Shown here piece by piece: positions 1 through 64,000 of a stretch of DNA of 64,000 nucleotides. The position numbers and the translations under genes were made by a program. Each line of letters starts with the position of its first letter. Position 1 is the stretch's first letter. Source of the DNA: an uncultured Chloroflexia bacterium (GTDB lineage: Bacteria; Chloroflexota; Dehalococcoidia; UBA2979); NCBI GenBank assembly GCA_963728205.1, contig CAVSIV010000001.1, positions 1,024,001-1,088,000 of the forward strand, in the 5' to 3' direction. The notes beneath the pieces were generated by a model. The model had not been told where the DNA came from and made no database searches. It was given only the letters and a program-made list of their open reading frames with translations.

Positions 1-14
1 CACCGGCACGCTCG

Positions 15-473
15 TCAGCCGATCTGCTCGAGCATGCCGAGCCGCGACATGCCCTCCCACTCCTCGACGATGCGCCCGTTGCGCAGCCGGTACATCGCGA
101 CGCCGGCCATGCGCACGCGGCGCCCGCTGGGCGCGACGCCGCGCACCTCGCCGGCGTGGGTGCCCTCGGCGGTGAAGCGCGCGGCGACGAGGTCGCCCTC
201 CGCGATCAGCTCGTGCACGGTCGCGGTGATGTCGGGAAAGGCCTGCCGATAGCGGGCGACGAGCTCGCGGATCGTCGCCCAGCCGTACAGCTCCTCGCCG
301 TCGGAGGCGTGAAACACCACGTCCGGCGCGTAGAGCTGCGCCGCGAGGTCCAACTCGCCGCCGTTCAGCAGGCGGGCGAAGGTGCGCCGCACCACCAGGC
401 GGTTGCTCTCGACGCTGCTGGGGGCGGGAAGCGCGGCCCGCGTGGCCGCGCCGGTCAACAGGGTCCGGGTCAT
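15..473 (-). CDS. SnoaL-like ester cyclase family protein
   Basis: FPD...HELIAEGDLVAARFTAEGTHAGE...G...SGRRV pattern typical of SnoaL/NTF2-like cyclases; ATG at 473 overlaps the upstream stop (ATGA). Confidence 0.85.
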   Translation of the reverse strand: MTRTLLTGAATRAALPAPSSVESNRLVVRRTFARLLNGGELDLAAQLYAPDVVFHASDGEELYGWATIRELVARYRQAFPDITATVHELIAEGDLVAARFTAEGTHAGEVRGVAPSGRRVRMAGVAMYRLRNGRIVEEWEGMSRLGMLEQIG

Positions 474-1156
474 CGTTCGCCCCCTTCGCGCCTGGCCGGG
501 GCCGCGGCCGGCGCCGCCGGGCGCGGCGCGGCCAGGATGTCGCTCACCTCGTCGTCCGAGGTGGCCTCGAATTGCTCGTAGTGGGAGCCGACGGCGAGGA
601 ACGGCTCCGGCCGCTGCAGGCAGACGACGACGTCGGCCTCCGTCGCCAGGTCGTCGCACGACTCGGGCGCGCCGACGGGCACCGCGGCGACCAGGGTCGC
701 CGGTCCGGCCGCGCGCACGGAGCGCAGCGCGGCGCGCATCGTCGCGCCGGTCGCGAGGCCGTCGTCGACGACGATCACCACGCGGCCGGCAATCACGGGC
801 GGGGGGCGCCCGTCGCGGAAGAGCGCCTCCCGCCGCCGGGCCTCCTCGCGCTGGCGCGCGGTCACCGCCTCAATCGCCGCCTCGCTGACCCCGAGCTCCG
901 CGATCAGCTCCGCGTTCAGGTAGCGCCCGCCGTTCGCCGTCACCGCGCCAATCGCGAGCTCCTCGTGGCCGGGCGCGCCGAGCTTGCGCGCGACGACGAC
1001 GTCGAGCTCCGCGCCGAGGCGGCGCGCCACCTCGGCGGCGGTCACGACGCCGCCGCGCGGGATGCCGAGGACGAGCGAGTTTCGGTCGCGATAAGGCTCG
1101 AGGGCATCGGCGAGTCGTGCGCCGCCCTCGGCGCGGTCGAGCAAGCGGGTACGCAT
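470..1156 (-). CDS. Phosphoribosyltransferase family protein
   Basis: LGIPRGGV, RKLGAPGHEELAIGA and PRPP-binding VIVVDDGLATGAT motifs. Confidence 0.9.
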   Translation of the reverse strand: MRTRLLDRAEGGARLADALEPYRDRNSLVLGIPRGGVVTAAEVARRLGAELDVVVARKLGAPGHEELAIGAVTANGGRYLNAELIAELGVSEAAIEAVTARQREEARRREALFRDGRPPPVIAGRVVIVVDDGLATGATMRAALRSVRAAGPATLVAAVPVGAPESCDDLATEADVVVCLQRPEPFLAVGSHYEQFEATSDDEVSDILAAPRPAAPAAAPARREGGER

Positions 1157-1440
1157 CGCGCACCTCCTCGCCGGGCGTGCATCGCCCGCGATCAATCACA
1201 CCATCAGCCGCCACCGGCACGCACGGGGAGAGGCGATCGTCCCGCGCCGTCGGTGACGCGAGGGGGCGCCGGTTGGGCGCGCGGCAGGCGTGAGGCCTGC
1301 CGTGTGGCGCGACGAGGCCGCCGTCCGGCCCCCGCCCGGCGGGGCGACGAACGTCACCGCCGCGGCAGGACGACACGCCGTTCCCGCGCGCCGCGGCCCG
1401 GCGCACGCTGCGTCTGCACCCCGCGCAGGGAGGCCCCGCC

Positions 1441-1797
1441 ATGACCACCGCCACGCCGCCCCGGCCCGCTCACATCGAACTCCCGGACCGCCGCGGCCAC
1501 CGGCTGCACTGCCCGCGCTGCGAGGCGCGCCTGCTGTTCGACGGAGACGAGTACCTCTGCGTCGCCTGCGGTTACGAACTCCCCGCCGACCAGCTCCCGC
1601 GCGACGTGCGTCGCGAATTGGACCGAGCCGGCCACTCCCGGCACGTGATGATGGGTCTCGGCGCGGGCATGCTCGCCGCGGGCGCGATCGCGCGCGGGCT
1701 GGGCGCGCTCGCGTGGATCGCGCTCGTAGCCGGGTCGGGCGTGGCCGGAGCGGTGCTGGCCGCGATCCTCTCGGTGCGTCGCACGCGGACGCCGTGA
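1441..1797 (+). CDS. Hypothetical protein: N-terminal zinc ribbon plus C-terminal membrane segments
   Basis: CPRC...CVACG motif then hydrophobic stretches; GGGAGG RBS upstream. Confidence 0.65.
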   Translation: MTTATPPRPAHIELPDRRGHRLHCPRCEARLLFDGDEYLCVACGYELPADQLPRDVRRELDRAGHSRHVMMGLGAGMLAAGAIARGLGALAWIALVAGSGVAGAVLAAILSVRRTRTP

Positions 1798-1822
1798 CGC
1801 GGCCGTGTTGCGGGGGAACGCC

Positions 1823-2509
1823 ATGCCGGAAGAGGCCGAGCGTCACGCGCTCGAGATCGCGATCGACGACGCGGGCGCACACCTGCAGGGCGACCTCGTG
1901 CGGCCGGCGGATGCGCGGGGCATCGTCGTGTTCGCACACGGCAGCGGCAGCAGCCGGTTCAGCCCGCGCAACCGGTTCGTCGCGCAGGTGATCGCCGAGT
2001 CCGGCCTCGCCACGCTGCTCTTCGACCTGCTCACGCCGGAGGAGGAGCAGATCGACGAGCGCACGCTCGAGTACCGCTTCGACATCGGTCGCCTCAACCG
2101 CCGGCTGGTCGCGGTCGTGGACTGGGTCGCGGCCGACGCGCGGACGGCGGGCCTCGCGGTGGGCTGCTTCGGGGCGAGCACCGGCGCCGCGGCGGCGCTG
2201 ATCGCGGCCGCCGAGCGGCCGGACGTGGTGCGCGCGGTGGTGTCGCGCGGCGGCCGCCCGGACCTCGCGAGCGGCGCGCTGACGCGCGTCCGGGCGCCCA
2301 CGCTGCTGATCGTCGGCGGTCGCGACCTGCAGGTGCTCGAGCTCAACCGCGAGGCCGCGCGCGCGATGACGCTTCCGCCGCGCATCGAGATCGTCCCCGG
2401 CGCAACGCACCTCTTCGAGGAGCCGGGTGCGCTCGAACGCGTCGCGGCGCTCGCGCGGGACTGGTTCCTGCTCCACCTCGCGGCGGGCGACGGCGCGCGA
2501 GGCAATTGA
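1823..2509 (+). CDS. Dienelactone hydrolase-like alpha/beta hydrolase
   Basis: FAHGSGSSRFSPRN, GASTG nucleophile elbow, VSRGGRPDL, GATHLFEEPG. Confidence 0.9.
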   Translation: MPEEAERHALEIAIDDAGAHLQGDLVRPADARGIVVFAHGSGSSRFSPRNRFVAQVIAESGLATLLFDLLTPEEEQIDERTLEYRFDIGRLNRRLVAVVDWVAADARTAGLAVGCFGASTGAAAALIAAAERPDVVRAVVSRGGRPDLASGALTRVRAPTLLIVGGRDLQVLELNREAARAMTLPPRIEIVPGATHLFEEPGALERVAALARDWFLLHLAAGDGARGN

Positions 2510-2589
2510 TCGGGCGCGTGCGGCGCGCTCAGCCCGTCACGCGTGGCCGTTCGCCATGAGCGCTCGCCGTCGGCGCGGCCGCTGGGGCG

Positions 2590-3987
2590 CTAGCGCGACC
2601 AGAAGTGGATGGCGCCGCCCTCGAGCATGAGGGCGGCCTCGCGGACCGCCTCGGCGAGCGTCGGGTGGGCGTGCACCGTCGCGGCGATCTCCACCGGCGT
2701 CGTCTCCAGGACGCGTCCCAGCGCGACCTCGGCGATCAGCTCCGACGCCCCCGGCCCGACAATCTGCGCGCCGATCAGCGCCCGCGTCTCGCGGTCGGCC
2801 ACGAGCTTCACGAAGCCCGCGGTGTCGTCGAGCGTCATCGCGCGGGCGTTCGCGCGCAGCGGGAACCGCGCGACCTGCGGGTCGCGCCCGGCCGCGCGCG
2901 CCTGCCCGGCGTCGAGGCCAACCCACGCCACCTCCGGGTGGCAGTAGACGACGCGCGGCACCGCGTCGAGGTCGACGGGCCGCGCGCAGCGGCCGGCAAT
3001 CGCCTCGACGGCCGCGATGCCCTGCGCCGACGCGGCATGCGCAAGCGGCAGCCGTCCCGTCACGTCGCCGATCGCCCACACGCCGGGCAGCGACGTGCGC
3101 CCGAGCGCGTCGACCGTGACGAACCCGCGCGCGTCCAGCGCGACGCCGGCCTCCGCGAGCCCGAGGTCGCGCGTGTTCGGCTCGATGCCCAGCGCGACCA
3201 GCGCGCACTCCGCCTCCAGCGTCGAGGCGCCGGCGCCGTCCTCGAGCTCGATCGCGACGTAGCCCGCCGTCGGCCGCATGGCGCCGGCGCGCGTGCGCGC
3301 CCGCACGGCGATGCCGCGCGCCACGTACGCCTGCTCGACGACGCGCGCGGCGTCCGGGTCGGCGTCCGGCAGCAGCTGCGGGCCGTGCTCGACGACCGTG
3401 ACGCGCGAGCCGGCCGCGGCGAAGACGTCGGCGAGCTCGGCGCCGACGCAGCCGCCGCCGAGGATCGCGATCGAGGCGGGGACCGCGCGGCGCGCGAGCG
3501 CCTCGCGGCTCGTGAGGACGCGCTCGCCGTCGACGGGCCACGGCGAGCGCGGTCGCGCGCCGGTGGCCACAATCAGCGCGCCGGCCGTCAGGCGGCGCGC
3601 CACCGGCGACAGCGTGAGCGTGTGCGCGTCGGCCAGGCGCGCGGTCGCCCGCACCAGCTCGACGCCGTTGCGCGCGAGCAGCTCCTCGACTCCGCCCGTC
3701 ATGTGGCGGACCACCTCGCGGCTGTGGTCGACCGCCTCGCCGAGGTCGAAGCGCACCCCCTCCGCGTGCACGCCGAACGGGGCCGCCGCGCGGGCGAGCT
3801 CCGCGAGCTCGGCCGAACGCAGCAGCACCTTGGCGGGGATGCACCCCCAGTTCAGGCAGACGCCGCCCACCGCGTCGCGCTCGACGACCGCCGTGCGCAG
3901 CCCGAGCTGCGCCGCCCGGATCGCGGCGACGTAGCCGCCCGGGCCCGCGCCGACGATCGCGACGTCGAAGTCGTATGCGGTCGCCAT
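2590..3987 (-). CDS. lpdA: Dihydrolipoyl dehydrogenase (E3)
   Basis: GAGPGG FAD motif, GGVCLNWGCIP redox disulfide, HPTLAE C-terminal motif. Confidence 0.93.
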   Translation of the reverse strand: MATAYDFDVAIVGAGPGGYVAAIRAAQLGLRTAVVERDAVGGVCLNWGCIPAKVLLRSAELAELARAAAPFGVHAEGVRFDLGEAVDHSREVVRHMTGGVEELLARNGVELVRATARLADAHTLTLSPVARRLTAGALIVATGARPRSPWPVDGERVLTSREALARRAVPASIAILGGGCVGAELADVFAAAGSRVTVVEHGPQLLPDADPDAARVVEQAYVARGIAVRARTRAGAMRPTAGYVAIELEDGAGASTLEAECALVALGIEPNTRDLGLAEAGVALDARGFVTVDALGRTSLPGVWAIGDVTGRLPLAHAASAQGIAAVEAIAGRCARPVDLDAVPRVVYCHPEVAWVGLDAGQARAAGRDPQVARFPLRANARAMTLDDTAGFVKLVADRETRALIGAQIVGPGASELIAEVALGRVLETTPVEIAATVHAHPTLAEAVREAALMLEGGAIHFWSR

Positions 3988-3988
3988 C

Positions 3989-4243
3989 TCACGCCCGCGC
4001 CCGGTGCGCGTCGACGTACGCGACGCAGTCGTCGAGCGACATCAGCTGCGCGTAGTCGTCCTCCGGGATGTCGACGCCGGTCGTCTCGTCGATGGCGAGC
4101 ACGAAGTTCAGGAAGTCCATGGAGTCGAGGTCGAGCTCCTCGCGGAGGTGGGCGTCGCCCGCGAGCGGGCGGCCCGACGCCTCCGGGCGGAGGGCGAAGA
4201 GCAGGCGGAGGATGGTCGCGCGGGTGTCGGTGTCGGCGGTCAT
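3989..4243 (-). CDS. Acyl carrier protein in the PDH cluster
   Basis: LDLDSMDF phosphopantetheine site; 84 aa, acidic. Confidence 0.88.
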   Translation of the reverse strand: MTADTDTRATILRLLFALRPEASGRPLAGDAHLREELDLDSMDFLNFVLAIDETTGVDIPEDDYAQLMSLDDCVAYVDAHRARA

Positions 4244-5518
4244 AGTCGCTCCGGGTCCTGCAGCAACGCGTCGATTGCGGCGAGGTAGAGCGCGCCGCGG
4301 TGGCCGTCGCTCGCGCGGTGGTCCGCGGTGAGCGACGCCGTCACCTGGCGGCGGGCGGCCAGCATGCCGTGCTCTGCCCAGGGCCGCTCGACGATGCGGC
4401 CGAAGCCGACGAGCGCGACCTGCGGCGGGTAGATCACGCCGAACACCGTCTCCACGCCGCGGTCGCCGAGGTTCGTCACGGTCAGGGTGGCGTCGGTCAG
4501 CTCCGAGCCGCGCAGCGTGCCGCCGCGCGTGCGTGCCACGAGGTCGCGCAGCGCCGCCATCAGCGCGTCGAGCGGCAGGCCTTCGGCGTCGTGGATCGCC
4601 GGTGCGATCAGGCCACCGCCCGGGAGCGAGATGCCGACGCCGAGATGCACCGCGGTCGATGGCGCGAAGGCGTCGTCGCGCCAGAAGCCGTTCATCTCGG
4701 GGACGTCGCGCGCGGCGAGCGCGGCGGCCTTGAGCAGCAGCGCCGCCGGGAGCAGCCGCTCCGCGACGCCGCGCTCGCGGTTGCGCGCGGCGAGCCAGTC
4801 GAGCGCGCGGCTCATGTCGATGTCGTGCGCGAGGTAATACGCGGGGATCTCGCGGTGGGAGCGCGCCATCGCGGCGGCGATGGCGCGGCGCATGGCCGCG
4901 GCCTTCTCGTCGGCGCGTGCCGGCGGGGCGGCGGGGGCGGCCGGCGGAACCGGGGACGGCGGCGTCGCGGGTGCCGGCAGCGGAGCGGGCGTCGCCGTGC
5001 GGGCGCCCGCGGGAGCGGCGGCGCGCTCGACGTCGGCCTGCGTGATCGCGCCGGCCAGGCCGGTGCCGTGGACGGTCGCGAGGTCGACGCCCAGCCGCTC
5101 GGCCGTGACGCGGGCGAGCGGCGAGACGCGCGGACGGCGCGGGGTGCCGGGCGCGGCGGGTGCGGGCGCGGTGGGAGCAGCGACCGTGGGCGCGGGTGCG
5201 GGCGCGGCTGCGACCGTGGGCGCGGGTGCGGCGGCCGCCGGACCGACTGCGACCGGGGTCGGCGCTGCGCCGGGCGGAGCACTCGCCGCGCCCGCCACTT
5301 CGATGCGCGCGAGCGGCGTCCCGACCGGCACGCTCGTCCCCTCGGCGACGAGCAGCTCGCCCACGGTGCCGCTCTCGAACACCTCCACGTCGACGTCGGC
5401 CTTGTCGGTCTCGATGTGCGCGATCACGTCGCCGCGGCGCACCGCGTCGCCGGGGTGCACGAGCCAGCGGAGCAGCGTCCCCTTCTCCATGTCGGCGCCG
5501 AGCGACGGCATGCAGAAG

Positions 5519-5526
<8 letters not shown>
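4240..5526 (-). CDS. pdhC: 2-oxoacid dehydrogenase E2 dihydrolipoamide acetyltransferase
   Basis: Lipoyl domain ETDKA, Ala/Pro linker, E3-binding GTG...I, catalytic DHRASDG. Confidence 0.92.
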
Positions 5527-6525
<999 letters not shown>

Positions 6526-6529
<4 letters not shown>

Positions 6530-7542
6530 GGGAGCGCCTCGCCGTCCATCGTCACGAAGCGCGTGAGCTCCGCGACCGGCTCGTCCGTGCCGGCCTCCGC
6601 GAACGCGACGGCCGCCTCGATCTCCTCCGCGACCTCCCCCTCGAGCGCCGCGCGCGTGGCGTCGTCGAGCAGTCCGGACGCGCGCAGGCGCCCGTCGAGC
6701 GCGTCGATCGGGTCGCGCGCCTTCCACCCCTCGACCTCGGCCTTCGGGCGGTAGAGCTCGGGGTCGTACATCGAGTGCGGGCGGTAGCGGTACGTGCGCA
6801 GCTCGAGGAACGCGGGCGAGCCGCCGTCGCGCACCATCGCGGCGGCCCGCGCGGCGGCGTCCGCGACCGCGGCGACGTCCATGCCGTCGACCGGCCACGC
6901 GGGCATCTCGTACGCGCTCGCCTTGAGCGCGAGGTCGGTCTCGGACTGCGTGCGGCGCAGCGCCGAGCCCATCGCGTAGAGGTTGTTCTCGCAGCAGAAG
7001 AGCACCGGCAGGTCCCATAGCGCGGCGAGGTTCATCGCCTCGTGGAACGCGCCCTCGGCCATCGCGCCCTCGCCGAAGAAGCACGCGGTGACCCGGCGGC
7101 GCCCGGCGAGCCGGTCGGCGAGCGCCAGGCCGACCGCGACCGGCAGCCCGCCCCCCACGATGGCGTTGCCGCCGTAGAAGCGCGTGGCCGCGTCGAAGAT
7201 GTGCATCGACCCGCCGCGCCCGCGGCTCACGCCCTCCTGCTTGCCGTACATCTCGGCCATCAGCGCGGTCGCGGGGATGCCGCGCGCCAGGGCGTGGCCG
7301 TGCTCGCGGTAGGTGGCCACCACCGCGTCCTCGGGCCGCAGCGCCCCCATCACGCCGACGGCGACGGCCTCCTCGCCGATGTAGAGGTGGAGGAAGCCGC
7401 GGATCTTCGTCGCGCTGTAGAGCTCGGCGCAGCGCTCCTCGAAGCGGCGGATGCGCAGCATCGCGCGCAGCCATGCGAGACCGCGCTCGCGGTCGACGCC
7501 CTCGAGCGGCGCGGCGCCGGTCGCGTGCGCGGTCTCCGTCAT
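6526..7542 (-). CDS. pdhA: Pyruvate dehydrogenase E1 alpha subunit
   Basis: [21 protein letters not shown] motif GEGA...[11 protein letters not shown]. Confidence 0.92.
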
Positions 7543-9344
7543 GGTGCCGCCCGCCCGGAGGCCGGCGGCGCGGCCGGCGGTGCGGGCGGCTCGAGCGTCG
7601 AGAGGTCGCCCTCCGGCAGCCCGAGCTCGCGCGCCTTCAGCAGGCGCCGCATGATCTTGCCGCTGCGCGTGCGCGGCAGGCTCTCGGCGAACGCGAGCTC
7701 GCGCGGCGCCATCTGCGCGCCGAGCCGCTGCCGCGCGAACGCCAGCACGTCGCGCGCCAGCGCGTCGCCCGGCTCGATCCCCGCACGCAGGCTGACGAAC
7801 GCCTTCACGGCCTCGCCGAGCACCGGGTCGGGCATGCCGATCACCGCGGCCTCCGCGACCGCGGGGTGCTCCATCAGCGCGCTCTCGACCTCGAATGGGC
7901 CGATCAGGTGGCCCGCCGACTTGATCACGTCGTCCGCGCGCCCGACGAACCAGAAGTACCCGTCGGCGTCGCGCCGCGCGAGGTCGCCGCTGAGGTACCA
8001 GCCGTCGACGAAGCAGCGCGCCGTCCGCTCGGGCTCGTGCTCGTAGCCGCGGAACATCGACGGCCAGCCGGCGCGCAGCGCCAGCTCGCCGGTCGCCGCC
8101 GGGTCGGTGACGACGTCGACCCCGCCCTCGGGGCGCCGCTCGACGATCGCGGCCTCGACGCCGGGGAGGGGACGCCCCATCGACCCCGGTCGCACGGGCA
8201 TCGCGACATAATTCGCGATCATGATCCCGCCGGTCTCGGTCTGCCACCAGTTGTCGAGCACCGGCTTCCCGAAGACGCGCCGTCCCCAGGTCACGGCCTC
8301 GGGGTTGAGCGGCTCGCCCACGCTCGCGATCAGGCGCAGGCGCTCGAACTGGAAGCGCCCGGCGAGGTCGTCGCCGGCCCGCATCAGGAGGCGGATCGCC
8401 GTGGGCGCCGTGTACCAGACGGTGACGCCCTCGTCGTGCAGCAGGCGATACCAGCGCGCGGCGTCGAAATCGCCCTCGTCGATGATGCTCGTGAGGCCGT
8501 GCGTGAGCGGCGCGATGATGCCGTACGACGTGCCGGTCACCCAGCCCGGGTCGGCCGTGCACCAGAAGACGTCGTCGGGGTGGAAGTCGAGCGCGTAGGT
8601 CGCGGTCGTGTGGTGCGCGACGACGGCCTCGTGCACGTGCAGTGCGCCCTTCGGCGTGCCGGTGGTTCCGCTCGTGAAGTGCAGCAGCGCGGGGTCCTCG
8701 GGCCGGGTCGGCTCGATGGCGAAGTCTCCCGTCGCGGCGTCGACGGCGCCGTGCCAGTCGATGACGCCGGCCGCCGCCGCGAGCTCCGGGTGATCGGCGG
8801 CGTCGACGATGAGCACGTGCCGGAGGCCGGGCAGCTCATCGCGGATGTCCATGACCTTGCGGGCGTACAGCGACGCGGTCGTCACGAGCACCCGGCCGTC
8901 GCCGCGGGCGAGGCGCTGGCGGATCGGCTCGGGACCGAACGCGGAGAAGAGCGGCGAGAAGACGCTCCCGTTCTTCAGCGCACCGAGGGCGCTCACGTAC
9001 AGCTCGGGGATGCGCCCGGTCAGCGAGAAGACGCGGTCGCCCTTGCCGACGCCGAGGCCGCGCAGCACCTCGGCGAAGCGGTTCGAGGCGTCGGCGAGCT
9101 CGGCATACGTGATGTCGCGGCGGTCCCCGCGGCGGCCGATCCAGCGCAGCGCGACGTGCTGCGCGCGCGGTCCGGCGGCGTGGCGGTCGACGGCCTCGTG
9201 GGCGATGTTGAGGGCGCCGCCGGGCAGCCCGTCGAGCGCGCCCCGCGCGGCCTCCCAGCTGAACGCGCGGACGGTCGCCTCGTAGTCGATGAGGTTGGGT
9301 TGCACGGCCGGCGCCGGCGGGACCAACGGTCCGATCACAGCCAT
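7539..9344 (-). CDS. acsA: Acetate--CoA ligase (acetyl-CoA synthetase)
   Basis: [14 protein letters not shown]-binding loop, [20 protein letters not shown]. Confidence 0.92.
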
Positions 9345-9436
9345 GTCGCCACGATGCGCGCCGCCGCCCCGCGGGTCAGCGGCCGAACGTCACGCGGGGC
9401 GAATGACGAAGTGCATGAAGCGGACGCGCGCCGGCG

Positions 9437-9763
9437 TCAGCGCCGCGCCCGCCGGATCAGGCGGGCCAGACCGCCGCGCCGGCGGCGCGCGCCGCGACCG
9501 AAGAGCGAGACGTCGACGACCGCCACCGGTCGGAACACCACGCCGACGAACACGTTGACCTCGGGACGCCGCGGCTGCATCGCGCGTCGCGCCGCGAGCG
9601 CGATCGCCACCAGCGTCAGCGGCAGCACCGCTCGCCGCCGGCGGGCGAAGCGTCGGCCGCGCGCCCAGGGCGGGCGGCCGGCCCCGCCGGGACCGGGCGG
9701 CATGTGCGCTTGCCCCTCGTCCGGACGCGATGTGGATGGCTGGTCTCCCTGGTACTCGTTCAT
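9437..9763 (-). CDS. Hypothetical Arg-rich small protein with hydrophobic segments
   Basis: ORF fills the gap upstream of acsA; no recognisable motif. Confidence 0.4.
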   Translation of the reverse strand: MNEYQGDQPSTSRPDEGQAHMPPGPGGAGRPPWARGRRFARRRRAVLPLTLVAIALAARRAMQPRRPEVNVFVGVVFRPVAVVDVSLFGRGARRRRGGLARLIRRARR

Positions 9764-9966
9764 GGCGACAGCGTCGCCGGGCCTCGACGAACGGGACAAG
9801 TGCGGATCGTCCCGCGGCCCGCGCGGCGAACGTCATGGACCCCGCCCGCACGGGGGCTCCGGAGGGGCGCTTCCGGGTTGCGCAAAACCGGGATAGCCTC
9901 GGCGCTCAGCTCCCCCCGCTGAGACGCATCGGCGCCCGCCCCGCGCGCGCCGAAGGGCAGGCGCGA

Positions 9967-10809
9967 GTGCACCCAGGGCTGTACTTCCTGCTTCTCTACG
10001 CGGCCGCAATCGCCGCCGGTGCCTTCGGCGCGCTCCTCGGCCTCGGCGGCGGCATCATCATCGTCCCGGTCCTCACGCTGCTCTTCCGCGTCGACATCCA
10101 CTACGCCATCGGCGCGAGCATCGTCTCCGTGATCGCGACGTCGAGCGGGGCGGCTGCCACCTACGTGAAGGACCGCATCGCGGACATGCGCCTGGGCATG
10201 TTCCTGGAGTCGGCGACGACGACGGGGGCGATCGCCGGCGCCTTCGTCGCCGGACTGGTCGCGGGGCAGGTGCTGTTCTTCGTCTTCGCGATCGTCCTCA
10301 TCTACTCGGCCGGCATGATGTTCCGGAAGTACTTCTTGCCGGAGCCGCCGCCCGCCAGGCCCGACCGCTACGCACGCGCGCTGCGCCTGGGCGGCCACTA
10401 CTTCGACCCGGCGCTCGGGCGCGAGATTCAGTACGAGGTGACGGGCGTGCCCGGCGGCTTCGGTCTCGCGATGGTCGCCGGCGGCGTCTCCGGCCTGCTC
10501 GGCATCGGAGGCGGCTCGCTCAAGGTCCCCGCGATGGACCTGCTGATGCACGTCCCGCTCAAGGTTTCCTCTGCGACGAGCAACTTCATGATCGGCGTGA
10601 CGGCGGCGACCAGCGCCGGCGTGTACTTCACGCGCGGCGACGTGAACCCGTTCATCGCCGCGCCCGTCGCGATGGGCGTCCTCAGCGGAACGGTCGTGGG
10701 GACGCGGCTGCTCAAGCGACTGCCGAGCGAGCAGCTGCGCGTGATCTTCGCGGTCGTGCTGCTGATCACCGCGGCGCAGATGCTCGTGAAGGGGCTCGGC
10801 GTTGGATGA
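9967..10809 (+). CDS. Sulfite exporter TauE/SafE (TSUP) family membrane protein
   Basis: GALLGLGGGIIIVP and SGLLGIGGG repeats, KVSSATSNFMIGVT. Confidence 0.9.
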   Translation: MHPGLYFLLLYAAAIAAGAFGALLGLGGGIIIVPVLTLLFRVDIHYAIGASIVSVIATSSGAAATYVKDRIADMRLGMFLESATTTGAIAGAFVAGLVAGQVLFFVFAIVLIYSAGMMFRKYFLPEPPPARPDRYARALRLGGHYFDPALGREIQYEVTGVPGGFGLAMVAGGVSGLLGIGGGSLKVPAMDLLMHVPLKVSSATSNFMIGVTAATSAGVYFTRGDVNPFIAAPVAMGVLSGTVVGTRLLKRLPSEQLRVIFAVVLLITAAQMLVKGLGVG

Positions 10810-10813
10810 GCGC

Positions 10814-11275
10814 ATGAGCCGCGAGGCGGACCCCGGGGCGGCCGAGGGCGAGACCGAGGATCGCGCCGTCGCCGAGATGGAGACGACCGTCGCGATCGCC
10901 CTGCGCTGGGGTGTGCTTCTGAGCTTCGCGGTGATCCTGCTCGGCAGCGCCTGGCTCTTCGCCTCCGGCGACACCGGTTACGCCGGCGTGTCCGTCTCCG
11001 GCGCCCACGCGGCCGACGCGCTCACCACCTACCACGCGGGCGGCGCGGGACAGTGGTTCCCGACGACCCCGACCGAGGTGATCGCGGGCGTGCGCGCCGG
11101 CCGGCCGTACGCCGTGATCACGCTCGGCGTGCTGGTGCTGATCGCGACGCCGGTGTTTCGGGTCGCCGTGTCGGTGATCACGTTCCTCTGGGAGCGCGAT
11201 CGCATGTACGCGCTGATCACGCTGTACGTGCTGCTGGTGCTGCTCGTGAGCTTCGTGATCGGCAAGGGCGGCTAG
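10814..11275 (+). CDS. DUF1634-like membrane protein
   Basis: LGVLVLIATPVFRV motif; typical partner gene downstream of TSUP exporters. Confidence 0.8.
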   Translation: MSREADPGAAEGETEDRAVAEMETTVAIALRWGVLLSFAVILLGSAWLFASGDTGYAGVSVSGAHAADALTTYHAGGAGQWFPTTPTEVIAGVRAGRPYAVITLGVLVLIATPVFRVAVSVITFLWERDRMYALITLYVLLVLLVSFVIGKGG

Positions 11276-12582
11276 CCCGCGCCGCGCCCCCCACCCCCCG
11301 CGCCTCCGCGCTCCTCCGTCCGCGGTGCGAAGCGCACACGCCGCACCACGGCGCCGCGCGCGTCGAGCACCGTGACCCGCCAGCCATCGACGTCCACGAA
11401 ATCGCCCACCGCCGCTATCCGCCCGAGCTCGGTCATCACCAGCCCGGCCACCGTCGAATACGCCCCGTGCGGCGACGGCAGCTCGACGCCGAGGTCCGGC
11501 AGGTCGTGCACCGGGTAGCGCCCGAGCAGCTCGATGCTCCCGTCGTCGCGTCGCTGTGCCGACACGACGTCGCGGTCGTACTCGTCGAAGATCTCCCCGA
11601 CGAGCTCCTCGACCAGGTCCTCGACCGTCACCATGCCGTCGATGCCGCCGAACTCGTCGGCGACCACCGCCATCTGCTGGTGGGCCGCCTGCATGCGGCG
11701 CAGCGCCTCCAGCACGCGCACGGTCTCGGGGAAGATCGGCGCCTCGCGGACGTGCTCGTGCAGCGGCGAGGCCGGGTCCGCGGCCAGCAGGTCGATCACC
11801 TCCACGATGCCGGCGAGGTGATCGAGATCGCCGTCGGCGACGGGGGCGCGGTGGTGCGCGGCCGCCGCCAGGCGGTCGAGCGCGTCGCGGGTCGTGAGGT
11901 TGCGGTCGAGGAAGAAGACGGCGCGCCGCGGCACGAGCACGTCGCGCAGCGGACGCTCGCCGGCCTCCACGGCGCCGACGATGATCCGCCGCTGCAGGTC
12001 GGTCATCGACGCCTGGCCGGCCGCGAGATGGCGGAACTCCTCGGGCGACATCTCCGTGCGCGGCTGATCCGTGCTGCCGCCGGCGGCGCGCACCACGAGG
12101 TTCGTCGCGACCCCGAGCACCCATACCGCGGGTCGCGTCGCGCGGCCCACGAGCACCAGCGGCCGCACGGCGACCAGCGACCAGCGCTCCGCCCACTGCA
12201 TCGCGAGCCGTTTCGGTGCGAGCTCGCCGACGACGAGCGTGACGAACGTGAGCGCCAGCGTGACGAGCACGACCGCGACCGCGCCGGCCGCGCCGCCGAA
12301 CGCCGGCTCGAGTGTCGACTCCAGCTGTCCCGCCAGCCCGACGGCTGCCGTCGCCGAGGCGAGGAAGCCCGTCAGCGTGATGCCGATCTGCACGGTCGCG
12401 AGGTACTCGTTCGGGTCGCGCGCCAGCCGCGCGACGAGCCGCCCGCGGGCGCCGCGGGCGCGCTCCAGGCGCCGCAGCTGGCCCTCGTTCAGCGAGAGCA
12501 GCGCGATCTCCGAGCCCGAGAACGCGGCGTTGACCAGGATCAGGACCGCGACCACCGCCAGCCGCGCCCAGGCATCGCTCAT
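11272..12582 (-). CDS. HlyC/CorC family (CNNM-CBS-CorC) transporter
   Basis: NAAFSGSEIAL, TVQIGITL, GELAPK, CBS pair with VADEFGG...TVEDLVEELVGEI. Confidence 0.92.
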   Translation of the reverse strand: MSDAWARLAVVAVLILVNAAFSGSEIALLSLNEGQLRRLERARGARGRLVARLARDPNEYLATVQIGITLTGFLASATAAVGLAGQLESTLEPAFGGAAGAVAVVLVTLALTFVTLVVGELAPKRLAMQWAERWSLVAVRPLVLVGRATRPAVWVLGVATNLVVRAAGGSTDQPRTEMSPEEFRHLAAGQASMTDLQRRIIVGAVEAGERPLRDVLVPRRAVFFLDRNLTTRDALDRLAAAAHHRAPVADGDLDHLAGIVEVIDLLAADPASPLHEHVREAPIFPETVRVLEALRRMQAAHQQMAVVADEFGGIDGMVTVEDLVEELVGEIFDEYDRDVVSAQRRDDGSIELLGRYPVHDLPDLGVELPSPHGAYSTVAGLVMTELGRIAAVGDFVDVDGWRVTVLDARGAVVRRVRFAPRTEERGGAGGGGRGAG

Positions 12583-12680
12583 GCGCGCAGGATACGGGTC
12601 GCGCTAGGATTCGGCGGATCCGCCGTCCGGCGGACGCGGCCCGCAGCCGCCCGCGGGCGGCGCGAGCGAGAGGACCCACG

Positions 12681-13538
12681 ATGGCCGTCGACAGCTTCAA
12701 GTACCTCCCGCGCAGCTTCCGCGATGGCTACGACATCCCGTACCAGGCGGACACGCCTGCGTGGGCGCCGCTCGGCGTGCCCGTCGAGCAGGCGACCGTC
12801 GCCCTGATGACGTCGGCCGGCCTCTACCTCAAGGACGAGCAGCCGCCGTTCGACCTCGAGCGTGAGCAGGCGAACCCGCTGTGGGGCGACCCCTCGTACC
12901 GGGTCATCCCGCGCGACGTGCGCCAGGAGCAGATCGGCGCCGCGCACCTGCACCTCAACACGCGCGACTTCTTCGAGGACTTCAACGTCGCCCTCGCCAT
13001 CCGCGCCTTCGACGAGCTGGCCGCCGAGGGACGCATCGGGGCGGTGGCCGACGAGCACTACTCCTTCATGGGCTACCAGGAGCGGTCGCTCGAAGGCTGG
13101 CGCACGCGCTACGCCCCCGAGGTCGCGAAGCGGCTGCGCGACGCCGGCGTCAACGCGCTGGTGCTGGCGCCCGCCTGACCGGACTGCTGCCGGAACGTGC
13201 CCGTGCTGGCACGTCTCATCGAAGAGGCCGGCGTCGCGACCGTGATCGTCACGATGATGCCCGACGTCGCCGAGAAGTTCCGTCTCTCGCGGGTGGTCGG
13301 CGTGCAGTTCCCGTTCGGCCACGCGTTCGGCATGCCGCACGACCGCGCGATGCAGCGCGCGGTCGCCGAGGCGGCGGTGCGGTTGCTCGGTGAGGCGATG
13401 GCCCCGGAGACGCGGCTTGACCTCGACATCGCGTGGCCGGTCGACGACCGGACGGCGTATCGCGACTGGCAGCCGTCGGAGCCGAGTCCAATCGTCGCCT
13501 ACAATGCCGCGCGCCGCGCGAACCCGGACGCGCGGTAG
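12681..13538 (+). CDS. GrdB/PrdB-like selenoprotein (Sec at in-frame UGA 13176-13178; U-P-D-C-C)
   Basis: ORFs 12681-13178 and 13197-13538 are in one frame separated only by TGA; VALMTSAG, GDPSYRVIP, HYSFMG, LAPA-U-PDC...LARLIEEAG match reductase selenoprotein B family; hairpin downstream of UGA. Confidence 0.85.
13195..13214 (+). promoter_or_regulatory. Putative bacterial SECIS hairpin
   Basis: Stem ACGTGCC/GGCACGT with loop CGTGCT (G at loop position 2), starting 16 nt after the UGA. Confidence 0.65.
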
Positions 13539-13593
13539 CCGCAGCGAGCAGGCGTCACCCCCCGGCGGGCGGCAGGCGTCAGTCCTCAGCGGA

Positions 13594-13693
13594 GCGTCAA
13601 AGCGGCGGCAGACATGCCGCCGACAGAAGCGCGGCGCCAGCCGCGGACTGCGTCCGCGTCCTGTCGGCGGCATGTCTGCCGCCGCTTTGACGC
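13594..13693. repeat. REPIN-like palindromic doublet, family A, copy 1
   Basis: 33-bp perfect inverted arms GCGTCAAAGCGGCGGCAGACATGCCGCCGACAG; each arm is itself a hairpin (CGGCGGC-N6-GCCGCCG). Confidence 0.9.
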
Positions 13694-13715
13694 GAGCAGG
13701 CCCTACACTGCCCTC

Positions 13716-13919
13716 GTGCCCACCGACGCCGAGCGCCAGGCCTACCGCGACGCCTTCGACGACTGGCAGCGCAAGCTGCAGGACGTGCACGCCTTCCTCC
13801 TCGACGGGGACCGCCAGGGCAGGCGGCCCGACGAGATCAAGGGCATGCTCAACCGCGAGGCGCGTGCGAAGGCGGCCTACGACGCCGCGCGGCTCCGCCT
13901 GCTCGGCATCGACGAGTAA
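13716..13919 (+). CDS. Small hypothetical helical protein (67 aa)
   Basis: GTG start 6 nt after TACACT; GC3-rich codon usage. Confidence 0.65.
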   Translation: MPTDAERQAYRDAFDDWQRKLQDVHAFLLDGDRQGRRPDEIKGMLNREARAKAAYDAARLRLLGIDE

Positions 13920-13964
13920 GGAACGTTCTTGCGTGCGTCGGCCCCGGGGCCGACGCTGGCTGCG

Positions 13965-14798
13965 ATGACCATCAACCCCGCCACTCCGTCGTCGGCTCCC
14001 GCCGCGCCGCCGCCCCACCCCGACGGCGGCTGGCGGGGCTTCGCGCGACGCGGCTACCCGCGCTCGATCCTGATCGGCGCCGCGTTCGCGGCCGCCTGGT
14101 CGCCGTGCATCGGCCCGATCCTGGGCGTCGTGCTGACGCTCGCGGCTGCCTCCGGCACCGCGGCCCAGGGCGCGCTGCTGCTCGTCTGCTACGGGCTCGG
14201 GCTCGGCGTGTGGTTCCTCGCCATGGGGCTCTTCTTCGGCTGGCTCTCGCCGCGCCTGCGACGTCTCCAGCGCTACATGCAGCCGCTGATGATCGCGAGC
14301 GGCGTCTTCTTCATCGCCATCGGCGGGCTGATGTTCCTCGGCGAGTTCCAGCGCCTGAACAACTACTTCGCGGGCTTCGGCTTCTTCTTCGGCCAGACCG
14401 CATCGACCGAGCAGAGCCTCAGCAGCGGGGTCACGGGGTGGCTCGGTCCGGCGGTGGCGTTCTTCGGCGGCGTGATCTCGTTCCTCTCGCCCTGCGTGCT
14501 GCCGCTCGTCCCGGCGTATCTCGTCAGCATCGCGGGCGAGACGGTGCTCGGCGGCGAGCAGACGACGAGCGCGGAACGGCGTCGCATCGTCCGGCACGCG
14601 GTCGCCTTCGTGATCGGGTTCACCGTCGTGTTCGCCGTGCTCGGCGCGTCGGCGGGATTCGTCGGCGGGCTGATCACGAACCAGCTCGACCTCCTGACGC
14701 GCGTGGGCGGGGTCGTGCTGGTCATCCTCGGCATGCAAATGAGCGGCCTCATCCATTTGCCATACCTGGATCGCACATATTCATTCCAGGTTGATTGA
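13965..14798 (+). CDS. ccdA: Cytochrome c biogenesis CcdA-like protein, circularly permuted
   Basis: Both Cys motifs present (AWSPCIGPIL and SFLSPCVLPL) but in reverse of the canonical order. Confidence 0.88.
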   Translation: MTINPATPSSAPAAPPPHPDGGWRGFARRGYPRSILIGAAFAAAWSPCIGPILGVVLTLAAASGTAAQGALLLVCYGLGLGVWFLAMGLFFGWLSPRLRRLQRYMQPLMIASGVFFIAIGGLMFLGEFQRLNNYFAGFGFFFGQTASTEQSLSSGVTGWLGPAVAFFGGVISFLSPCVLPLVPAYLVSIAGETVLGGEQTTSAERRRIVRHAVAFVIGFTVVFAVLGASAGFVGGLITNQLDLLTRVGGVVLVILGMQMSGLIHLPYLDRTYSFQVD

Positions 14799-14853
14799 GA
14801 TCGCGCCCCAGTGGGCGTGCGGCCACACGTGGCGCGTGGTTAGACTGTGGCCC

Positions 14854-15300
14854 ATGGACGCCGACTTTGGGATCGACCTCGAGGCCATCATCCGCGTCGT
14901 GGAGGAGGCGGACGTCTTCATCGTCCGCTTCGGGCTGATCGACCAGCGGCTGCTGGTGGACACCCGACCGAACGACAGCGGCACGCCGTTCATCCGCGTC
15001 GTGCCGCCGGCCTCGTCGGCCGAAGAGCGCTACCGCTACCTCCAGCGCGAGCGACCGGGCATGCCGCTTCCGGACCAGATCACGGTCTTCCAGTGGCCGC
15101 GCGCCGTGCAGACGATGAAGGACCTGGGGCTCTGGGACCGCATCGAGCAGCGGCTCGTCCGCGTCGGCGGCGAGCCCGCCGGCACGCTCGCCGAGCACGC
15201 CTTCGCCGACGCCCGTCGACTCGAGCGCGCCGACCTCTTCGCCGCGATCCGCGGCGGCGAGGGCTACGAGACGCTCTGGTCCCGCGAGGGCAACGAGTAG
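14854..15300 (+). CDS. Hypothetical protein
   Basis: Protein-like composition; TAGACT 7 nt upstream of ATG. Confidence 0.7.
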   Translation: MDADFGIDLEAIIRVVEEADVFIVRFGLIDQRLLVDTRPNDSGTPFIRVVPPASSAEERYRYLQRERPGMPLPDQITVFQWPRAVQTMKDLGLWDRIEQRLVRVGGEPAGTLAEHAFADARRLERADLFAAIRGGEGYETLWSREGNE

Positions 15301-15316
15301 CCGCCCGAGCATCGCC

Positions 15317-15474
15317 GGCAAGCGGCGGCAGATACGCCGCCGATGTGCCACCGACATCAGTCGTGCCCGCCGTGAAGTTCGTGCCGCCGTGAAATGGCGT
15401 CTGGACGCCGCGGGGCTCGGGGACGCGGCCAGAGGGCCGCGTCGATATCGGCGGCGTGTCTGCCGCCGCTTGCC
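15317..15474. repeat. REPIN-like doublet, family A, copy with a longer, unrelated spacer
   Basis: Arms GGCAAGCGGCGGCAGATACGCCGCCGAT / ATCGGCGGCGTGTCTGCCGCCGCTTGCC, between convergent genes. Confidence 0.85.
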
Positions 15475-15489
15475 TCGGGGCGCGGTCGG

Positions 15490-15855
15490 CTACGCCTGTA
15501 CGATCCCGACCGCCTGTCCGTCCGGTGCTCGCACCAGCGCGATGTGTGCGCCGCCGGGCCCCTGCTGCCGGATCGGGACGAGCACCTTCGCCCCGGCCGC
15601 CTCCGCCCGCGGCACCGTCGCCCGGAGGTCGGCGACGCGAAACCACAGCGTGACCGCCGGCGCTGCGCCGGCGGGGAGCGCGCGCAGCGTCCCGTGCACG
15701 TCGAAGTCGCCCGGCCCGCCGGGGTCGATGCCCACGTTCGCGCCGCCATTGGTCGACGCGTCGTCGAACGTCCAGTCGAAGACCTCGGCGTAGAAGCGAC
15801 GCGCGCCCTCGGGGTCGGGCGTGGCGATGTGGAAGAAGACGAGCGGGCTGGGCAA
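15490..15855 (-). CDS. VOC/glyoxalase family protein
   Basis: FFHIATPDPEGARRFYAEVFDW, WFRVADL, APDGQAVGI; TTG start after GAGGAGG. Confidence 0.85.
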   Translation of the reverse strand: MPSPLVFFHIATPDPEGARRFYAEVFDWTFDDASTNGGANVGIDPGGPGDFDVHGTLRALPAGAAPAVTLWFRVADLRATVPRAEAAGAKVLVPIRQQGPGGAHIALVRAPDGQAVGIVQA

Positions 15856-16019
15856 GCGGACCTCCTCGCGCTCGCGCGCCGGCGAGGGGCCGCCGGGCCG
15901 GTCGCGATCATACGGGCGCGGCGCCCGCTCGCGGCCGCGCAAGATGCCAAGCCGCACCTCTGGTACGCTCGGCCGCATCACCGCTTTCGGCCGTCACCGC
16001 CCCGGCGAGGGATCGCGTC

Positions 16020-17090
16020 GTGCCCAACCCCAGCGCCAGTCCGAGCGTCATCGACCTCCGCTCCGACACCGTCACGCGGCCGTCGGATGCCATGCGCCGC
16101 GCGATGGCGGAGGCCGAGGTCGGCGACGACGTCCTCGGCGACGACCCCACCGTCCAGCGCCTCGAAGCGGCCGCCGCCGAGCGCATCGGCAAGGAGGCGG
16201 CGCTCTACGTGCCCAGCGGGACGATGGCGAACCTCGTCGCGCTGCTCACGCACTGCGGGCGCGGCGACGAGGCGATCGTGGGCTCCGAGGCGCACATCCT
16301 GCACCACGAAGCCGTCGGCGCGTCGGCGCTGGGCGGCATCTCGCTGCGCACGGCGCGCAACGACGCGCACGGTCGCATTGACCCGGCCGAGGTGGCGGCG
16401 CTGGTGCGCACGAACGTGCCGCCGCGCACCGGGCTCGTGTGCCTCGAGAACACGCAGAACCGCTGCGGCGGCGCGGCGATCCCCGCGCACGAGATCCGCG
16501 CGGTCGCCGACGCCGCGCACGCGGCCGGCGCTGCCGTGCACATCGACGGCGCGCGCATCTTCAACGCCGCCGCCGCGCTGGAGACCGACGCCGCGAGCCT
16601 CGTCGCGCCCGCGGACAGCGTCTCGTTCTGCTTCTCGAAGGGCCTCGGCGCGCCCGTCGGCTCCGTGCTGACCGGCTCCCGCGAGTTCATCGACCGCGCG
16701 CGCCCGATCCGTCGCCAGGTCGGCGGCGGCATGCGGCAGGCCGGCGTGATCGCGGCCGCCGCCCTCTACGCGCTCGAGCACCACGTGGACCGGCTCTCCG
16801 AGGACCACGCGAACGCGCGGAGCCTCGCGCAGGGGCTGGCCGGGCTGCCGTCGCTGCACCTCGAGGACCCGGTGCCGGCGTCGAACATGGTGTTCTTCGA
16901 GCTCCGCGGCGTCGACGGCGCCGACTTCCGCCGGCGCCTGCGCGACGTCGGCGTGCTCTGTAGCGCGATGGCGCCGCAGCGCATGCGCATGGTGACGCAC
17001 CTCGACGTTTCCGCCGAGCAGATCGACGAGGCCGTGGCGCGCATCCGCCGCGTGCTGGAGGCGGCGCCGACGGCGCCCACCACGCCGTAG
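16020..17090 (+). CDS. ltaE: Low-specificity L-threonine aldolase
   Basis: [36 protein letters not shown] (PLP Lys), GGGMRQAG. Confidence 0.93.
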
Positions 17091-18092
17091 TGACCACGCG
17101 CCGCGCCGTCCGCCCGCCACGCCCCGGCGCTGGCGCCGCCTCCCCGCGCTCCGGGCGCGCCGACCGCTCGGTCGGGGGCGCGCCGAGGCGCGCCCCGTCG
17201 GCCGATCCCGCGCGGCACGCATCGCCGGAACACCCAAGCGGCGGCAGAGATGCCGCCGACAGACGCGCGGCGCCAGCCGCGGACTGCGTCCGCGTCCTGT
17301 CGGCGGCATCTCTGCCGCCGCTTGGGGCGACGCTCCGGCCCGGCCTGCTGGCCGTGCTCGCGGCCGTCGCGTTGCTCGCCGCCGCCTGCTCCGCCTCGAG
17401 CTCGAGCGGCCCCACGTCCGACGTCGTCGCCGGGACGCCCGGCTTCGCCGACGGCGAGCAGTTCACCTACGCGGTCGTCGACGACAACAAGGCGGTCGTC
17501 GGCCTCGACGTATTCTCGACGCACCTGCAGGGCGACACCTACGTGCTCGAGCAGTCGTACACCGAGTCCGCGTCGTCCGTGCCCGCCGGCCAGCAGCCGA
17601 CGACCGACGTCGTCCGCGTGACCGTGCACCGCGACACGCTCAAGCCGATCTCCGGCACGCGCGAGAATCGACCGGCGGACCGACCAGGGCCGGTCGCAGG
17701 AGTCGTACGCGTGGCAGTACGGGGCGGACGACCGCGGCCGCGCGACGATGACGGTCACGCACACGGCCGCCGGCAGTACCGAGGAGCACACGCTGCGCCT
17801 GCGCGACCACTACTACGACAACGAGAGCTCGCTGTGGCTCTGGCGCACGCTGGCGTTCACGACGGGCTACGACGAGCAGTACGTCTCCGTGAACGCGATC
17901 GAGGGCAGCCAGCAGACGGTCGACGTGCGCGTCCCACAGCGCCAGCCGCAGGCCGTCCCCGCCGGAACGTTCGACACGTGGCGACTCCTCGTCCGCAACG
18001 GCCGTGCAATCCGCACGGCGTGGGTGAACACGGCCGCCCCCGGCGATGTCGTGCAGTGGGACAACGGCACGGTGCTCTTCCAGCTCCAGTAG
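17090..18092 (+). CDS. Putative lipoprotein (DUF3108-like); frameshift at ~17666; start uncertain
   Basis: Lipobox LAAAC; VPAGTFDTWRL motif; removing one A in GAGAATCGAC joins ORFs 17090 and 17748. Confidence 0.65.
17233..17326. repeat. REPIN-like doublet, family A, copy 2
   Basis: Arms CCCAAGCGGCGGCAGAGATGCCGCCGACAG and its reverse complement; spacer nearly identical to copy 1. Confidence 0.9.
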
Positions 18093-18104
18093 ACGAACGG
18101 GGGG

Positions 18105-18809
18105 TCAGCCGCCGGCGCGGCCCGCCGCCCACACGCACCCGCGGCCGGCGGCGCGCGCCGCATCCTCCAGCTGACCGAGCCCGTCGTGCAGCGCGCCGCC
18201 GGCGCCGGACGGTCGAACGAGCCCTTCGCTCACCAGCGTCGCATCGATGGAGTGCCCGTCCGACGTGTAGACGTAGCGCAGCTCGTGGCCGGAGGCATCC
18301 TCCTGCGGACCGTCGGCGCGCAGGAGCACTTCGCCCGCCGCCAGCTCCTTCAGCCGCTGCGCGGCCAGCGTCGCGCACGCCGACCCGGCGGCCGGCGGCT
18401 CGACGCCAATCAGCCGCACGGTCAGCGCCGTCCCCAGCGCAGACACGTCCAGCGTCGCCCCGTCGACGACGCGCACGACGGTGACCGGCGTCAGCGCCGC
18501 CGGGTCGGCGGCGCGCAGCGCGTCGACCGGCGGCGCGGGCGTCTCGGGGGCCTGCACGTGCCGCGCGAGCAGCGCCGCGACAATCACCGACGCCGCGACG
18601 AGGATCCCCAGCACGAGCGTCCAGCGCCCGAGCGTGCGCCGCCGCCTCTCCTCCGCCGCCCCGGGCGGCGCAGGCAGCGGCCGCCGGCGCCGCTCCGGTC
18701 GCGTGCGGCTCGCGTTCAGGCGATGCAGCGTGGGCGGCGCCGACTCCTCCTCCGGGCGCTCGGAGCGCTCCGGCCGCCGCAGCGGCCGCGGCCGGTGGTC
18801 GTCGCTCAC
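18105..18809 (-). CDS. Membrane-anchored thermonuclease (SNase)-fold protein, catalytic motifs degenerate
   Basis: TM helix then VVRVVDGATL, VRLIGVEPP, DASGHELRYVY, LVSEGL, ARAAGRGCVW. Confidence 0.75.
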   Translation of the reverse strand: MSDDHRPRPLRRPERSERPEEESAPPTLHRLNASRTRPERRRRPLPAPPGAAEERRRRTLGRWTLVLGILVAASVIVAALLARHVQAPETPAPPVDALRAADPAALTPVTVVRVVDGATLDVSALGTALTVRLIGVEPPAAGSACATLAAQRLKELAAGEVLLRADGPQEDASGHELRYVYTSDGHSIDATLVSEGLVRPSGAGGALHDGLGQLEDAARAAGRGCVWAAGRAGG

Positions 18810-19393
18810 GACGCCTCCGCCGGTCCTACCACGGGGGCCGACGCCTCCTCGACCGACTCGGCCAGAACGCCCCAGCTCGCGCGCACCGTGCGCAACGTCG
18901 CGTCGAACGGCCCGACCTCGTTGAACGCCAGCGCCACGAGACCGCCCGCACGGTATCGCTCGCGTTCCTCCACGGTCGGCCCGGTGGCGGCCGCTCCCGG
19001 CAACGCGTCGACGCTCTCGAGGAGGTCGCGCACCTGCCACTCGAACACCTCGGCCGCGCCCACCGCGAACACCCACAGCGCCGCCGGCTTCGCCCCGGGC
19101 GCCGGCGGCGACGACTCCGTGTCGACGGCCGCGCTCCACATCCCGCTGATCACGGGCGCCAGCCCGCGCATGACGAATCGCATGTGCGCGGGCGACGCCG
19201 CGAAGGGCTCGAGCGCTGTCAGCCCCGTGAGCCACGCGGCCACGATGACGCGGTCGGCCGACGCCGCGACGGTGACCGCCTCCACGCCATCCGCGTCGCG
19301 CAGGGCATGCGCGAGCTCGAGCGCGCGCTCCACGCCCGCCGCGTCGGCGTCCGGCTTCAGCCGCGCCGCGACCAGGTGCAGGAGGTGCGACAC
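18806..19393 (-). CDS. Dabb-like (stress-responsive A/B barrel) protein
   Basis: N-terminal LHLVAARLKPD...LEPFAASPAHMRF pattern. Confidence 0.5.
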   Translation of the reverse strand: MSHLLHLVAARLKPDADAAGVERALELAHALRDADGVEAVTVAASADRVIVAAWLTGLTALEPFAASPAHMRFVMRGLAPVISGMWSAAVDTESSPPAPGAKPAALWVFAVGAAEVFEWQVRDLLESVDALPGAAATGPTVEERERYRAGGLVALAFNEVGPFDATLRTVRASWGVLAESVEEASAPVVGPAEAS

Positions 19394-19398
19394 GGGGG

Positions 19399-20262
19399 CT
19401 ATCGCCGCGGTGGGGGACCGGCGGGCGGGCGCCGCATCCGCGACGCGCCGGGTGATGTTGCTGCGGCGTCGCCCGGCGGCGGCTCGCCGTGCGCGATCGC
19501 CGCGCGGCGGCGCGACTGCGACACGATCAGGCCTTCGCCCTCCGGCAGCAGTCGCCCGTCGGACATCTCGAGCACGCGGTCCACGTGCTCGATCACGAAC
19601 GGGTCGTGGGTCGCGGTCAGCACGGTCACGCCGCTCGCCGCGACCTCGCGCAGCAGCTCGAAGATCTGGGCGCCCGTCGTGGAGTCGAGCTCGCCCGTCG
19701 GCTCGTCGGCGATCAGGATCGCGGGCGCGTTCGCCAGCGCGCGCGCTACGGCCACACGCTGCTGCTCGCCGCCCGAGAGCTCGTACGGGCGGTGGTCGGA
19801 GCGCGACGTCAGCCCGACGCGCTCGAGCAGCATCCGCGTGCGCTCCCCGCGCTCGCGTACCCCCGCGCCGGCGATGCGCAGCGCGAGCTCCACGTTCTCC
19901 GCCGCCGAGAGCAGCGGCAGCAGGCCGAACGACTGGAACACGAACCCGATCGTGTGCCGCCGCAGCTCGGTCAGCTCGCGGTCGCCGAAGCGGGCGATAT
20001 CGCGCCCGAGCAGCAGCACCTCGCCGCTGTCCGGCCGGTCGAGCCCCGCGATCATGTTCAACAGGGTGGTCTTGCCCGACCCGGATCGCCCGACGATCGC
20101 GAGGAACTGGCCGCGCGGCACCGTCAGTGACACGCCCTGCACGGCGTGCACGTCGGTGCCGGCGATGTGGAACGTGCGGTTGACGTCGCGCACCTCGATC
20201 GGCGCGTCGTCGCCGGCGTGGCCCGCGGGCGGCGCGGTGTGTGCCGCGCGCTCGACGGTCAT
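19399..20262 (-). CDS. ABC transporter ATP-binding protein (LolD/MacB-like)
   Basis: GRSGSGKT, LSGGEQQR, ADEPTGELD. Confidence 0.93.
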   Translation of the reverse strand: MTVERAAHTAPPAGHAGDDAPIEVRDVNRTFHIAGTDVHAVQGVSLTVPRGQFLAIVGRSGSGKTTLLNMIAGLDRPDSGEVLLLGRDIARFGDRELTELRRHTIGFVFQSFGLLPLLSAAENVELALRIAGAGVRERGERTRMLLERVGLTSRSDHRPYELSGGEQQRVAVARALANAPAILIADEPTGELDSTTGAQIFELLREVAASGVTVLTATHDPFVIEHVDRVLEMSDGRLLPEGEGLIVSQSRRRAAIAHGEPPPGDAAATSPGASRMRRPPAGPPPRR

Positions 20263-21188
20263 CGCCGCCTCCACTCGGGCTCCTCGGCCTGCGCCGGCCG
20301 CTCGGGGCGCACCTCGACGTGGTCGTCGCTCAGGTCGAGCCGGGCGCGCTCGCCGATGCGCAGCCAATCGATCATCTCGCGCGGGATCTGGAGGCGCCCG
20401 CTGCGGTCGACCACCGCGAACTCCTCGAGCCGCTCGCCCTCGCCCCGCGAGAACGCGACGTGCCGCACGATCTCCGTGCTCGTCCGCCCGTCGCGCATCG
20501 CGACTACCCGGTCGACGCGCTGCGTGATCGCGCGGTCGTGCGTGACGATCACGATCGTGACGCCGGTGACCTCGTTGAGGCGGCGGAACACCGCGAACAC
20601 CTCGTCCGCCGTCGCGCTGTCGAGCTCGCCCGTCGGCTCGTCGGCCAGCAGCAGCGGCGGATCGTTCGCCAGCGCGACCGCGATCGCGACGCGCTGCTGT
20701 TCGCCGCCGGACAGCTGCTCCGGCTTGTTGTGCCGCTTCGCGAGCAGCCCGACCTGGTCGAGCAGCGTGACGGCGCGCTCCTTGGCGCGGCGGCGCGTCG
20801 CACCCTCGAGGATCATCGGGACTTCGACGTTCTGCTCGGCCGTGAGGTAGGGGATGAGGTTGCGGCCCGTTTGCTGCCACACGAAGCCGACGTCGGCGCG
20901 GCGGTAGCGGACGAGGTCGTCGTCGGTCGCGGTCAGCAGGTCGCGCTCGCCGACCATGATCTTGCCGGCGGAGGGGGTATCGAGGCCGGCGAGGATGTTC
21001 AGCAGCGTCGACTTGCCCGAGCCCGACGCCCCGACGATTGCCATCATCTCCCCGCGCGGCACGCGCAGGTCGAGCCCGCGCAGCGCGACGACCTCGAGCT
21101 CCTCGGTCTTGTAGATCTTGAAGAGGTCCTGGCAGTGGATGTGCGCCTGGTCGGCACGCACCGCCGGCTCGTGCGTCGGAATCACCAT
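20259..21188 (-). CDS. ABC transporter ATP-binding protein with C-terminal AbrB-like domain
   Basis: GASGSGKS, LSGGEQQR, ADEPTGELD; tail VVDRSGRLQIPRE. Confidence 0.9.
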   Translation of the reverse strand: MVIPTHEPAVRADQAHIHCQDLFKIYKTEELEVVALRGLDLRVPRGEMMAIVGASGSGKSTLLNILAGLDTPSAGKIMVGERDLLTATDDDLVRYRRADVGFVWQQTGRNLIPYLTAEQNVEVPMILEGATRRRAKERAVTLLDQVGLLAKRHNKPEQLSGGEQQRVAIAVALANDPPLLLADEPTGELDSATADEVFAVFRRLNEVTGVTIVIVTHDRAITQRVDRVVAMRDGRTSTEIVRHVAFSRGEGERLEEFAVVDRSGRLQIPREMIDWLRIGERARLDLSDDHVEVRPERPAQAEEPEWRRR

Positions 21189-21192
21189 GGAG

Positions 21193-24100
21193 TCAGACGT
21201 CACCAATCCGCAGCGCCCGGTGCACGGCGAGGCGGAAGTACAGTAACACCACCGCTCCGACCGTCACCATGAACACCCCGCCGAGGATCGCCCACACGAG
21301 AAACACCTGCGGCCACGACACCGAGAGCAGGAACGGCGGCAGCACCTGCAGGCCGCGCTCGTCCGTCGCCAGGAACCGCATCATGTAGCGGCCGATCTGC
21401 ACGCCGACCAGGCTCCCGAGCCCCATCCCCGCCGCGATCACCAGCAGGTGCTCGAACGCGACCTGCACGAAGATCTGCGGCCGCGAGAATCCGAGCGTGC
21501 GCAGGATCGCGAACTCCAGGCTGCGCTCCTGGGCCGTGAGGTACGAGTAGACGACGAAGCCGATCGCCGATAGCAGCAGCACCGCTCCGAAGGCGATGGC
21601 GAGAATGCCCGACCAGCCGGCGGCGACCAGTGGGTCGCTCTGCTGCGCGGCCTGCGCCGAGACGATGTCGTCGACCGTCTGCGCGCCGAGCTGGTCGACC
21701 GCCGCCCGGCGCGTCGCGCCCGGGTCGTGCGTCGCGAACCACGCCTCGCTATACAGCACGGGACGGTCGGGCGTGGACGCGTTCGCGGCCGCGATCAGTC
21801 GGCTCGCGTCGACGACCGCGAAGGCGTCGCGGCTCTGGGCCACGTCGTAGGTGGGGAAGTAGTCGAACACGCCGGCGAGCTTCGCCGCGAGGAAGTGGCC
21901 GGAGACCGTGAGCGTCGTCGTGTCGCCGGGGCGCAGCCCGAGTTGCGCGGCGTCGGGGCGCGAGAGGTAGAAGACGACGGGCTGGCCGTCCGTGTGCTGG
22001 CGCAGGCCACGCGTCGCCGGCGAGCGGCCGGCGTCGAGCCACGAGTAGCTGATCGACGCCGCGGCGCCCGGGGCCGGGTTCGACGGCTCCGGACGCGCCT
22101 GGTCGCCGAGCGTGCGCGGGACGAGGTCCTGCATGACCTCGAACGTGGGCGCGCTGAAGTCGGTCACCTGCACGGCGCCCGGGAAGGGCGACGCCAGGTC
22201 GCGGGTCTGGCCGTCCTCGGTGGGCGGGGCGGCGGGCGTGGCCAGCGCCGGGCCGATCAGCATCGCCCCGCGCTGCGCGCCGATCCGGCTGTTGGTGGAG
22301 ACGTAGAACGAGCGGATCGTGATCGGCGGCGTCAGGGGCGCGGCGCGCAGCGCGCCGCCGAAGCGGCCGAGGCCGTGCTGCAGGTCGGCGGTGAAGAAGC
22401 GCCAGCCCTGCGTCGCGTCGTCGCCGGGCCGCACGTCGCCGAGGGCGATGTTGATCGTCCGCCCCGTCGCATCCTGCAGGCCCAGGCCGAGCGAGAGCGG
22501 CCCCCGGATGTCGGTCACCTGCACCCAGACGCCGACCTGCCGCGCGTCGACCGGCAGCGGCACACCCTGCAGGTGCGCCTCGTTCTGCGCGAGCGTGTCG
22601 AGCATCGACGAGAGCGACTGCGGCGCGAAGTCGCCGCGGAAGTAGGCGACCTTCCCGAACGTGGCGGGGTCGACGCCGAGGACGTCGGTCGTGACGGTGG
22701 CCGCGGTCGTCGTGATGAAACCGCTCGTGCGGATCACCGGCGAGCGCACGTCCGCGGGGATCGCGTCGACGGCCTGCACGAACGCGACGTCGCCCGCCGG
22801 CGCCCCGCGGAACTGGTCGGCGCGCACGTCGGCGCCGACCCCGTATGCGGCGCGGTCGGAGTACGAGCGGCCCAGCGTCGCGGAGAAGGTGGCGGCGAAC
22901 AGCCCGATGCCGGTCGCGAACATCAGCAGCAGGATGAGACGCGTGTAGTGCGTCGGGTTGCGCGTCAGCGACCGCATGCCGACGAGCACCGCGACGCTGC
23001 GCGTCCGCCCGACGAGCCACGCCACGCCGCGCAGCGCGAGCGGGAAGAGCCGCAGGAAGACGATGCCGACGGTGAGCATGAAGACGGCCGGCGTGGTCAG
23101 CAGGAAGGGGTCGGCGCGCGTGTCGCCGAACAGCCCTTGCGAGAACAGGTGCGGCTGCCGCGAGAGCCGCCAGAACACGATGGCGACGATCAGCACCAGC
23201 GCGACGTCGAGGTAGTAGCGCAGGAACAGCGGCGTGGGGCGCGGCCGCGCGGTCGCGCGCTTGAACTCGACCATCGTCGTCCGGGTCGCCCGCCACGCCG
23301 GGACCATCAGCGCGGCGAACGCGATCAGTGCGCCGATGCCGGCCAGCACGTAGGCCGCCGACGACACGTGCACCGGCAGCGGCCCGCCGCCGGAGAGCGC
23401 CGAGAACGCGGGCGTCGGTCCCAGCGCCGAGATCACCGCTGCGGCGATCGGCGGGCCGGCGAGGCCGGCGAGGCCGGCGAGGATCAGCCCCTCCACCGCG
23501 TACTGCGCGAGCAGCTGCGGCGTCGTCGCGCCGCGGCTGCGCAGCGTCGCGATCTCCGCCGCCTGCCGTTCGATCAGCATCGTCGACACCATCACGAGGT
23601 AGTACGCGACGATCCCGCCGATCTGGAGCAGCAGGATCAGCAGCGGGATGCGCGTGAAGAACAGCTTCTGGTCGTACGTCCGCAGCACCTGCACCAGGTC
23701 CGTGTCGACCTGTGCGCGCGTCTCGGTCGCGGAAAGCGTCTGCTCGAGCCGGCTCAACGCATCGGCGACCGGCCTTGCGTTCCGCGAGTTCAGATGGTCG
23801 AAGCGCACCTGGTAGGTGCTCGCGTAGTCGGCGGTCACCGTCGGCAGATGCGCGGTCATGCCGCCGAAGAACGTCGCCTCGGGCACGAGCAGGTCGAGCG
23901 TCTCCCACGACCGCTGCTTCGCGTCGACGAGGTCGGTGACGCCGCCCCAGTAGCGGTCGGTGAGGTCGGTCGCGCGGACGAGCCCCACGACCTGGACCTG
24001 GACCGGCGGCGCGTGCTCGTCCCAGTACGGGAACAGGTCGAAGCGGTCGCCGACCTTGATGCCGAGCCGCTGCGCCGTCTCCGCGCCGAGGTCCGCCGGG

Positions 24101-24579
24101 ATCGGCGCGTCGCTCGCGTCCGGCATCACCGGCGGGAGCGTGCCGGCGACGACGTCGATGTGCGACTCGATGTCGGAGCGGAAGTACAGGTTCGCGCGCG
24201 GACGGTCCGGGTCCCCCAGGTTCGCGCGCTGGCCGGCCGGCGCGGGGTAGAACGTGGCGCTCAGCCCCTGCCGCACCTGCCCGGAGCGCGCGCCACCCAG
24301 CGCCGCCGCGACCGCGCGGTCGATGCGGCCCTGCGACGCCTGGTACGTATTCGCCCCGACGTTCACGTTGCTCTGGCTCACGCGTACGTCCAGCGACGAC
24401 GCCGGCTCCTGCTGCAGCGCGTGCTGGAGGCCGAGGTCACGAATGGCGTCGGCGTAGATGGCGGTGGTCGAGAGGATGGCCGACGCGATCAGCGTGCCCA
24501 CGACGACGCTGGACAGCAGGCGCCAGTTGCCCGCCATACGGCGGATCGCGAGAACGGGGAGGGACCGAAAGCGGCGCAT
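21193..24579 (-). CDS. Large FtsX-like ABC permease (two FtsX domains)
   Basis: EIATLRSRGA and EFAILRTLG FtsX signatures; large extracytoplasmic loops. Confidence 0.9.
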   Translation of the reverse strand: MRRFRSLPVLAIRRMAGNWRLLSSVVVGTLIASAILSTTAIYADAIRDLGLQHALQQEPASSLDVRVSQSNVNVGANTYQASQGRIDRAVAAALGGARSGQVRQGLSATFYPAPAGQRANLGDPDRPRANLYFRSDIESHIDVVAGTLPPVMPDASDAPIPADLGAETAQRLGIKVGDRFDLFPYWDEHAPPVQVQVVGLVRATDLTDRYWGGVTDLVDAKQRSWETLDLLVPEATFFGGMTAHLPTVTADYASTYQVRFDHLNSRNARPVADALSRLEQTLSATETRAQVDTDLVQVLRTYDQKLFFTRIPLLILLLQIGGIVAYYLVMVSTMLIERQAAEIATLRSRGATTPQLLAQYAVEGLILAGLAGLAGPPIAAAVISALGPTPAFSALSGGGPLPVHVSSAAYVLAGIGALIAFAALMVPAWRATRTTMVEFKRATARPRPTPLFLRYYLDVALVLIVAIVFWRLSRQPHLFSQGLFGDTRADPFLLTTPAVFMLTVGIVFLRLFPLALRGVAWLVGRTRSVAVLVGMRSLTRNPTHYTRLILLLMFATGIGLFAATFSATLGRSYSDRAAYGVGADVRADQFRGAPAGDVAFVQAVDAIPADVRSPVIRTSGFITTTAATVTTDVLGVDPATFGKVAYFRGDFAPQSLSSMLDTLAQNEAHLQGVPLPVDARQVGVWVQVTDIRGPLSLGLGLQDATGRTINIALGDVRPGDDATQGWRFFTADLQHGLGRFGGALRAAPLTPPITIRSFYVSTNSRIGAQRGAMLIGPALATPAAPPTEDGQTRDLASPFPGAVQVTDFSAPTFEVMQDLVPRTLGDQARPEPSNPAPGAAASISYSWLDAGRSPATRGLRQHTDGQPVVFYLSRPDAAQLGLRPGDTTTLTVSGHFLAAKLAGVFDYFPTYDVAQSRDAFAVVDASRLIAAANASTPDRPVLYSEAWFATHDPGATRRAAVDQLGAQTVDDIVSAQAAQQSDPLVAAGWSGILAIAFGAVLLLSAIGFVVYSYLTAQERSLEFAILRTLGFSRPQIFVQVAFEHLLVIAAGMGLGSLVGVQIGRYMMRFLATDERGLQVLPPFLLSVSWPQVFLVWAILGGVFMVTVGAVVLLYFRLAVHRALRIGDV

Positions 24580-24662
24580 CGCGCGGCATTGTAGGGAGGG
24601 CGATGCCGCCGCGGGTGTTCCCCTGTGATTGGGCGAGCCGCAGGCGTGAGTCCTCGTCGGAA

Positions 24663-24757
24663 CGTCAAAGCGGCGCCAGACATGCCGCCGACGCGGCGCG
24701 GACGCAGTCCGCGGCTGGCGTCGCGCTTCTGTCGGCGGCGTATCTGCCGCCGCTTTG
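24663..24757. repeat. REPIN-like doublet, family A, copy 3 (spacer inverted)
   Basis: Arms CAAAGCGGCGCCAGACATGCCGCCGAC / GTCGGCGGCGTATCTGCCGCCGCTTTG; spacer is close to the reverse complement of the copy 1 spacer. Confidence 0.85.
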
Positions 24758-24859
24758 GGTGACGTTCATGCGCGCACGGCGCCCCCCGGTGCATGCCATG
24801 CGTCCGGAACCGCGGCTGCGGCGCGCCGGGTCACGGGCACCCGGCGCTATACTCCCGCC

Positions 24860-27700
24860 GTGACCCCCCCGACGACCGCACCCGACGCCGCAGAGACGGC
24901 CGAGCGCGCCCCGCTGCTCGTCGTCTTCGACTCGCACGGCATCATCTTTCGCTCCTACTTCGCCCTGCGCGACATCCTCACGGTGCGCCGCACCGGCGAG
25001 CCCGTCGCCGCGGTCTTCGGCTACGCGAACACCCTGCTCGCCGTCCTCAACGAGCTCCGCCCCACGCACGTGATCGCCGCCTGGGACGCGGCCGCGCCCA
25101 CACTGCGCAAGCAGCGCGACGAGCGCTACAAGGCGACCCGCCAGCCCATGCCCGACGACCTCCGTCCGCAGATCCCGCGCGTCCACGACCTGCTCGACGC
25201 CTTCCACATCCCCGTCATGGAGGTGCCCGGCTACGAGGCCGATGACGTCGTCGGCACCATCGTCCAGCAGGCCGCGGAGCGCGGCATCGAGACCGTGATC
25301 GTCACGCTCGACAACGACCTGGTGCAGCTCGTGCGTCCCGGCGTGCGCGTCTACATGTTCCGGCCGTACCAGCGCGACTATGTGATGTACGACGAGGAGG
25401 CGGTGCGCGAGCGCTGGGGCTTCGACCCGCCGCGCATGGTCGACTTCAAGGCGCTCACCGGCGACACCTCGGACAACATTCCGGGCGTGCGCGGCATCGG
25501 CGACAAGGGCGCGGCGAACCTCATCCAGGAGTGGGGCACGCTCGAGGCGATGCTCGATCACCTCGACGAGATCACGCCGCCGCGCACGCAGAAGGCGCTC
25601 GCCGCCGGCGTCGACGAGGCGCGCCTCTCCAAGGAGCTCGCGACGATCGTCTGCGACGTCCCCGGCGTCGCGCTCGACCTCGACGCGTCGCTGCTCGCCG
25701 ACTACGACCGCCACAGGGTGCTCGACCTCTTCCAGGAGCTCGAGTTCCGCAGCCTGATCGACCGCCTGCCGCAGTCGAACCGCGTCGCCGCGCCGGGCGC
25801 GTCCGCCGCGGAAGGCGTCGCGCTCGACGGCGCCACCGAGATCGTGACGACGGCGGCGGCGCTCAAGCGCGTCGTCGCGGCCGTCCGCAAGTCGAAGCAC
25901 TTCGCCTTCGAGGTCGTCGCCGACGACGAGCACCCGGTGCGCGCGGCGGACAGCCTCGTCGGCATCGCGCTCGCGGCGGAGCCCGGCACCGGCTGGTACA
26001 TCCCGTTCGGCCACCGCGACGCCGCCGCTGCCGAGGGCCAGGGCAAGCTCGGCATCGCGGCGGAGGGCGACCCGCCGGCACTCGAGCAGCTCCCGCGTGA
26101 CGACGTCTTCGCGGCCCTCACGCCGCTCTTCACCGAGCCCTCGCTCGACCGCATCGCGCACAACGCGAAGCACGGCATCGTCGCGCTCGCCGGCGCCGCC
26201 GAGGCGGTGCTGACGGCGTCCGTCGACTTCGACACGCAGGTCGCCGCGTACCTCCTCGGCGACTCCAACGCGCCGCTCGAGCGGCTCGCCTTCGACCAGC
26301 TCGGCGTCGAGCTGCCGGCGGCGAAGGAGATCCTCGGGACCGGCCGCAAAGCCGTGCCGTTCTCGCAGGCCGACCCGGAGGCGGTCGGCGCGTACGCTGC
26401 CGCCCGCGTCGACGTGGTGCTGCGCCTCGCCGAGCGCCTCGAGCAGCAGCTGCACGAGGGCAAGCTCGAGTCGGTCTACCGCGACATCGACCTGCCGCAC
26501 ATCCCGGTGCTCGCGCGCATGGAGGCGTGGGGCGTCGCGCTCGACGCTTCCGTGCTGACGGACCTCGACCGCAACCTCTCGCAGCGCATCGCGGCGTCCG
26601 AGCAGGAGGCGTACGACGCGCTCGGCCACGAGTTCAAGCTCGGCTCGCCGCAGGAACTTTCGCAGGTGCTCTTCGAAGAGCTCGCGCTGCCGCGGACGCG
26701 CAAGACGAAGACCGGCTACACGACCGACGCCAACGCGCTCGAGCCGCTGCGCACCGTCCACCCGGTCGTCGAGGCGATCCTCCAGTGGCGCGAGCTGACC
26801 AAGATCAAGTCGACGTACGTCGACACGCTGCCGCTGCAGGTGAACCCGCGCACCGGCCGCGTGCACACGGTGTTCTCTCAGGTCGTCGCCGCGACCGGCC
26901 GGCTCTCGTCCAACGACCCCAACCTGCAGAACATCCCGGTGCGCACCGAGATCGGCCAGGCGGTGCGCCGTGCCTTCGTCGCGCGCGACTGCGGCGAGGA
27001 CCCGATCCTGCTGTCGGTCGACTACTCGCAGATCGAGCTGCGCGTGCTCGCCCACATCTGCGGCGACGACGAGCTGCGCCGCGCGTTCGCCGAGCACCAG
27101 GACATCCACCGCATCACGGCCTCGCGCGTCTTCCACACCGAGCCGGCCGAGGTCACGCCCGACATGCGCCGGCGCGCGAAGGTCTTCAACTTCGGCGTGC
27201 TCTACGGGCTCACCGCGTTCGGTCTGTCGCAGCGCGAGGGCATCCCGCGTGACGAGGCCGACGCCTTCATCGACGCCTACTTCACGGCCTACCCGAGGGT
27301 GCAGGAGTGGCGCGAGCGCACGGTCGAGGAGGCGCGCGCGCTCGGCTATGCCGAGACGCTGACCGGCCGCCGCCGCTACATCCCGGAGCTCCGCGCCGGC
27401 AACCGCAACGTCCGGCAGGCCGCCGAGCGCATCGCCATCAACATGCCGATCCAGGGCACGGCCGCCGACATCATCAAGATCGCCATGAACCGCATCGACG
27501 CCGAGTTGCTGGACTGGCAGGCGGAGGGCCGCCTCGCGCGCATGGTGCTGCAGGTCCACGACGAGCTGATCTTCGAGCTCCCGCGCGCCGAGCTCGACGA
27601 CGTCCGCGACCTCGCTCACCGCCTCATGCCGTCGCTCGAGCTCGCCGTCCCGCTCGAACTCGAGGACAAGTGGGGCCGCTCCTGGGGCGACTGGGAGTAG
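24860..27700 (+). CDS. polA: DNA polymerase I
   Basis: 5'-3' exonuclease (YEADD, GDTSDNIPGV), TGRLSSNDPNLQNIP, DYSQIELR, NFGVLYG, QVHDEL; TATACT 6 nt before GTG. Confidence 0.97.
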   Translation: MTPPTTAPDAAETAERAPLLVVFDSHGIIFRSYFALRDILTVRRTGEPVAAVFGYANTLLAVLNELRPTHVIAAWDAAAPTLRKQRDERYKATRQPMPDDLRPQIPRVHDLLDAFHIPVMEVPGYEADDVVGTIVQQAAERGIETVIVTLDNDLVQLVRPGVRVYMFRPYQRDYVMYDEEAVRERWGFDPPRMVDFKALTGDTSDNIPGVRGIGDKGAANLIQEWGTLEAMLDHLDEITPPRTQKALAAGVDEARLSKELATIVCDVPGVALDLDASLLADYDRHRVLDLFQELEFRSLIDRLPQSNRVAAPGASAAEGVALDGATEIVTTAAALKRVVAAVRKSKHFAFEVVADDEHPVRAADSLVGIALAAEPGTGWYIPFGHRDAAAAEGQGKLGIAAEGDPPALEQLPRDDVFAALTPLFTEPSLDRIAHNAKHGIVALAGAAEAVLTASVDFDTQVAAYLLGDSNAPLERLAFDQLGVELPAAKEILGTGRKAVPFSQADPEAVGAYAAARVDVVLRLAERLEQQLHEGKLESVYRDIDLPHIPVLARMEAWGVALDASVLTDLDRNLSQRIAASEQEAYDALGHEFKLGSPQELSQVLFEELALPRTRKTKTGYTTDANALEPLRTVHPVVEAILQWRELTKIKSTYVDTLPLQVNPRTGRVHTVFSQVVAATGRLSSNDPNLQNIPVRTEIGQAVRRAFVARDCGEDPILLSVDYSQIELRVLAHICGDDELRRAFAEHQDIHRITASRVFHTEPAEVTPDMRRRAKVFNFGVLYGLTAFGLSQREGIPRDEADAFIDAYFTAYPRVQEWRERTVEEARALGYAETLTGRRRYIPELRAGNRNVRQAAERIAINMPIQGTAADIIKIAMNRIDAELLDWQAEGRLARMVLQVHDELIFELPRAELDDVRDLAHRLMPSLELAVPLELEDKWGRSWGDWE

Positions 27701-27706
27701 TCCGCC

Positions 27707-27809
27707 GGCGAGCGGAACGCCTCCGGCGTTCCCGACTCTGCACGCACGGCCGCCTGGCGTGGTGCGTCGCACAGAACGCAGTCGGAACGCTGGAGGCGTT
27801 CCGCTCGCC
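27707..27809. repeat. REPIN-like doublet, family B
   Basis: Near-perfect ~30-bp inverted arms, each containing hairpin GGAACGC-N5-GCGTTCC; between convergent genes. Confidence 0.8.
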
Positions 27810-27818
27810 CCACCGCGA

Positions 27819-28325
27819 TCAGCGCATCCAGAATTTCCACCATGGCCGGCCGGCCGAGCCGGCGCCCGCCGTCGCGGGCGCCACGCGCGGCGCACGCCGG
27901 CTCGGCGAGACGACGCTCACCCCGGCGCGCGGCACCTGCTGCACGATCGAGGGGATGATCAGGAACAGCCGATCGACCTCGTCCGCGCTGAGCTCGTTGC
28001 GCGCGACGCGCTGCACGACCGACGCCCGTCGCAGCGCCATCACCGCGGGCAGCGCGTTGAACACCGCGTCGTAGCTGCGGCCGAGCACGTCGGCCGTGGC
28101 CGCGTCGAGCGCGAGCCATGCCCGCAGACGGTCGGCGGTGAACGCGGCCAGCGCGGCGTCATCGAGCGCGTATTCGGCTCGCACCATCGCGGAGACGCGC
28201 GCGAGGCGCTCATGCTCCGGGAGCACCGCCGCGTCGCGGCACCGCGCGGTCATCGCCTCGAGGCGCGTGGCGGGCGGCAGCGAAGCGAGCTCGGTCCACG
28301 ATGTGTCGAGAGGGACGTCGAACAC
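27819..28325 (-). CDS. Hypothetical helical protein with C-terminal PWWKFW motif
   Basis: AGGAGG RBS upstream; protein-like composition. Confidence 0.7.
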   Translation of the reverse strand: MFDVPLDTSWTELASLPPATRLEAMTARCRDAAVLPEHERLARVSAMVRAEYALDDAALAAFTADRLRAWLALDAATADVLGRSYDAVFNALPAVMALRRASVVQRVARNELSADEVDRLFLIIPSIVQQVPRAGVSVVSPSRRAPRVAPATAGAGSAGRPWWKFWMR

Positions 28326-28470
28326 CTGCGGCCTCCTGCATCGGGAGCGGGCGCGTCGCCCGCTCGCGTCCTGATTACAGAGTGGATATTATGCGAAATA
28401 ATGATCGTAGTGTCATGACAATTCTGTCATGAGAGCGCCGCCGGCAGCCGTGGCCGCTACCATCGCTCGC

Positions 28471-29316
28471 ATGCCCGAGCTCCCGGAAGTCGAGACGATC
28501 CGCCGCGACCTCGCGCCGCGGCTCATCGGCCGGACCCTGGTCCGCGTGCGCATCCATCCGGGCGGCGAGCGGCTCGCGGTCACTCACGCTCCGCGCGAAC
28601 TCGAACGCGCGCTCCGCGGCCGTCGCATCGTCTGCCTCGGCCGGCACGGGAAGTACCTGCTCGCCCACCTCGACGACGGCCGCACCTGGGTGCTTCACCT
28701 CCGCATGACCGGGTCGCTCGTCCTGGCCGCCGCGGACGCGCCGCCGGGCCGCTTTGAGCGCGCGCGCCTCGACCTCGACGACGGCACCACGCTCCGCATG
28801 AACGACATGCGGAAGTTCGGGACGTGGCACCTCGTCGACGACCCGGCGGAGGCGATGCCGCACAGCGGCCCCGACGCGCTCTCCGACGCCTTCTCACCCG
28901 CGTGGCTGCGCGATGCCCTGCGACGCCGCACGACGTCGGTGAAGGCGGTGCTGCTCGACCAGGCCGTCGCCGCGGGCGTGGGGAATATCTACGCCGACGA
29001 GGCGTGCTGGATTGCCGGAATCGATCCCCGCGCGCCCGCCGACGCGATCGGTCCGCGCGTGGCCCGCCGCCTGCACGCGGCCGTGCGGTTGGTGCTCGAG
29101 GAGGCCATCGGGGACCGCGGGTCGTCGTTCTCGGACTATCGCGACGGGCTCGGTGCCGAGGGCCTGCACCACGTCTACGTGCACGTCTTCCGGCGGGAGG
29201 GACGGCCGTGTCATCGCTGCGGCGGCGAGGTGATCAAGGTGCGCACCGCGGGGCGTGGCACGCATCTCTGCCCGGGGTGCCAGCGCCGGCCCCGGCGGCG
29301 ACGGGCGACCGTGTGA
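28471..29316 (+). CDS. mutM: Formamidopyrimidine-DNA glycosylase
   Basis: MPELPEVE N-terminus, HLRMTG, GVGNIYADE, C-terminal Zn finger. Confidence 0.96.
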   Translation: MPELPEVETIRRDLAPRLIGRTLVRVRIHPGGERLAVTHAPRELERALRGRRIVCLGRHGKYLLAHLDDGRTWVLHLRMTGSLVLAAADAPPGRFERARLDLDDGTTLRMNDMRKFGTWHLVDDPAEAMPHSGPDALSDAFSPAWLRDALRRRTTSVKAVLLDQAVAAGVGNIYADEACWIAGIDPRAPADAIGPRVARRLHAAVRLVLEEAIGDRGSSFSDYRDGLGAEGLHHVYVHVFRREGRPCHRCGGEVIKVRTAGRGTHLCPGCQRRPRRRRATV

Positions 29317-29634
29317 GCGGCGGATCCGCCTGAGAGGATCTTCTGAGGAAATCTGAGGAGAGGTGGCTGGGCGCGAAGGCGATTCCAGGTGGCGGTCACG
29401 CTCATCAAGGTCGAGTGATTCTGGGCGCTGTGAGACCAATCACTACAAATATATGCGTGGATATCTCTCAGATGCTCGATATTGCGCCAATATGCTCGTT
29501 GAACATGTCGCGGGAGTGTATAAATCATCGCATATTGGGGATAACCCTATTGTTCGGCCGCGAAGGCCGCTGATAGTGTGCGGCGGCACAATCGCCCGCC
29601 TCGCCATCCACGCTCCGACGGAAAGGAGCCCGCG

Positions 29635-30536
29635 ATGATCCTGACCGCTGCGCTCCTCTGATCGTGCTGGCGGCGGCCGCGCACCTGGTCGGCGGGTTCG
29701 TGATCGCCGAGACGTTCACCCGCTCGAAGCGCCGCCGCGTGCACGGCACGCCGGCCGACCTCGGCCTCCGATACGAGGAGATCCAGTTCCTCACGGCCGA
29801 CCGCCTCGTGCTCCGCGGGTGGTTCCTCGACTCGCCCGGCGCCCGCGCGACCGCGGTGCTGGTCCACGACGTCGAGGGCACGCGGGCCGACGAGGTGCAG
29901 GGCCTCCTCCGCCTGCAGCGCGACTACGTCCGGCGCGGCTTCAACGTCTTCAGCTTCGACCTCCGCGGCCACGGCGAGTCGTCCGGCCGCCGCGACGGCC
30001 TCGGCTCGCACGAGCGCCTCGACGTGCAGGCCGCCGTCGCCTACGTGCGCCGGCGCACGGGCGGGCTGCCGATCTTCCTGCACGGCTTCGGGTTCGGCGC
30101 CTCGCTCGCGATCTCCGTCGCCGCGCGCGGCATCGACGTCGTCGGCGTGATCGCCGACTCGCCGTTCACGTCGATGGTCGCCTTCCTGCGGCACCGCCAC
30201 GCCCACGTCCCGAGGCACCTGTTCACGCTCGCGCTCGTGTTCGCCCGTCGGTTCTTCGGCGCAGATGCCCGCGAGCTCGCGCCGATCTCGGTAGTCGACG
30301 CCATCGAGATCCCGGTCATGTTCATCCACGCCGAGGGCGACCCGGTCGTCCCGGTCTCGCACACGCTGAACCTCGCGGCCGCGTCGCTCGACCCGCGCGA
30401 CCGCGTCTGGACGATCCCCGACGTGCTCGACCACTGCGGCTACTTCCTGCAGGCGCCCGAGACCTACCTCGGCCGCTGCGTCGGCTTCGTCGACCAGGTC
30501 GTGCCGGCCCGCCTGCTGCAGGCCCAGGCCGTCTAG
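29635..30536 (+). CDS. Alpha/beta hydrolase fold protein with N-terminal TM; frameshift at ~29658; nucleophile Ser absent
   Basis: AAAGGAG RBS before ATG 29635; FDLRGHGES, GFGFG in place of GxSxG, IHAEGDPVVP. Confidence 0.8.
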
Positions 30537-30566
30537 CGCTCCCGGCCCGCCGGGAAGCCCTCGCTC

Positions 30567-31613
30567 ATGCCCGAGCCGCGGGACGCCATCACCGATGTCC
30601 GCGGCGTCCGCGTGGGGCACTGGACCGACCGACGCGCCGCCACCGGCTGTACCGCGATCCTCTGTCCGGCCGGCACCGTCGGCGGCGTCGATGTGCGCGG
30701 CGCCGCCCCCGGGACGCGCGAGACCGAGCTGTTGCGCCCGGGGAACCTCGTCGAGGAGGTGCACGCGATCGTGCTGGCCGGCGGCTCGGCCTACGGGCTC
30801 GAGGCCGCGTCTGGCGTCATGCGCTACCTCGCCGAACGCGCGGTCGGCTTCCGCATGGGCGAGCAGGTCGTCCCGATCGTCCCGGCTGCGATCCTCTTCG
30901 ACCTCGGCACGGGGCGGGCGCGCTATCCGGACGCGAGCGCCGGCTATCGCGCCGCAGCCCGCGCCCGCGCCGGCCGCGTGCTCGAGGGCAGCGTCGGCGC
31001 CGGCACCGGAGCGACCGTGGCGAAGAGCGCCGGCCGCGATCGCGCACTCAAGGGCGGCCTGGGCACGGCGAGCGAACGGCTGGACACCGGCGTCACGGTC
31101 GGAGCGATCGCGGCGGTGAACGCCGTCGGCGGCATCCGCGACCCGCGTACCGCCGAGGTCGTCGCCGCGCCGCGGGGCGACGGCGCTCGCTCGCTCCTCG
31201 ACGTGGAGGCGATCTATCGCACGGGGCGACGGTGGGAAGAGCCCGCAGCCGCGCGGCGCGCCCCCGCGCCCGCCCCGGAACCCGACGGCCCGCGCCACAC
31301 CACGCTCGCCGTCGTCGCGACCGACGCGCGCCTCACGAAGACCGAGGCGAACCGGCTTGCCACCGTCGCCCACGACGCGCTCGCGCGCACGATCTGGCCC
31401 GTCCACACGCGCTCCGACGGCGACGTTGTCTTCGCGCTCGCGACCGGCGAGCGCGACCTGGTCGAGGGCGGCTATGCCGCGCTCGAGGCGATGACGACGC
31501 TGGCACTCGAGCGCGCCATCCTGCGCGGCGTCCGCCTCGCGACCGGCCTCGGCGGCGTGCCGTCCGCGGCCGAGTGGCTCCACCCGCAACGCCGGCGCCC
31601 CTCCGCGCGCTAG
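30567..31613 (+). CDS. P1/S58 (DmpA-like) peptidase
   Basis: ITDVRGVRVGH, DVRGAAPGTRET, GGSAYGL, GAGTGA, HTT, DGDVVF. Confidence 0.9.
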   Translation: MPEPRDAITDVRGVRVGHWTDRRAATGCTAILCPAGTVGGVDVRGAAPGTRETELLRPGNLVEEVHAIVLAGGSAYGLEAASGVMRYLAERAVGFRMGEQVVPIVPAAILFDLGTGRARYPDASAGYRAAARARAGRVLEGSVGAGTGATVAKSAGRDRALKGGLGTASERLDTGVTVGAIAAVNAVGGIRDPRTAEVVAAPRGDGARSLLDVEAIYRTGRRWEEPAAARRAPAPAPEPDGPRHTTLAVVATDARLTKTEANRLATVAHDALARTIWPVHTRSDGDVVFALATGERDLVEGGYAALEAMTTLALERAILRGVRLATGLGGVPSAAEWLHPQRRRPSAR

Positions 31614-31709
31614 GCGCTGCGACGGCGATCCCAAGCGGGTCTCGCTGTCCCGCCGATGCTCGCCGCTGCGCCGTCGTTCTCCGCGCGCCCTACCCGGCCG
31701 CCCCCCTCG

Positions 31710-31737
31710 TTGACACGCCTAGGCCCGAATCTATACT
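31710..31737 (+). promoter_or_regulatory. Sigma70-type promoter of panBC
   Basis: TTGACA-N16-TATACT. Confidence 0.8.
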
Positions 31738-31744
31738 TGCGCCA

Positions 31745-31853
31745 TCGGACCCCGCCCCGGCCGGTCGACCGCGAGAGGCGGCCAGGTCGCACGGACGGAC
31801 TCGATGCTGCTCCCCTGTTCCGCTTGGATCGCGAGACCGAGACGGAGGCCCTC
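31745..31853 (+). ncRNA. pan-motif-like cis-regulatory RNA
   Basis: Leader of panB with two stems each carrying bulged As, e.g. TCCGCTTGGATC-GCGA-GACCGAGACGGA. Confidence 0.7.
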
Positions 31854-32780
31854 ATGAACCGCATCACGGTGACCGACCTGCAGCAGATGCGCGACCGCGG
31901 CGAGCGCATCACGATGGTGACCGCCTACGACTACCCGAGCGCCCGGCTCGCGGATCAGGCGGGCATCCCGGTCATCCTCGTCGGCGACACGCTGGGGATG
32001 GTCGTCCTCGGCTACGACTCGACCGTCCCCGTCACCGTCGAAGACATGATTCACCACGGCAAGGCCGTCGTGCGCGGCGCCGAGCGTGCGCACGTGGTCG
32101 TCGACATGCCCTTCGGCTCGTACCAGACGGGCTGGCAGGACGCGCTGCGCAATGCCGTCCGCATCATGCAGGAGACCGGTTGCAGCGCCGTGAAGCTCGA
32201 AGGCGGCCAGCGCTCCGCGGAGACCGTCGCGCGCCTGGTCGAGGCCGGCGTGCCGGTGATGGGCCACATCGGCCTCACCCCGCAGTCGGTCAACGCGCTC
32301 GGCGGGTTCAAGGTGCAGGGCCGCACCCCTCGCGAGGCCGTCCACATCATCGAGGACGCCAAGGCTCTCGAGGCCGCCGGCGCCTACAGCATCGTCCTCG
32401 AGACCGTGCCGACCGCCCTCGCGCACATGATCAGCCAGCGCATCAGCGTGCCGACGATCGGCATCGGCGCGGGTCCGTTCTGCAGCGGCCAGGTCCAGGT
32501 GTGGCACGACATCCTCGGCCTCTTCGACGCCTTCACGCCGAAGCACGCCCGCCGCTTCGCCGAGGTCGGCGACGTCATTCGCGCGGCGCTCACCGGGTAT
32601 CGCGAACAGGTGGAGAGCGGCGCCTTCCCCACGAAGAAGGAGTCGTTCTACATGGACGAGCGCGCGCTCGAGCTGATCAAGCGCATGACGGCGTCCGACG
32701 CAGACGACATGAGCGACGCCGAGCGCGTGATGGCCGAGCTCGCCGAGGAGGCGCGCCGGCCGGACGCCCCGGGCGCGTAG
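31854..32780 (+). CDS. panB: 3-methyl-2-oxobutanoate hydroxymethyltransferase
   Basis: MVTAYD, LVGDTLGM, DMPFGSY, VKLEGG, GHIGLTPQS. Confidence 0.96.
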   Translation: MNRITVTDLQQMRDRGERITMVTAYDYPSARLADQAGIPVILVGDTLGMVVLGYDSTVPVTVEDMIHHGKAVVRGAERAHVVVDMPFGSYQTGWQDALRNAVRIMQETGCSAVKLEGGQRSAETVARLVEAGVPVMGHIGLTPQSVNALGGFKVQGRTPREAVHIIEDAKALEAAGAYSIVLETVPTALAHMISQRISVPTIGIGAGPFCSGQVQVWHDILGLFDAFTPKHARRFAEVGDVIRAALTGYREQVESGAFPTKKESFYMDERALELIKRMTASDADDMSDAERVMAELAEEARRPDAPGA

Positions 32781-32816
32781 CGCGCGCCCGGCCGACCCGC
32801 GGCCTCGCTCCCGCCG

Positions 32817-33656
32817 ATGTACGTCGCCCGCACCATCGCGGACCTCCGCGCCGCGCGCGCCGATCTGCCGTCGCCGCTCGGCTTCGTGCCGACGATGGGC
32901 TACCTCCACGACGGCCATCGCAGCCTGATCGATGCCGCGCGCCGCGACTGCGCGTCGGTCGCCGTGTCGATTTTCGTGAACCCCACGCAGTTCGGTCCGA
33001 ACGAAGACTTCGCGCGCTACCCGCGCGACGAGCCGGGCGACCTCGCGATGTGCGAGATCGCCGGCGCCGATGTCGTCTTCATGCCCGGCGTCGACGAGAT
33101 GTACCCCGCCGGTGCGAGCACGACCGTGCGCGTCGAGGGCGTGACCGGCGTGCTCGAGGGCGCCCATCGACCAGGCCACTTCGACGGCGTGGCGACAATC
33201 GTGACGAAGCTGTTCCACCTCGTGGAGCCCGACCGCGCGTACTTCGGGCGGAAGGATGCGCAGCAGCTGCTCGTGATCCGCAAGCTCGTCCGCGAGCTCG
33301 ACATGCCGGTCGAGATCGTCGGCTGCCCGATCGTGCGCGAGGCGGACGGCCTCGCGCGGTCATCGCGCAACGTCTACCTCACCGCCGACGAGCGCGCGCA
33401 GGCGCTGTCGCTCTCGCGCGGGCTGCGGATGGCGGAGGCCGCGTTCGCGGACGGGCTGGACGACGCCGACGAGCTGCGTGCAATCGTGCGCCGGGAGATC
33501 GAGCGCGAGCCGCTCGCGCGCATCGACTACGTCTCGCTCGCGGACGCGGCCACGGTCGTCGAGGTGACGGGCAGGGTCGCCGCGTCCGCCCTGCTCTCGG
33601 TCGCGGTCCGGTTCGGGGGCACGCGGCTCATCGACAACACGACGCTCGCGACATAA
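32817..33656 (+). CDS. panC: Pantoate--beta-alanine ligase
   Basis: VPTMGYLHDGH, FVNPTQF, RPGHFDGV, SSRN, RLIDN. Confidence 0.96.
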   Translation: MYVARTIADLRAARADLPSPLGFVPTMGYLHDGHRSLIDAARRDCASVAVSIFVNPTQFGPNEDFARYPRDEPGDLAMCEIAGADVVFMPGVDEMYPAGASTTVRVEGVTGVLEGAHRPGHFDGVATIVTKLFHLVEPDRAYFGRKDAQQLLVIRKLVRELDMPVEIVGCPIVREADGLARSSRNVYLTADERAQALSLSRGLRMAEAAFADGLDDADELRAIVRREIEREPLARIDYVSLADAATVVEVTGRVAASALLSVAVRFGGTRLIDNTTLAT

Positions 33657-33756
33657 CGCACCGGTGCAAAGGCACGCGGGTCCCGTCAGACACCACGGAC
33701 CGCGCCTGTTACGATGAGGCCCTGACCCGGTACCTGGAGCATTTCGGAGTAGTGAC

Positions 33757-34512
33757 GTGTCTGGTCACTCGAAGTGGTCGTCGATCAAGCACAAGAAGGC
33801 CGCGACCGACGCGAAGCGCGGTCAGCTCTTCACGAAGCTCGCGCGCGACATCACGATGGCGGCGCGTGGCAACCCGGACGTGGCGACGAACGCGGGGCTG
33901 CGCCTGGCGGTGCAGCGCGCGAAGGACAACAACGTCCCCAACACGAACATCGACCGCGCCATCCAGAAGGCGGCCGGCGGCGGCGATGCCGACAAGCTCG
34001 AGGAGATCGTCTACGAGGGCTATGGCCCGGGCGGCACGGCCGTGATCGTCGAGGTCGTCACCGACAACCGGAACCGCACCGTCGCCGACCTGCGTCTGGC
34101 GTTCTCGCGCACGGGGGGAAACCTCGCCGAGAACGGCACGGTCGCCTGGCAGTTCGACCTGCGCGGCCTGGTCACCGTGGACGCAGCGGGCGCCGACCCG
34201 GACGACATCCAGCTCGCGGCCATCGAGGCGGGCGCGCTGGACGTCGACGTCTCGGACGACGCCAGCGTCGTCGAGGTGATGACGCAGCCCGGCGACATGG
34301 AGGCGGTGCGCCAGGCACTCTCCGACGCGGGGTTCACGATCGAGAAGGCGGAGCTCTCGCGCATTCCCCAGAACACGGTGCCGCTCGACGAGCACGCGGC
34401 CGTGTCCGCGCTCAAGCTGCTCGAGCGGTTGGACGACCTCGACGACGTCTCGCGCGTCTACTCGAACGCGGACTTCCCGGACGAGGTGCTCGAGGCGGCG
34501 GCGTCCGCCTAG
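33757..34512 (+). CDS. yebC: YebC/PmpR family protein
   Basis: MSGHSKW, YEGYGPGG, TDNRNRT. Confidence 0.96.
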   Translation: MSGHSKWSSIKHKKAATDAKRGQLFTKLARDITMAARGNPDVATNAGLRLAVQRAKDNNVPNTNIDRAIQKAAGGGDADKLEEIVYEGYGPGGTAVIVEVVTDNRNRTVADLRLAFSRTGGNLAENGTVAWQFDLRGLVTVDAAGADPDDIQLAAIEAGALDVDVSDDASVVEVMTQPGDMEAVRQALSDAGFTIEKAELSRIPQNTVPLDEHAAVSALKLLERLDDLDDVSRVYSNADFPDEVLEAAASA

Positions 34513-34548
34513 AATCAGGGCCGGCCGGCGGGGGCGCTGGAGGCCGGA

Positions 34549-35058
34549 ATGACGAACGGACCCCGTCGGGTGCTCGGGATCGATCCCGGGCTGGGAGCCA
34601 CTGGCTTTGGGGTGATCGACGCGGACGGGGCGGACGTGCGCATGGTGGCCTGCGGCGTCCTGCGCACCCGTCCGTCTGAGCCGCGCGCCGTGCGGCTCGC
34701 CCGCATCCACGACACCGTCGCCGACCTCCTGGCCGCGCACCACGCGACCGAGCTCGCCATCGAGCAGCAATTTGTCGCCGAGAACGTGCGCTCCGCGATG
34801 GCGATTGGCGAGGCGCGCGCGGCGGCGATGGTGGCCGCGGCCCGCGCCGGCGTGCCCGTCTACGAGTTCGCGCCGACGGTCGTGAAGGAGTCGGTGGCAG
34901 GCTGGGGCGGCGCGCCGAAGGAGCAGGTGGCGCAGATGGTGATGCTGCAGCTGCACCTCGACGAGCCGCCGCACCCGCTGGACATCTCGGACGCGCTCGC
35001 GATCGCGCTCGCGCGCATCGCGGACGCGCGCCTCGACGACGCGCTGGCTCGCGTCTAA
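34549..35058 (+). CDS. ruvC: Holliday junction resolvase RuvC
   Basis: LGIDPG, AIEQQF, KEQV, DISDALAIA. Confidence 0.93.
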   Translation: MTNGPRRVLGIDPGLGATGFGVIDADGADVRMVACGVLRTRPSEPRAVRLARIHDTVADLLAAHHATELAIEQQFVAENVRSAMAIGEARAAAMVAAARAGVPVYEFAPTVVKESVAGWGGAPKEQVAQMVMLQLHLDEPPHPLDISDALAIALARIADARLDDALARV

Positions 35059-35076
35059 CGCCGTGGAGGTCAGCCC

Positions 35077-35707
35077 GTGATCGTCGCGCTCCGCGGCTGC
35101 CTGGCGCACTGGGACGAGCGCGCGTCCACGGTCTGGCTCGACGTCCAGGGCGTGACGTATGAGGTGCTGATCCCCGCGTTCGCCGCCGACTGGGTCTCCG
35201 CGCGCGCCGCGGGCGAGGAGCTGCGGCTCTTCACCTACTACCACGTCTCCGAGCGCAACCCGACCCCCGTCCTGATCGGCTTCCAGCACCAGGTCGAGCG
35301 TGATTTCTTCCGCAAGTTCATCGAGGTGCCGGACGTCGGGCCGACCAAGGCCGTTCGCGCGCTCACGCATCCCGTGCCGGAGATCGCGCGCTGGATCGAG
35401 GCGCAGGACGCGAAGGCGCTGCAGGCGCTGCCCGGCATCGGCGCGCGCCTCTCGCAGACGATCGTCGCCACGCTCAGCGGCAAGCTGCTCCAGGAGGCGC
35501 TGCTGCGGCCGGAGGCCGCGGAGGGCGACGGCCCGGGAGAGGTCGCGCCCGATCTGCGCGAGGACGCCGTCGCGGCGCTCACCTCGCTCCAGTACACCGC
35601 ACGGGAGGCGGATCAGCTCGTGGTCGAGGCGCTGCGTGCGCGCCCCGCGATTCGACTCGCTCGAGGAGCTCCTGCGCGTCGTGCTCGAACAGCAGGCGCC
35701 GGCCTGA
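35077..35707 (+). CDS. ruvA: Holliday junction branch migration protein RuvA; frameshift at ~35650
   Basis: LDVQGVTYEV, HhH motifs VPDVGPTK and LPGIG, DAVAALTSLQY; likely C-terminus DSLEELLRVVL in another frame. Confidence 0.85.
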
Positions 35708-36540
35708 TGCCGCTCCCGCGGCGCGAGCAGTGGCTGCTGTGGACCGGCGCGCTGCTGGCGGTCGCGTTCGTCCTCGTCTTCGGCGCGCTGGGCGTGGGGC
35801 GCGAGTCGGGACTCTGGACCGCGTCCGTGCTGCACGTCCGCGTCGGCGTCTGGGGCGTCGCGGTCACCATCCTGGCCCTCTTCCTCGCGCTGCAGCTCGC
35901 CCTCCAGGGGCGAGGCTCGCTCCAGCGCGAGCGCCGGCTCGTCCAGACCGCGGCGGCGCTGCGCGAGGCCACCGCGCAGCTCGAGCGCCTCGCGACCACG
36001 GATCCGCTCACGACCATGATGAACCGCCGCGCGTTCTTCGATCGCTACGGCGTCGAGTTCCGACGGTCGATGCGCTACGGCCGTCCGCTCGCCCTGGTGA
36101 TGATCGACCTCGACGACTTCAAGGACGTGAACGACCGCTGGGGGCACCCCTTCGGCGACTTCATGTTGGCCGAGCTCGCGCGGGTCGTCACGTCCAACGT
36201 CCGCGAGTCCGACGTCGTCGCCCGCTATGGCGGCGAGGAGTTCGTCCTGCTGCTCCCGGAGACCACGGTGGAAGCGGCGGCGCTGGTCGCCGAGAAGCTG
36301 CGCGCCGCCGTCGACGCCCACGAGTTCCGGTCGGAGGGCTTGCCCCCGCGCGGCCAGCCGGCCGTGCACGTCTCGGTGTCGGCGGGCGTCAGCGCGCTCC
36401 CCAGCGCCACGCCCGTGGACGGCGACGAGCTCATCAGCCGCGCCGATCGGGCGCTCTACCGCGCGAAGCGCTCGGGCAAGAACCAGGTGGTGATCGACGA
36501 CGGTCGCCCCGCGTCGCTCGCCTCGGGGGACGGCGGCTAG
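35707..36540 (+). CDS. Membrane-bound diguanylate cyclase (GGDEF)
   Basis: Two TM segments, DPLT, DLDDFKDVND, I-site RESD, GGEEF; ATG overlaps the ruvA stop. Confidence 0.9.
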   Translation: MPLPRREQWLLWTGALLAVAFVLVFGALGVGRESGLWTASVLHVRVGVWGVAVTILALFLALQLALQGRGSLQRERRLVQTAAALREATAQLERLATTDPLTTMMNRRAFFDRYGVEFRRSMRYGRPLALVMIDLDDFKDVNDRWGHPFGDFMLAELARVVTSNVRESDVVARYGGEEFVLLLPETTVEAAALVAEKLRAAVDAHEFRSEGLPPRGQPAVHVSVSAGVSALPSATPVDGDELISRADRALYRAKRSGKNQVVIDDGRPASLASGDGG

Positions 36541-36606
36541 GCGGCCCTCCCACCGGCCGGAGGCCGGTTCCAAACCGGTACACTGGACGGGCAGCAGGGG
36601 TATGCC

Positions 36607-38712
36607 GTGACGACCACCGAACCCGCCGTTCACTCCCGTTCGTTCCAGCTCGTCTCCGACTTCCAGCTCACCGGCGACCAGCCCGGCGCCGTGGAGGCGC
36701 TCGTGCGCGGCCTCGAGCAGGGCGAGCGCGCGCAGACGCTGAAGGGCGCCACCGGCACGGGCAAGACGTTCGCGATGGCGAACGTGATCCAGCGCTACCA
36801 GCGCCCCACGCTCGTCCTCGCGCCGAACCGCACGCTGGCCGCGCAGCTGGTCACCGAGTTCCGCGACTTCTTCCCGAGCAACGCCGTCGAGTACTTCGTC
36901 TCGTACTACGACTACTACCAGCCCGAGGCATACATCCCGCGCACCGACACCTACATCGCCAAGGACTCGGACATCAACGACGAGATCGACAAGATGCGCC
37001 ACGCGGCGACGCGCGCGCTCTTCGAACGTCGCGACGTCGTGATCGTGGCGTCGGTCTCCTGCATCTACGGCCTCGGCGAGCCCGGCGAATATCAGTCGTT
37101 CGTGGCGAACCTCTGGAAGGGGCGGCACGTCAACCGAGGCTCGCTCGTGCGGCAGCTCGTCGCGATGCAGTACGCGCGCAACGACCTCAACCTGATCCGC
37201 GGCACGTTCCGCGTGCGCGGTGACTCGCTGACCGTGATCCCCGCGTACGAGGACCTCGCGCTGCGCATCGACTTCTTCGGCGACGAGATCGAGCGCATCG
37301 TGACGCTCGACCCGCTGACCGGCGAGATCCTCGGCGAGGCCGAGCGCGCCGCGATCTACCCGGCGAAGCACTTCGTCACGTCGGCCGACCGGCTCGAGAC
37401 CGCGATGGCCACGATCCAGGAGGAGCTGGCGGAGCGGCTCGAGTTCCTGCGCTCGCAGGGCAAGCTGCTGGAGGCGCAGCGGCTGGAGGAGCGCACGCGC
37501 TACGACCTCGAGACGATGCGCGAGGTCGGCTACTGCTCCGGCATCGAGAACTACTCGCGGCACCTGGCCGGCCGCGCTCCCGGCTCCACGCCGTGGACGC
37601 TGCTCGACTATTTCCCCGACGACTGGCTGCTCTTCATCGACGAGTCACACATCGCCGTGCCGCAGGTGCGGGGCATGTTCCACGGCGACCGCTCGCGCAA
37701 GACCACGCTCGTGGACTTCGGGTTCCGCTTGCCGTCGGCGCTCGACAACCGGCCGCTGAACTTCGAGGAGTTCGAGCGTCACATCAACCAGGTGGTGTTC
37801 GTGTCGGCGACGCCCGGCCCGTACGAGCTGGACGTCTCGTCGCAGATTGTGGACCAGGTCATCCGCCCGACCGGCATCCTCGACCCGGAGGTCGAGGTGC
37901 GGCCGACCAGGGGCCAGATCGACGATCTGCTGAGCGAGGTGCGCCTGCGCATGGAGCGCAACGAACGCGTGCTCGTCACGACGCTCACCAAGAAGATGTC
38001 CGAGGATCTGAACGACTACCTGCAGGAGATGGGCGTGAAGTCCATGTACCTGCATTCCGAGATCGACACGCTGGAACGCATCGACATCCTGCGTGACCTG
38101 CGCCTGGGCGTGTACGACGTCGTCGTGGGCATCAACCTGCTGCGCGAGGGCCTGGACCTGCCGGAGGTGTCGCTGGTCTGCATCCTCGACGCCGACAAGG
38201 AGGGCTACCTCCGGTCGGGCGGGTCGCTCGTGCAGACGATCGGCCGCGCCGCGCGACACCCGATGGGCCGCGTCGTGATGTACGCCGACGTGATCACCGA
38301 CTCGATGCGCAAGGCGCTCGACGAGACGAACCACCGCCGCGAGGTGCAGGCCGCCTACAACGCGGAGCATGGCATCACGCCGCAGGGCATCGCGAAGACG
38401 ATCCGCGACATCAACGATCGGCTGCGACAGGTCGCCGAGACCGAAGCGGCCTACACGACGCCCTCCGAGCTGCCGCGCGAGGAGATCGCGCGCCTGGCGA
38501 ACGAGCTGGAGCGGCAGATGAAGCAGGCGGCGAAGGAGCTCGACTTCGAGCGTGCGGCGCTGCTGCGCGACCAGGTCGTTGAGCTGAAGTCGCAGCTCAT
38601 CGGCGGCGACGCGCCGGAGTCGCTGCGCAGCTACCTCGAGCCGACGAAGCGCCCGGAGCAGCGCAAGCAGCGCGGCGGGCGCACGCGGCCGGGCTCGGCG
38701 CGCCGGCGTTGA
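36607..38712 (+). CDS. uvrB: Excinuclease ABC subunit B
   Basis: [36 protein letters not shown]-terminal UVR domain. Confidence 0.98.
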
Positions 38713-38739
38713 TCGCCTGCAACGATTCGCTCTTCAACG

Positions 38740-38772
38740 AAGAACCCCCGGGGCGTCACCCCGGGGGTTCTT
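38740..38772. terminator. Hairpin terminator between uvrB and the convergent ncRNA
   Basis: AAGAACCCCCGGGG-CGTCA-CCCCGGGGGTTCTT perfect 14-bp stem. Confidence 0.8.
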
Positions 38773-39015
38773 GATCGTCTGCTTCTGCGCTCGGCGGGTA
38801 AGGCTCCGGGCAAGCCCGGTACTCTCTGCTCCTCGGGGAGGGGCTGCCGCCCCTGGGTGGCCGGCGTGCATCCAGCCGACCGGTGCGCACCTATCCGATC
38901 AGGTTGCCCCCGGAGAAATTGAGGCCTGCCGTCCGAGTCGCGAGCGACGACGAGCCATCCGGATCATCTTCGTGCTTCAAGGGCGGAATCCTCCCTTCCG
39001 GGTTGCAGTACACCT
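38773..39015 (-). ncRNA. Structured ncRNA candidate (6S/Ms1-like rod)
   Basis: Long self-complementary rod at 38773-38951 with internal bubble and branched apex; -10 TACTAT at 39022-39027 (minus); terminator at the 3' end. Confidence 0.6.
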
Positions 39016-39215
39016 GTACCGATAGTATCGGCGATCCCCGCAAACGGAGCAGGGGGCGGCTGGTGCGCCGAGCGAGCCGCCTCAGGTGGAGGCCGTCTCC
39101 CGCGCTATCGCGCATGCAAGCACGCTGCCGCATGTGCCCGCGCGCACAACCCCGGCCACGCCCACGCGCGGCCGTCCGTACCCTGTGTCGACGAGCGCAC
39201 GGCGGAGGAGGTTCT

Positions 39216-40448
39216 GTGGCCATCGAGATCCGGCCGATCACGGCCGACGAGCTGATCCCCTGGCAGCGGCACATCGCGCGAGCCTTTGGGCGCGCGCCGG
39301 ACGACGCGCGCGTCGAGCGCGTTCTCCGGCCGCACATCCACTACGAAGACACGCTCGGCGCCTTCGACGGCGACGAGATCGTCGGGACCGCGCACCACGA
39401 GCCGGCGCCGTTGACGTTGCCCGGCGGGGCAGTGCTGCCGTGCGCCGGCGTGACGCGCGTCAGCGTCGCCAGCACCCACCGCCGCCGCGGCGTCCTCACC
39501 GAGATGATGCGCACGCAGCTGCGGCAGGCGTACGAGAGCGGGAATCCGCTCGCGGCGCTCTGGGCCTCGGAGTCGCCGATCTACGGCCGCTTCGGCTACG
39601 GCCTCGCCTCCATCCACGAGACCTGCTCGGTCGACCGCCGCGACGCCGGGTTCGCGTGGTGGGCGCCCGATGCGCGGGGCGCCGTACGCTTCGTGTCCAC
39701 CGAGGACCGGCACGAGACGCTGCGCCCGCTGTTCGAGGCGTACGCGGCGTCGCGACCGGGCGGGTCGCCCCGGATCGGCTACCGCTGGGATGCCTACTTC
39801 GAGGATGCGGCAGAGGAGCGCGGCGGTGCCTCGCCGCTCAACGCGGTGCTCTACGAGTCGCCGACGGGCGAGGCGGAGGGCTACCTCCTCTACCGGCTGA
39901 AGCCCGACTGGCCCGACAACATCCCTGCGTACGTGCTGACGGCCGACGAGCTCGTCGCGCTCACGCCCACCGCCTATGTCGAGCTCTGGCGGTACCTCCT
40001 GTCCGTGGACCTCGTGGGCACCGTCGAGGTCCACGATCAGCCGGTCGACGCGCCGATCCCGTGGGTGGTGGCCGACTTCCGTCGCCTCAAGCGGCGCCCG
40101 GCCGACGGGCTGTACCTGCGGGTGCTCGACGTGCCACGCGCCCTCGTGGCGCGGAGGTACGGCGCGGCGGATCGCCTGGCGCTCGAGCTCGACGACGCAT
40201 TCTGCCCGTGGGCGGCGGGCCGCTACGTCCTCGACGCCGGCGCGGAGGGCGCCGCGGTCACGCGAACCGAGGCCGAGCCGGACCTGGTGCTCCGCTCCGC
40301 CGCGCTCGGCACGCTGCTGCTCGGCGCGCAGCGGGCGTCAGTGCTGGCGGCCGTCGGCCTCGCCGACGAGCGCACGCCGGGCGCGCTCGCGCGGGCGGAC
40401 GCGCTCTTCCGCGTGACGGCCGCTCCGCACTGCCTCAACCACTTCTAG
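39216..40448 (+). CDS. Eis-family GNAT acetyltransferase
   Basis: VASTHRRRGVL, LWASESPIYGRFGYG, SCP2-like C-terminus ending in F. Confidence 0.92.
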   Translation: MAIEIRPITADELIPWQRHIARAFGRAPDDARVERVLRPHIHYEDTLGAFDGDEIVGTAHHEPAPLTLPGGAVLPCAGVTRVSVASTHRRRGVLTEMMRTQLRQAYESGNPLAALWASESPIYGRFGYGLASIHETCSVDRRDAGFAWWAPDARGAVRFVSTEDRHETLRPLFEAYAASRPGGSPRIGYRWDAYFEDAAEERGGASPLNAVLYESPTGEAEGYLLYRLKPDWPDNIPAYVLTADELVALTPTAYVELWRYLLSVDLVGTVEVHDQPVDAPIPWVVADFRRLKRRPADGLYLRVLDVPRALVARRYGAADRLALELDDAFCPWAAGRYVLDAGAEGAAVTRTEAEPDLVLRSAALGTLLLGAQRASVLAAVGLADERTPGALARADALFRVTAAPHCLNHF

Positions 40449-40477
40449 CGGCACGTCGCCTCGCGTGAGCGCGCCGC

Positions 40478-43030
40478 TCACTCGGCGTCGAACGGCCGCG
40501 GGAACGCGGGCTTGCGGTCGTCGCCCGCCCCCGCGCCCACGCCGGACGGCGGCTCGAACGCCGCCGCGGCCGCCGCGAGCGACTCCGGTCCGGAGCCCGG
40601 CTCCGCGCCCACGAGCACGTCGCGCGACCCGCCGCTGCCGGTCGCGCCGGAGACGATGCCCCGGCTCTCGAGCTCGTCCATCAGCCGTGCCGCGCGCGGG
40701 TAGCCGATGCGGAGCTTGCGCTGCAGCATCGACGTCGAGATCGAGTGGTGCTCGCGCGCGAGCTCGATCGCGCGGTGCAGCATCGGGTCGTCGTCCGGCG
40801 TCGAGCCGTCCTCCGTCATGTCCTCGACCTCGCGCTGCGCCTGCTCGAGCATGTCGTCGAGCTTCTCGGGCGCCAGCTCCGCGAAGCGATCCGACGTCCA
40901 GAAGCTGACCAGCGCGTCGATCTCCTGGTCGGAGACGAAGGCGCCCTGCACGCGCTTCGGCTTCTGCGCGTCGGGCGGCACGTAGAGCATGTCGCCGCGA
41001 CCGAGCAGCTTCTCGGCGCCGCCGTGGTCGAGGATCGTGCGCGAGTCCACCGACGACGAAACCGCGAACGCGATGCGCGTCGGGAAGTTCGCCTTGATCA
41101 GGCCCGTGATCACGTCGACCGATGGGCGCTGCGTCGCGACCACGAGGTGGATGCCGGTGGCGCGCGCGAGCTGCGCGAGTCGCACGAGCTGGTTCTCCAC
41201 CTGGTACGGCGCGACGAGCATGAGGTCGGCGAGCTCGTCGATGATCACGACCCAGTACGGCAGCCGCGCGTCCGGGTGCGTCTCGTTGTAGCGCTTGATG
41301 TTGCGCACGCCCTCCTTGGCGAAGCGGCGGTAGCGCGACTCCATCTCGTTGATCACGGCCTGCAGCGTGCCGACGACGCGGTCCATGTCGACGACGATCT
41401 CGGAGAACACGAGGTGGGGGATGTTCGCGAAGCCGGAGAGCTCGACCCGCTTCGGGTCGATCATCACCATGCGCAGCTCCTCGGGCGAGAAGTTCATCAG
41501 CAGGCACGTGATGATCGTGTTCAGGCAGACCGACTTGCCGGCGCCGGTCGCGCCGGCAATCAGGACGTGCGGCATCGTTGCGAGGTCCGCGACCACCGGA
41601 TCGCCGGAGACGCCGGCACCGAGCGCGATCGGGATGGCGCCGGTCTTCAGCGCCTTGGTGTAGTCGGGCGACTCCATCACGCCGCGCAGCGGGACGAGCG
41701 CCGTCGTCTGGTTCGGCACCTCGATGCCCACCATCGGCTTGCCCGGCACGGGCGCCTCGATACGCAGCGCCGGCGCGGCGAGCGCCAGCGCGAGGTCGTT
41801 CTGCAGCGCGGTGATGCGGTTCACGCGGATGCGCGTGCGCGAGACCTCGACCTCCTTGGAACGCGGCTGGCCGTCGGGACCGAGGATCGGCTGGCCGGCG
41901 GCGTCGCGCTCGACGACGAACTTCGTCTTCACGTCCCAGCCCGGCTCGACGCCGAATTGCGTGACGGTCGGGCCCTCGTTGACCTGAACGACGGTGGCGT
42001 CGACGCCGAACGAGGCGAGCGTGTCCACGATCAGCTGCGCACGCCGCTCGTTGTCGACCGCGCTGCCCTTGTTGGGCTCCGCGACCTTCAGGTACTCGGT
42101 CGGCGGGAGCTGCCAGCCGTCGGCGGAGTGGCGCAGCGCGCCGGCCGGCGTGTCCATGTCCATCGGGATCTGCGACGCCTTGCGGCTGCGTCCGCGCTTC
42201 GGGCGTGAGGCGGCGTCGGGTTCGGCGGCGGCATCGGTCGCCGCGGTTGCCGCCGCGGCGGGCGCGGGCCGAACCGGCGGCGTGGCCGCGCCGGCGACCG
42301 GAGCGGCCGTCGCGGTGCGGGCGGCGGCGGCCGCCATCGGCTCGCCGAGGTCGACCGCGAGCGCCGCGCCGCGCCGCTCCTCGCGCGCGACGGCCCGCCG
42401 CAGCGCGACGGCGCCGCGGCGGATGCCGCGGCCGGCAGCGCGGTGCAGCCCGAGCGCCCACAGCCACGCCACCGCGTACCCGATGTGCCCCGGCGCCGCC
42501 CGCAGGATGCGCGCGGCCGTCCGCGGCCACAGCAGCGAGAACGCCGCCACGAGGGAGGCGAGCCACGCGGTCCAGCCGATCACCCCATCCGCGAGCAGGC
42601 GGCCGGCATCGCCGCCGGCGGAGTGCACGTGCAGGTCGACGCCTCCGACCGACGTCTGCGGATACCAGCGCCCGAGCACGCCGGCGACGAAGATCGCGAA
42701 CGCCAGCGCGCCGGCGAGGCGGCGCGCTGGCGCCGGCCGGGTCAGCCACGCGACGCGCCTCAGCGCCATCACCAGCCCCACGAGCGCGACCACCACGGCC
42801 GCCGTGAACGCGTGCAGGCCCAGCGCCTGCACGATCACGTCGCGCGCGTCCGGCAGCACGCGCGTCAGCGGCGGGACCAGGTATGCGATCGCGGCGACGG
42901 CGATGACGACGAGCAGCGCACCGACGAGCTCGGGGCGCGCGACGGCGCGCCAGGCGGTCGTGATGTCGGGGATCTGCGGCAGGCGGCGCGCGCGGGTCGC
43001 GCGCGCACGGCGGGTCTTCGTTCGAGCCAT
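40478..43030 (-). CDS. ftsK: DNA translocase FtsK/SpoIIIE
   Basis: N-terminal TMs, AGATGAGKS, IIDELADLM, ATQRPS, gamma domain STSMLQRKLRIGYPRAARL. Confidence 0.96.
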   Translation of the reverse strand: MARTKTRRARATRARRLPQIPDITTAWRAVARPELVGALLVVIAVAAIAYLVPPLTRVLPDARDVIVQALGLHAFTAAVVVALVGLVMALRRVAWLTRPAPARRLAGALAFAIFVAGVLGRWYPQTSVGGVDLHVHSAGGDAGRLLADGVIGWTAWLASLVAAFSLLWPRTAARILRAAPGHIGYAVAWLWALGLHRAAGRGIRRGAVALRRAVAREERRGAALAVDLGEPMAAAAARTATAAPVAGAATPPVRPAPAAAATAATDAAAEPDAASRPKRGRSRKASQIPMDMDTPAGALRHSADGWQLPPTEYLKVAEPNKGSAVDNERRAQLIVDTLASFGVDATVVQVNEGPTVTQFGVEPGWDVKTKFVVERDAAGQPILGPDGQPRSKEVEVSRTRIRVNRITALQNDLALALAAPALRIEAPVPGKPMVGIEVPNQTTALVPLRGVMESPDYTKALKTGAIPIALGAGVSGDPVVADLATMPHVLIAGATGAGKSVCLNTIITCLLMNFSPEELRMVMIDPKRVELSGFANIPHLVFSEIVVDMDRVVGTLQAVINEMESRYRRFAKEGVRNIKRYNETHPDARLPYWVVIIDELADLMLVAPYQVENQLVRLAQLARATGIHLVVATQRPSVDVITGLIKANFPTRIAFAVSSSVDSRTILDHGGAEKLLGRGDMLYVPPDAQKPKRVQGAFVSDQEIDALVSFWTSDRFAELAPEKLDDMLEQAQREVEDMTEDGSTPDDDPMLHRAIELAREHHSISTSMLQRKLRIGYPRAARLMDELESRGIVSGATGSGGSRDVLVGAEPGSGPESLAAAAAAFEPPSGVGAGAGDDRKPAFPRPFDAE

Positions 43031-43103
43031 CGCTCTACTCCTCAAGCGCGCGCGTCCCCGCCAGTCCGTGCGCGTCGTCCGGGTCGTGTCGGAACCTGTG
43101 CGG

Positions 43104-44768
43104 CTACACCTCCAGCATCACCGGGATCACGAGCGGCCGCCGATGCGTCCGCCGGTGCAGGAAGGCGGCGACGTCGTCCTTCAGCGTCTCGTGCAGCGCC
43201 TTCCAGTCGACCTTCTGGTCTTCGCCGCCCAGTGTATCGATCACGATCTGGCGCGCACCCTCGAGCAGCGCCGGCTCCTCCTCGGGGCCGACGAAGCCGT
43301 GGGACATCACCTCGGGCGGCCCCGTGAGCTTGCCCGTGTGGCGGTCGATGGCGGCGACGAGCACGAACATGCCGTCGGAGGCCAGGTGCTGGCGGTCGCG
43401 CAGCACGACCTGGTCGACGTCGCCGATGCCGAGCCCATCGACGTAGATGTAGTTGGCCGGCACGTGGTCGACGACGTCCGCGCCGTCCTCGTCGATCTCG
43501 AGCACGTCGCCGTCGGTCATGACGAAGGCGTTGTCCTCGTCCATGCCGAGCGAGATGGCCAGCTGCTGGTGCAGCACAAGGTGGCGGAACTCGCCGTGGA
43601 TCCCGAGGAAGTACTGCGGCCGCACGATGCGGTGCACGATCTTCAGCTCCTCGCGCGAGGCGTGTCCGCGCACGTGCACGTCTGCGAGGCGGTTGTAGAT
43701 CACGTTGGCGCCGGCCTCGAAGAGCGAGTCGATGTTGCGATAGACGAACTTCTCGTTCCCGGGCACCGGGTTGGACGAGAGGATGACGGTGTCGCCCTCC
43801 TCGATCGTGATGTGCTGGTGCGTGCCGTTGGCCATGCGCGTGAGGGCCGACGTCGGCTCTCCCTGCGATCCGGTGCAGATGATCACGGTGTCGCGCGACG
43901 GGTGCTCGCGCATCTCGTTGACCGACATCAGCACGTTGCCCGACGTCTTCAGGTAGCCGAGGTCGCGCGCCATCTGCACGTTGTTCACCATCGAGCGGCC
44001 GGTGACGAAGACGCGGCGGCCGTGCTTCTCGGCGGCGTCGATCACCATCTGGACGCGCGAGATGAGCGACGCGAACGTCGTGACGATCACGCGGCCCGGC
44101 GCGTCGCCGATGGCGCGATCGAGCGTCTCCGCGACGAGTTGCTCGGAGTGGGTGTAGCCCTCCATCTCGGCGTACGTGGAATCCGCGGCGAGCAGCAGGG
44201 CGCCGTCACGCCCGATCTCGGCAAGCCGCGTGAGATCGGTGTGCTGCCCCATGACGGGAGTGTGGTCGATCTTGAAGTCGCCGGTATGGACCACCGGGCC
44301 GAGCGGCGTGTGGATGATCAGGCCGGCGGCGTCGGGGATGGAGTGGGCGACGGTGAAGAACTCGACGCCGAATTCGCCGAGGTTCACGACCTGGCCGGGC
44401 TCGACGACCGTGATCTTCGCCTCCTCGTGGAGGCCGGCCTCGCGCAGCTTCACCTGCACCAGGCCGCGCGTCAGGCGCGTGCAGAAGATCGGGACGTTGA
44501 CCTCGCGCAGCAGGAACGGGACCGCACCGATGTGATCCTCGTGTCCGTGCGTCAGGAAGAGGCCCTTGAGCCTGGCAGGGTCTCGCATGACATAAGAGAT
44601 CTCGGGGATGATCAGGTCGACGCCGAGGTGCTCGGCGTCGGGGAACATGAGGCCGGCGTCGACGGCGATCATGTCGTCGCCGTACTCGTACAGCATCATG
44701 TTGCGGCCGATCTCGCCGAGGCCGCCGAGGGGGATCACGCGGAGTTTGTCGGTGGTTGCTGAGCTCAT
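43104..44768 (-). CDS. rnj: Ribonuclease J
   Basis: PLGGLGEIGRNM, THGHEDHIG, HTGDFK, TGSQGEP, HVRGHA. Confidence 0.96.
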   Translation of the reverse strand: MSSATTDKLRVIPLGGLGEIGRNMMLYEYGDDMIAVDAGLMFPDAEHLGVDLIIPEISYVMRDPARLKGLFLTHGHEDHIGAVPFLLREVNVPIFCTRLTRGLVQVKLREAGLHEEAKITVVEPGQVVNLGEFGVEFFTVAHSIPDAAGLIIHTPLGPVVHTGDFKIDHTPVMGQHTDLTRLAEIGRDGALLLAADSTYAEMEGYTHSEQLVAETLDRAIGDAPGRVIVTTFASLISRVQMVIDAAEKHGRRVFVTGRSMVNNVQMARDLGYLKTSGNVLMSVNEMREHPSRDTVIICTGSQGEPTSALTRMANGTHQHITIEEGDTVILSSNPVPGNEKFVYRNIDSLFEAGANVIYNRLADVHVRGHASREELKIVHRIVRPQYFLGIHGEFRHLVLHQQLAISLGMDEDNAFVMTDGDVLEIDEDGADVVDHVPANYIYVDGLGIGDVDQVVLRDRQHLASDGMFVLVAAIDRHTGKLTGPPEVMSHGFVGPEEEPALLEGARQIVIDTLGGEDQKVDWKALHETLKDDVAAFLHRRTHRRPLVIPVMLEV

Positions 44769-45595
44769 AACAGGCGCTCCTGGGGCGGGTCGCGCCATAC
44801 GGGCTCGGCCGGCTCCTCTTCTTCGTCGTCGCGGGGAGGCGGTGGTGGGATGTGCAGGCCGGACAGGGTCTGCGCGCGCGGCGCCTCGGCGCGCCGGGGC
44901 GTGGGCGATGGCGGTGGTGGCGGTGGCGCGGCGGCGGAAGGCGCAGTCGCCGCGGCCGAACGCCGCGGCGGGTCGTCGCGCGCGGGCGTCGCGGCGGGAT
45001 CGGCGTCGAGCAGCGCCGGGATCTTCGCGAAGTCCTGCTTCATCACGTCGCGCAGCGCACCGTTCCGGAGCGCCGCCGCGGGGTGGTACATGGGGATCAC
45101 GGTGACACCGTCCGCGCGGCGGGGCTGGCCGTGGATGCGGCTGATGCGCGCATCGTCGAACCAGCGCGCCATCGAGAAGCGGCCGAGCGTCGCGATCACG
45201 CGCGGCTGCACCATGGCGATCTGCCGGTCCAGGTAGCTCGCGCAGGCGTCGATCTCCTCCGGCAGCGGATCGCGGTTGCCGGGCGGCCGACACTTCACGA
45301 TGTTGCAGATGTAGACATCCATGCGAGAGCGGCCGATACCCGCGAGCAGCTCATCGAGGAACTGCCCGGCACGTCCGACGAACGGCAGGCCGAGCTCGTC
45401 CTCGCGCTGACCGGGGCCCTCGCCGATGAACATCAGGTCGGCGTGCAGCGGCCCCGAGCCGGGCACCGTGCGCGAGCGCGTGCGGGCCAGCGCGCATCGC
45501 GGGCAGTCGGCGATCTCCTCGTAGAGGTCGGTGAACGCCGGGTCGGCGTCGTAGAGCGGCAGCAGCTGCGGCGGCGCGCCGGGAGCGGGCTCCAT
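44765..45595 (-). CDS. Uracil-DNA glycosylase, family 4 (Fe-S)
   Basis: CPRC, GEGPG...ED, PFVG, KCRPPGNRDP, YHPAA. Confidence 0.93.
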   Translation of the reverse strand: MEPAPGAPPQLLPLYDADPAFTDLYEEIADCPRCALARTRSRTVPGSGPLHADLMFIGEGPGQREDELGLPFVGRAGQFLDELLAGIGRSRMDVYICNIVKCRPPGNRDPLPEEIDACASYLDRQIAMVQPRVIATLGRFSMARWFDDARISRIHGQPRRADGVTVIPMYHPAAALRNGALRDVMKQDFAKIPALLDADPAATPARDDPPRRSAAATAPSAAAPPPPPPSPTPRRAEAPRAQTLSGLHIPPPPPRDDEEEEPAEPVWRDPPQERLL

Positions 45596-45771
45596 CACCG
45601 ACGAGGATGACACAGCAAGCGCGGTGGTCAACACGGCCGTCCTCGCGATGCGCGGGGAGAGTACGGGCTCACGTCCCGAGGTTAGCATCGGGGCGATGCG
45701 GCGGCAACGGATCGGTACGTTTGCGTACTCAGTTGATCGTTTCAGATCGGCCTCCGCGGCAAACGCCGCGA

Positions 45772-46542
45772 TCAGTTCCGCCGCACGAACCAGGCGAGCA
45801 GGATGCCGACGAAGTAGAGGCCGATGATCGGGCCGGCGACGAGCGATTGCGTGACCGGGTCCGGCGTCGGCGTCAGCACGGCCGCGACCGCGAACGCGAC
45901 CACGATCATGATCCGCCACCAGCCCAGCAGCTTGCGTGCGCTGACGATGCCGACCTTGGCCAGCCCCATGATGAAGATCGGCGTCTCGAAGACGAGCCCC
46001 GCGACGAGCAGGAGCCGCGTCGTGAGGTCGATGTAACTGCTGATGGTCGGCGTGATCTCGGCGAAGCTGCTGCCGAAGGTGAACAGGAAGCCGTACGCCG
46101 CCGGCAGCATGATGAAGTAGCCGAACGCCATCCCCCCGATGAACGCGAGCGTCCCGCCGAGGACGATCGGGATCATCCACTTCTTCTCGGTGCTCGTGAG
46201 GGCGGGGGTGACGAACCGCATCACCTGGTAGATGAGCATCGGCATCCCGAGCGCGATGCCGCCGAGCATCGCCACGCGGAAGTAGACGACGACGTTCTCC
46301 ATGGGGCTGATGGCCTGGGCGTGAAAGCTCGGGAGCTGCTGCACGGCCGGCCGCATGAGGAAGTCGATGGCGCCGAAGCCGATGGGCGGGATGAAGAAGA
46401 CGAACATGCCGAGCGCGACGGCGGCGCCGGCCCAGAAGACGCGTGACCGGAGCTCCTGGAGGTGCTCCAGGAGCGTCATCGTCCCGCCTTCGAGGGTGTC
46501 CTCGTGCGCGTCGTCGGGTTCGAGCTGTCGGTCGGCCGCCAC
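45772..46542 (-). CDS. tatC: Twin-arginine translocase subunit TatC
   Basis: LLEHLQELRSR, FVTPAL, FETP, LTPTPDP. Confidence 0.95.
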   Translation of the reverse strand: MAADRQLEPDDAHEDTLEGGTMTLLEHLQELRSRVFWAGAAVALGMFVFFIPPIGFGAIDFLMRPAVQQLPSFHAQAISPMENVVVYFRVAMLGGIALGMPMLIYQVMRFVTPALTSTEKKWMIPIVLGGTLAFIGGMAFGYFIMLPAAYGFLFTFGSSFAEITPTISSYIDLTTRLLLVAGLVFETPIFIMGLAKVGIVSARKLLGWWRIMIVVAFAVAAVLTPTPDPVTQSLVAGPIIGLYFVGILLAWFVRRN

Positions 46543-46554
46543 GGTGGGTTCGGG

Positions 46555-47115
46555 TTACTGCTGCGAGCGGCCGGACGGCGGCTCGCTGGCTTCGCGCTCG
46601 CGGTCGCGCGCGCGCTTCGCCTCGAGCGCGGCGAAGGGGTCGCCCGGCGTCTGATCGCCCACGCGCTTGGAGGGTCGAATCGAGCGCGGTTCGCGCAGCT
46701 CGGCCGCCTCGGCGTCCGCAGCCGGCGCCACCGTGACCTCGGTGGGCGACGACGTGCTCTCGGCCTCGGTCGCCACGGCGGTCTGCGCCTCGGCGCTGGT
46801 CGCCTCGAGCTCGGCGCGCGTCTCGCGGCCGGCCTGGTCGAGTTCCTGCCCCATGTTGCGAAGCTCCGAGGCGAAGCCGCTCCCGAGCTCACGGATGGAG
46901 CGAAGGTCGCTCCCGCCCTGCACACCGACCTCCTGCTCGAGGTCGTCGACGGCCGCGCGCACGTCCTTCATGACCTCGTCCGTGTAGCGGCGCGCCAGCT
47001 TGTAGTAGCGCGCCGCCTGGCGCGCCACCTCGGGGAACCGGTTCGGTCCCACGACCAGCAGGGCAACGATGAGGACGAGAAAGGCCTCGCCGGGGCCAAC
47101 ACCGAAGAGATTCAT
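46555..47115 (-). CDS. tatB: Twin-arginine translocase subunit TatB-like
   Basis: FGVGPGE...LLVVGPNRFP N-terminal TM-hinge-amphipathic helix; adjacent to tatC. Confidence 0.85.
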   Translation of the reverse strand: MNLFGVGPGEAFLVLIVALLVVGPNRFPEVARQAARYYKLARRYTDEVMKDVRAAVDDLEQEVGVQGGSDLRSIRELGSGFASELRNMGQELDQAGRETRAELEATSAEAQTAVATEAESTSSPTEVTVAPAADAEAAELREPRSIRPSKRVGDQTPGDPFAALEAKRARDREREASEPPSGRSQQ

Positions 47116-47187
47116 CGACCGAATGATACGCCCCGACGGTCCTTATGACCTGCCGGGGCGCCTGAATTCTTGCCGACGCTGGCGGGG

Positions 47188-47448
47188 CTACGCGTCGTCG
47201 ATCCCCTGGTCCTTCAGGTAATCGATCGCGTCCTGCACCGTCTGGATCTTCTCGGCATCCTCGTCCGAGATCTCCATCTCGGTGCCGTCGCCGGAGAACT
47301 CCTCCTCGATCGACATGATCAGCTCGACCAGGTCGAGCGAGTCGGCGTTGAGGTCGTCCACGAAGGACGCGCTGGGCGTCACCTCTTCCTCGTCCACGCC
47401 GAGTTGCTCCACGATCAGCGCACGGACGCGCTCAAAGACAGTGGCCAC
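47188..47448 (-). CDS. acpP: Acyl carrier protein
   Basis: [23 protein letters not shown]. Confidence 0.97.
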
Positions 47449-47523
47449 AGTCGCCTATCCTCCCGTGTGCGATACCCGGCACGTGCCGGGGAGGTTGATC
47501 CAGGTCCTCACGTGCCCGCGAGC

Positions 47524-47997
47524 TTACGCACCGGCCGACGCGTCTGGTCCGTCGGTGTCGTCCTGGTCCGTACCGTGATCGTCGGCAGCGACGCTGAGCG
47601 CGACCGCGCCCAGCACCCCGTTTACGAAGCGGCCGGACGATTCCGAGCCATATCCCTTGGCAATCTCCACCGCCTCGTTGATGGCGACGCGGAGCGGAGC
47701 GCGGCGATTATCGAAGAGCACTTCATAGATTGCAAGGCGAAGCACGTTGCGGTCGACGGGCGCCATGTCGGCGAGCGGAAACGCCGCCGCGTAGCGCCGG
47801 ATCACGTCGTCGATTGCATCACGCTGCGCCGTCACGCCTTCCACCAGCTCATGGGCGAATCCGCTCGCCTCGCCGCTGAGCGGCGACTCGGCGAGGTGCC
47901 GCGCGAGCACCTCGAGCGGCGGCCGCGCGGTGATGTCGGCTTCGAACAGCGCCTGGAACGCGGCGATGCGAGAGCGGCGGCGGGAGCTGACGGGCAT
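47524..47997 (-). CDS. nusB: Transcription antitermination factor NusB
   Basis: RRRSR..AFQALF, DRNVLRLA, INEAVEIAK, FVNGVL. Confidence 0.96.
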   Translation of the reverse strand: MPVSSRRRSRIAAFQALFEADITARPPLEVLARHLAESPLSGEASGFAHELVEGVTAQRDAIDDVIRRYAAAFPLADMAPVDRNVLRLAIYEVLFDNRRAPLRVAINEAVEIAKGYGSESSGRFVNGVLGAVALSVAADDHGTDQDDTDGPDASAGA

Positions 47998-48010
47998 CTT
48001 CGCGATCGCG

Positions 48011-48778
48011 CTACGACATCACCAGGCCGCCGTCGACGGTGATCGTCTGGCCGGTGATGTACGCGGCGGCGTCGGAGGCGAGGAACGCGACGAGCGGCGC
48101 GATCTCCTCCGGCGACGCGTAGCGACGCATGGGGATGCGCTGCAGGATCGCCTCCTTTTGCTCGTCGGACAGGCCGGCCGTCATGTCGGTGAGGACGAAG
48201 CCCGGCGCGACGGCGTTGACGGTGATGTTGCGCGACGCGACCTCGAGCGCGACCGAGCGCGTGAAGCCGAGCATGCCGGCCTTCGCGGCCGCGTAGTTCG
48301 CCTGTCCGGGGTTGCCGGAGAGCCCGACGACCGACGTCATGTTCACGATGCGTCCCCAGCGCGCGCGGATCATGTGCCGCAGCACGGCCTTCGTCGCGAG
48401 GAACGTGCCGCGCAGGTTCGTGTCGAGCACGTCATCCCACGCGTCCTCGGTGAGGCGCATCACGAGGTTGTCGGCGCGCATCCCTGCGTTGTTCACGAGG
48501 ATGTGCACGTCGCCGAACTGCTTGCGGCACTCCTCGACCATGCGGTCGAGGTCCGCGCCCTTGCGCACGTCGACCTGCACCGTCGCGCAGCCGACGCCGG
48601 TCGAGCGCAGCTCGCGCGCGGTCGCCTCGGCCAGCGAGCTGTTCTCGCGGTAGGTGATCATGAGGTTTGCGCCGGCGTGCGCGAGCTCCATCGCGATCGC
48701 GCGCCCGATGCCGCGACCGCCGCCGGTCACGATCGCGGTGCGGCCCTGCAGCGACCGCCCGTTGTGCTCGGTCGTCAT
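48011..48778 (-). CDS. fabG: 3-oxoacyl-ACP reductase
   Basis: TGGGRGIG, NNAG, GQANYAAAK. Confidence 0.94.
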   Translation of the reverse strand: MTTEHNGRSLQGRTAIVTGGGRGIGRAIAMELAHAGANLMITYRENSSLAEATARELRSTGVGCATVQVDVRKGADLDRMVEECRKQFGDVHILVNNAGMRADNLVMRLTEDAWDDVLDTNLRGTFLATKAVLRHMIRARWGRIVNMTSVVGLSGNPGQANYAAAKAGMLGFTRSVALEVASRNITVNAVAPGFVLTDMTAGLSDEQKEAILQRIPMRRYASPEEIAPLVAFLASDAAAYITGQTITVDGGLVMS

Positions 48779-49746
48779 GAGGTCGCCTCTCCTGCCACGA
48801 GGTCCGCGGCGGCGCCGATGTTGCGCGTCGCGAGTCCGCGGTCGATGCGCCGAATCAGTCCGGTGAGGACGCGCCCCGGTCCGAACTCGATCACCTCGGT
48901 GACGCCGCTCGCCTGCATGGCGCGGACCGAGTCCGCCCACAGCACGGGGCTTGTGACCTGGCTTGCCAGCTCCTCCGCGAGCGCGGCGCCAGAGGTGATG
49001 GGCTGCGCGGTGACGTTCGAGATCACCGCCGGCATGGGGTCACCGAAGGTCGTGTGCGCGAGCACCGCGCGCATGCCGTCGGCGGCGCTCTGCATCAGCG
49101 GCGTGTGGAACGCGCCGGAGACCGACAGCGGCACGACGCGCGTCGCACCGGCCGCGGTCGCGGCCTCGCCGGCGGCGGCGACCGCCGCGGTGGTGCCGCC
49201 GATGGTGATGTTGCCGGGCGCGTTGACGTTGCAGAGGGCGGCGCCGTGCTCGGCGCAGATCGCGCGGAGGGCGTCGGGCTCGACGCCGAGGATCGCGGCC
49301 ATGGTGCCGGGCTCGGCGTCGCATGCCGCCTGCATCAGCCGGCCGCGTTCGCGCACGAGCCGCACGCCGTCGTCGAACGACACGGCCCCGGCGACGATCA
49401 GCGCGGCGTACTCGCCGAGCGAGTGTCCGGCCACGAACACCGGTCGCTCCGTGATCGCGCCGGCGGCCACGGCCGCGGCGAGCGCGGCAACGGCGTGCGT
49501 GACGAGCGCGGGCTGCGTATTCACGGTCTGGGTGAGGTCGGCCTCGGGGCCGTCGAAGCACAGCCGCGACAGGGGGAAGCCGAGCGCGGCGTCCGCGGCG
49601 TCGAAGACGGCGCGCGCCTCGCTCGAGGCGTCGCAGAGGTCCCTGCCCATGCCGACGAACTGGGCGCCCTGCCCGGGGAAGACCCATGCGGTGTGGCCGG
49701 CCGGGGCGAGGCCGCCGAGCAGCTGCGGAAGGTCGAGGTCGGTCAC
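48775..49746 (-). CDS. fabD: Malonyl-CoA:ACP transacylase
   Basis: FPGQGAQ, TQPAL, GHSLGEY, VSGAFH. Confidence 0.95.
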   Translation of the reverse strand: MTDLDLPQLLGGLAPAGHTAWVFPGQGAQFVGMGRDLCDASSEARAVFDAADAALGFPLSRLCFDGPEADLTQTVNTQPALVTHAVAALAAAVAAGAITERPVFVAGHSLGEYAALIVAGAVSFDDGVRLVRERGRLMQAACDAEPGTMAAILGVEPDALRAICAEHGAALCNVNAPGNITIGGTTAAVAAAGEAATAAGATRVVPLSVSGAFHTPLMQSAADGMRAVLAHTTFGDPMPAVISNVTAQPITSGAALAEELASQVTSPVLWADSVRAMQASGVTEVIEFGPGRVLTGLIRRIDRGLATRNIGAAADLVAGEATS

Positions 49747-49850
49747 GCGGCGGACTCCCTGGTGCATCGCCCGGCGGCGCGAGGCCGACGAACGCCAACC
49801 CGGCCGCCTGGGGCCGCCGGGCGACGGCGCCACGGTCGGGGGAGGTGTGG

Positions 49851-50039
49851 CTAGCCCGCGGGCTCTTCCTGGCCGAGCGCCTGGCGCCCGCGGTACGTGC
49901 CGCAGACCTTACAGGGCTGGTGGTTGAGGTGCATCGAGCGGCAACTCGGGCACTGCACGAGCGCGGGCGCCTTGAGCGCGTGGTGGCTCCGGCGGCTGCC
50001 CTGCCGCGACTTCGGGGTCCTACGCTTCGGAACCGCCAT
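49851..50039 (-). CDS. rpmF: 50S ribosomal protein L32
   Basis: MAVPKRRT, CxxC...CxxCG. Confidence 0.96.
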   Translation of the reverse strand: MAVPKRRTPKSRQGSRRSHHALKAPALVQCPSCRSMHLNHQPCKVCGTYRGRQALGQEEPAG

Positions 50040-50574
50040 CGCCGTCCTCCGTCGTCCTCAGCTCGTTCGCGAGGGCGCGCAGCGCGCCCCAGCGGTCGTC
50101 GCCCGCGGTGACGGCGCAGCCGCACCGCGTTTCGTTCAGGTCGACCCCACAGATGGGGCAGAGGCCCGCGCAGTCCTCCCGGCACAGCGGCACGAGCGGC
50201 AGGGCCGACTGCTCATATTGCCTGACGGCCTCGCTGAGATCGAGATGCCGGTGCTCGTCGATCAGGAAGTCGTCGGGGTCCGGCTCGCGGCCCGGCTCCT
50301 GCACGTGCGGGTCATCCGGCGCGACGTACTCCTCGTCGAAGACGAGCGGCACGGTCGTCGTGAACGGCTTCAGGCAGCGCGCGCACTCGAACTCGACCTG
50401 CTCGCTGAGCTCGGCCATCACCAGCACGCCGCGCTCGGAGCGGATCAGCCGCACATCACCGTCGACATCGCGCTGGAAGCCGGCCTCGGGCACCGCGACG
50501 AGCTCGTGCTCGGCCCGGTATTCGCGGCTGCTCCCCACCGGCTCGAGGAGCAGCGTCGAGACATTGATCAACAC
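50020..50574 (-). CDS. yceD: YceD/DUF177 family protein
   Basis: CARCL, LCREDCAGLCPICG, DRWGAL; upstream of rpmF. Confidence 0.92.
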   Translation of the reverse strand: MLINVSTLLLEPVGSSREYRAEHELVAVPEAGFQRDVDGDVRLIRSERGVLVMAELSEQVEFECARCLKPFTTTVPLVFDEEYVAPDDPHVQEPGREPDPDDFLIDEHRHLDLSEAVRQYEQSALPLVPLCREDCAGLCPICGVDLNETRCGCAVTAGDDRWGALRALANELRTTEDGDGGSEA

Positions 50575-50659
50575 GGGAGGGTCCTTCGGGATTGGGCTTC
50601 GATCCTAGCATCGCGCGAGCGGGCCCACGAGCGGTGCGCGCCCGTAGACTCGACCGGCG

Positions 50660-52087
50660 ATGAAGGCAGTGGGGTACCTCCGCGAGCTCCCGCACGCCTC
50701 CCCGGTCCTTGCCCTGGAGCGGCAGCAGCGCGTCTTCCTGCTCGCCTGTGCCGACGCCGGGCTCGAGGCCGGCCCGGTGTTCACCGACGTCGCGGAGGAG
50801 CCCGGACAGCCGGAGTTCCGGCGCCTGCTGCGCCTCGCCGCCCGCGAGGGGCAGCACGGCTTCACGACGCTCGTCGTGGCCGACGTCGGCGTGCTCGGCG
50901 ACACCGCGCGCGAGCAGTGGCTGCGCGCGCTCCAGGCGGGTGCGCGCGGGCTCGCGCTGCGCCTCGCGATCGGCGGCCGCGCCGTGGGCGTGCGCGACGT
51001 CGACGCGGCGCTCGTCGCGGCCTGGCGGGCGCGGGCCCCGGAGGAGCGCCGCCGCGAGCGCTCGCTCGAGGGCATGCGGCGGCGCGCGCTGCGCGGCGAG
51101 GTGCTCGGCCGGCCGCCGTACGGCTACCGCGTGGTCCGCGTGCCGGCGGCGGAGTCAGGTCCGAGCGGGCCGCGCAGCCGCCTCGCGCCCGACCCGCTCG
51201 AAGCGCCGATCGTCGAGCGGATCTTCGCGCTCTACCTGGAGTCGGGAGAGGGCGTGCGGCGCATCGCAGCGCGCCTCAATGCCGACGGCGTGCGCACGCG
51301 GCGCGGCGCGGCATGGAACGTCGCGACCGTGCGCGCGCTCCTGCGCAACCCGGTGTACACGGGGCTCTACCGCCGGCTCGGCGTCACGATCCCCGGCGCG
51401 CACCGCCCGCTGGTTTCGCGCGCCGACTTCGGCGCCGTGCAACGACGCCTCTCGGCGCGCAGCACGAGCCGCGGCGGTGGACGCCGCCACGACTACCCGC
51501 TGTCCGGCGTCGCGCGCTGCGGCTACTGCGGCTCGCGCCTCGTGGGCCTCAGCCGCGCGTCCGCGGACGGCACGCCGCAACGCTCGTACCGCTGCGGCGC
51601 CGCGCTGAACCAGGGGCGGTGTCGCGCGCGAGCGCGGCGCGCCGACGACCTCGAGGACGAGGTGCTCGGCTCCGTTGCCGCCGGGCCCGAGGTCGCTCCA
51701 CCGCGCGCGCCGCTGCTCCCGCCCGCGCCTCCGCCGGCAGACGCCGGCGAGGAGCCGCGCGCCCGTGCGCTGCGCCGCGAGCTCGACCGGCTGGTCGAGC
51801 GCCACGCGGGCGGCGAGTGGACGCTCGACGACCTCCAGCGCCGCGCCGGCCCGATCGCGCTCGAGCTGCTCGCGCTCGAGGAGCGCGCCACGCAGGTGGC
51901 GCCCGGCGGCGACGCCGCGCGCGCGGGGGACACCGCGGCCCACGGCGTCGCCCACGCCGATGCGCGGCGGCGGCTCGTCGTCGGCTGGACGGACCTCGAC
52001 GAGGCCGAGCGGCGCGCGCTCTTGCTCGAGGTGGTGCGGGAGGTCATCGTGACGGACGACGACGTGCGGGTCGCGCTCGCTCCCTGA
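50660..52087 (+). CDS. Large serine recombinase homologue with degenerate catalytic domain
   Basis: Resolvase-like N-terminus (AVGYLRE), PPYGY, LRNPVYTG recombinase domain, CGYCG...YRC...C Zn ribbon, coiled coil. Confidence 0.85.
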   Translation: MKAVGYLRELPHASPVLALERQQRVFLLACADAGLEAGPVFTDVAEEPGQPEFRRLLRLAAREGQHGFTTLVVADVGVLGDTAREQWLRALQAGARGLALRLAIGGRAVGVRDVDAALVAAWRARAPEERRRERSLEGMRRRALRGEVLGRPPYGYRVVRVPAAESGPSGPRSRLAPDPLEAPIVERIFALYLESGEGVRRIAARLNADGVRTRRGAAWNVATVRALLRNPVYTGLYRRLGVTIPGAHRPLVSRADFGAVQRRLSARSTSRGGGRRHDYPLSGVARCGYCGSRLVGLSRASADGTPQRSYRCGAALNQGRCRARARRADDLEDEVLGSVAAGPEVAPPRAPLLPPAPPPADAGEEPRARALRRELDRLVERHAGGEWTLDDLQRRAGPIALELLALEERATQVAPGGDAARAGDTAAHGVAHADARRRLVVGWTDLDEAERRALLLEVVREVIVTDDDVRVALAP

Positions 52088-52110
52088 CCCCGTCGCACGC
52101 GAGCAGGTGC

Positions 52111-52930
52111 ATGCAGAATCCCCGCCCGGCCCGCAGCCGTCGCGCCGCTCTTCCGGCGTGCGTTCTCCTCGCTGCCGCGCTGGCGCTCGTCGCGTGCCGC
52201 GGATCGGCGCCGCCGCCGGTCGTGCACGTCTACGCCGCCACGTCGCTGCAGTCGGTGTTGCCCGGCGTGTTGCGCCACTTCGAGCTGGCATACCCGGGCG
52301 TGCAGGTGACGACGCAGTACGACGAGTCGCAGACGCTCGCGGCGCGCGTGCTCGCCGGCGGCCACGCCGACGTCTTCGTCTCCGGCGACGCCGCGCCCGT
52401 GGAGCGGCTGGCCGGGGCCGCCCGCGTCGAGCGGTCCGCGCCGCTGGTGGAGAACCATCTTGCGATTGCGGTGCGGCGGGTCTCGCAGATTCGAGGGGCT
52501 CGACGGTCTGACGCAGCCGGGCGTGCGCATCGCGGTCGCCGCGCCGGGTACGCCGCTCGCGGCGCTCACCGAACAGGCGCTGGCTCGGCTCGACCCGGTG
52601 GTGGCGGCGGCGCTGCGCGCGCATTTCGCGCTGCACGATCCCGACGCGAGCGTGCTGCTGTCGCACGTCGACCTGGGCGAGGCCGACGCGGCGTTCGTCT
52701 ACCAGACCGACCTCGCGCGGTGGCCGGACGAGCGGACGATCGACCTGCCGGCGGCGGCGTCGCTGACGGCCAACCGCTACGTGATCGCGGAGCTCGCCGG
52801 CGCCGCGCCGGCGTCGGCGCCGCTCGTCGACTACCTGCTGGGCGATACGGCGCGCCGCGCGTTCGTCGCCGCCGGCTTCCGGCCGGTGACGGCAGCGGCG
52901 CCGGCCGCGGCCGCCACGGCGTCGCCGTGA
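52111..52930 (+). CDS. ModA-like substrate-binding lipoprotein; frameshift at ~52490
   Basis: Lipobox LVAC, VYAATSL, ADVFVSG, GEADAAFVYQTD; one extra T in CAGATTCGAG joins the two frames. Confidence 0.75.
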
Positions 52931-52963
52931 GCGCCGGGCGGCGCGCCCCGGTACGATGGTCCG

Positions 52964-53352
52964 ACCAGGGGGCCGGGTGGCCGCCGGTTCCGCTTCGCGC
53001 CTCGGCGCGGGCGGGACGGGAGGAAAGTCCGAACTCCACCGGACAGGGTGCCGGCTAACGGCCGGGCGGCGCGAGCCGACGGAAAGTGCCACAGAAACAT
53101 ACCGCCGGGCCGCTCGCGGACCGGCAAGGGTGAAATGGTGCGGCAAGAGCGCACCGGCGTCTCGGAGACGGGGCGGCCGGGCAAACCCCACCCGGAGCAA
53201 GACCAAATAGGGGAGCGCGAAGGGGACGTCCGGCCCTGCTCCCGGGTAGGTCGCTGGAGGCGGCGGGCAACCGTCGTCGTAGATGGATGGCCACCACCGT
53301 GTCGCCGTGGGCTGGCGGCGCGGCACAGAATTCGGCTTACAGGCCCCCTGGT
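52964..53352 (+). ncRNA. rnpB: RNase P RNA (type A)
   Basis: GAGGAAAGTCC, GGAAAGTGCCACAGAAA, GGCAAACCCC, ACAGAATTCGGCTTA; terminal P1 ACCAGGGGGCC/GGCCCCCTGGT. Confidence 0.97.
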
Positions 53353-53457
53353 GCCCAGCGTCCGGCCCCGCAACCGCCGGACTGCCGGCCCGGCAGAAGC
53401 CGGGACGAATGACGGCCCGGCCGAAGCCGCCGGGGAGTGCCGGCGGCTCGGCTCGCG

Positions 53458-53877
53458 TTACGCGCGCTGCATGATCGCCTGGCCCCGCTGGATCACCTGG
53501 TCGACGTCTACGATCAGTGCCTTGCCCTTGCGCTCCGGGTCCTGGTTGCGCTCCACCTCGGGAGAGGCGTCGTACACCTGCGCCCGGGTCTGCTCGCTGT
53601 CGTCGACGTGCGCACGCCCGAGGAACTGCCACGCCAGCCGCGTCGCCGGGTTGCGGTAGAGGAGCGCGACCTTCGGATTCGTGGCGACGGCAGCGAGGAT
53701 GCCGCCCTCCGGGTTGCGCACCCAGATCGCGATCTGGTCCGTGCTGAAGACCTGCGTGGTGCCGCGGAACGAAATATGCGGCTGCCCGGTGGCGTCCGCG
53801 TACGAAACGATGACGGGGGCTCGATCGGTCAGCGCGCTCGCCAGCGCGTCCCGCATCTCGTCCGTGAGCTCGATCAC
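53458..53877 (-). CDS. Pyridoxamine 5'-phosphate oxidase-like (split-barrel) protein
   Basis: GQPHISFRG, NPKVALL, QFLGRA; GTG start after AAGGA. Confidence 0.8.
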   Translation of the reverse strand: MIELTDEMRDALASALTDRAPVIVSYADATGQPHISFRGTTQVFSTDQIAIWVRNPEGGILAAVATNPKVALLYRNPATRLAWQFLGRAHVDDSEQTRAQVYDASPEVERNQDPERKGKALIVDVDQVIQRGQAIMQRA

Positions 53878-54004
53878 TGGCAGGTCCTTCCGATAGGGCA
53901 TTTCGTAGTGCGCGGTAGTTTCTGCACCGTACGGTCGCGCCGCAAGCGACCGGCGTCGCGCGGCCCGGCGGGACGATCCGCGGGCGACCCCGTAGCATGC
54001 TCGC

Positions 54005-55555
54005 ATGACCAACGACGAACCGCGTCGTCCGCCCCGCGGCGACTGGCGCGACGCCCTGGCCGGCGAGCCGCACGGCGTCGACGACGTCGCGGCGCTCCCC
54101 GCGATCCGCGCCGTGCAGCACGACTCGCGCCAGGTGGAGCCCGGCGACCTCTTCGTGTGCGTTCCCGGCGATCGCTTCGACGGCCATGCCTTCGCCGGCG
54201 CGGCCGTCGCGGCGGGCGCCGCCGCGCTGGTGGTCGCGCGCGGGCGCGCGGCCGAGCTCGCCCCGCTCGGCGTGCCGGTCGTGGAGGTGGCAGATCCGCG
54301 CGCGGCGCTCGCGACGATTGCCGCGGCGCACGAGGGCTACCCCGCGCACCGGCTCGCCGTCGTCGGCATCACCGGCACCGATGGCAAGTCGACGACGGCG
54401 TTTCTCGTCCACGCGGCGCTCACGCGCTGCGGCGTGCGCGCCGGGCTGCTCACGACGATCGAGTCGCGCATCGGCGACGAGCGCGTGACGGGGCTGCCGC
54501 GCCTGACGACGCAGGAGGCGAACGTCGTGCAGCGGCTGCTCGGCGAGATGGTCGACGCCGGCTGCACGCACGCGGTGGTGGAGGCGACGTCGCACGGCCT
54601 CGAGCTGCACCGGCTCGACGGATGCGAGTTCGACGTCGGCATCTTCACGAACCTGAGCGGCGACCACCTCGACTTCCACGGCAGCTTCGAGGCGTACCGC
54701 CGCGCGAAGGCGCGCCTGTTCGAGGCGCTGGGGCGGCCGGGCGGCAAGACCGGCACCGCCGCCGTGCGGCCGCACGCGATCCTCAACGCCGACGACGCGA
54801 ACTGGCGTCACTTCGCGCACGCGACGTCGGCGCAGGTGGTGACCTACGCGCTCGACGCGAAGGCGGACGTGCGGGCGCGCGACGTGATGCTGTGGCCCGA
54901 CGGGGCGACGTTCGTGCTCGCCGCCGGCGACGACACGATTGAGGCGAGCGTCGCGCTTCCCGGGCGGTTCAACGTGGCGAACGCCGCCGCCGCGATCACG
55001 GCGGCCGCCGCGCTCGGCCTGGATGCGGGGCTCGCGGCGGCCGGCGTGGCGGCGTGCACCGGCGTACCGGGGCGCATGGAGCGCATCGCCGGCGCGCCGT
55101 TCGACGTGGTCGTCGACTACGCGCACACGCCGGACGCGCTGCGGAAGGTGCTGCAGACGTTGCGGCCGGTGGTCGAGGGGCGGCTGATCGTCGTGTTCGG
55201 CTGCGCGGGGGAGCGGTCGCGAGACCGGCGCTCGGGGCTCGGCGCGGTTGCCGCCGAGCTCGCGGATCTCGCCGTGCTGACGGAGGAGGACCCGCGCAGC
55301 GAGCCGTCTGAGGCGATCATCGAGGAGATCGCCGAAGCGATGCGCGCGGCGGGAGCCGTCGAGGCGGAGCGGTTCGAGCGTGTCGTGGACCGTCGCGCCG
55401 CGATCGACCGCGCGCTCGCGGTGGCCGGGCCGGGCGACTTCGTGCTGCTCGCGGGCAAGGGGCATGAGCAGACGATCGAACGCGCGGACGGCGCCCACCC
55501 GTGGGACGACTGCGCGGTCGCCCGCGAGCTGATACGGGCGCGCTTCGGCGAGTAG
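54005..55555 (+). CDS. murE: UDP-MurNAc-tripeptide synthetase MurE
   Basis: DSRQV, GITGTDGKST, EATSHGL, TNLSGDHLDFH, VDYAHTPD, LAGKGHE. Confidence 0.94.
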   Translation: MTNDEPRRPPRGDWRDALAGEPHGVDDVAALPAIRAVQHDSRQVEPGDLFVCVPGDRFDGHAFAGAAVAAGAAALVVARGRAAELAPLGVPVVEVADPRAALATIAAAHEGYPAHRLAVVGITGTDGKSTTAFLVHAALTRCGVRAGLLTTIESRIGDERVTGLPRLTTQEANVVQRLLGEMVDAGCTHAVVEATSHGLELHRLDGCEFDVGIFTNLSGDHLDFHGSFEAYRRAKARLFEALGRPGGKTGTAAVRPHAILNADDANWRHFAHATSAQVVTYALDAKADVRARDVMLWPDGATFVLAAGDDTIEASVALPGRFNVANAAAAITAAAALGLDAGLAAAGVAACTGVPGRMERIAGAPFDVVVDYAHTPDALRKVLQTLRPVVEGRLIVVFGCAGERSRDRRSGLGAVAAELADLAVLTEEDPRSEPSEAIIEEIAEAMRAAGAVEAERFERVVDRRAAIDRALAVAGPGDFVLLAGKGHEQTIERADGAHPWDDCAVARELIRARFGE

Positions 55556-55755
55556 CCGCGCGGCTGCGGCTTTGGGGAGCCGTAAGGCCTGTAAGGTTCC
55601 GCCGTGCACGTGGCCGTAGGGTCGACGGCGAAAGACGCGAGGCGGCCCGGGCGCTTTCCGCAAGCACGCGCCCTCGGCGGTGATGATGCTGCGATTCATG
55701 AATGGTTGACCCTGAGGCGGCGGACACGCACGATCTTCGTGTTGACTCTGGCGAC

Positions 55756-55902
55756 ACGCCTAGCTTCGCGCGGTGACGCGCGGAGACGGGGGACCCACCG
55801 GTACCGGGGCGAATCCGCGAGAGGGCCGATGCGCGATGCGCGGAGGGCACCCAGCGGAGCGGCGAGCTCCCGTCGCAGCCCGACAGCTAACCCCGTCGGC
55901 GT
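55756..55902 (+). ncRNA. c-di-AMP (ydaO/yuaA) riboswitch
   Basis: GGGGACCCACC, GGGGCGAATCC, CCCGACAGCTAACCCCGTCGGCGT; P1 ACGCC/GGCGT; promoter TTGACC-N17-CACGAT at 55706-55734. Confidence 0.85.
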
Positions 55903-55930
55903 AGGAGGGCCCGAGAAGGGTTCCTCACAT

Positions 55931-57701
55931 ATGGCAGTTCGCGTTTCACCCGCTCCTGCTCGGCGTCAGCATCACGTGGGGGTGGTTCCCGCCGCGCGCT
56001 GGTTCCCGTCGTTGCGTGCCTCCTCGGCATGGGCCGAGTTCGCCGGCAACATCGCGCCGCTCGCGGCGGCGGTGTTCCTGGCATCGACGATCTTCTGGGC
56101 GCCCTTGAACGGGCGCACGGCGCCGGTGCTGGCGGTGCTGCTGGTGGGCTTCTATGCCTACTGGGGCGTGCGCTCGTTCGCGGTGGCCGGCGCCGCGCTG
56201 GTCGGCCTGCGCCGCATCCGCCGCTGGGAGGTCGTGGACTGGCCGCGCCGCTACCGCGTGTGGGCCTCGCCGCGCGCGCTCGCGCACCCGTGGGAGTGGC
56301 CGCGCCACATGGTGATCGTCCCCAACTACAAGGAGAGCCTGCCCGGCCTCGCGCGCACGCTCGACTCGCTCGCCGCGCAGGCCAACGCGCAGCAGCTCGT
56401 CGTCGTGCTGGCGATGGAGGCCCGCGAGCCGGACGCCCGCGCCAAGGCCACCGCGCTGCGCCTGCGCTACCGCGGCCGCTTCGCGCGCATGTTCGCGACC
56501 TTCCACCCGGCGGACCTCCCCGGCGAGGTCCCCGGCAAGGGCTCGAACGAGGCGTGGGCCGCGCGCCAGGCCTACACGCGCCTCGATCCTCGGCGAGGGC
56601 GACGACCTCGCGCGCTACACGGTCACCAGCTGCGACGCCGACGCCGTCTTCCACCCGCGCCACTTCGACGCGCTCAACTACCTCTTCCTCACCGCGCGCG
56701 ACCGCTACCGCGCGTTCTGGCAGCCGACGATCTTCAACTCCAACAACATCTGGGACATCCCCGCCGCGCTGCGCGTGCCCGACGGCCTCTCCGGCATCAA
56801 CCGCCTCGCCAACCTCGTGCTGCCGACCTCGGTGAAGATGCCGACCTCGTGCTACTCGCTGTCGTGGGCGCTCCTGCACGAGGTGGACTACTGGGACGAG
56901 GAGGTGATCCCGGAGGACTGGCACCTCTTCCTCAAGTGCAGCTACGCGCTGGGCGACCGCGTGCACGTGGAGCCGCTGTACCTGCCGCTGGGCAACGACT
57001 GCGTGCACACCGACGGCACGCTCAAGACGATGCGCGCGCACTACTTCCAGGCGGTGCGCCACGCCTGGGGGGCCTCGGACATCCCCTACGCCTGGCGCGC
57101 CGCCTTCAGCCGCGAGCGGCGGCTGTCACGCAGCCGTTCGCTGCTGCTCGCCGTGAACCTCACGAAGGTGCACGTGCTGTGGTCGTCGCAGTGGTTCCTG
57201 GTCACGCTCGGCGTGCTGGTGCCGGCGCGCCTGGCGGGCGCGCTGGGGGCGCCGATGCCATACTGGTGGACGCACCGTGCCTTCCACGTCCCCGGGCCGA
57301 CCTGGCACCTCGACCATCTGCTCACGCCCCAGCACTGGCTCGTGTTCGGCAAGGCCGGGCTGATCGAGCCCACGATGTGGATGAACATCTGCGGCATGCT
57401 CGTCGCGCTCTGCCTCTTCCCGCTCGTCGCGATCATCGTGGCCGAGTGGCGCACGCGCGGCCCGCGCCCCGCGTACGTCTCGCGGCTGCGCGCCGCCGGG
57501 CAGCTCGCCATGTGGCCGCTGATGGCCGTCATCACCTTCCTCTGGGCCGCGCTCCCCGCCTTCCACGCCCAGTGGCGCCTCGCCTCCGGCCGCGGTCTCG
57601 TCTACCGCGTCGCCGAGAAGGGCGGCCGCCAGCTCGCCCCCGTGATCGCGTTGAGCGACACGAGCACCGAGCCGCAGCCGGTCGCGGTGCGCGCGGAGTA
57701 G
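55931..57701 (+). CDS. Membrane GT2-family glycosyltransferase; frameshift at ~56585
   Basis: IVPNYKE, GKGSN, TSCDAD (DxD), IPED, QAVRHAW; several TMs; ORFs 55604 and 56775 join after removing one base. Confidence 0.82.
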
Positions 57702-57762
57702 CGGCGAAGAGCCGGAACGTTCAGACCCACGGATAGCGCGCAGCTCGAGCGGTTGCCGCGCG

Positions 57763-58518
57763 CTATCCGTGGGTGCCCTGCGCGGCGGAACCCCTCGCCG
57801 CGACCGGGATGCCGGCGGTGGCCGGTTGCGCCGGCGCGGCGCGCGCGGGACGCGTCTCCGGCACCGCCGCGCGCGCGCCCGTCCACCACAGGTGCAGCGC
57901 CGCCGCCTCGACCCAGACGAACGGCGCGGTGATGAAGACGCGCTGGAGGACGCCGCTCCACGGCGCGAGCGCGTGCCAGTGGAACAGCGCGGCGAACACG
58001 ACCGTCACCGCCCCGATCGCGATGGACAGCGCCTGCAGGCGTCGTCGCGCGGCGCCCGGGCGGAAGCGGCGCGACAGCAGCAGCGGCGGCAGCGAGAACA
58101 GCACGTAGCCGTTCGCGAGCATGTCGTGCACGTGGCTGTGCCACGAGGTGAGGCCGAACTGGTCGCGCAGCGCGCACACCGTCGCGGCCTCGGAGCAGTC
58201 GGTGCGGAAGATGCCGGCGGCGATGATGCCGACGCCGACGAGCGCCATGAGGGCCGGGCCGAAGCGCGTGCCGTTCCCCCTGCCGATCGCGCGGAACAGC
58301 CCCACGGCGAAGATCACCGTGCCGACACCGCCGAGGATGAATCCGCCGATCATGAGTGCGGGATTCTGGGCGGTCATCGCGGCCAGCCCGCTGATGTAGT
58401 CGCGCCGGATGTCGTAGCCCGGTTGGAGCAGCCCGGCGAGCACCCACGCGCCCGTCCACGCGAGCGGGGCGAGCGCCCCGCTGACCACTGCCGGACCCCA
58501 GACCGCACGGCGCAGCAC
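57763..58518 (-). CDS. DUF998-like membrane protein
   Basis: PGYDIRRDYISGLAA, GIFRTD, HSHVH, GVLQR; multiple TMs. Confidence 0.8.
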   Translation of the reverse strand: MLRRAVWGPAVVSGALAPLAWTGAWVLAGLLQPGYDIRRDYISGLAAMTAQNPALMIGGFILGGVGTVIFAVGLFRAIGRGNGTRFGPALMALVGVGIIAAGIFRTDCSEAATVCALRDQFGLTSWHSHVHDMLANGYVLFSLPPLLLSRRFRPGAARRRLQALSIAIGAVTVVFAALFHWHALAPWSGVLQRVFITAPFVWVEAAALHLWWTGARAAVPETRPARAAPAQPATAGIPVAARGSAAQGTHG

Positions 58519-58618
58519 AAGACCTCCTCCGGCGCACGGGCGTACGCCAGCACACCGCTTCGCCGCGCAACGAAGCGATCACCACGATTGGGAGGCAGCG
58601 ATGGGACTCTGCCTCCGA

Positions 58619-58730
58619 CGGCCTACGGGGTTAGCTGACGGGTTCGGCGTCGGAAGTCGCCTATGCGCCGAAGCGCAATACACCCCTTGGGATGGTTCCC
58701 CCGTTCCCGGTTTGGCCCGGGACTCGGCCC
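58619..58730 (-). ncRNA. c-di-AMP (ydaO/yuaA) riboswitch
   Basis: Minus strand GCCGAGTCC...CGGGGGAACC...GGGGTG...CCGAACCCGTCAGCTAACCCCGTAGGC; -10 TATCAT at 58755-58760. Confidence 0.9.
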
Positions 58731-58908
58731 GTGAGCGTCGTGCTCACAACTGCCATGATAGCGAATTGCAACGCGGCGCGGGGCGTCCTATCACGGGAAC
58801 GCATCGGGGACGCCCCGCGAATCGACGGAATCTTGCGAAAACGTTACACCGGCCGCACACCCGGCCCGGGCGCGGCCGCCCGGCCGCGCCCGAGGCCGGC
58901 CGTGCGGC

Positions 58909-60801
<1,893 letters not shown>

Positions 60802-60864
60802 CGTCTGCTCCTGTGCCTGCCCGGCCGCGCGGCCGGGTGGGTGCTGGTTGGGAACCGCGTGGCG

Positions 60865-62691
60865 CTAGGCGCCGCCGCTGCCGGCGACCGCGTCCGGCAC
60901 CGCGCCGGGTGACGTCGCGTCCGCCTCGGCGCGCGCCTGCTGGAACGCCTCTTCCTGGTCCTTCAGCTCGAGGTCGTAGATCTCGCGGTAGAGGCCCGGC
61001 TGCTCGAGCAGCTCCTCGTGACGCCCGCGCTGCACGATGCGGCCGCGGTCCAGCACAAGGATCTGGTCGGCGTTCTTCACCGTGCGCAGGCGCTGCGCGA
61101 TCACGAAGGTCGTGCGGCCACGCATCAACTCGGCGAGCGCCTGCTGGATGAGGTACTCGGTCTCCATGTCCACGCTCGACGTGGAGTCGTCGAAGATCAG
61201 GATCGCCGGGTCCATGATCAGCGTGCGTGCGATCGAGATGCGCTGCTTCTGGCCGCCCGACAGCGTGACGCCGCGCTCCCCCACCCACGTCTCGTACCCG
61301 TCGGGCAGGCTCATGATGAAGTCGTGAATGCGCGCCGCCTTCGCCGCCGCCTCGACCTCCTGGTCGGTGGCGTCGAGCCGGCCATACCGGATGTTCTCGC
61401 GGATCGTGTTGATGAACAGGAACATGTCCTGCTGCACGATGCCGATGTTGCGCCGCAGCGACTCGAGCGTGACGTCGCGGATGTCGTGGCCGTCGATGCG
61501 GATCGCGCCATCGGTCACGTCGTAGAAGCGCGGCATCAGGTTCACGATCGTGCTCTTGCCGGAGCCGGTCGGCCCGACGAGCGCGATCACCTGGCCGGGC
61601 TGTGCGTCGATCGTGATCTCGCTCAGCACCGGCGCGACGCGGTCGTAGCCGAATGAGACGCGCTCGAACTGGACGTGGCCGGTGGTGCGCGGGAGCTCGA
61701 GCGCGCCGGGCTGCTCCTGCACGGCGTTCTCGGCGTCGAGGATCTCGTAGATGCGGTTCCCGGCGCTGGTCGTGCGCGCGAGGATGTTCGTGATGAACCC
61801 GAGCATGCGCGCGGGCTGCTGCATCAGCGCGAGGTAGGTGAGGAATGCGAGCAGGTCGCCGGCGCTGATCGTGCCGCGTGAGAGCAGGCGGCCGCCGTAC
61901 CAGACGGTCGTCACCATGGCGGCAGCGCCGAGCCCGGTCAGCAGCGGGTTGTTCGTCGCCTGAATCTTCGTGGTGCGGTACGAGTTCTGGAACAGCGCCT
62001 CGGCCTCGACGCGGAACTTCTCGCTCTCGAAGTCCTCGCGGCTGAACGCCTTCACCACGCGCACGCCGGAGAGGTTCTCCTGGAGCACGTTGCCCATGCG
62101 GCCCATGCCGTCCTGCACGAGCGTCCATAGCGGGCGCAGGCGAGAGGACATGTACATCGAGACGATCGCGATCAGGGGCAGGAAGCCCCACGACACGAGC
62201 GCGAGGCGGATGTTCGTCTGCGCCATCAGCACGAGCGTGACGAGCAGCAGCACGACGATGTACGCCAGCCGGATGATGCCCATGTTCACGTACATGCGGA
62301 CGGCTTCGACGTCCTGCGTCGCGCGCGACATGATCTGGCCGATCTGCGCCTTGTCGTGGTAGGCGAAGCTCAGCCGCTGCAGCTGGTCGTAGATCGCGTT
62401 CCGGATCGAATAGGCGACCGACTGCGAGAGCTTCTCGCCGACGTACTGCTGTGCGTAGGCGAAGACCCCGCGCAGGCCGGCGAGGATGAGGACGAGCGTG
62501 GCCGCGATGATCAGCGCGTGCCAGTCCACCGCGCCCTCGCCCTTGCTCGACATCGCCTTGTCGAGGCCGATGCCGACGATCTTCGGGACGAGGAGCGAGA
62601 ACACGCTCGCGCAGATTAGCGAGAACGTCGCGAGCGCCGCCATGCCCTTGTAGGGGCGGACGAACGACAACAGCCGGAAGAGCGTCTTCAC
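60865..62691 (-). CDS. ABC exporter, fused permease/ATPase (heterodimer half)
   Basis: GPTGSGKS, LSGGQKQR, degenerate Walker B FDDSTS and IAQRL, as in TmrAB-type heterodimers. Confidence 0.93.
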   Translation of the reverse strand: MKTLFRLLSFVRPYKGMAALATFSLICASVFSLLVPKIVGIGLDKAMSSKGEGAVDWHALIIAATLVLILAGLRGVFAYAQQYVGEKLSQSVAYSIRNAIYDQLQRLSFAYHDKAQIGQIMSRATQDVEAVRMYVNMGIIRLAYIVVLLLVTLVLMAQTNIRLALVSWGFLPLIAIVSMYMSSRLRPLWTLVQDGMGRMGNVLQENLSGVRVVKAFSREDFESEKFRVEAEALFQNSYRTTKIQATNNPLLTGLGAAAMVTTVWYGGRLLSRGTISAGDLLAFLTYLALMQQPARMLGFITNILARTTSAGNRIYEILDAENAVQEQPGALELPRTTGHVQFERVSFGYDRVAPVLSEITIDAQPGQVIALVGPTGSGKSTIVNLMPRFYDVTDGAIRIDGHDIRDVTLESLRRNIGIVQQDMFLFINTIRENIRYGRLDATDQEVEAAAKAARIHDFIMSLPDGYETWVGERGVTLSGGQKQRISIARTLIMDPAILIFDDSTSSVDMETEYLIQQALAELMRGRTTFVIAQRLRTVKNADQILVLDRGRIVQRGRHEELLEQPGLYREIYDLELKDQEEAFQQARAEADATSPGAVPDAVAGSGGA

Positions 62692-63093
62692 AGGATCCCC
62701 TCAGTTCGCGAACGCGCACACGCGGACATCACCCGCCCGGACGGCCGGTCGTGGTCGTGGTGGTGCCTACCCTGGTCCGTGGGGTCTTCGACTGCCCGGG
62801 CGAAGCCGACGAGTGACGGTGCCACTCACTACCCATCGCAGACGAACACGCGTGACCCTAACCCTAACGCATGGGTTAGATATGCGCCAGCCTGCGCTGG
62901 CGTTCGTGGTCGCCCCGCGCGCCCATGCTCGCACCGAGGTGGGCGGTGGGGGGTGGCAGGCCTGCGCGGGTGATTTGTCGGGCATGCTCCTCAGGCCGCT
63001 GACGCGGGGCCGTTCGCCGTGCGCCAGCCCGCAGCCGCTCGCGCGCGGTAGGCTACATCCGCCTCCGCGACACGCAGCTGACGGGAAGACGCG

Positions 63094-64000
63094 ATGACCA
63101 CGGACATCGACGAACGCGAGCTCGCTCGCCTCATCCAGGCGGACCAGGCGCACCTGCTGCACCCGCAGTACTACGCGCCCGATCACCGCGACCCGATCAT
63201 CTTCGACCACGGCGAGGGCGTCTGGCTCACGGACGTGCGCGGCCGGCGGTACATCGACGGGCTGGCCTCGCTGTGGAACGTCGCGGTCGGTCACGGCCGC
63301 GGCGAGCTCGCCGACGCAGCAGCCGCGCAGATGCGGAAGCTCGCGTTCACGAGCGCGTACACGGGCTACTCGAACGTCCCCGCGATCGAGCTCACCAGCA
63401 AGGTGATGAGCCTCGTCTACGAGAACATGGGCGGGGTCTTCTTCACGAACTCCGGGTCGGAGTCGAACGAGGGCGCCTTCAAGGCCGCCCGCTTTTACTG
63501 GAACCTCCGCGGCAAACCCGGGAAGGTGAAGCTGATCGCCCGCGAGCGCTCGTACCACGGCGGCACGCTCACGGCATCGGCGATGACCGGCCTGCCGGCG
63601 TTCTGGAAGTACTTCGGGCCGCTCGCGCCCGAGGTCATCCACACGAGCAAGCCCGACAACCTCGAGTGCGACTGCACGCCGAACACCGACGGCGAATGCG
63701 CGCACTGGATGGAGGCCGCCATCCAGCGCGAGGGTGCCGACACCGTCGCCGCCGTGATCTGCGAGCCGGTGAAGGGCGCAGGCGGCGTGTTCCCGCCGTC
63801 GGACGAGTACTTCACGCGCCTGCGCGAGATCTGCGACCGCTACGAGGTGCTGTTGATCGCCGACGAGGTGATCACGGGCTTTGGTCGCACGGGCCACTGG
63901 TTCGCGCTGCAGCGCTGGGGCGTCGAGCCCGACATCATGAGCATCGCGAAGGCCATCACGTCGGCCTACGTGCCGATGGGCGCCTTCATCGTCAGCCAGA
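63094..64000 (+). CDS. Class III aminotransferase (truncated at window end)
   Basis: GEGVWLTDVRGRRYIDG, NSGSESNE, SYHG, LIADEVITGFGRTG, PDIMSIAK. Confidence 0.92.
   Translation, partial: MTTDIDERELARLIQADQAHLLHPQYYAPDHRDPIIFDHGEGVWLTDVRGRRYIDGLASLWNVAVGHGRGELADAAAAQMRKLAFTSAYTGYSNVPAIELTSKVMSLVYENMGGVFFTNSGSESNEGAFKAARFYWNLRGKPGKVKLIARERSYHGGTLTASAMTGLPAFWKYFGPLAPEVIHTSKPDNLECDCTPNTDGECAHWMEAAIQREGADTVAAVICEPVKGAGGVFPPSDEYFTRLREICDRYEVLLIADEVITGFGRTGHWFALQRWGVEPDIMSIAKAITSAYVPMGAFIVSQ

Follow-up and report, generated by a model that had tools for sequence, protein, structure and literature searches.

A PrdB-like gene of an uncultured Chloroflexia bacterium with an internal UGA that is almost certainly read as selenocysteine

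Gene layout and read-through

The window, by which is meant the whole 64-kb stretch of DNA that was analysed, contains an ORF of 165 aa that starts with ATG (12681-13178) and, in the same frame, an ORF of 113 aa that starts with GTG (13197-13538), the two being split by a TGA at 13176-13178. The earlier note on this DNA had already pointed out that the two ORFs share a frame with only this TGA between them, and its read-through peptide LAPA-U-PDCCRNVPVLARLIEEAG was recovered from the sequence: translation of the TGA as U (selenocysteine, Sec) yields a 285-aa product that contains it. The locus comprises the following features.

12681..13538, plus strand: complete CDS of the 285-aa PrdB-like putative selenoprotein (ATG at 12681, Sec-UGA at 13176-13178, stop codon TAG at 13536-13538)
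12668..12674, plus strand: Shine-Dalgarno-like GAGAGGA, 6 nt 5' of the ATG, a candidate read from the sequence
13176..13178, plus strand: UGA, predicted Sec codon, residue 166 (from conservation and the PrdB alignment)
13185..13190, plus strand: codons of Cys169 (putative resolving cysteine of U-x-x-C) and Cys170 (second, subfamily-specific cysteine), from the alignment
13195..13214, plus strand: predicted SECIS hairpin with a 7-bp stem and a 6-nt loop, beginning 16 nt past the UGA (from folding and conservation)

Both halves of the reading frame have a coding-like composition, with GC3 values of 0.89 and 0.92 on the two sides of the TGA, and an overlapping 725-aa ORF on the minus strand (12579-14756) failed the composition filter. 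The alignment to the NCBIfam PrdB model (TIGR04483) crosses the TGA and covers residues 25-237. As 15 of the 42 coding-type ORFs in the window end with TGA, the codon has not undergone a global reassignment. On the comparative evidence, 12681-13538 is almost certainly one gene, the internal UGA of which is read as selenocysteine.

Conservation of the UGA and of the reading frame

Eighty related loci were fetched for comparison, and the comparison set comprised 75 distinct hairpin sequences and 66 aligned members of the subfamily. All 80 relatives are MAGs; according to a tally of titles, 60 are labelled as Chloroflexota lineages, and the depositor labels cover several phyla. Acidimicrobiia and Alphaproteobacteria are also found among these labels. 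A TGA occupies the same codon in 80/80 related loci, where the motif reads U-P-[D/A/S]-C-C. Pairwise differences at codon positions 1, 2 and 3 amount to.344,.285 and.553 upstream of the TGA and to.337,.283 and.555 downstream of the hairpin codons. Judged by these substitution patterns, the reading frame is under the same purifying selection on either side of the UGA, and 45 alignment columns 3' of the TGA are invariant, including P167, C169, C170, E181, R204 and W252.

The same codon leaves its mark on protein databases. In a word-indexed search, coverage was limited to the N-terminal 54-58% of the query for 117 of the 120 matches listed, an indication that gene callers stop at this codon, and the other three spanned 95-96%. 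A profile search returned 2721 cluster representatives at E <= 0.001, of which 1056 were at E <= 1e-10; among the 150 representatives listed, the C-terminus falls at profile position 165-166 in 35 and the N-terminus at 174-177 in 9.

It could be argued that the TGA is a true stop, produced by a nonsense mutation or a sequencing error or marking a pseudogene, or that it separates two proteins, one of 165 aa and one of 113 aa translated from the GTG at 13197. Standard ORF calling does give two ORFs, public protein sets hold the halves as separate entries and the 64-kb window gave no sign of Sec machinery, with no tRNA of any kind and no selA/selB/selD-type domain among the 48 ORFs scanned (nor was tRNA-Sec found in up to 8 kb of flanking DNA on each side of the 80 related loci). 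A stop or a gene boundary is nevertheless extremely unlikely in view of the retention of the codon in MAGs labelled under several phyla, the identical coding constraint on both sides, the position of GTG 13197 within a conserved hairpin stem and the occurrence of Cys at the corresponding column in most full-length distant relatives.

The SECIS hairpin

Downstream of the UGA, nucleotides 13195-13201 pair with 13208-13214 and enclose the loop CGUGCU (13202-13207), with an MFE of -10.5 kcal/mol. The loop carries G at position 2 and U at position 3, and the spacing between the UGA and the apical loop is 23 nt. The bSECIS model quoted in PMC13188914 calls for an apical loop of 3-9 nt, an upper stem of 4-16 bp, a G in the first two loop positions, a UGA-to-loop distance of 16-37 nt and an MFE <= -7.5 kcal/mol. 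The hairpin 13195-13214 satisfies all four bSECIS constraints quoted there, and the description of a SECIS-like 7-bp stem with G at loop position 2, given before any such comparison, thereby fits the bacterial model.

The hairpin is strongly conserved among the relatives. An MFE <= -7.5 kcal/mol was obtained for 74 of 75 of their hairpins, and across the 75 distinct sequences 95.2% of 525 cells are paired, compared to 14-59% in slid registers. One stem pair varies (U-A in 48, U-G in 23 and C-G in 3 sequences). The third bases of four four-fold-degenerate hairpin codons are invariant in 75/75 distinct sequences, and third-position differences are reduced to 0.301 over the 13 codons after the TGA, compared to 0.555 further on. 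A comparison of the 66-nt region with shuffled sequences gave z = -0.79, with 45 of 200 shuffles folding at least as well. The signal above chance is the conservation of the TGA and of the hairpin and not the folding of the hairpin alone. In Rfam, neither SECIS nor another relevant family was found at the gathering threshold, nor over 13120-13300 at E <= 10.

The catalytic column and the redox motif

Residue 166 of the window protein, encoded by the TGA, aligns with residue 151 of the representative P0181, and C169 aligns with a Cys of the same protein. P0181, a bona fide PrdB, reaches 453 bits with the PrdB equivalog model and is the sole one of 73 representatives above the cut-off; its aligned residue appears as C because the alignment tools print U as C. 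In Clostridioides difficile, PrdB carries Sec at residue 151 and a U151C variant is reported to be inactive (PMC11229817). The alignment to PrdB residue 151 thus bears out the earlier proposal that the UGA sits at the Sec position of a UxxC motif.

A broader view is provided by the 73 distant full-length representatives, 52 of which have Cys at the Sec column, the other 21 showing S (7), G (6), W (3), D (2), E (1), N (1) or a gap (1). The expectation that homologues would carry Cys or Sec at this column therefore holds for the TGA of all 80 loci and for most distant proteins, but not for these 21. Among near relatives that hold the C-terminal half, Gly occupies the column in 3 of 7, in sequences that look frameshifted, and full-length Cys forms near the subfamily are very few. 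The family is apparently Sec-obligate, to judge from the sequences compared.

Both C169 and C170 are invariant in the 66 subfamily members. The extra Cys of U-x-x-C-C, at first taken for something unusual, is actually a signature of the whole subfamily. Of the 73 distant representatives, 57 have C at position 169; at position 170, H was counted in 36, T in 14, N in 10 and S in 4.

Family placement

The Pfam GRDB model (PF07355) was passed with 33.3 bits over residues 11-163 (gathering threshold 22). The best family match was PrdB (TIGR04483) with 127.8 bits, below the equivalog cut-off of 300, and this model was the best match for 66/66 subfamily members, with a top E-value of 1.5e-48. The cut-off of the selenoprotein-B subfamily TIGR01918 was failed (40.4 vs 65.45 bits), and the models for GrdB (TIGR01917), GrdF (NF040794) and GrdH (NF040795) gave 35.1, 38.6 and 41.8 bits against 602, 800 and 775, respectively. 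In a quick tree, the seven subfamily rows form one clade (SH-aLRT 98), and the placement of the P0181 row is unsure because of its long branch. By scores and tree topology, the protein is a member of a distinct, almost exclusively Sec-containing U-P-x-C-C clade of the GRDB superfamily and is an equivalog of neither PrdB nor GrdB. The initial suggestion that it is probably not a subunit of a classical Stickland reductase agrees with its scores under the PrdB and GrdB family cut-offs.

With PrdB (TIGR04483), as known from C. difficile and Clostridium sticklandii, the window protein has in common the Sec column, the U-x-x-C motif, a single domain and a similar size, as well as core residues found in P0181 (D70, R74, H89, D100, G131, U/C166, C169, E181, G184, R204, P211 and G217). 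Unlike PrdB, it has the motif U-P-D-C-C where P0181 has G-T-C-H after the aligned residue, and it extends beyond the PrdB model by ~24 N-terminal and ~45 C-terminal residues. The invariant D4, S5, W252 and W263 of its subfamily are gapped in most distant relatives, P0181 included. While PrdB is known from clostridia, the relatives of the window protein are MAGs, three quarters of them (60/80) with Chloroflexota labels.

GrdB, GrdF and GrdH, proteins of ~430 aa, belong to the same UxxC class, and their C-terminal half (profile positions ~200-430) is the part to which the window protein shows homology. It differs from GrdB, the Sec motif of which is written UxxCxxC in a review (PMC13188914), by the absence of the N-terminal half. 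Uncharacterised GRDB-domain proteins with C-P-x-C-H/T/N have the same domain, with the redox motif at the same position; these distant proteins mostly have Cys instead of Sec, Cys170 is absent from them, as is the N-terminal V-D-S segment in most cases, and some carry an extra unannotated C-terminal domain (380-415 aa) or an N-terminal HTH (P0145).

Predicted structure

An AlphaFold2 model of the read-through product shows a single domain (pLDDT 94.8, pTM 0.93), and strands are predicted before as well as after the TGA codon, which further speaks against a true stop at this position. In the model, a strand at residues 159-163 is followed by U166 at the N-terminal end of the helix 167-182, with C169 and C170 in its first turn. 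A sequence search of solved structures yielded chance-level phosphotriesterase matches only (E >= 0.012). Foldseek found no match in the PDB at E <= 0.001, so that the fold comparison gave no functional lead; the best TM-score was 0.34.

Genomic context

In none of 81 loci was a PrdA/GrdE/GrdA-type partner or other conserved neighbour found at a distance of up to 5 kb. The scan of 48 window ORFs revealed no gene of the GrdA/C/D/E or PrdA type, nor one of the PrdC or PrdH type. The absence of GrdA/C/D/E and PrdA from the neighbourhood, as first noticed in the window, thus extends to the 80 relatives, beside which no such gene recurs. This sets the locus apart from PrdB, with no PrdA, PrdC or PrdH-type gene nearby in the 81 loci, and from GrdB, with no GrdA, GrdC, GrdD or GrdE nearby.

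The commonest neighbour family is present in 24/81 loci. Recurrent neighbours that could be identified are CoA-transferase III, enoyl-CoA hydratase, SDR, FAD-linked oxidase, 2-hydroxyacid dehydrogenase and acyl-CoA dehydrogenase. CoA-transferase III (24/81 loci) was rejected as a linked neighbour and attributed to background abundance in these genomes, since it does not become sparser with distance (0.45, 0.64, 0.10 and 0.52 per 10 kb at 0-2, 2-4, 4-6 and 6-8.5 kb). A FAD-linked GlcD-like oxidase (11 loci) and a D-2-hydroxyacid dehydrogenase (8 loci) lie almost all within 2 kb; each sits in a set of loci that have one local gene order in common, so that their proximity looks like inherited synteny and is a lead rather than evidence. 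The downstream DsbD/CcdA-like gene (13920-14798) was discarded as a conserved neighbour, since no neighbour cluster is common to the window and any of the other loci.

These data bear on the view that the protein serves a classical reductase of D-proline, glycine, sarcosine or betaine as its selenium subunit, with its PrdA/GrdE, PrdC or GrdA partners encoded elsewhere in the genome. PrdB is the best match of the protein and of all subfamily members, core residues are held in common with P0181 and the window represents only 64 kb of a contig of ~1.28 Mb. Even so, such a role is improbable: the scores stay far below the PrdB cut-off and also below that of selenoprotein B, the clade stands apart from P0181 in the quick tree (a placement that is unsure), no neighbour family occurs in more than 24/81 loci, with nothing PrdA/GrdE/GrdA-like among the families identified, and the extra N- and C-terminal segments have their own invariant residues D4, S5, W252 and W263.

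Proposed mechanism

A single gene for a 285-aa selenoprotein, with Sec166 inserted by way of SelB and the SECIS element, with PrdB/GrdB-like chemistry and with a place in a distinct, non-equivalog clade, is the explanation that we favour with considerable confidence. According to this explanation, SelB with Sec-tRNA(Sec) would bind the hairpin loop C-G-U-G-C-U while the ribosome sits at the UGA, which would lead to insertion of Sec166. In the folded protein, Sec166 would be placed at the start of the helix 167-182, after the strand 159-163, with Cys169 one helical turn on. By homology with PrdB/GrdB, the Sec166 selenolate may attack an electrophilic carbon, or sulfur, of the substrate. Cys169 would then resolve the substrate adduct and form a selenenyl-sulfide, and a dithiol donor would re-reduce the Se-S bond, possibly with a relay via the subfamily-specific Cys170. 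This Sec166/Cys169 chemistry we infer from homology with PrdB/GrdB only. In bona fide Prd, the pyruvoyl group of PrdA is required (PMC11229817); because no pyruvoyl-type partner gene was found, the substrate is probably neither D-proline nor glycine.

Alternatively, the protein might be a general selenol/thiol-disulfide oxidoreductase that, in the manner of thioredoxin-like selenoproteins, acts on disulfides of proteins or small molecules through its U-x-x-C motif and does not cleave carbon-heteroatom bonds. The modelled position of U166 at a helix start after a beta-strand, with both cysteines in the first turn, would be suitable for such an enzyme, no partner subunit was found around the 81 loci, and a survey published in 2005 placed PrdB among the thiol-dependent redox selenoproteins with UXXC (PMC1088965). 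Residues 152-185 also match Thioredoxin_9 weakly, with 18.7 bits, a score under the cut-off of 25, and thioredoxin-fold proteins are absent among the PDB matches listed. Moreover, some 20 invariant polar residues lie far from the motif in the sequence, among them D58, E62, D70, R74, H89, H91, D100, Q133, E181 and R204, and many of them are common to true PrdB; they suggest a specific small-molecule pocket. On balance, a general oxidoreductase appears rather unlikely, less so than a classical reductase subunit.

For the favoured selenoprotein with PrdB/GrdB-like chemistry, a further step can be proposed tentatively and as a possibility slightly ahead of the general oxidoreductase. The U-P-x-C-C clade might be a self-sufficient selenoenzyme that works without a pyruvoyl partner, the active site being completed by its own invariant N-terminal (M-x-V-D-S...) and C-terminal segments. 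These terminal segments would stand in for the contribution that PrdA makes to the active site of proline reductase, and the enzyme would carry out a reductive cleavage or a redox reaction on a small molecule in uncultured bacteria that are mostly labelled as Chloroflexota.

Relation to the metagenomic 'PrdB' family and implications

A Sec-containing 'proline reductase PrdB' family with UxxC and pfam07355 was described in surveys of the Sargasso Sea in 2005 (PMC1088965) and of the GOS in 2008 (PMC2398784), both of which found it abundant in marine metagenomes and treat it as proline reductase. The reported ratios of Sec to Cys forms were 42:1 in the Sargasso Sea (PMC1088965) and 235:110 in the GOS (PMC2398784), and Sec forms similarly dominate here, with TGA retained throughout the related loci and very few full-length Cys forms. 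In name, motif, Pfam assignment and Sec:Cys ratio the family of the window protein agrees with this 'PrdB' family, and the two are most probably the same. PrdA goes unmentioned in the main text of PMC1088965, PMC2398784, PMC1794560 and PMC9312934.

Orphan PrdB-type selenoproteins are therefore not new in kind and have been in print since 2005. The gene had been called a 'hidden' selenoprotein, which is true with respect to ORF callers that are naive to Sec and end at every stop codon, but not with respect to the surveys, where the Sec family has figured since that year. NCBI and JGI already name relatives 'selenoprotein B family' proteins, and a literature search returned nothing on PrdB-like proteins, on SAR202 selenoproteins or, with regard to selenoprotein B in Dehalococcoidia, on this protein. 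Given the lack of a conserved partner and of a solved structure or structural neighbour, and the apparently Sec-obligate nature of the family, the name 'proline reductase' is probably a misnomer.

For annotation, the locus should be recorded as one selenoprotein gene and not as two ORFs, and the same correction is needed widely among its relatives. The family is widespread, a relative being encoded in 314 of 325 candidate stretches of a species-level genome set, and the near-invariant SECIS provides a simple sequence handle for finding its members and annotating them correctly. If the clade does work as a self-sufficient selenoenzyme, one of the most abundant selenoprotein families of ocean metagenomes would for two decades have been taken for the wrong enzyme.

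Gene structure and the in-frame TGA

The G+C content of the window is about 73%, and long ORFs are therefore found in every frame. The ORF reading divides the locus in two:

12681-13178 (+): ORF of 165 aa, ATG start
13197-13538 (+): ORF of 113 aa, GTG start, same frame

The earlier note had described two ORFs in one frame, split by the TGA at 13176-13178 alone, and this arrangement is seen in the sequence. Reading the TGA as U yields 285 residues with LAPA-U-PDCCRNVPVLARLIEEAG, and the NCBIfam PrdB model (TIGR04483) spans residues 25-237, unbroken over residue 166. The GC3 values of the stop-to-stop halves (0.89 and 0.92) are at the level of real genes in the window, a 725-aa minus-strand ORF overlapping the gene failed the third-position G+C composition filter, and a GAGAGGA, read by eye, lies 6 nt upstream of the ATG. 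The in-frame TGA does not reflect a reassigned genetic code, because TGA is an ordinary stop that ends 15 of the 42 coding-type ORFs of the window (TAG 24, TAA 3). TAG is the commonest stop in this set despite the high G+C content.

Relatives are encoded in 314 of 325 candidate stretches from a species-level genome collection, and the best 80 of these 314 were examined for conservation of the TGA. The homologous codon is TGA in all 80 loci, with P-[D/A/S]-C-C after it; 78 of them came from a pattern search, and L072 and L076 were confirmed by reading. Read-through proteins could be aligned for 66 of 81 loci (the 80 plus the window), the other 15 being left out after a failed N-terminal motif search (8), a non-start codon (6) or a contig end (1). 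Upstream of the TGA, mean pairwise differences at codon positions 1, 2 and 3 are.344/.285/.553; past the hairpin codons they are.337/.283/.555, and the protein is under equal purifying selection on either side of the TGA. A true stop, or two separate genes, is what public protein sets would convey, as 117 of 120 listed homologues end at the TGA codon and 3 are full length, while 35 of 150 listed cluster representatives finish at profile position 165-166 and 9 start at 174-177. These ends are an annotation artefact, and a true stop or gene pair is highly improbable. One selenoprotein gene decoded via a conserved SECIS is the likeliest reading, and is held with good confidence.

With the C-terminal part as query, seven proteins of 156-499 aa were found that hold this part, and no others. 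Their Sec column shows C in four (U is printed as C, so that some may be Sec) and G in three that look frameshifted; Sec is therefore close to universal within the subfamily. The three with Gly (P0122, P0125, P0127) are near relatives with the motif N-G-P-D-C-C and N-terminal parts that read out of frame; assembly errors may account for them, or decay of the gene in a lineage that lost Sec decoding.

All 80 loci belong to MAGs. By a tally of depositors' titles, 60 are labelled as Chloroflexota lineages (Dehalococcoidia, Anaerolineae, Tepidiformales and others), 9 as Actinomycetota/Acidimicrobiia, 5 as Proteobacteria, 2 as Dormibacterota and 4 as others. The closest relative among the best 80 is from a Chloroflexota MAG (84% identity). 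Dehalococcoidia genomes holding 46-49 selenoprotein genes appear in a 2026 database paper (PMC13326102), and Sec use is therefore established in the lineage.

The putative SECIS hairpin

A hairpin follows the TGA:

13195-13201 / 13208-13214 (+): 7-bp stem, loop CGUGCU, -10.5 kcal/mol

It agrees with the earlier description of a 7-bp stem at 13195-13214 with G at loop position 2, the loop starting C-G-U. The bacterial SECIS model as described in PMC13188914 has a loop of 3-9 nt and a stem of 4-16 bp (Fig. 2 legend), a G at loop position 1 or 2 with G or U after it, a UGA-to-loop distance of 16-37 nt and an MFE <= -7.5. The SECIS check proposed in the earlier note places the hairpin within all four published constraints (loop 6 nt, stem 7 bp, C-G-U loop start, 23-nt spacing), and 74 of 75 relatives also pass the MFE limit. 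By itself the hairpin is unremarkable at the G+C content of the window: the region alone (66 nt) gave z = -0.79 against shuffles, 45 of 200 of which folded at least equally well, and no Rfam family matched there.

The comparative signal comes from an alignment of window 13170-13238 with 74 relatives. Over the 75 distinct sequences the helix is paired in 95.2% of 525 cells, versus 14-59% for slid registers. One stem pair is U-A in 48, U-G in 23 and C-G in 3 sequences, the C-G cases entailing a change from Val to Ala, and another is C-G in 71 and U-G in 4. The third bases of codons V173, P174, V175 and L176 are invariant (75/75), and third-position differences are 0.301 over the 13 codons that follow the TGA, versus 0.555 farther downstream. 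The loop is CGUGCU in 60, CGUGUU in 14 and CGUGAU in 1. The stem-loop sequence is near-identical across MAGs labelled Chloroflexota, Actinomycetota, Proteobacteria, Dormibacterota and Myxococcota. Bacterial SECIS elements are described as poorly conserved between genes in a 2026 review (PMC13188914).

Family placement

The protein scores 33.3 bits with Pfam GRDB (PF07355; threshold 22). PrdB is the top-ranked NCBIfam model with 127.8 bits, which falls far short of the equivalog cut-off (300). The general selenoprotein-B subfamily model (TIGR01918) reaches 40.4 against 65.45, and the GrdB, GrdF and GrdH models 35-42 bits against 602-800. The same pattern holds for all 66 aligned members. Among 1.84 billion cluster representatives, a profile search returned 2721 relatives at E <= 0.001, of which 1056 reach <= 1e-10 and 122 reach <= 1e-30.

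The alignment of distant relatives combined the 74 listed representatives with a length of 200 aa or more, five near relatives and the window protein. The earlier expectation of Cys or Sec at the Sec column held for most of the 73 rows outside the subfamily (C in 52) and failed for those with S (7), G (6), W (3), D (2), E (1), N (1) or a gap (1). In a scan of 73 representatives, the N-terminal fragment P0174 being set aside, the PrdB cut-off was exceeded by P0181 alone (241 aa, 453 bits), which represents true PrdB. Residue 166 of the window protein aligns to its residue 151; the Sec of C. difficile PrdB is reported at position 151, and U151C as inactive (PMC11229817). Both proteins share D70, R74, H89, D100, G131, C169, E181, G184, R204 and G217 (numbering of the window protein). 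The position of C170 is occupied by H in true PrdB, and most of the other distant rows carry H, T, N or S there; D4 and S5 (N-terminal) and W263 (C-terminal) fall in gaps of the true PrdB row and most other distant rows. In a quick maximum-likelihood tree (79 rows) the seven subfamily rows form one clade (SH-aLRT 98) with P0181 outside it, its exact place being unsure because of its long branch (1.74).

Distant Cys-type GRDB-domain proteins occur in other architectures (P0145, P0216; P0150, P0171, P0177, P0178 and others). P0145 is a fusion with an N-terminal HTH_3 DNA-binding domain, and forms of 380-415 aa, extended at the C-terminus by about 150 aa that lack a Pfam match, make up a well-supported clade.

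Predicted structure and mechanism

AlphaFold2, run with the 66-sequence alignment, gave a confident single-domain alpha/beta model (pLDDT 94.8, pTM 0.93), in which strand 159-163 is followed by Sec166 opening helix 167-182; further strands are 186-191, 204-207 and 244-247. A redox-active C/U-x-x-C is usually placed at a helix start after a strand. No solved structure matched by sequence, and a fold search of the PDB returned nothing at E <= 0.001 (best TM-score 0.34); the GRDB fold is therefore without an experimental anchor in the structures searched. By homology, Sec166 would be the nucleophile and Cys169 the resolving residue, giving a Se-S bond, and Cys170 might relay to an external dithiol donor. 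That the protein acts as a general selenol/thiol oxidoreductase is conceivable, if rather doubtful.

Other features of the window

35059-36540 (+): one stop-free frame, RuvA_N and HHH_5 (residues 8-139) and GGDEF diguanylate cyclase (312-476)
50648-52087 (+): large serine recombinase gene, Recombinase and Zn_ribbon_recom domains
52965-53355 (+): RNase P RNA gene
58605-58739 (-): c-di-AMP riboswitch, 84.3 bits, preceding a DUF998 membrane-protein gene at 57763-58578 (-)

The first is either a RuvA-GGDEF fusion or two same-frame genes without an intervening stop; yebC and ruvC precede it and uvrB, not ruvB, comes next. The recombinase gene lies about 900 nt upstream of the RNase P RNA gene and could mark an integrated element.

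Neighbourhood and possible function

The selenoprotein gene is flanked as follows:

11272-12603 (-): CNNM/CorC-type transporter, upstream and divergent, with TauE/SafE and DUF1634 genes beyond
13594-13626 / 13661-13693: perfect inverted repeat, 33-nt arms, 34-nt spacer, 55 nt past the selenoprotein stop
13920-14798: DsbD/CcdA-like membrane protein, followed by an unannotated ORF, a glyoxalase-family gene and a threonine-aldolase-like gene

The repeat arm recurs, with 3 mismatches, as a third copy at 24664-24694 (chance expectation none), and a consensus terminator scan found nothing at the repeat, which may be a REP-like (repeated palindromic) element or a terminator without a T-run. As the earlier note had stated, GrdA/C/D/E and PrdA are missing nearby, none occurring among the 48 window ORFs scanned against Pfam; selA, selB and selD are likewise absent from these ORFs and tRNA-Sec from the window tRNA scan. 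All ORFs of 70 aa or more lying up to 5 kb from the gene were clustered over the 81 loci. Own gene and shadow frames aside, no neighbour family was present in more than 24 loci, which makes the gene an orphan with respect to its neighbourhood. CoA-transferase III, the commonest neighbour, has no higher density close to the gene than farther away.

Probable members of this family have been recorded before. A Sargasso Sea survey ranks 'Proline reductase (PrdB)' third in abundance among selenoprotein families (42 Sec, 1 Cys, UXXC; PMC1088965), a GOS survey counts 235 Sec and 110 Cys forms for pfam07355 (PMC2398784), and a 2006 comparative study names 'proline reductase' selenoproteins in Anaeromyxobacter and Geobacter (PMC1794560). 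"PrdA" is absent from the main texts of these three papers and of PMC9312934, and 'PrdB-like' was not found in the literature searched; thus orphan status and distinctness from true PrdB seem undiscussed in the main texts searched.

In NCBI and JGI, relatives already carry the names 'glycine/sarcosine/betaine reductase selenoprotein B family protein' or 'D-proline reductase PrdB'. The pyruvoyl partner has no trace nearby, the equivalog tests failed and the terminal segments are clade-specific, all of which argues against D-proline or glycine as substrate. A classical reductase with partners encoded at a distance is unlikely.

A GlcD-like oxidase directly adjoins the gene in 11 loci and a D-2-hydroxyacid dehydrogenase in 8, in each case within a set of loci that share their local gene order. 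In L019, L024 and L026-L029 the gene is directly followed by D-2-hydroxyacid dehydrogenase and then CoA-transferase III on the same strand (about +350 to +1384 from the TGA), and in L015, L020-L022, L032, L033, L035, L036, L038, L039 and L045 a GlcD-like FAD-linked oxidase lies upstream on the same strand. Both enzymes act on 2-hydroxy or 2-oxo acids, and these neighbours are a possible lead to the function of the selenoprotein.
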